UHGV virus genome: UHGV-0101498
Source: a virus
Length of the DNA: 33,788 nt
Direction: 5' to 3' (one strand)
This document shows positions 1 through 33,788 of the stretch, piece after piece. The notes under the pieces are model-generated. The model was not told the origin of the DNA and did no database searches. It worked only from the letters and a program-made list of their open reading frames with translations. Made by a program: the position numbers and the translations under genes. Numbering within the stretch: position 1 is the first letter of the stretch; each line of letters opens with the position of its first letter.

Positions 1-9
1 TTAGCAAGG

Positions 10-29
10 TTGTGTACATTTGTACACAA
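10..29. promoter_or_regulatory. Near-perfect palindrome TTGTGTACA-tt-TGTACACAA overlapping the start of the TetR-family gene; probable autoregulatory operator
   Basis: Read directly: 9-bp inverted arms separated by 2 bp, immediately 5' of the regulator ATG at 50. Operator role is inference. Confidence 0.45.
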
Positions 30-49
30 TTGCAGACAGAGGAAATGAC

Positions 50-586
50 ATGCGTCGCGCTAACGATCCGCAACGGCGAGAAAAAATTATCCAGGCCACG
101 CTGGAGGCGGTGAAACTTTACGGAATACATGCTGTTACGCACCGCAAAATTGCTACCCTTGCCGGGGTACCGTTGGGATCGATGACCTACTATTTTTCAG
201 GAATTGATGAGTTGTTGCTGGAGGCGTTCAGCAGTTTTACTGAGATTATGTCCCGGCAATATCAGGCATTTTTTAGCGATGTTAGTGATGCTCAAGGCGC
301 ATGCCAGGCTATCACCGATATGATCTACAGCTCACAGGTTGCAACGCCGGATAATATGGAGCTGATGTACCAGCTCTACGCGCTGGCTAGCCGAAAACCG
401 CTATTAAAAACGGTAATGCAAAACTGGATGCAGCGCAGTCAGCAAACGCTCGAACAATGGTTTGAACCCGGAACCGCCCGCGCGCTTGATGCGTTTATTG
501 AGGGGATGACGCTGCATTTTGTCACCGACCGTAAGCCGCTATCGCGCGAGGAGATTTTGAGGATGGTTGAGAGGGTTGCAGGGTAG
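50..586 (+). CDS. rcdA: TetR-family transcriptional regulator, RcdA/YbjK-like (178 aa); host gene flanking the prophage
   Basis: ORF 20..586 (TTG at 20); in-frame ATG at 50 gives [40 protein letters not shown] with an N-terminal HTH. Identity to E. coli RcdA is recalled, not searched. Confidence 0.7.
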
Positions 587-635
587 TAGATAAATTTTAG
601 ATAACAAAAAACCCATTTATGTAAACGGGTTAATG

Positions 636-669
636 AAAACAATAAGTTAGATTAAAAACAATAAGTTAG
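636..669. repeat. Tandem direct repeat, 2 x AAAACAATAAGTTAG separated by ATTA, in the flank between rcdA and int
   Basis: Seen directly; function unknown (possible arm-type or IHF-like site next to attL). Confidence 0.5.
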
Positions 670-690
670 GTTGGTGGTCAGTGGTGGTTA

Positions 691-1743
691 TTACGGGGTA
701 ATGCCAACCGCTGCCGCCACTTTGTCGCCACTTGGCAGCGTTGCCAGAGGATTGAAACGGAGCGCCGTTTCCAGATGATCCGGTGCCAGATGTGCGTAAC
801 GCATAGTCATTTTTATATCGTGGTGTCCGAGAATTTTTTGTAAGGCCAGAATGTTTCCACCCGACATCATGAAGTGCGCCGCAAACGTATGGCGCAGAAC
901 GTGTGTGAGTTGACCGCGAGGGAGCACGATAGACGTTTTTTCCATCACGGATAAAAATTGAAAATAGCAGTCTGTGAAGAAATTGAACCCATCAAGCGCC
1001 ATGATCTCTTCGTAAAGCTCTTTACTGATAGGGATGCTTCTGTTTTTCTTCCCCTTCGTTCTGACAAAGGTAATTCGGTATTTGGTCACCTGTGAGCGGG
1101 TAAGATTTACGGCTTCACGCCAGCGTGCGCCTGTGCTTAAGCATATCTTAACTACCAGTGCCAGAATTGGGTCCTGACGTTTGCAATCAGCCAGCAATTC
1201 AACAATCTGCTCATGGGTAAGCCATGCCATCTCTTTTTCTGCGATGGTGAATTTTCGCATGTTCTCCAGTGGGTTCGGATACGACCATTCGCCCAGACGG
1301 GATAGTTCGCTAAAAACACTACTTAGATAGCTTTGCTCCAGGTTAATGGTGACCGGGCTTGCTCCTTTCTTCCATTTCTCGCTGAAGTAGATCTCGCCTG
1401 TCAGGCGTTTATCTCGATAGTGGGCAAACATTTTAGAGGTGAGATCGGTTGCAAGAGGATTGCCCAGAGCGTCAACCATCAACAGCAATTTGTCATAGAC
1501 ATGCTGCCCAGCTGTCAGAGATTTACCATGTAGTTTGAACCATAGCTCAACCACGTCTTTCAGTGTTCGACGATCCACTGATTCACCCAGCCAGGGCTTT
1601 GCTTCGGTTTCTTCCATCGTGTGGCGCTCAAAAGCCAGTGCTTCGCCTTTGGTGACGAATTGTTTACGCACACGACGCCCACTTCGTCCGGCGGGGTAAC
1701 ATTCGCAAAGCCATTTCCCAGTGGTGAGTTTTCGTACTGCCAT
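691..1743 (-). CDS. int: Tyrosine integrase, P2 Int-like (351 aa)
   Basis: ORF 691..1899; internal ATG at 1743 preceded by GGAGGG; C-terminus carries the tyrosine-recombinase motifs (HVLRHTFAAH...LGHHDIKMTMRYAHL). Confidence 0.85.
   Translation of the reverse strand: MAVRKLTTGKWLCECYPAGRSGRRVRKQFVTKGEALAFERHTMEETEAKPWLGESVDRRTLKDVVELWFKLHGKSLTAGQHVYDKLLLMVDALGNPLATDLTSKMFAHYRDKRLTGEIYFSEKWKKGASPVTINLEQSYLSSVFSELSRLGEWSYPNPLENMRKFTIAEKEMAWLTHEQIVELLADCKRQDPILALVVKICLSTGARWREAVNLTRSQVTKYRITFVRTKGKKNRSIPISKELYEEIMALDGFNFFTDCYFQFLSVMEKTSIVLPRGQLTHVLRHTFAAHFMMSGGNILALQKILGHHDIKMTMRYAHLAPDHLETALRFNPLATLPSGDKVAAAVGITP
708..730. repeat. Putative attL core (overlaps the 3' end of int)
   Basis: 22/23 identity with 33738-33760 in otherwise unrelated sequence context. 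Confidence 0.5.
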
Positions 1744-1931
1744 AAAAAATGCCCTCCAGTAGAGAGCATTTTCACTGTATGTATAACCAGTGTCAATGTA
1801 TGAAATCCTACGACCATACATCTCACTGAAGCCATAATTAAGTTGGCTATTCTTTTTGCTATGTGAGCATGTAACTTTTGCGGTTAACCTGCGGCTCATT
1901 TTTATTTTAGACGCAGATATAAAAGCAAAAG

Positions 1932-2123
1932 TTATCGTGAGTTTTTAGTACAGATTTTTTTGGATTTACTAATAGTTCCATCATTGCAAACGAATTTGCC
2001 ATCTGAGGTACAGTGAGAAACACCTCCCTTTTTCCCTGAGCAGGGATAATTTCTAGCATAGGTAGTTAGTGGGTTTAATAACAAAGAACATGACAAAACC
2101 ACAAAAAATACCTTACCAAGCAT
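1932..2123 (-). CDS. Small secreted cysteine-rich protein (63 aa), predicted signal peptide; cargo gene between cI and int
   Basis: Strong RBS (GGGAGG, 6-nt spacer); hydrophobic N-terminus then a Cys/Lys-rich mature part; AT-rich relative to neighbours. Confidence 0.55.
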
Positions 2124-2138
2124 AGTTTCCTCCCGGTA

Positions 2139-2795
2139 CTATTTAACATACTTGACTGTTAAACTTATAATTTTACCAATTATTTCAATGTCTTCTATCT
2201 TGCATTCGAAGGCTCTGTTTCCACCCTCGACGAAGATTCTTCCACCGGGTAAACGAGTAATGTCACGGATCGTTATTTCGCCATCAATACTTATTACCCA
2301 TTTACCATCACGTATATCATCAAATTCTTTATCACAAATAAATTCAGAATTGTTATCTGTGATGACAAAAGGTTTTTTAAACGTAGAGGGTAGAAATCCC
2401 TTATCAAAAATATAAAAACCGTCTTTCTGCAATGCTCCATCAGACAATAAATATTTTTCTACTTCTATAGTATTTGTATTTGCTGATGCTTGCTTTGAAC
2501 CATGCCCTGTTGTTAGCCAATTAAGCGAGGTGCCCGTTTCAAGGGCGCACTGGATTACCCAATCTGCTGGAAAAATATCACGCATATAGCGCGTTGCCAT
2601 GGTGCTCTTAGAAACACCTAAATGATCACATAGAGCCTGACGGGTACCGAACCCATATGCTTCAACTAAACGTTCTATGGCTTTCTTACCGCCGCTATTG
2701 AAATCCACAAGTCCTCCAAAGAAATCCAAAATTCGTTGACAGATTCCAAAAGCGATCTTAAAGTTGAACCAGAAGTGTTCTTTTGGAGCCTTCAC
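2139..2795 (-). CDS. cI: Immunity repressor, phage 186 CI-like (HTH then C-terminal domain)
   Basis: Translation contains ERLVEAYGFGTRQALCDHLGVSKSTMATRYMRD...CALETGTSLNWLTTG, resembling 186 CI as recalled; GTG start at 2795; divergent from apl. Confidence 0.75.
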   Translation of the reverse strand: MKAPKEHFWFNFKIAFGICQRILDFFGGLVDFNSGGKKAIERLVEAYGFGTRQALCDHLGVSKSTMATRYMRDIFPADWVIQCALETGTSLNWLTTGHGSKQASANTNTIEVEKYLLSDGALQKDGFYIFDKGFLPSTFKKPFVITDNNSEFICDKEFDDIRDGKWVISIDGEITIRDITRLPGGRIFVEGGNRAFECKIEDIEIIGKIISLTVKYVK

Positions 2796-2853
2796 TACTA
2801 ATCACGACAAACAACGGCTCGCCACAAGCCATATCTAGAAGGAATGTTGCCTT

Positions 2854-3057
2854 ATGACACCTAACATTTCAATTACTCTGAATACACCACATGTCACAAT
2901 CGAACGTTATAGCGAACTGACTGGCCTTTCTATTGATACGATTAACGACATGTTGGCTGATGGCCGACTACCTCGTCATCGTCTTCGTAAAGACAAAAAA
3001 CGTGAAAAGGTAATGATTAACCTGGCTGCTCTGACTGTTGATGCTTTGTCTGCTTAA
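2854..3057 (+). CDS. apl: Apl-like excisionase/repressor (Cox functional analogue), 67 aa
   Basis: First gene of the rightward early operon, divergent from cI; small HTH protein; RBS GGAA 9 nt upstream. Confidence 0.65.
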
Positions 3058-3121
3058 TAGACGTCTATTTTCGCAATAAGACGCTGAGTTCGATTTTGCG
3101 ATAAGTTCGGAGTTGAAAACC

Positions 3122-3631
3122 ATGTTTGATTACCAAGTTTCCAAACATCCACATTTTGATGAAGCCTGTCGTGCATTCGCACTGCGCCACAATCTGGTGC
3201 AACTGGCAGAACGTGCGGGCATGAATGTGCAGATTCTGCGGAACAAGCTGAACCCAGCTCAACCTCATTTATTAACCGCACCAGAAATCTGGCTGCTTAC
3301 CGATCTGACTGAAGATTCAACGTTGGTAGATGGTTTTCTGGCACAGATTCATTGTCTGCCATGTGTACCGATTAATGAGGTAGCAAAAGAGAAACTGCCG
3401 CATTACGTCATGAGCGCAACTGCAGAGATCGGGCGTGTTGCAGCAGGTGCGGTATCTGGTGATGTAAAAACTAGTGCCGGTCGTCGTGATGCTATCAGCA
3501 GCATTAACTCTGTAACACGACTGATGGCGCTGGCTGCTGTTTCATTGCAGGCCCGTTTACAGGCTAATCCTGCGATGGCGAGTGCAGTTGATACCGTGAC
3601 TGGCCTCGGTGCTTCATTCGGTTTGCTGTGA
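3122..3631 (+). CDS. cII: CII-like lysogeny-establishment activator (169 aa)
   Basis: [24 protein letters not shown]... with [25 protein letters not shown], strongly resembling 186 CII as recalled; GGAG 9 nt before the ATG at 3122 (ORF track starts at TTG 3113). Confidence 0.8.
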
Positions 3632-3638
3632 GGTGCTT

Positions 3639-3935
3639 ATGCTGACGAAAGAACCATCATTTGCATCGCTGCTGGTAAAACAAAGCCCGGCAATGCACTA
3701 CGGTCACGGCTGGATCACGGGTGAGGATGGAAAACGCTGGCATCCATGTCATTCACAAGATGAATTGCTGTCTGAATTGACCACGAGGAAACGGAGAAAG
3801 TCCAAATGTATGCGGCAGAAAGTGAAGTGGTTTATCAGTTTCGTTACAGAGGGGAGAGTTATTCAGTACCTGAAGATGATTTGCTCTGTTGCTATCCGTC
3901 ATTGTCGGGCGATGGCAGTTACTTTTTCACGTTAA
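3639..3935 (+). CDS. Hypothetical early protein (position of 186 fil); the 3' half may not be coding
   Basis: ATG 3639 with GAGGTG RBS directly after the cII stop; the distal part is Cys/Arg-rich and overlaps the next ORF by 130 nt in another frame. Confidence 0.4.
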   Translation: MLTKEPSFASLLVKQSPAMHYGHGWITGEDGKRWHPCHSQDELLSELTTRKRRKSKCMRQKVKWFISFVTEGRVIQYLKMICSVAIRHCRAMAVTFSR

Positions 3936-4030
3936 AGGATGGGACGTTTTTACGGGGAGAGCAGGTTAAAGAGACGATACGAAAAAATGTATCTCCTCTT
4001 GAGCGTTACCGTAAGAACAAAGAACGATAG
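3806..4030 (+). CDS. Hypothetical early protein (74 aa)
   Basis: ATG with GGAG 9 nt upstream; protein-like composition. Confidence 0.5.
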   Translation: MYAAESEVVYQFRYRGESYSVPEDDLLCCYPSLSGDGSYFFTLKDGTFLRGEQVKETIRKNVSPLERYRKNKER

Positions 4031-4052
4031 CTGCGTTTGGGGGATATGAAGT

Positions 4053-4394
4053 ATGGCAATTAATGGCGCTGCAGCAACTGTTCCATTAAGCCCCGGTGAA
4101 CGCCTGAATGGACTTAATCACATTGCAGAGTTAAGGGCGAAAGTTTTTGGCCTGAATATTGAGTCAGAGCTTGAGCGGTTTATTAAAGATATGCGTGATC
4201 CACGGGATATTAATTATGAACGAAATAAACGAGCACTGGCTGCTATATTCTTTATAGCAAAAATTCCAGCTGAACGTCATAGCATCAGCATTAATGAGCT
4301 GACCACTGACGAAAAGCGGGAGTTGATTAAAGTAATGAATCATCTTCGTGCAGTGGTGAGCTTATTTCCCAGACGGCTAGCCATGCCGAATTAA
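4053..4394 (+). CDS. Hypothetical early protein (113 aa)
   Basis: ORF with upstream G-rich RBS; early operon position. Confidence 0.55.
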   Translation: MAINGAAATVPLSPGERLNGLNHIAELRAKVFGLNIESELERFIKDMRDPRDINYERNKRALAAIFFIAKIPAERHSISINELTTDEKRELIKVMNHLRAVVSLFPRRLAMPN

Positions 4395-4455
4395 CCAATT
4401 AATGAAATTCATGGCGTAAACCCGCCGGGCATTCCTTTATCTAAATTCAGGAGAA

Positions 4456-4695
4456 TTGATTATGCGTAATATTGAAACCCTCTCGACTAAAACCGGACCG
4501 GATGACGCAGGACTTAATATTTTACTGACAGAGGCTCGTCTGGAAGAACGTCGGGCAAGAGCTGAAGCAATGGCAGCTCGCCTTGATAGCCTTGCGTGCC
4601 ATATCACATCCCGCCAGCTAAACCACGTTGAAGCGGCTGAACTGCTGCGTGTGGCAGCTGAAGCAATCCAGAACGAAGCGCAGGAGATCCACTAA
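4456..4695 (+). CDS. Hypothetical early protein (79 aa), predicted helical
   Basis: RBS AGGAGA upstream; stop overlaps the next start (TAATG). Confidence 0.55.
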   Translation: MIMRNIETLSTKTGPDDAGLNILLTEARLEERRARAEAMAARLDSLACHITSRQLNHVEAAELLRVAAEAIQNEAQEIH

Positions 4696-4922
4696 TGGCT
4701 GATGCAATGGATCTCGTACAGCAGCGCGTTGAAGAAGAACGCCAGCGTCATATCCGTGCTGCCCGTGCCAAAACGCCGGGCGTGTCCCGCGTGCTTTGCA
4801 TTGAGTGTGAAGCGCCAATTCCGCCAGCACGCCGCCGTGCCATTCCGGGTGTGCAGCTTTGCATTACCTGTCAGGAAATCGCAGAGCTGAAAGGCAAACA
4901 TTACAACGGAGGTGCTGTATGA
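4695..4922 (+). CDS. TraR/DksA-family C4 zinc-finger protein (75 aa)
   Basis: CIECEAPIP...(16 aa)...CITCQ; AGGAG RBS; a conserved small protein of P2-like early operons. Confidence 0.7.
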   Translation: MADAMDLVQQRVEEERQRHIRAARAKTPGVSRVLCIECEAPIPPARRRAIPGVQLCITCQEIAELKGKHYNGGAV

Positions 4923-5776
4923 GCACCATCCTGAAATGGGCGGGAAATAAAACCGCCATTATGTCCGAACTGAAAAAGCATCTTCCTGCTGGCCCGCGAC
5001 TGGTTGAACCTTTCGCGGGTTCCTGTGCAGTGATGATGGAGACGGAGTACCCCAGCTATCTTGTTGCGGATATTAATCCTGATTTAATCAACCTCTATAA
5101 AAAGGTTGCTGCTGATTGTGAATCGTTTATATCTCGCGCCAGAGTTTTATTTGAGATCGCAAACAGGGGGGTGGCTTATTACAACATAAGGCAGGAGTTT
5201 AATTACTCAACTGAAATTACTGATTTCATGAAAGCGGTATATTTCCTGTATCTCAATCGTCACGGTTACCGTGGTTTATGTCGCTATAACAAGAGCGGGC
5301 ATTTCAACATTCCCTACGGTAATTATAAAAATCCGTATTTCCCTGAAAAAGAAATTCGCGCATTTGCAGAAAAAGCCCAGCGAGCAACGTTTATCTGCGC
5401 CAGCTTTGATGAAACGCTGGCGATGTTGAAGGCGGGGGATGTGGTGTATTGCGATCCGCCGTATGACGGTACGTTTTCCGGCTATCACACTGATGGTTTC
5501 ACTGAAGATGACCAGTATCACCTGGCATCCGTTCTTGAACATCGGTCATCAGAAGGACATCCGGTCATTGTTTCTAACAGTGATACATCCCTGATCCGTT
5601 CGCTGTATCGCAATTTTACTCACCACTATATCAAGGTAAAACGCAGCATCGGTGTGGCAGCTGGCGAGGGTAAATCAGCAACAGAAATCATTGCTGTTTC
5701 CGGGCCGCGCTGCTGGGTGGGATTTGATTATTCGCGTGGCGTGGATAGTTCTGCCGTGTACGGAGTACGTGCATGA
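4919..5776 (+). CDS. dam: DNA adenine methyltransferase (Dam-like N6-adenine MTase), 285 aa
   Basis: FAGSCAV SAM-binding motif and DPPY catalytic motif ([10 protein letters not shown]); GGAGGT RBS; stop overlaps the A start (ATGA). Confidence 0.85.
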
Positions 5777-8187
5777 GCCATGCCGATATGAACAACTGCT
5801 GCGGCTTTAACGAGGCTGCCGCAGCGTTCTCATGGAACAGCCCGAAAAAGGCCATTAACCCTTATCTGGACCCGGCGGAAGTTGCGCCGGTTTCTGCGCT
5901 TTCAAACCTGATCGCTCTGTACGCTGCCGATAACGAACAGGAACACCTGCGCCGCGAGGCACTGAGTGATCAGGTCTGGGAGCGTTATTTCTTTAATGAA
6001 TCCCGTGATCCTGTCCAGCGCGAAATGGAGCAGGATAAGCTCATTAGTCGGGCAAAGCTGGCGCATGAGCAGCAGCGTTTTAATCCAGATATGGTCATTC
6101 TGGCGGACGTCAATGCCCAGCCTTCCCATATCAGCAAGCCGCTGATGCAACGTATTGAATACTTCAGCAGCCTGGGCAGGCCAAAGGCTTATTCCCGCTA
6201 TTTGCGTGAGACGATTAAGCCATGTTTGGAGCGACTGGAGCATGTACGCGACAGCCAGCTATCTGCATCTTTTCGTTTTATGGCAAGCCATGTAGGGCTG
6301 GACGGCCTGCTGATTCTGCCTGAAATGAGTCAGGATCAGGTGAAACGCCTGTCTACTCTTGTCGCTGCGCATATGAGCATGTGTCTTGATGCCGCTTGTG
6401 GTGATTTGTACGCCACCGATGATGTTAAGCCAGAAGAAATCCGCAAGACATGGGAAAAGGTGGCAGCAGAAACCCTGCGACTGGATGTTATCCCGCCTGC
6501 GTTTGAGCAACTTCGTCGGAAAAGAAACCGCCGTAAACCCGTGCCCTATGAACTCATTCCGGGTTCGCTGGCGCGTATGTTGTGCGCCGATTGGTGGTAC
6601 CGGAAATTATGGAAGATGCGTTGCGAATGGCGGGAAGAGCAGTTGCGTGCTGTTTGCCTGGTCAGCAAAAAAGCATCTCCCTATGTCAGCTATGAAGCCG
6701 TGATGCATAAACGTGAGCAGCGCCGTAAGTCGCTGGAGTTTTTCCGTTCTCATGAACTGGTGAACGAAGACGGCGACACGCTGGACATGGAGGATGTGGT
6801 AAACGCCAGCAGCAGCAACCCGGCGCATCGCCGCAATGAGATGATGGCCTGTGTTAAAGGTCTGGAGCTTATCGCAGAAATGCGCAGTGACTGTGCCGTT
6901 TTCTACACTATCACCTGTCCGTCGCGTTTCCATTCCACGCTCAATAACGGCAGACCAAACCCGACCTGGACAAACGCGACGGTAAGACAAAGCAGCGATT
7001 ATCTGGTCGGCATGTTTGCTGCATTTCGTAAGGCTATGCACAAAGCCGGGTTGCGCTGGTATGGCGTGCGGGTGGCTGAACCGCATCATGACGGCACAGT
7101 TCACTGGCACCTGTTGTGTTTCATGCGCAAAAAAGACCGCCGCGCCATTACTGCATTGTTGCGTAAGTTTGCCATCCGTGAAGACCGCGAGGAGCTGGGC
7201 AATAACACGGGGCCACGCTTTAAGTCTGAGCTGATAAACCCGCGCAAAGGTACGCCAACAAGCTACATCGCGAAATACATCAGTAAGAACATTGACGGGC
7301 GTGGTCTGGCTGGCGAGATCAGCAAGGAAACGGGTAAATCCCTGCGTGATAACGCTGAATACGTTAATGCCTGGGCGTCTCTGCATCGTGTTCAGCAATT
7401 CCGCTTCTTTGGTATTCCGGGGCGTCAGGCTTACCGTGAACTTCGCTTGCTGGCTGGTCAGGCGGCAAGGCAACAGGGTGACAAAAAAGCAGGTGCGCCG
7501 GTACTGGATAACCCGCGTCTTGATGCCATTCTGGCTGCTGCTGATGCTGGTTGTTTTGCCACCTACATCATGAAGCAGGGCGGCGTACTGGTTCCCCGTA
7601 AATATCACCTCATCAGAACCGCTTATGAAATCAACGAAGAGCCGACCGCCTATGGCGATCACGGCATTCGTATTTATGGCATCTGGTCACCCATTGCAGA
7701 GGGCAAGATCTGCACTCATGCAGTGAAGTGGAAAATGGTTCGTAAAGCCGTTGACGTTCAGGAGGCGGCAGCCGACCAGGGCGCTTGCGCCCCTTGGACT
7801 CGTGGCAATAACTGTCCCCTTGCTGAAAATTTGAACCAACAGGAGAAAGATAAATCAGCTGATGGGGACCCCAGAACGGACATTACCAGCATGGATGACA
7901 AGGAGTTGCACGATTACCTGCACAGTATGAACAAAAAAGAGCGCCGGGAACTGGCTGCAAGGTTACGCCTGGTGAAACCGAAACGGCGTAAAGACTACAA
8001 ACAGCGAATTACAGACCATCAGCGACTGCAGCTCGTGTATGAGCTGAAGTCCAGAGGATTTGATGGCAGCGAGAAAGAGGTCGATTTACTCCTTCGCGGA
8101 GGCAGTATTCCGTCAGGAGCAGGCCTGCGTATCTTCTATCGGAACCAGCGTTTGCAAGAAGATGATCAGTGGCGGAACCTGTATTAA
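5773..8187 (+). CDS. A: Replication initiation protein A (rolling-circle endonuclease, P2 gpA-like), 804 aa
   Basis: Large ORF in the P2 gpA position; motif [16 protein letters not shown] (paired tyrosines) and HWHLLCF (HUH-like). Confidence 0.85.
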
Positions 8188-8279
8188 TTACGCGGGTTAA
8201 CAATTCGTGCTCTTAATAATACCAGGCATATCAGGCTGATGAACGTAAAAAAACGTTTTACATCAGTAAGATTATTATA

Positions 8280-8299
8280 TACTGTAAATATAAACAGTG
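8280..8299. promoter_or_regulatory. LexA (SOS) box tACTGT-N8-ACAGtg upstream of the tum-like operon
   Basis: Seen directly: CTGT(8282-8285)-N8-ACAG(8294-8297), about 42 bp upstream of the ATG at 8341. Confidence 0.7.
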
Positions 8300-8340
8300 G
8301 TTATGCGTACAGTATTGCGTGTGGTGTCATAGGAGGAAAG

Positions 8341-8529
8341 ATGCAGGACTATTTTTTGGAGTCTTTGAAGCTCCAGCGCATTGATTTTTTTCTTAAGCTT
8401 GTAGCGGCTAGCGAGTGTAGTGATGAAGAGAAGGGGCTGGCTCTGCAGTGGGTTTCTGAATTGACTGATGAACTCATGGCAAAAATCAGAACCCACGAAT
8501 ACAACCGCTCAATGGATGTCATCAGCTGA
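8341..8529 (+). CDS. Small protein (62 aa), candidate Tum-like antirepressor N-terminal module
   Basis: AGGAGG RBS; directly downstream of the LexA box and followed by a DinI-like ORF, matching the recalled layout of the 186 tum locus. Confidence 0.45.
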   Translation: MQDYFLESLKLQRIDFFLKLVAASECSDEEKGLALQWVSELTDELMAKIRTHEYNRSMDVIS

Positions 8530-8539
8530 GGTGACTTTT

Positions 8540-8773
8540 ATGCGCATTGAAATAATGATCGATAAAGAGCAGAAGATTAGCCAGTCTACCCTGGACGCCC
8601 TTGAATCCGAGCTTTACCGCAATCTGCGCCCCCTGTATCCCAAAACGGTAATTCGCATTCGCAAAGGTAGCTCTAACGGTGTGGAACTAACCGGACTGCA
8701 ACTGGACGAAGAAAGAAAACAAGTGATGAAAATTATGCAGAAGGTGTGGGAAGACGACAGCTGGCTGCATTAA
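8540..8773 (+). CDS. DinI-family protein (77 aa)
   Basis: MRIEIMIDK...LDALESELYRNL...VWEDDSWLH follows the DinI pattern (MRIE..IAK...DAL..EL...TWESADDWF); GAGGTG RBS. Confidence 0.7.
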   Translation: MRIEIMIDKEQKISQSTLDALESELYRNLRPLYPKTVIRIRKGSSNGVELTGLQLDEERKQVMKIMQKVWEDDSWLH

Positions 8774-8908
8774 GAAACGTTGCTGGCGTCTGAACTTGCT
8801 TCTGGCGTCAGCAAGGTTGAACAACGAGCCCTTGCGAGGCGTTAGCTCTGTAGTGCATGTCTATGCCGCATGAGATCGCATGATCGTTTGAGGATCGTTT
8901 TTGCTAAG

Positions 8909-8933
8909 GCCCGCCAGAACTGGCGGGCTTTTG
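8909..8933 (+). terminator. Rho-independent terminator after the tum/DinI-like operon
   Basis: GC-rich inverted repeat GCCCGCCAG/CTGGCGGGC followed by TTTTG. Confidence 0.6.
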
Positions 8934-8977
8934 CGTAGATCATGCAGGTGCATGAAAACCACTACATAAAGCGGGCA

Positions 8978-8996
8978 GGCGTGGCGGGGATACGAG
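8978..8996. other. Putative cos (cohesive-end) site
   Basis: GGCGTGGCGGGGATACGAG resembles the 19-nt cohesive ends of P2/186 (recalled as GGCG[A/T]GGCGGGGAAAGCA...); lies between the A-side genes and Q. Confidence 0.5.
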
Positions 8997-9078
8997 CGCG
9001 CGCTTGCTCTTGAAATGAGAAAGTTAATTGGTTAACTTTTTAAGCAGGGTCAACGCACTGTTGAGCAAAGGAGTGAGT

Positions 9079-9726
9079 ATGATTAGTACAGGACATATTG
9101 TCGCTGTTGGCGCGGTTGATGCAGGCGAAGTAAAATTACTGGGTACCGGTTTTGTCATCTCTAATGACAAGATAATTACATCTCGGCATGTAATTCGTGG
9201 TTTTGCTTTTAATATAATAATTTCTCCTTCGGAGATTAATGATTTTAATCTTTATCAAGATACTACAATCAACAGAATTCAGTATTATTCTGTTGAGGTA
9301 ATTGATGAGGATCCAATCAGAGATCTTTGTGTTTTGAAATTTAAGGCAGGATCGTTTTCTGGGCCCAATATTATCCTCTCAAGCTTAGATAAAATATCTA
9401 TTGGTGAAGAAGTTGGTGTTTTGGGTTACCCTCATTGTAATGAGGGTAGAAAAGTACTTACATTCCAAACAGCAAGAGTCGGTGCTAAGGTTTTACTTTC
9501 GAGTAATAATGTAAAGTCTAAACATGCAGTTATAAATTTGCAATCAAGACCAGGTCAATCAGGTTCAGTTATTTTTAATTTAAAAAATAATGAGGTTGTC
9601 GGGGTGTTAGTTGGTGCTTATACAAATAATGCAGCGGGCTCTGTATTTATTGGAGGAATTAATCCTGCAGCTTTGCATCAAACTACTTATGCGATTTCAG
9701 CTGAATATATTAAGGATATGTTATGA
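9079..9726 (+). CDS. Trypsin-like (S1 family) serine protease, 215 aa, cytoplasmic (no signal peptide apparent)
   Basis: Catalytic triad candidates His37 (TSRHV), Asp82 (RDLCVLKF), Ser161 (GQSGS); AGGAG RBS 5 nt before ATG; AT-rich. The ORF track starts at TTG 9028. Confidence 0.75.
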   Translation: MISTGHIVAVGAVDAGEVKLLGTGFVISNDKIITSRHVIRGFAFNIIISPSEINDFNLYQDTTINRIQYYSVEVIDEDPIRDLCVLKFKAGSFSGPNIILSSLDKISIGEEVGVLGYPHCNEGRKVLTFQTARVGAKVLLSSNNVKSKHAVINLQSRPGQSGSVIFNLKNNEVVGVLVGAYTNNAAGSVFIGGINPAALHQTTYAISAEYIKDML

Positions 9727-10169
9727 TCTCTATACCAAATGAAGATGCTGAAGCTTGGCTATCTACCTTAAAAAAATATCAATCATCAACTATTAAATCC
9801 TTTCTCGAGCAAGGTACGGAAGAGCAAGCTCTTGAATCATGGTTAACAGCTTCAGGCCCAAGTTTAACATCTCCATTTGGAGGGGATGCTTCCAGCATGC
9901 CGGGTAAAAAGGCATTTGTTGATCAGTTTAAGCAAGAGTTTAGAGCTTTTGTTTGTGGAAGCGATAAATATGTCAAAGAGAGGAATGGATTGGGTGAGCT
10001 TGGCGGGGATATTAAAACCTATCTTGTCAGTGTTATTTCAAGTTCAATTGCTACCTCTTTAGGTACTACTACAGTATTTATTGCTCCCGCTGTTGTAATC
10101 ATGCTTATTACGATCTCAAAAATGGGTCTTAATGCGTGGTGTTCATTAGAAACCGTAAAAGACTCTTAA
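9723..10169 (+). CDS. Small protein (148 aa) with a soluble N-terminal region and a C-terminal hydrophobic membrane segment; partner of the protease
   Basis: Start overlaps the protease stop (ATGA); C-terminal stretch YLVSVISSSIATSLGTTTVFIAPAVVIMLITISKMGL is predicted transmembrane. Confidence 0.65.
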   Translation: MISIPNEDAEAWLSTLKKYQSSTIKSFLEQGTEEQALESWLTASGPSLTSPFGGDASSMPGKKAFVDQFKQEFRAFVCGSDKYVKERNGLGELGGDIKTYLVSVISSSIATSLGTTTVFIAPAVVIMLITISKMGLNAWCSLETVKDS

Positions 10170-10200
10170 AAAAACCGCCCATAAGGGCGGTATATTTTTT
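10168..10200. terminator. Bidirectional rho-independent terminator between the protease operon and Q
   Basis: AAAAAAA-CCGCCC-ataa-GGGCGG-tatTTTTTT; hairpin flanked by an A-run and a T-run. Confidence 0.7.
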
Positions 10201-11224
10201 ATAAATTATAAAGTTCAAATTGAATAACCTCCTCTCCTAACCATTTGTTTACTTCCTTCATTCTTTCCTGTAGTGGGATTAGCTCGTTACGCACAAATAC
10301 CTTGCTGGCTTTTTCTATGTCACCGAATCCTCCTGTGTTCTGAGGAATGATGCCCATTAATTGTGGCGGAACACGATGAACTGCCAGCATGTCATCACGA
10401 GATACGTTTTTTATATTCAGGAACTCATCCTTTGCCGCTACTTCTGACAGAGGGATGATCTGGATGCCATCCTTTTTGCCGTTAGGTGAGTACATAAACA
10501 GGTTGCGGAAGTTGCCCGGGCCCTTGGCGCTTTTCATGGCATGGCGGATGTTGTTCACGTCTTCCTGGTTCTGTGCGGCGTCGGTCATGTACATGATGAA
10601 CCCTGCATGGCTGCCGTTGATGTAATACTTGCGGCGGAACAGTGTGGCGGACTCGTTCAGTAGGGCGGAAGGGATGGCTGACAAGTACTCCGGCAGGCCG
10701 TAAATCTCCTGGCTTAAGTCCGGCTCCATCAGGTGAAAAATGCTGCCTTTGGTGAACTCGTAGGGCTGAGTGCTCATACCGTATTGCACAAACCAGTAGG
10801 TATCAAGATCCAGGCCACGGCGGGTATATTTCGCCAGCGATGGCTCCAGCGACAGAGTGCCCCCGAGGCGGTTAGTGCGCTTTTCCAGATAGGCATTACC
10901 GAATACCAGATAGTCCTGCACAAAGCGGCTGAATGCCTGCTGGCTCAATAGCGGATGCGGAATAAACGTGCTTGTCAGGATGTTGCGCTTAACGGCAATC
11001 GGTGAGCTGTGATGTACGGCTGCACGGTGGGTACGCGCCAGCCCGTCAAAACTCACCGGCGGTTCAAACCAACGCTCCATCTGTACGCATTCCACATAGT
11101 CCAGCAGTTCACGGCGGTCCAGAACAGGAACGGGATCGCCAAAGCTGAATGCTTCGGCTGAAGTCTGGCTTTTATGCTTGAGCTGATTCGTCGCCGCAGC
11201 GCGGTTTTTCTTACTCTTTCCCAT
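10199..11224 (-). CDS. Q: Portal protein (P2 gpQ-like)
   Basis: 341-aa translation in the P2 Q position, convergent with the terminator; ATG at 11224 overlaps the P stop. Confidence 0.85.
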   Translation of the reverse strand: MGKSKKNRAAATNQLKHKSQTSAEAFSFGDPVPVLDRRELLDYVECVQMERWFEPPVSFDGLARTHRAAVHHSSPIAVKRNILTSTFIPHPLLSQQAFSRFVQDYLVFGNAYLEKRTNRLGGTLSLEPSLAKYTRRGLDLDTYWFVQYGMSTQPYEFTKGSIFHLMEPDLSQEIYGLPEYLSAIPSALLNESATLFRRKYYINGSHAGFIMYMTDAAQNQEDVNNIRHAMKSAKGPGNFRNLFMYSPNGKKDGIQIIPLSEVAAKDEFLNIKNVSRDDMLAVHRVPPQLMGIIPQNTGGFGDIEKASKVFVRNELIPLQERMKEVNKWLGEEVIQFELYNL

Positions 11225-12990
11225 CAAAAAATCTCCACAATATTGCTGGTATTGGCGGATTCGCCCTGCAGCGGTTCGTTAAACAGTGCGTGCATCGTTG
11301 CCCAGGCCAGATCGGCGTGGCTGGCTTCTTCGCTGCGGCTGGCTTCATAGGTCGGGCGGTTGCCGCTGGCGGTGGTGGCGCGACGGATTGCCATGAATGA
11401 CTGCGCAATGTCGGTGTGCCCGGCGTCAAACTCCAGACGGCGGTGGCTGATAATGTCGTAGGCCTTGAGTACCAGGGCGTTTTTAACATTGGGGTTGTAG
11501 ACAAACTCCCGGACGGCAGGAAAGAACGCTTTCACGTTCTCATAAACCCCGTGACCAACGCCGGTTGAGTCGATACCGATATAGGTCACGTTGTACTGTT
11601 CGGTGAGTTTTTTGATGGCGTCAGCCTGGGCGCGGAAGTCCATCCCGCGCCACTGGTGACGCTCAAGAATGCGGAACTTACCACCCGGCACGGCTGGCGG
11701 AGCCACCACCACGCATCCGGCACTGTCGCCGTTCTGCGTACCTTTTGCCGGGTCATAACCGATCCACACTTCGCGCCAGCCAAACGGGCGCAGGGCCAGT
11801 GCATGAAAGTCGGTCCAGACTTCCCAGCTGTCCACCATGCACGCCTGCAGTTCGCTGAGCGGGAACACGGACGCGAGATCGTCCACGAACTCGCACATCA
11901 GCAGGTTCTGGTATTCGTCCGGGCTGTACTCCATGCGTAGCTGGTCGAGGTCGAACAGGTTACAGCCGCCGCGCACCGCATCTTCCACGGTGACTATCTG
12001 GCGGTATTGCCCGTCTGCGCACAGCAGGCCGGGGGCCAGATTGCTGTGGGACAGGTCGATGTCCACCTTGTCAGCTTTGTTGCGTCCACGGTTGAACAGC
12101 GCACCGGACCAGAACGGATAAGCACTGTGGGTCAGGCTGGATGGCGTGGAAAAATAGGTTTGTCGCCATTTTTTGTGAATAGCCATCCCGGAAGCCACTT
12201 TGCGCAGCTCCTGGAATTTCGGTATCCAGAAATATTCATCCAGATACAGGTTGCCGTGATAACTCTGGGCCGTGCGGGCATTGGTGCCGAGGAAGTAAAG
12301 CGTGGCTCCGTTAGGAAGCACCATCGGATCGCCTTTTAGCTCCACCTCGACTTCTTTGGCGAAGTCGATGATGTATTGTTTAAAGACGTGGGCCTGAGCC
12401 TTACTGGCGGAAAGGAAAATCTGGTTACGTCCGGTAAGCAGGGCGTCAATCAGGGCTTCACGGGCAAAGTAAAAGGTCGCGCCGATCTGGCGTGACTTCA
12501 GCAGGTTGCGGATGCGGTTGGTTTTTCCGGCTTCCCACCAGTGGCGCTGGTAGTTGAACATGGAGGAATGGAAGATTTCTTCCAGCTTCTCAATCTGTTC
12601 ATCGGTGAAGACATTCTTTTCCGGCTGACGGCGCGGGCCTTTGTTGCGGTTGGCGACGTTAGGGTTTAAGTCAGCTTCGTTGCCGCCATTGTTAAACTTG
12701 CCGATCCGCGCGTGGCGCTCAGACTGGCGCGCCAGCAGGTCAATCTCTTTGAAATCTTTCCCTTCTTTGTGCTCCTTCATAATGAGCTGACAGTAGCGTG
12801 CGGCGGTGGTGAGCTGCATCTGATCCAGCGGCCCATAGTCACCCCACTTGTCGCGTTTTTTCCAGCTGTGAACGGTTGCAACTTTCTCGCCCAGCATTTC
12901 AGCAATGCGGGCGACGCGGTATCCCTGAAAGTACAGCAGCATGGCCTGCCGACGGGGATCGAGATCTGCGGGTGTCAGTGTGGTGTTCAT
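11224..12990 (-). CDS. P: Terminase large (ATPase) subunit (P2 gpP-like), 588 aa
   Basis: Large ORF upstream of Q on the same strand, divergent from O, as in P2. Confidence 0.85.
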   Translation of the reverse strand: MNTTLTPADLDPRRQAMLLYFQGYRVARIAEMLGEKVATVHSWKKRDKWGDYGPLDQMQLTTAARYCQLIMKEHKEGKDFKEIDLLARQSERHARIGKFNNGGNEADLNPNVANRNKGPRRQPEKNVFTDEQIEKLEEIFHSSMFNYQRHWWEAGKTNRIRNLLKSRQIGATFYFAREALIDALLTGRNQIFLSASKAQAHVFKQYIIDFAKEVEVELKGDPMVLPNGATLYFLGTNARTAQSYHGNLYLDEYFWIPKFQELRKVASGMAIHKKWRQTYFSTPSSLTHSAYPFWSGALFNRGRNKADKVDIDLSHSNLAPGLLCADGQYRQIVTVEDAVRGGCNLFDLDQLRMEYSPDEYQNLLMCEFVDDLASVFPLSELQACMVDSWEVWTDFHALALRPFGWREVWIGYDPAKGTQNGDSAGCVVVAPPAVPGGKFRILERHQWRGMDFRAQADAIKKLTEQYNVTYIGIDSTGVGHGVYENVKAFFPAVREFVYNPNVKNALVLKAYDIISHRRLEFDAGHTDIAQSFMAIRRATTASGNRPTYEASRSEEASHADLAWATMHALFNEPLQGESANTSNIVEIF

Positions 12991-13036
12991 GGCACAAACC
13001 TACAGCCTTGAATGAAGGCTTTCCCCGCCTGCGGTT

Positions 13037-13054
13037 TGTGTGGTTGTCGGTACA
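13037..13054. promoter_or_regulatory. Late-promoter activator dyad TGT-N12-ACA (Ogr-type) in the P/O divergent region
   Basis: TGTgtggttgtcggtACA seen directly; 86 bp upstream of the O ATG, the same spacing as the dyad before FI. Confidence 0.5.
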
Positions 13055-13132
13055 AATACCGCGCATTGTTTCACTGCCTCCATCACCGCAACCATAAGGC
13101 TCCAGTAAGTTTTTTCTAACGGAGCACGGCTC

Positions 13133-13966
13133 ATGACAGTGAAAGCAAAGCGTTTTCGCATCGGGGTGGAAGGTGCCACCACCGATGGACGCGAAATCCA
13201 GCGTGAATGGCTGGAACAGATGGCAGCCAGCTACAACCCGGCGGTGTATACCGCGCTGATTAACCTTGAGCACATCAAGTCTTATCTGCCGGACAGCACC
13301 TTTAACCGCTACGGCAAGGTGACGGCGCTGTTTGCTGAAGAAATCACGGAAGGTCCGCTGGCAGGCAAGATGGCGCTGTATGCCGACGTTGAGCCAACGG
13401 AGTCCCTGGTGGAGCTGGTGAAAAAAGGCCAGAAATTATTCACCTCTATGGAAGTCAGCCCGAAGTTCGCTGATACGGGCAAAGCCTACCTGGTCGGCCT
13501 GGCTGCCACTGATGACCCTGCCAGTCTGGGCACTGAAATGCTGACATTCAGCGCCAGTGCAGCCCATAACCCGCTGGCAAACCGCAAGCAGAATCCTGCC
13601 AATCTCTTTACCGCTGCAGAGGAAACGGTGATCGAACTGGAAGAAATCCAGGAGGACAAACCGTCCCTGTTTGCCCGTGTCACGGCGCTGTTCACCAAAA
13701 AAGAGCAGTCCGATGACGCCCGGTTCTCTGATGTGCATAAGGCCGTGGAACTGGTCGCCACTGAGCAGCAGAACCTGAGTGCGCGCACCGAAAAATCCCT
13801 GTCTGAGCAGGAAGAACGCCTGTCTGAGCTGGAGACTGCCCTGCAGGCACAGCTGACCGCCTTTAACGAACTGGTGGACAAGCTGAGCCATGAAGACAGC
13901 CGCCAGGACTACCGCCAGCGTGCAACAGGCGGTAACGCCCCCGCTGACACTCTGACCAATTGCTGA
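13133..13966 (+). CDS. O: Capsid scaffolding protein (P2 gpO-like)
   Basis: Contains RFRIGVEGATTDGREIQ...INLEH...YLVGLAATDDPASLGTE, matching P2 gpO as recalled. Confidence 0.85.
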   Translation: MTVKAKRFRIGVEGATTDGREIQREWLEQMAASYNPAVYTALINLEHIKSYLPDSTFNRYGKVTALFAEEITEGPLAGKMALYADVEPTESLVELVKKGQKLFTSMEVSPKFADTGKAYLVGLAATDDPASLGTEMLTFSASAAHNPLANRKQNPANLFTAAEETVIELEEIQEDKPSLFARVTALFTKKEQSDDARFSDVHKAVELVATEQQNLSARTEKSLSEQEERLSELETALQAQLTAFNELVDKLSHEDSRQDYRQRATGGNAPADTLTNC

Positions 13967-13982
13967 TGGAGCACAAAACCTG

Positions 13983-15041
13983 ATGAAGAAGAATACCCGC
14001 TTTGCTTTTAACGCTTACCTGCAGCAGCTGGCGCGTCTGAACGGTGTGGCAGTTGAAGAACTGTCCAGCAAGTTCACCGTGGAGCCGTCCGTGCAGCAGA
14101 CGCTGGAAGACCAGATCCAGCAATCCGCCGCATTCCTGACGCTGATTAACGTCACGCCAGTGACTGAGCAGTCTGGTCAGTTGCTGGGGCTGGGTGTTGG
14201 CAGCACCATTGCCGGAACCACTGATACCACCGCAAAAGAGCGTGAGCCTGTCGATCCGACGCTGATGGTCGATGTGGAATACAAATGCGAGCAGACCAAC
14301 TTTGACACGGTACTGACCTACGCGAAGCTGGACCTGTGGGCGAAGTTTCAGGATTTCCAGGTGCGCATCCGTGATGCCATCGTGAAACGTCAGGCACTGG
14401 ACCGCATCATGATCGGTTTTAACGGCGTGAAGCGTGCGAAAACCTCCAACCGTAGCGAAAACCCGCTACTGCAGGATGTGAATAAAGGCTGGCTGCAGAA
14501 AATCCGTGAAGATGCACCGGATCACGTCATGGGCAGCACCACCACGGGCGGTGAAACCACACCGGGTGCGGTGAAAGTCGGGAAAGGTGGCGAATATGCC
14601 AACCTGGACGCCGTGGTGATGGATGCCGTCAATGAGCTTATCGATGTGGTCTACCAGGACGATGACGATCTGGTGGTGATTTGCGGTCGTGAACTGCTGT
14701 CTGACAAGTATTTCCCGCTGGTCAACAAAGAGCAGGAAAACAGTGAAAAACTGGCTGCCGATATGATCATCAGTCAGAAACGCATGGGTGGCCTGCAGGC
14801 CGTGCGTGCGCCGTTCTTCCCGCCGAATGCACTGCTGATCACCCGTCTGGATAACCTGTCCATCTACTGGCAGGAAGACACCCGCCGCCGCTCAGTTATC
14901 GACAACCCGAAACGTGACCGGATTGAAAACTTTGAATCCGTTAACGAAGCCTATGTGGTTGAGGACTACCGCTGCGCCGCACTGGTGGAAAACATCCAGA
15001 TTGGCGACTTCAGCGCCGCAGCAGCAGAAACCGGAGCGTAA
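13983..15041 (+). CDS. N: Major capsid protein (P2 gpN-like)
   Basis: TRFAFNAYL...FTVEPSVQQTL...GFNGVKRA...MIISQKR, matching P2 gpN as recalled. Confidence 0.9.
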   Translation: MKKNTRFAFNAYLQQLARLNGVAVEELSSKFTVEPSVQQTLEDQIQQSAAFLTLINVTPVTEQSGQLLGLGVGSTIAGTTDTTAKEREPVDPTLMVDVEYKCEQTNFDTVLTYAKLDLWAKFQDFQVRIRDAIVKRQALDRIMIGFNGVKRAKTSNRSENPLLQDVNKGWLQKIREDAPDHVMGSTTTGGETTPGAVKVGKGGEYANLDAVVMDAVNELIDVVYQDDDDLVVICGRELLSDKYFPLVNKEQENSEKLAADMIISQKRMGGLQAVRAPFFPPNALLITRLDNLSIYWQEDTRRRSVIDNPKRDRIENFESVNEAYVVEDYRCAALVENIQIGDFSAAAAETGA

Positions 15042-15044
15042 TTC

Positions 15045-15695
15045 ATGAGCCTGAGTCCCGCACGGCAGCATCGCCTGCGCGTTCAGGCTGAACAGGCCGC
15101 CCGCGAGGGCGGCAGCGTTCGCCACGCGTCGGGCTATGACCTGATGCTGCTGCAACTGGCGGAAGACCGCCGCCGTCTCAAGGGCGTTCAGTCCACGGTC
15201 AAAAAAGCGGAAATCAAGGTGGAGCTGCTGCCGAAGTACGCCGCCTGGGCAGAGGGTGTCCTGGCTGCCGGAGGCGCTCAACAGGATGACGTGCTGATGT
15301 ACGTGATGCTGTGGCGCATTGATGCCGGAGATTATGCCGGGGCGCTGGAGATCGGGCGTCACGCCCTGCGTCATGGCTGGGTGATGCCGTTAGGTAACCG
15401 CAACGTGCAGACCGTGCTGGCAGAGGAAATGGCAGATGCAGCCCAGAGCGCAATGCTTGCCGCCACCGGCTTTGATGCCGATCTGTTGCTGCAGACCCTG
15501 GAGCTGACAGACGGTATGGATATGCCGGACCAGTCACGGGCGCGTCTGCATAAAGCGATTGGCGCTGTCCTGAGTGAAAGAAATCCGGCGTCTGCCCTTA
15601 ATCATCTCAACCATGCGTTACAGCTCGATCCCCGCTGTGGCGTGAAAAAAGACAAACAGCAGCTGGAGCGCAGACTGCGCAATGACAGCCGCTGA
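15045..15695 (+). CDS. M: Terminase small/endonuclease subunit (P2 gpM-like)
   Basis: Position after N; QDDVLMYVMLWRIDAGDYAGALEIG motif resembles P2 gpM. Confidence 0.8.
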   Translation: MSLSPARQHRLRVQAEQAAREGGSVRHASGYDLMLLQLAEDRRRLKGVQSTVKKAEIKVELLPKYAAWAEGVLAAGGAQQDDVLMYVMLWRIDAGDYAGALEIGRHALRHGWVMPLGNRNVQTVLAEEMADAAQSAMLAATGFDADLLLQTLELTDGMDMPDQSRARLHKAIGAVLSERNPASALNHLNHALQLDPRCGVKKDKQQLERRLRNDSR

Positions 15696-15790
15696 CAGAA
15701 CGTGCCCCCGCGCACGGGCGGCACGGGGTGGCGAAAGGCACTGCCACATCAAAACCCCGTCCACCGCCCTCTATTTCAGGAGAAAGCAGC

Positions 15791-16255
15791 ATGAAGTTTG
15801 TTGCGCCAGAACAGGCACCGGAACAGGCGGAAATCATCAGGAATACGCCGTTCTGGCCTGATGTGGACCTGTCGGAGTTTCGCAGTGTGATGCGCACTGA
15901 CGGCACGGTGACGCAGCCGCGTTTAAAACAGGTTGCCCTGTCGGCAATTTCGGAGGTCAACGCAGAGCTGTATGAGTTTCGCAGACGCCAGCAGATGCTG
16001 GGGTATGCCTCGCTGGCAGAAGTCCCGGCGGAACAACTGGACGGCAAAAGCGAGCGCATTCAGCACTATTTCAACGCGGTTTATTGCTGGGCACGCGCCA
16101 TGCTCAACGAACGTTACCAGGACTATGACGCCACGGCATCCGGTGCGAAGCGAGGCGAGGAACTGGCGGAAGCAAGCGGTGATTTATGGCGTGACGCCCG
16201 CTGGGCCATCAGCCGGGTGCAGGATGCGCCGCACTGCACAGTGGAGCTTATCTGA
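15791..16255 (+). CDS. L: Head completion/stabilisation protein (P2 gpL-like)
   Basis: ATG 15791 with GGAGAAAG RBS; position after M. Confidence 0.75.
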   Translation: MKFVAPEQAPEQAEIIRNTPFWPDVDLSEFRSVMRTDGTVTQPRLKQVALSAISEVNAELYEFRRRQQMLGYASLAEVPAEQLDGKSERIQHYFNAVYCWARAMLNERYQDYDATASGAKRGEELAEASGDLWRDARWAISRVQDAPHCTVELI

Positions 16256-16458
16256 TGAAAGTGCGTGCGCATCAGTATGACACGGTGGACGCACTTTGCT
16301 GGCGTCATTACGGGCGCACGCAGGGTGTCACGGAGCAGGTACTGAAGGCAAATCCGGGGCTTGCCGAATACGGCCCCTTTTTACCTCACGGGCTGCAGGT
16401 GGAGCTGCCGGACATTCCGACAACCACCACCGTGCAGACCGTCCAGCTATGGGACTGA
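16255..16458 (+). CDS. X: Tail protein X (LysM-like), 67 aa
   Basis: QYDTVDALCWRHYGRTQGVTEQVLKANPGLAE, matching P2 gpX as recalled. Confidence 0.8.
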   Translation: MKVRAHQYDTVDALCWRHYGRTQGVTEQVLKANPGLAEYGPFLPHGLQVELPDIPTTTTVQTVQLWD

Positions 16459-16461
16459 ATT

Positions 16462-16677
16462 ATGACGCTTGAGCGAATCAGCGCCTTTATCACGTATTGC
16501 ATCGCCGTCGTGCTGGCCTGGCTGGGCGATTTGTCCATCAAGGATGCCTCAACGCTGGGCGGCCTGATGATCGGTGTGCTGATGCTGGCTATCAACTGGT
16601 ACTACAAACACAAAGCCTACCAGCTTCTGCGCGACGGGCAGATCTCGCGGGAGGACTATGAATCCATCAATCGTTAA
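16462..16677 (+). CDS. Holin (71 aa, predicted transmembrane segments)
   Basis: Small hydrophobic protein immediately 5' of the endolysin, in the P2 gpY position. Confidence 0.65.
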   Translation: MTLERISAFITYCIAVVLAWLGDLSIKDASTLGGLMIGVLMLAINWYYKHKAYQLLRDGQISREDYESINR

Positions 16678-17170
16678 ACGCTGCCTTGTCGGGGCCGTGC
16701 TGGCTATTGCTGCCACGCTGCCGGGGTTTCAGCAGCTTCACACCTCCGAGGAGGGACTGAAACTGATCGCCGATTATGAAGGCTGTCGTCTGCAGCCGTA
16801 TCAGTGCAGCGCGGGTGTCTGGACCGACGGCATTGGTAATACGTCGGGCGTCATTCCCGGCAAAATTATTACGGAACGACAGGCAGCTGAAGGGCTGATC
16901 TCCAACGTGCTACGAGTGGAGCGGGCGCTGGAAAGGTGTGTGAAGCAACAGCCGCCGCAGAAGGTGTATGACGCTACGGTGTCGTTTGCCTTCAACGTGG
17001 GGACGGGCAATGCCTGTAGTTCCACGCTGGTGAAATTGCTCAATCAGCGGCGCTGGGCGGATGCATGCCGACAGTTGCCGCGCTGGGTTTATGTGAAAGG
17101 TGTTTTTAATCAGGGGCTGGATAACCGCCGTGCGCGGGAGATGGCCTGGTGTTTACAGGGAGCAAACTGA
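16658..17170 (+). CDS. K: Endolysin, lysozyme-like (P2 gpK-like), probably a SAR endolysin
   Basis: EGCRLQPYQCSAGVWTDGIGNT lysozyme motif; N-terminal hydrophobic CLVGAVLAIAATLPGF. Confidence 0.85.
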   Translation: MNPSIVKRCLVGAVLAIAATLPGFQQLHTSEEGLKLIADYEGCRLQPYQCSAGVWTDGIGNTSGVIPGKIITERQAAEGLISNVLRVERALERCVKQQPPQKVYDATVSFAFNVGTGNACSSTLVKLLNQRRWADACRQLPRWVYVKGVFNQGLDNRRAREMAWCLQGAN

Positions 17171-17171
17171 A

Positions 17172-17549
17172 ATGAAAAAGAAATTAATCAGCGGACTGTT
17201 TCTGATGTTATGGATGGCGCTGTTAATCGCAGCAATGGTGTATCCGCAGGGGATTTTTCCGGTACTGGCAGCGTCCGGCGTTTGGGTAGCCTGTTTGCTG
17301 ACATGGGCGGTAATTTCGGTAGCACTGGCTGCGTTAATTAAGAATGGCCCGCTCTGGCAGGAGTTAAGGGCATCTTTGCTGAAGACAATTACCCGAAAAG
17401 AAAACGTATTTACCAGTTGGGTGATGCGATTGCTGATTGTTGTAAGTCTCGCCTGGACGGGGTGGGCTATTACCCTGGTCTTTTATCTACTGACCGTTAT
17501 TGCCTTCTGGATCACCCGTAATCAGATGGCGCAACAGGTAGCAGCATGA
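17172..17549 (+). CDS. lysA: LysA-like membrane protein (lysis timing)
   Basis: ATG 17172 after GGGAG; several hydrophobic helices; position after K. Confidence 0.7.
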   Translation: MKKKLISGLFLMLWMALLIAAMVYPQGIFPVLAASGVWVACLLTWAVISVALAALIKNGPLWQELRASLLKTITRKENVFTSWVMRLLIVVSLAWTGWAITLVFYLLTVIAFWITRNQMAQQVAA

Positions 17550-17974
17550 ACCGGTTGCTGCTGGTTGTGCTGACGTTATTACTGGCGGCGCTGGGCTGGC
17601 AGACGTGGCGGCTGGCTGATGCCAGCCAGACCATCAGCACGCAGGCAGACGAGCTGCAGAGCAAAAGCCAGGCACTGGCAAAGAGCAATAGCCAGCTTAT
17701 CAGCCTGTCCATTCTGACTGAAACCAATAACCGGGAGCAGGCGCGGCTCTATGCCGAAGCAGAACAGACCAGCACGCTGCTGAGACAACGACAACACCGG
17801 ATCGAGGAACTGAAACGTGAGAACGAGGATTTACGCCGCTGGGCTGATACTCCTTTGCCTGCTGACATTATCCGGCTGCGGAAACGTCCGGCACTCACCG
17901 GAGGTATGGCTTACCGTCAGTGGTTGTCCGCGAGTGACGCCGTGTCGGCTGGATCAGGCAACGCCGCGCACTAA
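17546..17974 (+). CDS. lysB: LysB, Rz-like inner-membrane spanin
   Basis: N-terminal transmembrane helix then coiled-coil-like region; overlaps the lysA stop. Confidence 0.75.
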   Translation: MNRLLLVVLTLLLAALGWQTWRLADASQTISTQADELQSKSQALAKSNSQLISLSILTETNNREQARLYAEAEQTSTLLRQRQHRIEELKRENEDLRRWADTPLPADIIRLRKRPALTGGMAYRQWLSASDAVSAGSGNAAH

Positions 17975-18107
17975 CGGTGATCTGAACGCGTTGCTGGATG
18001 AAACGGAGGCCGCCTGGGCGGTCTGTGCAGACAAAGTGGACATGATTATTGCGTGTCAGGAGCGAAACAGTGAACAAACCACAATCCCTGCGCCACGCCC
18101 TCAATAA
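17817..18107 (+). CDS. lysC: LysC, Rz1-like outer-membrane lipoprotein spanin, out of frame and overlapping the lysB 3' end
   Basis: Lipobox LTLSGC after a signal peptide; begins inside lysB in another frame and runs past its stop. Confidence 0.7.
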   Translation: MRTRIYAAGLILLCLLTLSGCGNVRHSPEVWLTVSGCPRVTPCRLDQATPRTNGDLNALLDETEAAWAVCADKVDMIIACQERNSEQTTIPAPRPQ

Positions 18108-18501
18108 AGCGGTGCCTTATGTCCGCAATAACCCGGACAAACTGCATCTGTTTGTGGATAACGGTTCGCTGGTTGCCACGGGGGCCAGCTCCATGTCGTG
18201 GGAGTACCGTTACACACTGAACGCGGTGATTGAGGATTTCAGCGGCGACCAGAATCTGCTGATGGCCCCGGTTTTGCTGTGGCTGAGGGATAACCAGCCC
18301 GATGCCATCAATAACCCGGCGTTACGGGAAAAGCTATTCACCTTTGAGGTGGATATTCTGCGCAACGATGTCTGTGATATCAGCCTGAACCTGCAACTGA
18401 CGGAACGTGTGCTGGTCAGCACTGACGGCAGTGTGTCGAGCGTTGAAGCTATAGCGGAACCTGATGCACCTGAAGAAATGTGGACGGTGAAACGTGGCTG
18501 A
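18070..18501 (+). CDS. R: Tail completion protein (P2 gpR-like)
   Basis: GTG 18070 preceded by AGGAGC; LHLFVDNGS...YTLN...DF.GD..LL..PVL.WLR.NQPD, matching P2 gpR as recalled. Confidence 0.8.
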   Translation: MNKPQSLRHALNKAVPYVRNNPDKLHLFVDNGSLVATGASSMSWEYRYTLNAVIEDFSGDQNLLMAPVLLWLRDNQPDAINNPALREKLFTFEVDILRNDVCDISLNLQLTERVLVSTDGSVSSVEAIAEPDAPEEMWTVKRG

Positions 18502-18940
18502 ACTGCAGAAGGTGGACGACTGGCTGAGTGCCTTGCTGGCGAATCTGGAACCAGCCTCGAGAAGCCGCATGATGCGCCAGCTGGCGCAGGAACTTCGCCG
18601 GACACAGCAGCAGAATATCAGGATGCAGCGCAACCCTGACGGCAGCAGCTATGAACCGCGACGGGTAACAGCACGCAGTAAAAAAGGCCGTATCAAACGT
18701 CAGATGTTTGCAAAGCTGCGCACCACAAAATACCTGAAAACTGCCGCCAGCACCGACTCTGCCAGCGTGCAGTTTGAAGGCAAGGTGCAGCGCATTGCCC
18801 GCGTTCACCATTACGGCCTGCGAGATCGCGTCAGTCGTAAGGGACCGGAGGTGCGTTACGCAGAGCGTCGCCTTCAGGGTGTAAATGATGATGTTGAGGC
18901 AATGACCCGCGACATGATTCTGCAATGGCTGGCGGGGTGA
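18494..18940 (+). CDS. S: Tail completion protein (P2 gpS-like)
   Basis: RMMRQLAQELRRTQQQNI...MFAKLRT...RVHHYGLRDRV, matching P2 gpS as recalled. Confidence 0.85.
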   Translation: MAELQKVDDWLSALLANLEPASRSRMMRQLAQELRRTQQQNIRMQRNPDGSSYEPRRVTARSKKGRIKRQMFAKLRTTKYLKTAASTDSASVQFEGKVQRIARVHHYGLRDRVSRKGPEVRYAERRLQGVNDDVEAMTRDMILQWLAG

Positions 18941-18944
18941 TCTT

Positions 18945-18962
18945 TGTATCAGCACTGATACA
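18945..18962. promoter_or_regulatory. Late-promoter activator dyad TGT-N12-ACA upstream of V
   Basis: Palindrome TTGTATCAGCACTGATACAA seen directly, 55 bp before the V ATG. Confidence 0.55.
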
Positions 18963-19008
18963 AGTTGCAGCACTGCCGCCTTTCTTCCCCTGATGGCAAC
19001 CTTTCCCT

Positions 19009-19587
19009 ATGAACGCACAATTAACCGAAATCATGCGCCTTATCACCAACCTGATCCGCACAGGGGTAGTCACCGAAGTGGACAGGGAAAACTGGCTTTG
19101 CCGGGTGAAAACGGGCGAGCTTGAAACCAACTGGATCAGCTGGCTGACGCTGCGTGCCGGGAATGCCCGTACATGGTGGCGACCATCGGAAGGTGAGCAG
19201 GTGGTGCTGCTGAGTCTGGGCGGCAATCTGGAAACCGCCTTTGCGCTGCCCGCTGTCTATTCGAATCAGTTCGCACCACCGTCGACGTCGGCGGACGCCT
19301 GCGTGACAGAACATCCTGACGGTGGCTGGTTTGAATACGAACCCGCCACCGGGCGCTGGTATGTCAGGGGCATCAAATCAATGGTCATTGAGGCTGCTGA
19401 CAACATCACCATGAAAACCAGTGAGTTTGTACTGGAGGCTGACCGCACGCGCATTAACAGCGAAGTGGTGATCAATGGTGGCGTTACCCAGGGCGGCGGA
19501 GCGATGAGTTCTAACGGGATCGTGGTTGATGCGCATCAGCATACTGGCGTCCTGAAAGGCGGCGATACAACCGGAGGCCCGGTATGA
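19009..19587 (+). CDS. V: Baseplate spike/assembly protein (P2 gpV-like)
   Basis: Position and similarity pattern to P2 gpV (WISWLTLRAGNARTWW.PS.GEQV). Confidence 0.85.
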   Translation: MNAQLTEIMRLITNLIRTGVVTEVDRENWLCRVKTGELETNWISWLTLRAGNARTWWRPSEGEQVVLLSLGGNLETAFALPAVYSNQFAPPSTSADACVTEHPDGGWFEYEPATGRWYVRGIKSMVIEAADNITMKTSEFVLEADRTRINSEVVINGGVTQGGGAMSSNGIVVDAHQHTGVLKGGDTTGGPV

Positions 19588-19943
19588 CGCTTTATAGCGG
19601 GATGAACAATACCAGCGGCAAAGTCATTACTGATATTGATCATCTGCGCCAGTCGGTGCGGGACATTCTGCTGACACCGCAGGGTAGCCGTATTGCCCGC
19701 CGGGAATATGGTTCCCTGCTGTCGGCACTGATAGATCAGCCACAAAATCCGGCATTACGCCTGCAGGTCATGTCGGCAGTGTATGTGGCGCTGAGTCGCT
19801 GGGAGCCACGGTTGACGCTGGATTCCATCACCATCAACAGCAATTTTGACGGTTCAATGGTGGTGGAGCTGACCGGGCGGCGGAATAACGGTGTGCCTGT
19901 GTCCCTTTCCGTATCAACAGGAGCAGAGAATGGCAGTGATTGA
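19584..19943 (+). CDS. W: Baseplate protein (P2 gpW-like)
   Basis: 119-aa ORF overlapping the V stop; GP46/W-like pattern. Confidence 0.8.
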   Translation: MTLYSGMNNTSGKVITDIDHLRQSVRDILLTPQGSRIARREYGSLLSALIDQPQNPALRLQVMSAVYVALSRWEPRLTLDSITINSNFDGSMVVELTGRRNNGVPVSLSVSTGAENGSD

Positions 19944-20838
19944 CCTTTCGCAGTTGCCTGCACCGCAGATTGTGGATGTGCCGGACTTTGAGACGCTGCT
20001 TGCCGAACGCAAGGCAGAATTTGTGGCGCTTCATCCGAAAGATAAGCAGGAAGCAGTGATCCGCACGCTGGAACTGGAATCTGAACCCGCCACTAAATTG
20101 TTGCAGGAGAACGCTTACCGTGAGTTGCTTCTGCGCCAGCGCATTAACGAAGCCGCGCAGGCGGTGATGGTGGCTTACGCGATGGGCGGCGATCTTGACC
20201 AGCTCGCTGCCAACTACAACGTGACACGCCTGACGGTGACGCCTGCTGATAATGATGCTGTGCCGCCCGTTGCAGCTGTGATGGAAAGCGATGAAGCGTT
20301 GCGCCTGCGTGTGCCTGCAGCCTTTGAAGGGCTTTCTGTTGCGGGGCCAACTGCAGCTTATGAATTTCATGCCCGAAGCGCCGACGGTCGGGTGGCGGAT
20401 GCCAGTGCAACCAGCCCGGCACCTGCAGAGGTGGTGCTGACTGTCCTTAGCCGCGAAGGCGATGGAACTGCAGAAAAAGACCTGCTGGACGTGGTGGAAA
20501 AAGCTCTGAACAGTGAGAACGTCCGCCCGGTGGCTGACCGTCTTACGGTTCGCAGCGCAGAAATCATCCCGTATCGCGTGGAAGCCACCATTTTTCTCTA
20601 TCCTGGACCGGAAGCAGAGCCGGTAATGGCAGCGGCAAAAGCCAGCCTGCAGAAGTACATCGCCAGTCAGACGCGTCTTGGTCGGGATATTCGCCGTAGC
20701 GCCATCTTTGCCGCCCTGCATGTTGAGGGGGTGCAGCGTGTGGAGCTGGCTTCTCCTCTGGCGGATGTGGTCCTGAACAAAACACAGGCGGCATCATGTA
20801 CGCAGTGGAGCGTAACCAACGGAGGAACGGATGAATAG
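19930..20838 (+). CDS. J: Baseplate wedge protein (P2 gpJ-like)
   Basis: ATG 19930 (MAVIDLS) after GGAG; position after W. Confidence 0.8.
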   Translation: MAVIDLSQLPAPQIVDVPDFETLLAERKAEFVALHPKDKQEAVIRTLELESEPATKLLQENAYRELLLRQRINEAAQAVMVAYAMGGDLDQLAANYNVTRLTVTPADNDAVPPVAAVMESDEALRLRVPAAFEGLSVAGPTAAYEFHARSADGRVADASATSPAPAEVVLTVLSREGDGTAEKDLLDVVEKALNSENVRPVADRLTVRSAEIIPYRVEATIFLYPGPEAEPVMAAAKASLQKYIASQTRLGRDIRRSAIFAALHVEGVQRVELASPLADVVLNKTQAASCTQWSVTNGGTDE

Positions 20839-21436
20839 TCTGCTGCCACCGGGTTCAACACCACTGGAGCGCCGACTGGCGCAAACCTGCAGCGGGATTT
20901 CTGATCTGCAGGTGCCGCTTCGTGACTTGTGGAATCCGGCAACCTGTCCGGTCAGTTTCCTGCCTTATCTCGCCTGGGCGTTCTCTGTGGATCGCTGGGA
21001 CGAGGGCTGGACAGAAAGCGTCAAGCGCCAGGTGGTGAAGGATGCTTTTTATATTCATCAGCATAAAGGGACCACCAGTGCCGTGCGGCGGGTGGTGGAG
21101 CCGTTCGGATTCCTGATCCGCATTATTGAGTGGTGGCAGACCGGAGAAACACCGGGCACGTTTCGCCTGGATATCGGCGTGCAGGACCAGGGCATCACTG
21201 AAGATACCTATCTGGAACTTGAGCGACTGATAAGCGATGCCAAACCATGTAGCCGCCACATGATCGGCATGTCCATCAATCTGCAGACCAGCGGCCCGCA
21301 TTGGGTGGGAGCCGCCAGCTATCTTGGCGAAGAAATCACGATCTATCCGTATATCAACGAAACGATTATTTCCGGTGGCACCGCGCATGAAGGCGGGGCG
21401 GTCCATGTTATTGACACAATGAGAGTGAATCCATGA
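20831..21436 (+). CDS. I: Baseplate/tail protein (P2 gpI-like)
   Basis: Position and length; overlaps the J stop. Confidence 0.75.
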   Translation: MNSLLPPGSTPLERRLAQTCSGISDLQVPLRDLWNPATCPVSFLPYLAWAFSVDRWDEGWTESVKRQVVKDAFYIHQHKGTTSAVRRVVEPFGFLIRIIEWWQTGETPGTFRLDIGVQDQGITEDTYLELERLISDAKPCSRHMIGMSINLQTSGPHWVGAASYLGEEITIYPYINETIISGGTAHEGGAVHVIDTMRVNP

Positions 21437-22896
21437 GCACAAAATTTTATACCCTGCTGACGGATATTGGCGCGGCGAAACTTGCCAGCGCCGCCGCGCT
21501 CGGTGTGCCGCTAAAAATTACCCATATGGCGGTGGGCGATGGCGGTGGAGTATTGCCAACGCCGGACGCAAAGCAGACGGCACTGGTAAATGAGAAACGC
21601 CGGGCTGCGCTGAATATGCTTTATATCGACCCGCAGAACAGCAGCCAGATTATTGCCGAACAGGTGATCCCTGAAAACGAGGGCGGTTGGTGGATACGTG
21701 AAGTGGGCTTGTTTGATGAGTCCGGGGCATTGATTGCCGTGGGCAACTGCCCGGAAAGCTATAAGCCGCAACTGGCTGAAGGTAGCGGGCGCACTCAGAC
21801 CGTGCGCATGGTGCTGATTACCAGCAGCACGGACAATATCACCCTGAAAATCGACCCTGCTGTAGTGCTGGCAACCCGCAAGTATGTGGATGACAAGGCA
21901 CTGGAGCTGAAGGTGTACGCGGATGATCAGATGGCAAAACATCTTGCCGCACCGGACCCGCATTCACAGTACGCGCCAAAAGCCAGCCCGACATTTACCG
22001 GAACCCCCAAAGCGCCAACGCCAGCGGCGGGGAATAATACCACGCAGGTTGCGACCACTGCGTTTGTACAGGCGGCACTGACGGCCCTTATTAATGGTGC
22101 GCCAGCCACGCTGGACACGCTGAAAGAAATAGCCGCAGCCATTAACAATGATCCGAATTTCAGTACCACCATTAACAATGCGCTGGCACTAAAAGCACCG
22201 TTGTCGAGTCCGGCACTCACCGGAACGCCAACAGCCCCCACGGCGGCGCAGTCGGTCAACAATACACAGATTGCCACTACGGCTTTTGTGAAATCGGCGA
22301 TTGCAGGAATGGTGGGTTCTGCACCTGCTGCACTGGATACACTGAACGAACTGGCGGCGGCACTGGGGAATGATCCGAACTTTGCCACGACAATGCTTAA
22401 TGCGCTGGCAGGTAAACAACCGCTGGACAATACGCTTACCAATTTGAGTGGAAAGGATGTAGCTGGTCTTCTCACATACCTTGGTTTAGGAGAAGGCTCA
22501 GCATTGCCTGTTGGCGTACCTGTTCCGTGGCCTTCAGTCACACCGCCAACAGGCTGGCTGAAATGCAACGGTGCAGCTTTTTCTGCCGAAGAGTATCCGG
22601 AACTGGCAAAAGTTTATCCGACAAATAAATTGCCAGATTTACGCGGCGAATTCATTCGTGGGTGGGATGATGGAAGAGGAATTGATTCAGGACGGACTCT
22701 CCTGTCTGCTCAGGACGGGAGCATTGAGGCACACGGCCATGATTACAATGGGGCCATCTATACTTCTAGCGGTCCTTCCTGGGCTAATACGACGGATGCG
22801 GGACACCGGGCATATTCGGGATTTACATCATCATATGGCGGGAGCGAAACCCGTCCACGAAATATTGCATTTAACTATATCGTGAGGGCTGCATAA
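21433..22896 (+). CDS. H: Tail fibre protein (P2 gpH-like), C-terminal tail-collar-type receptor-binding domain
   Basis: N-terminus MSTKFYTLLTDIGAAKLA...MAVGDGGG as in P2 H; internal repeats; C-terminal WLKCNGAAFSAEEYPELAKVYP...LPDLRGEFIRGW. Confidence 0.85.
   Translation: MSTKFYTLLTDIGAAKLASAAALGVPLKITHMAVGDGGGVLPTPDAKQTALVNEKRRAALNMLYIDPQNSSQIIAEQVIPENEGGWWIREVGLFDESGALIAVGNCPESYKPQLAEGSGRTQTVRMVLITSSTDNITLKIDPAVVLATRKYVDDKALELKVYADDQMAKHLAAPDPHSQYAPKASPTFTGTPKAPTPAAGNNTTQVATTAFVQAALTALINGAPATLDTLKEIAAAINNDPNFSTTINNALALKAPLSSPALTGTPTAPTAAQSVNNTQIATTAFVKSAIAGMVGSAPAALDTLNELAAALGNDPNFATTMLNALAGKQPLDNTLTNLSGKDVAGLLTYLGLGEGSALPVGVPVPWPSVTPPTGWLKCNGAAFSAEEYPELAKVYPTNKLPDLRGEFIRGWDDGRGIDSGRTLLSAQDGSIEAHGHDYNGAIYTSSGPSWANTTDAGHRAYSGFTSSYGGSETRPRNIAFNYIVRAA
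21982..22422 (+). repeat. Two tandem repeats of about 73 aa inside the tail fibre gene H (phage-fibre repeat)
   Basis: Translation shows ...TGTPKAPTPAAGNNTTQVATTAFV...DTLKEIAAAINNDPNFSTT... repeated as ...TGTPTAPTAAQSVNNTQIATTAFV...DTLNELAAALGNDPNFATT... Confidence 0.7.
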
Positions 22897-23495
22897 TGGA
22901 TAACGCCGTATTAAATAGCGAGCTTATTGCCACGAAGGCGGGGAATATTACTGTTTATAACTATGATGGTGAGACGCGGGAATATATTTCTGCATCAACT
23001 GAATATCTTGCAGTGGGTGTCGGTATTCCAGCATATTCCTGTTTAGACGCTCCTGGTACATCTAAGGCTGGTTATACAATTTGCCGTTCTGTGGATTTAA
23101 AATCATGGGAATATGTGTCAGACCATCGCGGTGAAATCGTCTATAACACCGAAACGGGAGAATCGAAAGAAATCACAGCTCCGGGTGATTATCCTGAAAA
23201 TACAACCACTATCGCCCCGTTAACGCCATACGATAAATGGGATGGTGAAAAATGGGTGACGGATATCAATGCTCAGCACGTAGCGGAAGTGGAAGCGGCA
23301 GAGCAACAGAAATCTGTGCAGCTTCTGTTCGCAAAGGAAAAGATCATTCTTTGGCAGACTGAATTACAGCTGGGAATTATCAGCGACGAAGATAAAGAAA
23401 AACTAATATCTTGGGTGAACTATATCAAAGCTGTTCAGGCAGTAGATACCCAGAAAGCTCACAATATCATCTGGCCTAAAAAACCATTCATATAA
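22896..23495 (+). CDS. G: Tail fibre assembly chaperone (P2 gpG-like)
   Basis: Immediately follows H with an overlapping start/stop; 199 aa. Confidence 0.8.
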   Translation: MDNAVLNSELIATKAGNITVYNYDGETREYISASTEYLAVGVGIPAYSCLDAPGTSKAGYTICRSVDLKSWEYVSDHRGEIVYNTETGESKEITAPGDYPENTTTIAPLTPYDKWDGEKWVTDINAQHVAEVEAAEQQKSVQLLFAKEKIILWQTELQLGIISDEDKEKLISWVNYIKAVQAVDTQKAHNIIWPKKPFI

Positions 23496-23497
23496 AT

Positions 23498-23522
23498 AAA
23501 CGCCCCTTATGGGGCGTATTTT
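23498..23522. terminator. Bidirectional rho-independent terminator between G and the convergent acyltransferase gene
   Basis: AAACGCCCC-ttat-GGGGCGT followed by ATTTTG. Confidence 0.65.
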
Positions 23523-24676
23523 GCTGCTTGCACGTTATTCTTTGGAAGAATTTTATTTGATAAATAATTGGAAAATTTTATCGCGTTATCATCAATTAGC
23601 AATTTAAAAATTAAAGCTGCAAGTATTGAAGATAATAAAGTGATTGGGAAAGTAATAAGTAAAGACTTTCCGTATGAAACTCCTGCATCACCAAGCTTAA
23701 TTACGATCAAAGAAGATATTGAAGCTATTAATGGAAAATGCACCAGATAAAGAGAGTATGATACATCTCCAAGAAATTTACAGGTTTTTGTTTTGAATAA
23801 ATTTGAGATAACTATTGATTTATCAATTGCTATAATAAGAAACATTGAACCAAAGGCTTGAGAAACAATTCTCAAATCAAAGTAAGTTATGTCACTGTTA
23901 TTTATCCAGATACTATGTTCAGTTATAAAATATGGGTATGAACCTAGGTAACATCCTAGTAAAATAAACATAAAGATAATTGTGGTATTAATTTTCTTTA
24001 TATTAACTGAAACATCTGCACAAATCACCCCTAATATAAATCCTAATAGATGACTTGAGCTAAATACCACAATACCCAAAGTATAAAAAGCAAACCTAAT
24101 TCTGGTAGTGCAAACTAGTGGGACCAGAACGAGTACAAGAATTGAGCCAACCAATTCGGTGTGAATGGTCCATAATACTGGGTTTAATGTTTGAACTCCG
24201 TAAAAATATGTACCAATACCCCCTTCCCATACCGCATTCAGTAATGTCATTGTAGTTGGCATCGCTGGGATTACTTGTGATAAAGAGTACACTGCAGTTT
24301 CTGATGAATGAAATCCAATCGTTGTCATCAGAATAAAGGAAAATATAGTAGATGCAATGGTAGGTATTGCAAGACGTGGGTATCTCTTGATAATGGATTT
24401 AGAGTACCATTCTAGCCCCTTCCCTTTGAAAAAGGGAATCGATAGAACCATTCCACTCAAAACGAAGAAAAGCATTACGGCAAAGTGACCATTATATAAT
24501 ATATTAAATGGAGTTTCACTTATGTATTTCTCTCCATAATGATCTATCTGATTTTGAACAAAAACAGATGGTAGAAAGAATTGCATGAAATGGCTTATTA
24601 AAACTATCAAGCAAGCTATACCACGAATACCATCCAGTGCGTGATCTCGGGAAGGCGTCGTTAATTGTTGAACCAT
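23507..24676 (-). CDS. Integral-membrane acyltransferase (acyltransferase-3/OafA-like); candidate O-antigen or surface-polysaccharide acetyltransferase
   Basis: About 390 aa with about 10 predicted transmembrane helices; N-terminal LDGIRGIA...LISHF motif; AT-rich. Alternative start at 24691. Confidence 0.75.
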   Translation of the reverse strand: MVQQLTTPSRDHALDGIRGIACLIVLISHFMQFFLPSVFVQNQIDHYGEKYISETPFNILYNGHFAVMLFFVLSGMVLSIPFFKGKGLEWYSKSIIKRYPRLAIPTIASTIFSFILMTTIGFHSSETAVYSLSQVIPAMPTTMTLLNAVWEGGIGTYFYGVQTLNPVLWTIHTELVGSILVLVLVPLVCTTRIRFAFYTLGIVVFSSSHLLGFILGVICADVSVNIKKINTTIIFMFILLGCYLGSYPYFITEHSIWINNSDITYFDLRIVSQAFGSMFLIIAIDKSIVISNLFKTKTCKFLGDVSYSLYLVHFPLIASISSLIVIKLGDAGVSYGKSLLITFPITLLSSILAALIFKLLIDDNAIKFSNYLSNKILPKNNVQAAKYAP

Positions 24677-24918
24677 CAATTCCTCACACATTGTAATAAA
24701 GTATTAAAATAAAATAGTAAAAGCAGAATATACAAATACGAAAAGCGGAATTATACTTTACAAGAGTGCTTGATGCTATTGTTTTGTCGAGATTTATAAT
24801 CTGATCTTCTGTAGATGTTGTCCTGGCATTGTCCAATCATGATCTATGGGCTGGCTGGCGAACTTTCGATAGTGCGAGTATTGAATGATTTCCAGCCGTT
24901 ACCGATTTTACGTGTTAA

Positions 24919-25167
24919 TTAGTGAACAAACCACTCGTCAGCAGATTCCCAGGTATCTTTCAGAGTCTCCTGAACAAAAGTTTTTGCAGAATCCTTATCT
25001 GCGGTGCGTGTAACAGAAAGGCCATCGTTGCTGGTGGCTTTTACGATCACCTCTACATCGTCATAACGTTTACTGATGCGTCGGGTTAATTCTTCCTTTA
25101 ACGCATCCACAGCACCGGTTGGCATTTTAGTCATTTTTTCTTTGGCTATGCAGATTTCAATACGCAT
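24919..25167 (-). CDS. DinI-family protein (82 aa)
   Basis: [31 protein letters not shown]...[11 protein letters not shown], strongly DinI-like; GAGGGA RBS. Confidence 0.8.
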
Positions 25168-25180
25168 AAAAGTCCCTCTA

Positions 25181-25200
25181 TACTGTGTTTGTATACAGTA
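25181..25200. promoter_or_regulatory. LexA box TACTGTGTTTGTATACAGTA (near-perfect palindrome) upstream of the DinI-like gene
   Basis: CTGT-N8-ACAG seen directly, 14 bp upstream of the start codon. Confidence 0.75.
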
Positions 25201-25208
25201 TTATTTTT

Positions 25209-25228
25209 AACTGTATGGATAAACAGTG
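25209..25228. promoter_or_regulatory. Second LexA box aACTGTatggataaACAGtg
   Basis: CTGT-N8-ACAG, 8 bp from the first box; abuts the stop of the tyrosine recombinase gene. Confidence 0.6.
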
Positions 25229-25855
25229 TCAAGAGGTCTTATTTCTGCTCCTTTGGAGCTCTTCAAAACGATTATGTAAAGATTTCGGATACAGTTCGGT
25301 ATATACCTGCCATAGCACGTTTAATGAACGATGCCCTGTAACCTGGGCGACTTCCTCAATACTAAAACCAGCCTCAAATAAGCGACTTGCCCCTTCTCTA
25401 CGCAAATCATGGTATCGCAGATCTTTAATACCTAATTTGCTTCTTACCCTCTGGAATCCCGCAGTAACAGAAGTGCTGTTATATGGAAAAATGAATTCTG
25501 ATTTTTTGGGTTGTCGTTGGACGATATCCCAGGCTTCCCCAAGCAAGGCTACTTTCATATGGTTGCCTTCCTTTTTACGTGGATCTTTCCTGTCTCTTAC
25601 GAGTATGGATTTTTGTTCCTGATCGAGATCCTCCCATCGTAATCGGCATACTTCACCGATTCGCATACATGACCACACAGAAAATTTGAGGATATCAACG
25701 AACGGAATTTTTGAGCATTTATGTGTAGATCGTTGTTGAAGACCTTCAATGAGCATGTCCAGTTCATCAGATGCCGGTCTACGATTACGACGATTTGATT
25801 TACCAATTAAACCAACGTTTAAGAAAATGCAGAGGTAACAGCTAACTGGCATCAT
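25229..25855 (-). CDS. Short tyrosine recombinase (catalytic domain only, about 208 aa): FimB/FimE-like switch recombinase or 5'-truncated integrase
   Basis: R (RIGEVCRLR), HxxR (YHDLRREG) and H...Y (GHRSLNVLWQVYTELY) motifs present; no N-terminal core-binding domain; no good RBS. Confidence 0.55.
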   Translation of the reverse strand: MMPVSCYLCIFLNVGLIGKSNRRNRRPASDELDMLIEGLQQRSTHKCSKIPFVDILKFSVWSCMRIGEVCRLRWEDLDQEQKSILVRDRKDPRKKEGNHMKVALLGEAWDIVQRQPKKSEFIFPYNSTSVTAGFQRVRSKLGIKDLRYHDLRREGASRLFEAGFSIEEVAQVTGHRSLNVLWQVYTELYPKSLHNRFEELQRSRNKTS

Positions 25856-25882
25856 CTCCGGTTTTTATTCAGGGGGATGATC

Positions 25883-26449
25883 ATGCTTATTGGCTATGTA
25901 CGCGTGTCAACAAATGACCAGAACACCGATTTGCAACGTAATGCACTGAACTGCGCGGGATGTGAGCGGATTTTTGAGGACAAAATCAGTGGCACTAAGT
26001 CCGACAGACCGGGGCTGAAAAAACTACTCAGGACACTATCGGCAGGAGACACGCTGGTTGTCTGGAAGCTGGACATGTTGGGGCGCAGTATGCGGCATCT
26101 TGTTACGCTGATAGAAGAGTTGCGCCAGCGTGGTGTGAATTTCAGAAGCCTGACTGACAGTATTGATACCAGTACCCCAATGGGCCGTTTCTTTTTTCAT
26201 GTCATGGGTGCCCTGGCTGAAATGGAACGCGAACTGATAGTTGAACGTACCAGGGCAGGGCTGGCTGCAGCTCGTGCCAAAGGCAGAGTAGGTGGACGCC
26301 GTCCTAAGTTGACCACCGAACAGTGGGCACAGATTGGGCGTTTACTCGAGGCCGGAGAATCAATACAGCGTATTGCACTGATTTTTGATGTAGGCGTTTC
26401 TACCATTTATAGAAAATTTCCGGCAAATAAGATCAATGAATCCCCCTGA
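25883..26449 (+). CDS. Serine recombinase, DNA invertase of the Hin/Gin/Pin family (188 aa)
   Basis: MLIGYVRVSTNDQNTDLQRNAL...SLTDSIDTSTPMGRFFFHVMGALAEMERELIVERT with a C-terminal HTH, nearly co-linear with Hin/Gin as recalled; GGGGG RBS 6 nt before the ATG. Confidence 0.85.
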   Translation: MLIGYVRVSTNDQNTDLQRNALNCAGCERIFEDKISGTKSDRPGLKKLLRTLSAGDTLVVWKLDMLGRSMRHLVTLIEELRQRGVNFRSLTDSIDTSTPMGRFFFHVMGALAEMERELIVERTRAGLAAARAKGRVGGRRPKLTTEQWAQIGRLLEAGESIQRIALIFDVGVSTIYRKFPANKINESP

Positions 26450-26497
26450 ATCAGCATTATGTTGATTATCCCTGCAAGCAGACAAATACCGTTATTT

Positions 26498-26515
26498 TGT
26501 GTGAATAACGACACA
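26498..26515. promoter_or_regulatory. Late-promoter activator dyad TGT-N12-ACA upstream of FI
   Basis: TGTgtgaataacgacACA seen directly, 86 bp upstream of the FI ATG. Confidence 0.55.
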
Positions 26516-26591
26516 ACTGCGCTTAGCTGTTTGTCAGGCACAATCACTTCAACATAGGGCGAAGCCTAATCCAATCAGGAGGTTCGCCACT

Positions 26592-27764
26592 ATGGCTCAG
26601 GATTACCACCACGGGGTGCGCGTTGTTGAAGTCAACGAAGGCACCCGATCTATTACCACGGTGAGCACCGCCATCGTGGGTATGGTCTGCACGGGCGATG
26701 ATGCCGATGCAAAAATGTTTCCTCTTAATAAACCCGTGCTGATCACTGATGTGCTGACTGCCAGCGGTAAAGCGGGTGAGTCAGGTACTCTGGCCCGTTC
26801 GCTGGATGCCATCGCTGACCAGGCAAAACCCGTGACCATTGTTGTGCGTGTGCCGCAGGGTGAAACGGAAGACGAAACCACGACCAATATCATCGGCGCA
26901 GTGACTGCTGAAGGTAAAAAAACAGGTATGAAAGCCCTGTTATCTGCCCAGTCACAGCTCGGCGTTAAACCGCGCATTCTCGGCGTGCCAGGCCACGACA
27001 CCAAGGCGGTAGCTACTGAGTTGCTGAGCGTGGCGCAAAGCCTGCGTGGATTTGCTTACCTGTCAGCGTATGGCTGCAAGACAGTGCAGGAGGCGATCAC
27101 TTACCGCGAAAACTTCAGCCAGCGCGAAGGGATGCTGATCTGGCCTGACTTTACTGGCTGGGACACGGTGCTGAATGCCGAAGCAACGGCATATGCCACC
27201 GCCCGTGCGCTTGGTCTGCGCGCCAAAATTGACGAGCAGACCGGATGGCACAAAAGCCTGTCCAACGTGGGCGTGAACGGTGTCACCGGAATTTCTGCAG
27301 ATGTGTTCTGGGATCTGCAGGACCCGGCAACCGATGCAGGTCTGCTGAACCAGAACGACGTCACCACGCTTGTGCGTAAAGACGGTTTCCGCTTCTGGGG
27401 TTCCCGCTGCCTGAGTGATGACCCGCTCTTTGCCTTCGAAAACTACACCCGCACGGCGCAGGTGCTGATGGACACGATGGCAGAAGCACACATGTGGGCG
27501 GTGGATAAACCGCTTAACCCGTCGCTGGCCCGCGACATTATCGAAGGTATCCGCGCCAAAATGCGCAGCTTGGTCAGTCAGGGCTATCTCATTGGTGGTG
27601 ATTGCTGGCTGGATGAGTCGGTGAACGACAAAGACACACTGAAAGCCGGAAAACTCACCATCGACTACGACTACACGCCAGTGCCGCCACTTGAAAACCT
27701 GATGCTGCGTCAGCGCATCACCGATCAGTACCTGGTGAATTTCGCCAGCCAGGTCAGCGCGTAA
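26592..27764 (+). CDS. FI: Contractile tail sheath protein (P2 gpFI-like)
   Basis: 390 aa; position and P2 FI-like pattern. Confidence 0.9.
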
Positions 27765-27773
27765 GGGGACAAC

Positions 27774-28289
27774 ATGGCTTTACCACGCAAATTAAAACAC
27801 CTGAACCTGTTTAACGACGGGAACAACTGGCAGGGGATCGTTGAGTCGCTGACGCTGCCGAAATTTACCCGCAAATATGAGAAGTATCGCGGCGGCGGAA
27901 TGCCGGGTGCGGTGGATGTGGATCTGGGGCTTGATGACAGTGCGCTGGACACAGAATTTTCCATTGGTGGTACTGAATTGCTGCTGTTTAAACAGATGGG
28001 TAAAGCCACGGTGGATGGCATCCAGCTGCGCTTTACCGGCTCTATTCAGCGTGACGATACCGGGGAAGTGCAGGCCGTGGAGCTTGTCGTGCGTGGACGT
28101 CACAAAGAAGTGGATTCCGGCGAGTGGAAGACGGGCGAAAGCAACACCACCAAAGTGACCAGTACCAACAGCTACGCGAAGCTGACCATCAATGGTGAGG
28201 TGCTCTATGAAGTGGACCTTATCAACATGGTGGAAATTGTGGACGGTGTGGACCTGATGGAAGCGCACCGCAACGCCCTCGGCCTCTGA
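27774..28289 (+). CDS. FII: Tail tube protein (P2 gpFII-like)
   Basis: 171 aa, immediately after the sheath gene. Confidence 0.85.
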   Translation: MALPRKLKHLNLFNDGNNWQGIVESLTLPKFTRKYEKYRGGGMPGAVDVDLGLDDSALDTEFSIGGTELLLFKQMGKATVDGIQLRFTGSIQRDDTGEVQAVELVVRGRHKEVDSGEWKTGESNTTKVTSTNSYAKLTINGEVLYEVDLINMVEIVDGVDLMEAHRNALGL

Positions 28290-28343
28290 TATATCTGAAC
28301 GGCGCGGGATACCGCGCCAGAACCCAATTGACAGGACAGCAAA

Positions 28344-28646
28344 ATGAGCGATAAGCAGACTGAAAAGACCATTCAACTGGATACCCCCATCAAGCGCGGT
28401 AAAACAGAAATCACCGAAATTGTGCTGCGTAAACCGCAGTCCGGTGCGCTGCGCGGTACACGCCTGCAGGCCATTATGGATATGGATGTAAACGCGATGA
28501 TGACCGTGATCCCCCGCATCTCCAGTCCGGCACTGACTGCACAGGAAATTGCAGAGATGGACCCGGCAGATCTCACTGCCATGTCGGTTGAGGTTGTCAC
28601 TTTTTTGTTGAAGAAGTCGGTGCTTGCCGGTTTACCGACAGCCTGA
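28344..28646 (+). CDS. E: Tail assembly chaperone E (P2 gpE-like)
   Basis: 100 aa; followed by a slippery site and a -1 frame extension. Confidence 0.8.
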   Translation: MSDKQTEKTIQLDTPIKRGKTEITEIVLRKPQSGALRGTRLQAIMDMDVNAMMTVIPRISSPALTAQEIAEMDPADLTAMSVEVVTFLLKKSVLAGLPTA

Positions 28647-28780
28647 CGGTTGACGATCTGGTGGCAGATATCGCCACCATTTTTCACTGGCCGCCATCCG
28701 TTACTGACGTTATGCCGCTGACCGAAGTGCTGGAATGGCGGTATAAAGCGATTCAGAGAAGCGGGGCCAACGATGAGTGA
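28344..28780 (+). CDS. E': E+E' frameshift-extended tail chaperone (-1 PRF product)
   Basis: Hand-translated -1 frame after 28607 (VEEVGACRFTDSL...WRYKAIQRSGANDE*); conserved E/E' architecture of P2-like phages. Confidence 0.6.
28601..28607 (+). promoter_or_regulatory. Programmed -1 ribosomal frameshift slippery heptamer TTTTTTG
   Basis: T6G near the 3' end of E; the -1 frame stays open for 57 codons to a TGA at 28778-28780 that overlaps the T start. Confidence 0.65.
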
Positions 28781-31700
28781 TAACAACCTGCGTCTGCAGG
28801 TCATTCTTAATGCGGTTGACAAGCTCACCCGCCCATTTCGATCTGCGCAGGCCAGTTCAAGAGAACTGGCTGCTGCTGTCAAAAAATCCCGCGATGCAAT
28901 AAAGCAGCTTGATCAGGCCGGGAGCAGTCTGGACAGCTTCCGAAAGCTGCAGGCAGAAAATCAGAAATTAGGCGACAGGCTGAACTATGCCCGCCAGCGT
29001 GCAAATTTGCTCAGTCAGGAACTGGGAGCGATGGGGCCGCCTTCGCAACGTCAGGTTGTTGCTCTGGGCCGTCAACGGCTGGCTGTTCAGCGCCTGGAAG
29101 AACGCCAGAAAAAGCTGCAGCAGCAGACGGCGCTTGTGCGTGCTGAACTGTACCGGGCGGGAATTTCTGCGAAAGACGATGCGGGAGCAACTGCCCGTTT
29201 AGCCCGTGAAACATCACGTTATAACCAGGAGCTTTCGAAACAGGAGGCGCGGCTGAAGCGACTGGGTGAAGCTCAGCGCAGGATGAATGCGGCGCGTGCC
29301 AGTTATGCCCGTTCGCTGGAGGTGCGTGATCGTATTGCAGGTGCCGGAGCCACCACCACGGCTGCAGGGCTGGCAATGGGTGCGCCAGTGATGGCGGCAG
29401 TAAAAAGCTATACCAGCATGGAAGATGCCATGAAAGGTGTGGCAAAGCAGGTCAATGGTCTGCGTGACGATAATGGCAACCGCACTGCACGTTTTTATGA
29501 AATGCAGGATGCCATCAAGGCTGCCAGCGAACAGTTGCCGATGGAAAACGGTGCGGTGGACTTCGCTGCACTGGTTGAAGGTGGTGCGCGCATGAACGTC
29601 GCAAACCCTGACGACAGCTGGGAAGATCAGAAACGTGACCTGCTGGCCTTCGCCAGTACGGCAGCAAAGGCGGCAACAGCCTTTGAGCTGCCAGCGGATG
29701 AACTGTCAGAAAGTCTGGGGAAAATCGCCCAGCTCTACAAAATCCCCACCCGCAATATTGAACAGCTCGGTGATGCGCTGAACTATCTGGATGATAACGC
29801 CATGTCGAAAGGGGCAGACATCATTGATGTGATGCAACGTCTGGGCGGTGTGGCTGACCGTCTGGATTATCGTAAAGCGGCGGCGCTGGGTTCCACCTTC
29901 CTGACACTGGGCGCTGCGCCAGAGGTTGCAGCCAGTGCAGCAAACGCGATGGTGCGTGAATTGTCCATTGCCACCATGCAAAGCAAGAGTTTCTTTGAAG
30001 GGATGAATCTGCTGAAACTCAATCCTGAAGTGATTGAAAAGCAGATGACGAAGGATGCGATGGGAACCATCCAGCGCGTGCTGGAGAAGGTAAACGCGCT
30101 GCCGCAGGACAAGCGCCTGTCTGCCATGACTATGTTGTTTGGTAAAGAGTTTGGCGATGACGCGGCGAAACTGGCAAACAACCTGCCGGAACTGCAGCGT
30201 CAGTTAAAACTGACAGCGGGCAATGATGCGCTCGGCTCCATGCAGAAAGAATCCGACATTAACAAGGATTCACTTTCTGCGCAGTGGTTGCTGGTCAAAA
30301 CCGGAGCGCAGAACACCTTCAGCAGCCTGGGCGAAACGCTGCGCCAGCCGCTGATGGATATTCTGTACACGGTGAAAAGCGTCACGGGGGCGTTGCGTCG
30401 CTGGGTGGAAGCTAACCCGGAACTGACAGGCACACTGATGAAAGCATCGGCTGTTGTGGCTGCTGTTACCGTCGGCCTCGGCACCTTAGCGGTGGCGCTG
30501 GCTGCAGTGCTGGGGCCGCTGGCAGTGATCCGTCTGGGATTCTCTGTGTTGGGTATCAAAACGTTATCTTCCGTTACGGCAGCAGTAACCCGAACCAGCA
30601 GCGCGTTGTCCTGGCTGGCTGGCGCACCACTGGCACTGCTGCGACGCGGGCTTGCTTCATCGGGCAACGCCGCAGGTTTACTTACTGCGCCGTTGTCGTC
30701 TTTGCGCCGCACGGCATCACTGACGGGAAATGTCCTGAAAACTGTAGCAGGTGCGCCGGTTGCACTTTTGCGGTCTGGATTATCCGGTTTACGTGCTGTT
30801 GCTGTGATGTTTATGAATCCTCTGGCGGTACTGCGCGGTGGACTGGCCGCCGCAGGCATGGTGCTGCGAGTACTGGCATCTGGTCCACTGGCGATGCTGC
30901 GCGTTGCCCTGTATGCCATATCTGGTCTGTTAGGTGCTCTGCTCAGTCCGATAGGTCTTGTGGTTACTGCACTGGCGGGCGTGGCGCTGGTTGTCTGGAA
31001 ATACTGGCAACCCATCACCGCATTTCTCGGTGGCGTGGTGGAAGGATTCAAAGCGGCGGCAGGTCCCATCAGTGCAGCGTTCGAACCGCTTAAGCCCGTG
31101 TTCCAGTGGATTGGCGACAAAGTGCAGGCGCTGTGGGGCTGGTTTACTGATCTGCTGACGCCCGTTAAGTCGACCTCTGCCGAACTGCAGAGCGCAGCGG
31201 CAATGGGGCGGCGATTCGGGGAGGCACTGGCGGAAGGGCTGAATATGGTCATGCATCCGCTGGACTCCCTGAAATCCGGCGTTTCCTGGTTGCTGGAGAA
31301 GCTCGGCATTGTCAGTAAAGAGGCCGCAAAGGCAAAACTGCCGGAAAGCGTGACGCGTCAGCAACCTGCGACGGTGAATGCAGACGGTAAAGTGATGATG
31401 CCATCGGGTGGTTTTCCATCATGGGGATATGGCTTTGCGGGGATGTATGACAGCGGCGGGTATATCCCGCGCGGGCAGTTTGGCATCGTCGGTGAAAACG
31501 GGCCGGAAATTGTTAACGGCCCGGCAAATGTGACCAGCCGGAGAAATACAGCTGCACTGGCTGCCGTTGTTGCCGGAATGATGGGCGTTGCTGCCGCGCC
31601 AGCAGAGCTTCCACCGTTGCACCCTTTGGCACTTCCCGCGAAAGGTGGAGAAGCAATTGTGAGTCGCGCAGCCACTGTGCCGCTCGTTCAACGGATTGAG

Positions 31701-31850
31701 GCACCGACGCAGATCATCATTCAGACGCAGCCAGGACAAAGTGCGCAGGATATTGCGCGGGAGGTGGCACGCCAGCTTGATGAACGTGAACGCAGGCTGA
31801 AGGCAAAAGCCAGGAGTAACTACAGCGATCAGGGGGGATACGACGCATGA
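28773..31850 (+). CDS. T: Tail tape-measure protein (P2 gpT-like), 1025 aa
   Basis: Very long coiled-coil/Ala-rich ORF after E/E'. Confidence 0.9.
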   Translation: MSDNNLRLQVILNAVDKLTRPFRSAQASSRELAAAVKKSRDAIKQLDQAGSSLDSFRKLQAENQKLGDRLNYARQRANLLSQELGAMGPPSQRQVVALGRQRLAVQRLEERQKKLQQQTALVRAELYRAGISAKDDAGATARLARETSRYNQELSKQEARLKRLGEAQRRMNAARASYARSLEVRDRIAGAGATTTAAGLAMGAPVMAAVKSYTSMEDAMKGVAKQVNGLRDDNGNRTARFYEMQDAIKAASEQLPMENGAVDFAALVEGGARMNVANPDDSWEDQKRDLLAFASTAAKAATAFELPADELSESLGKIAQLYKIPTRNIEQLGDALNYLDDNAMSKGADIIDVMQRLGGVADRLDYRKAAALGSTFLTLGAAPEVAASAANAMVRELSIATMQSKSFFEGMNLLKLNPEVIEKQMTKDAMGTIQRVLEKVNALPQDKRLSAMTMLFGKEFGDDAAKLANNLPELQRQLKLTAGNDALGSMQKESDINKDSLSAQWLLVKTGAQNTFSSLGETLRQPLMDILYTVKSVTGALRRWVEANPELTGTLMKASAVVAAVTVGLGTLAVALAAVLGPLAVIRLGFSVLGIKTLSSVTAAVTRTSSALSWLAGAPLALLRRGLASSGNAAGLLTAPLSSLRRTASLTGNVLKTVAGAPVALLRSGLSGLRAVAVMFMNPLAVLRGGLAAAGMVLRVLASGPLAMLRVALYAISGLLGALLSPIGLVVTALAGVALVVWKYWQPITAFLGGVVEGFKAAAGPISAAFEPLKPVFQWIGDKVQALWGWFTDLLTPVKSTSAELQSAAAMGRRFGEALAEGLNMVMHPLDSLKSGVSWLLEKLGIVSKEAAKAKLPESVTRQQPATVNADGKVMMPSGGFPSWGYGFAGMYDSGGYIPRGQFGIVGENGPEIVNGPANVTSRRNTAALAAVVAGMMGVAAAPAELPPLHPLALPAKGGEAIVSRAATVPLVQRIEAPTQIIIQTQPGQSAQDIAREVARQLDERERRLKAKARSNYSDQGGYDA

Positions 31851-32332
31851 TGATGGTGCTGGGATTGTACGTGTTTATGCTGCGCACCGTTCCGTATCAG
31901 GAACTGCAGTATCAACGCAGCTGGCGACATGCGGCAAACAGTCGGGTAAACCGACGTCCGTCCACGCAGTTTCTGGGACCGGAAAACGACATGCTGACGC
32001 TTTCCGGTGTTCTTATGCCGGAAATAACAGGCGGCAGGCTGTCGTTGCTGGCACTGGAGCAGATGGCAGAACAGGGGAAAGCATGGCCCCTGATTGAAGG
32101 CAGCGGCACGATTTACGGCATGTATGTGATTGAGGGACTGAATCAGACTAAAACGGAGTTTTTCCGCGATGGTATGCCGCGCCGGATTGAGTTCACCCTG
32201 TCGCTCAAACGGGTGGATGAATCCCTGTCCGATATGTTCGGTGATCTCAGTGCGCAGCTGAATAATTTGCAGGATACGACAACGTCTGCCTTAAGCGATA
32301 TCAGTAAAACGGTGGGAGGGCTGCTGTCGTGA
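31847..32332 (+). CDS. U: Tail protein (P2 gpU-like)
   Basis: 161 aa; overlaps the T stop. Confidence 0.8.
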   Translation: MMMVLGLYVFMLRTVPYQELQYQRSWRHAANSRVNRRPSTQFLGPENDMLTLSGVLMPEITGGRLSLLALEQMAEQGKAWPLIEGSGTIYGMYVIEGLNQTKTEFFRDGMPRRIEFTLSLKRVDESLSDMFGDLSAQLNNLQDTTTSALSDISKTVGGLLS

Positions 32333-33429
32333 ATTTCAGTTCTGAACTGCTTAACAAAGGCAACAAAACTCCGGCATTCAGCATCAGTATTGAGGGTAAG
32401 GATATCACCACTGTGCTGGATAACCGCCTGATGAGTCTGACGCTGACGGACAATCGGGGCTTTGAAGCGGACCAGCTTGATCTGGAGCTGGACGACGCCG
32501 ACGGAAAAATCGTGCTGCCGCGCCGTGGTGCGGTCATTACGCTGGCGTTGGGCTGGAAGGGGCAGTCGCTTTTCCCGAAAGGAGCATTCACGGTGGACGA
32601 GATTGAACACACTGGCGCACCGGACCGCCTGACTATCCGGGCGCGAAGTGCTGATTTTCGTGAAACCCTGAATACCCGCCGTGAAAAATCGTGGCACAAG
32701 ACCACCGTTGGGGAAGTGGTGAAGGAAATAGCTGCGCGGCACAAACTGAAGATGGCATTGGGTGAAGACCTGTCGGATAAACCTGTGGAGCATATAGACC
32801 AGACCAATGAGAGTGACGGCAGTTTTCTGATGCGGCTGGCGCGCCAGTACGGTGCTATTGCGTCGGTGAAAAATGGCAATCTGTTATTCATCCGGCAGGG
32901 ACAGGGCAAAAGCGCCACTGGTAAACCACTGCCGGTGATCACTATCACACGCAAGGACGGCGACAGTCACCGCTTTACCCTGGCAGATCGCGGAGCCTAC
33001 ACGGGGGTAATTGCCAGCTGGTTGCATACCCGCGAACCCGCGAAGAAAGAAAGCACTACGGTGAAGCGTAAGCGCAGGACTAAGAAGCAGAAGAAAGAGC
33101 CGGAAGCGAAGCAGGGCGATTACCTGGTGGGGACGGATGAAAACGTGCTGGTACTTAATCGCACTTATGCCAACCGGAGCAACGCCGAACGAGCGGCAAA
33201 AATGCAGTGGGAACGCCTGCAACGCGGCGTTGCGTCATTCTCGCTACAACTGGCGGAAGGGCGGGCAGATCTCTACACGGAAATGCCTGTGAAGGTCAGT
33301 GGTTTTAAACAGCCGATAGATGATTCGGAATGGACCATTACGACTCTGACACATACCGTCAGCCCGGATAACGGTTTTACGACCAGTCTGGAGCTTGAAG
33401 TGAAGATTGATGATTTCGAAATGGAATGA
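32329..33429 (+). CDS. D: Tail protein (P2 gpD-like, late control D family)
   Basis: 366 aa; overlaps the U stop. Confidence 0.85.
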   Translation: MNFSSELLNKGNKTPAFSISIEGKDITTVLDNRLMSLTLTDNRGFEADQLDLELDDADGKIVLPRRGAVITLALGWKGQSLFPKGAFTVDEIEHTGAPDRLTIRARSADFRETLNTRREKSWHKTTVGEVVKEIAARHKLKMALGEDLSDKPVEHIDQTNESDGSFLMRLARQYGAIASVKNGNLLFIRQGQGKSATGKPLPVITITRKDGDSHRFTLADRGAYTGVIASWLHTREPAKKESTTVKRKRRTKKQKKEPEAKQGDYLVGTDENVLVLNRTYANRSNAERAAKMQWERLQRGVASFSLQLAEGRADLYTEMPVKVSGFKQPIDDSEWTITTLTHTVSPDNGFTTSLELEVKIDDFEME

Positions 33430-33519
33430 TTCTTCGCAATGGAGAACTTTTAAGTTTTCAAAATGGAATAATGCGGTATCATTATTGTGAATTTAGCAAA
33501 AATGGGGAGAACTCGAAAA

Positions 33520-33738
33520 ATGATGATTTGCCCACTGTGTGGAAGTGCCGCCCATACTCGCAGCAGTTTTCAGGTATCTTCATTGACCAAAGAGCGTTAC
33601 AACCAGTGCCAGAACATTAACTGCAGCCATACTTTTGTTACCCATGAAACTTTTGTTCGTTCGATTGCAACGCCAAAAGAGTCAAATCCGGTTCAGCCGC
33701 ATCCAATGAAATCAGGACAGGTGGCGCTCTCTCTTTGA
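33520..33738 (+). CDS. ogr: Late gene transcriptional activator, Ogr/Delta zinc-finger family
   Basis: CPLCGSAAHTRSS...KERYNQCQNINCSHTF matches P2 Ogr (CPLCQHAAHARTS...KERYHQCQNVNCSATF) as recalled; GGGGAGA RBS. Confidence 0.85.
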   Translation: MMICPLCGSAAHTRSSFQVSSLTKERYNQCQNINCSHTFVTHETFVRSIATPKESNPVQPHPMKSGQVALSL

Positions 33739-33760
33739 CGCTGCCGCCAATTTGTCGCCA
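33738..33760. repeat. Putative attR core
   Basis: 22/23 match to 708-730, immediately after the ogr stop. Confidence 0.5.
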
Positions 33761-33788
33761 TCGTTAAAAAACAGTGCTTCTAACATCA

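Follow-up and report, generated by a model that had tools for sequence, protein, structure and literature searches.

The locus at 28344-28780 of the window (the whole 33,788-nt stretch of viral DNA that was analysed) very probably specifies a programmed -1 ribosomal frameshift of the type found in phage P2, in which a tail assembly chaperone, E, and a frameshifted fusion, E+E', are made from the same start. The heptamer and its phase, the two open frames, their family membership, the conservation of the site and the shift in coding constraint from one frame to the other at the heptamer were all read directly from the DNA and its relatives. According to this interpretation ribosomes would start at ATG 28344 and most of them would stop at 28644-28646, giving the 100-aa chaperone E. 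A minority would slip back one base with tRNA-Phe and tRNA-Leu on the TTT TTG of the heptamer at 28601-28607 and would then read 57 codons of the -1 frame to the TGA at 28778-28780, giving a 145-aa E+E' protein. The predicted fusion junction is ...VVTFL|VEEVG..., and tandem slippage on the ribosome predicts a junction peptide ...EVVTFLVEEVGACR. This is a textbook case from a known family and entirely ordinary. It indicates that the tail chaperone module of this P2-like prophage has been kept in a functional-looking state, with little import beyond annotation quality.

Reading frames, family matches and the tail operon

Gene E, the zero-frame chaperone gene on the plus strand, was identified from its open reading frame, a Pfam match and its wobble pattern, and extends from ATG 28344 to TGA 28644-28646 (100 aa; read directly and checked by script). 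The slippery heptamer T TTT TTG (28601..28607, plus strand), which was assigned from its phase as determined by script, from the P2 site and from conservation, lies in the X XXY YYZ phase of E, with its first T at 28601 being the third base of an E codon (zero frame AC T TTT TTG), and E reads on for 12 codons past it. The -1 frame is open from 28592 to 28777 (62 codons), and TTTTTTG at 28601-28607 is the sole X XXY YYZ heptamer in the stretch that is open in both frames. Counted from 28607, the -1 frame contains exactly 57 sense codons (VEEVGACRFTDSLTVDDLVADIATIFHWPPSVTDVMPLTEVLEWRYKAIQRSGANDE) followed by TGA 28778-28780. This extension, E' (28607..28780, plus strand), is supported by the open frame, a Pfam match and its own wobble pattern, and its stop is overlapped by 8 nt by the tape measure gene T, which starts at ATG 28773 (ATGAGTGA). 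Joining residues 1-88 of E to E' gives the predicted 145-aa fusion. Between 28608 and 28646 (plus strand) the DNA is dual-coding, with the C-terminal tail of E in frame 0 and the beginning of E' in frame -1, and variability is damped there. The initial annotation had reported a TTTTTTG heptamer near the end of E, a 57-codon open -1 frame behind it and a TGA overlapping the start of the tape measure gene, and all its coordinates and counts were right; the phase and position of the heptamer were verified by script.

Both parts of the predicted fusion matched the protein families expected for a P2-type pair. E matched Pfam Phage_TAC_7 (PF10109, gpE family) with E = 1e-18 and 67.5 bits against a cutoff of 25, over 78 of the 79 model positions, and the -1 frame matched Phage_P2_GpE (PF06528, E' family) with E = 5e-19 and 67.9 bits against a cutoff of 23, over the full 37-position model. 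No NCBIfam model matched E or E+E', and a PDB sequence search with the fusion profile gave no significant structure. The gene order is FI-FII-E/E'-T-U-D, with the E/E' pair between the tail tube gene FII (27774..28289, plus strand; Pfam Phage_tube, 8.8e-60), which is directly upstream of E, and the tape measure gene T (28773..31850, plus strand; a 1025-aa ORF matching Pfam PhageMin_Tail, 2e-18). The sheath gene FI (26592-27764) and genes U (31847-32332) and D (32329-33429) gave full-length family matches. The frameshift site had also been proposed as a check that the late region is intact, and FI, FII, E, T, U and D do all have full-length family matches, but one site cannot vouch for the whole late region.

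Conservation, selection and alternative explanations

Relatives were sought with the fusion alignment in a viral contig collection, and the lineage of the window was represented by 73 distinct sequences that aligned without gaps and were 69-100% identical. The T6 run was invariant in 73/73 of these, with G or A as the seventh base, a synonymous Leu change in the E frame, and in all 73 E is 100 aa long and E' stays open for 57-58 codons. The heptamer was in phase in 68/69 distinct sequences of the P2 lineage and in 47/47 GC-rich sequences of the Ralstonia type. In the lone exception among the P2-lineage sequences (L095, IMGVR_UViG_2531839586_000013) scattered single-base deletions in E break the frame relationship, and this sequence is either an assembly error or a decaying prophage.

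Selection was measured as the mean column entropy at E-frame codon positions 1/2/3 in the 73 distinct sequences. Upstream of the heptamer the values were 0.28/0.15/0.88 bits, with the peak at the E-frame wobble position; in the overlap they were 0.27/0.31/0.38 bits, damped at all three positions as expected for dual coding; and past the E stop they were 0.12/0.62/0.24 bits, with the peak at E-frame position 2, which is the wobble position of the -1 frame. Given that the wobble peak moves from the E frame to the -1 frame, this indicated that the coding constraint changes frame at the heptamer. The slip site is in addition kept beyond the needs of the encoded protein, with only 8 of the 86 degenerate wobble positions in E being invariant and the two within the heptamer (28601 and 28604) among them.

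The length of the -1 frame is by itself weak evidence for a frameshift and proves nothing alone, because a -1 frame of at least 57 codons is open by chance at 11.2% of the in-gene codon positions of this operon. TTTTTTN is likewise common, with 49 copies on both strands of the whole window, and these two figures favour an explanation in which a chance open frame lies behind a chance T-run and the second product is not made. That explanation is effectively refuted by the Pfam match of the -1 frame, by the purifying selection acting on it and by conservation over about 190 distinct sequences from three lineages. None of the other in-phase TTTTTTN sites in the window pairs the 3' end of a gene with a -1 frame reaching the next gene. 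What lifts the feature above chance is the combination of phase, position at the 3' end of a real gene, the PF06528 match and comparative conservation.

A different question is whether E' could be a separate 39-aa gene that is translated independently from GTG 28661 and needs no frameshift. Public records point in this direction, in that the counterpart of 28661-28780 of the window is a CDS of its own in NC_049342, OV696611 and KT630647, and at the match a 'GpE family phage tail protein' has its own entry in RefSeq E. coli chromosomes; moreover, the PF06528 model starts exactly at the GTG 28661 codon, and Met occupies the equivalent residue in P2 and in several relatives. The predicted Shine-Dalgarno (SD) pairing before GTG 28661 is, however, -2.5 kcal/mol, equal to the background median, as compared with -4.0 to -11.0 kcal/mol for six real starts in the operon, and the codon is GTA in 5 relatives and Trp, Ala or Ile in distant ones. 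The -1-frame residues T102, V103, D/E104, D105 and L106, which are located upstream of GTG 28661, are preserved across synonymous codon changes, and wobble periodicity in the -1 frame can be seen from 28647 onwards. No ATG, GTG or TTG occurs in the -1 frame between 28592 and 28660, GTG 28661 being the first start codon, and the constraint upstream of it together with this lack of a start codon argues that translation enters the -1 frame from E. Nor would independent translation account for the fact that the heptamer is invariant. With background-level SD pairing, an unconserved codon and constraint upstream of it, internal initiation at GTG 28661 was rejected as a start for E', and a separate E' gene is extremely unlikely. 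The P2, PSP3 and KL3 records use a join for E+E', unlike NC_049342, OV696611 and KT630647. Thus, public records of a very common lineage, RefSeq E. coli included, split off E' where the evidence favours a 145-aa frameshift fusion.

The same fusion could also arise if RNA polymerase, rather than the ribosome, slipped in the T6 run and added one U, so that a fraction of the mRNAs would encode E+E' in a single frame. The slip site is a homopolymer run in which a one-base insertion gives the identical frame change, and selection on T6 fits slippage of the polymerase as well as slippage of the ribosome, sequence alone not separating the two. For polymerase slippage to be productive in bacteria, however, a run of about 8-9 residues or more is normally required, and T6 is short by that measure. 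Furthermore, the homologous heptamers GGGAAAG in a Mannheimia phage and CCCTTTC in Klebsiella phi5.4 are not homopolymers and support tandem slippage on the ribosome instead, and the X XXY YYZ phase, which only ribosomal slippage requires, is held in every lineage. Polymerase slippage as the main source of the fusion was therefore judged highly unlikely, and ribosomal frameshifting remains the preferred explanation. The initial annotation had called the signal conserved and taken it for the expected tail-chaperone frameshift; retention of T6 or of the in-phase heptamer in the sequences of the three lineages bears out the first point, and the second agrees with both family matches, the position between FII and T, the heptamer and phase shared with P2, the missing E' start and the frame-switching selection.

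Comparison with other phages and search for stimulatory elements

P2 genes E and E+E' were reportedly studied by Christie et al. (2002, J Bacteriol 184:6522), and the lambda gpG/gpGT tail assembly chaperone frameshift is said to have been the subject of work by Levin et al. (1993) and by Xu, Hendrix & Duda (2004, 2013, 2014), the 2004 study reportedly describing a conserved tail-assembly-chaperone frameshift in long-tailed dsDNA phages. In the P2 record AF063097, E is 91 aa long, E+E' is entered as a joined CDS, and a 'site of -1 translational frameshift' is marked. The P2 site, GGT TTT TTG, has a heptamer and phase identical to the T TTT TTG of the window, and P2 also shares the 57 -1-frame codons of E', the 8-nt overlap between the E' stop and the start of T, and the gene order FII-E/E'-T. 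When the rule used for the fusion (zero frame through TTG, then -1) was applied to P2, it gave the published sizes of 91 aa for E and 142 aa for E+E', as given in PMC3091744 citing Christie 2002. PMC3091744 and PMC5009743, both citing Christie 2002, state that in P2 the two proteins are made from one start and that both are essential for tails. The similarity has limits, in that the fusion of the window is only 49% identical to that of P2, E is 100 aa as compared with 91 aa in P2, and 12 E codons follow the heptamer as compared with 6 in P2. The lineage of the window belongs to other Peduoviridae genera than P2, and its closest records are from Wadgaonvirus and Elveevirus.

The frameshift is reported to be conserved among tailed phages, with an efficiency in P2 that is 2-3 fold above that in lambda (PMC5009743). 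Lambda gpG/gpGT follows the same logic, with a common N-terminus, slippage into the -1 frame shortly before the first ORF ends, a position between the genes for the major tail protein and the tape measure, and a ratio of products fixed by the efficiency of slipping (PMC5009743). The lambda heptamer is G GGA AAG rather than T TTT TTG, sequence similarity to the window is undetectable, and the lambda tail is non-contractile, unlike that of the phage type in the window. From P2 and lambda we infer the slip on the ribosome, its efficiency and the chaperone roles (PMC5009743, PMC3091744). By analogy with gpG/gpGT, the common E part may bind the tape measure protein T and the E' part may recruit the tail tube protein FII, a fixed ratio set by the slip would be needed for correct tail assembly, and both E and E+E' would be absent from the virion.

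The arrangement was also examined at 15 loci from 11 host genera, where every E'-like frame was -1 with respect to E and every overlap contained an X XXY YYZ heptamer in phase, TTTTTTG being the commonest. With the fusion as query, tblastn gave matches in 425 phage records; 388/425 covered at least 80% of the query, and among the 60 records listed the full-length matches were always split in two pieces. Homologous in-phase heptamers of other sequence were GGGAAAG in the Mannheimia phage (L008, position 994), the same as in lambda G/GT, TTTTTTC in Vibrio MAR (L009, position 934), TTTTTTT in a Zymomonas plasmid prophage (L011, position 952) and CCCTTTC in Klebsiella phi5.4 (L014, position 952).

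No downstream stimulatory structure was detected in the 93 nt past the heptamer, which folded no better than shuffled sequences (z = -1.66). An alignment fold of 40 distinct downstream segments with a column-shuffle control gave z = -1.45, and folds of the downstream regions in 12 diverse phages gave z between -2.1 and +1.5, in both cases with nothing above background. This negative result fits published accounts in which P2-type sites lack a hairpin downstream (PMC3091744), a feature that the site in the window shares with P2. An SD-like GAGG is present at 28590-28593, 7 nt upstream of the heptamer, and its wobble G is invariant in the 73 relatives. As a required stimulator GAGG was rejected on the grounds that many GC-rich relatives carry GAA-GTG or GCG-GTG at this place, and as a stimulator of the dnaX type it was rejected since the 7-nt spacing is too short. 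Sites of the dnaX type are defined by a conserved hairpin or pseudoknot at a distance of 5-9 nt on the downstream side, or by an SD-like element some 10-14 nt ahead of the slip site, and neither was found at the E/E' site.

Hairpins and prophage setting

A terminator-like hairpin is located inside E' at 28659-28679, starting 13 nt past the E stop and within the most conserved E' motif (VADIATIF). It has a stem of 7 bp (TGGTGGC/GCCACCA) with a folding energy of about -11 to -12 kcal/mol and is followed by T5 extending to 28684. Its distance from the heptamer is 51 nt, well past the 5-9 nt typical of 3' frameshift stimulators. Four wobble positions in the stem were less variable than other E' wobble positions (0.28 vs 0.65 bits, resampling P about 0.03), those in the loop vary freely, and at one stem pair a compensatory change has replaced G-C by A-T in five related sequences, which probably reflects a single event. 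When the motif was recoded synonymously only 4.9% of the recodings folded as well as the hairpin. Together, the stem constraint, the free loop, the compensatory change and the rarity of such recodings weakly support a role as a weak intrinsic terminator or mRNA-processing element, which would form only when ribosomes stop at the end of E and be melted by frameshifted ribosomes. Against this role, the T-tract behind the hairpin is not conserved, P2 and PSP3 have no equivalent E' hairpin, and the motif itself is prone to form palindromes, given that 30% of the recodings reach -8 kcal/mol, which suggests that the E' peptide motif predisposes to a palindrome. Analogous E' hairpins are present in SEN8, phiCTX, KL3 and ENT90. 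The evidence on this hairpin is suggestive only and such a role is very doubtful; if it were true, the hairpin would couple expression of T, U and D to the frameshift. A second, GC-rich hairpin (GGCGCGG-GATA-CCGCGCC) with no T-run behind it lies in the FII-E spacer at 28301-28318, where it may stabilise the mRNA or direct its processing between E and the tube gene, which is highly expressed.

The window was found to contain a P2-like prophage with an integrase, CI, a CII-like gene, a Dam-type methylase and gpA; its portal and terminase genes are on the minus strand. The head genes are O, N, M and L, the tail fibre genes are H and G, and the baseplate genes V and J were recognised by family matches. 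Positions 28290-28800 have 100% nucleotide identity to Escherichia phage 500465-1 (NC_049342; Peduoviridae, Wadgaonvirus), and this locus was present at a minimum of 80% identity in 998 of 5,426 complete E. coli genomes (about 18%). NC_049342 and about 1,000 E. coli prophages share the locus, yet they annotate E' as a separate 39-aa CDS. If such a prophage is to be engineered, induced or used for building tailocins, the heptamer and the frame relationship should stay intact.

The left end of the window, with a TetR-family regulator (20-586), appears to be host DNA; the prophage integrase (691-1899, minus strand) comes next, and no tRNA genes were found in the whole window. A two-gene cargo lies at 9028-10169, between the gpA/DinI-like region and the portal gene. 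Its products, a trypsin-like peptidase of 232 aa and a protein of 148 aa, match PDC-M35, a candidate defence system in PADLOC (A 1.5e-91, B 6.3e-57). An inserted block at 23507-26489 separates the sheath gene FI from gene G for tail-fibre assembly. It encodes an acyltransferase_3 and a short tyrosine recombinase of 207 aa, both on the minus strand, and a serine invertase of 190 aa. The block is bracketed by a 17-nt inverted repeat (23516-23532 / 26473-26489) whose 88% complementarity is near chance level. Phage 500465-1, whose E/E' sequence is identical, carries an invertase together with inverted tail-fibre genes at the place of this block.
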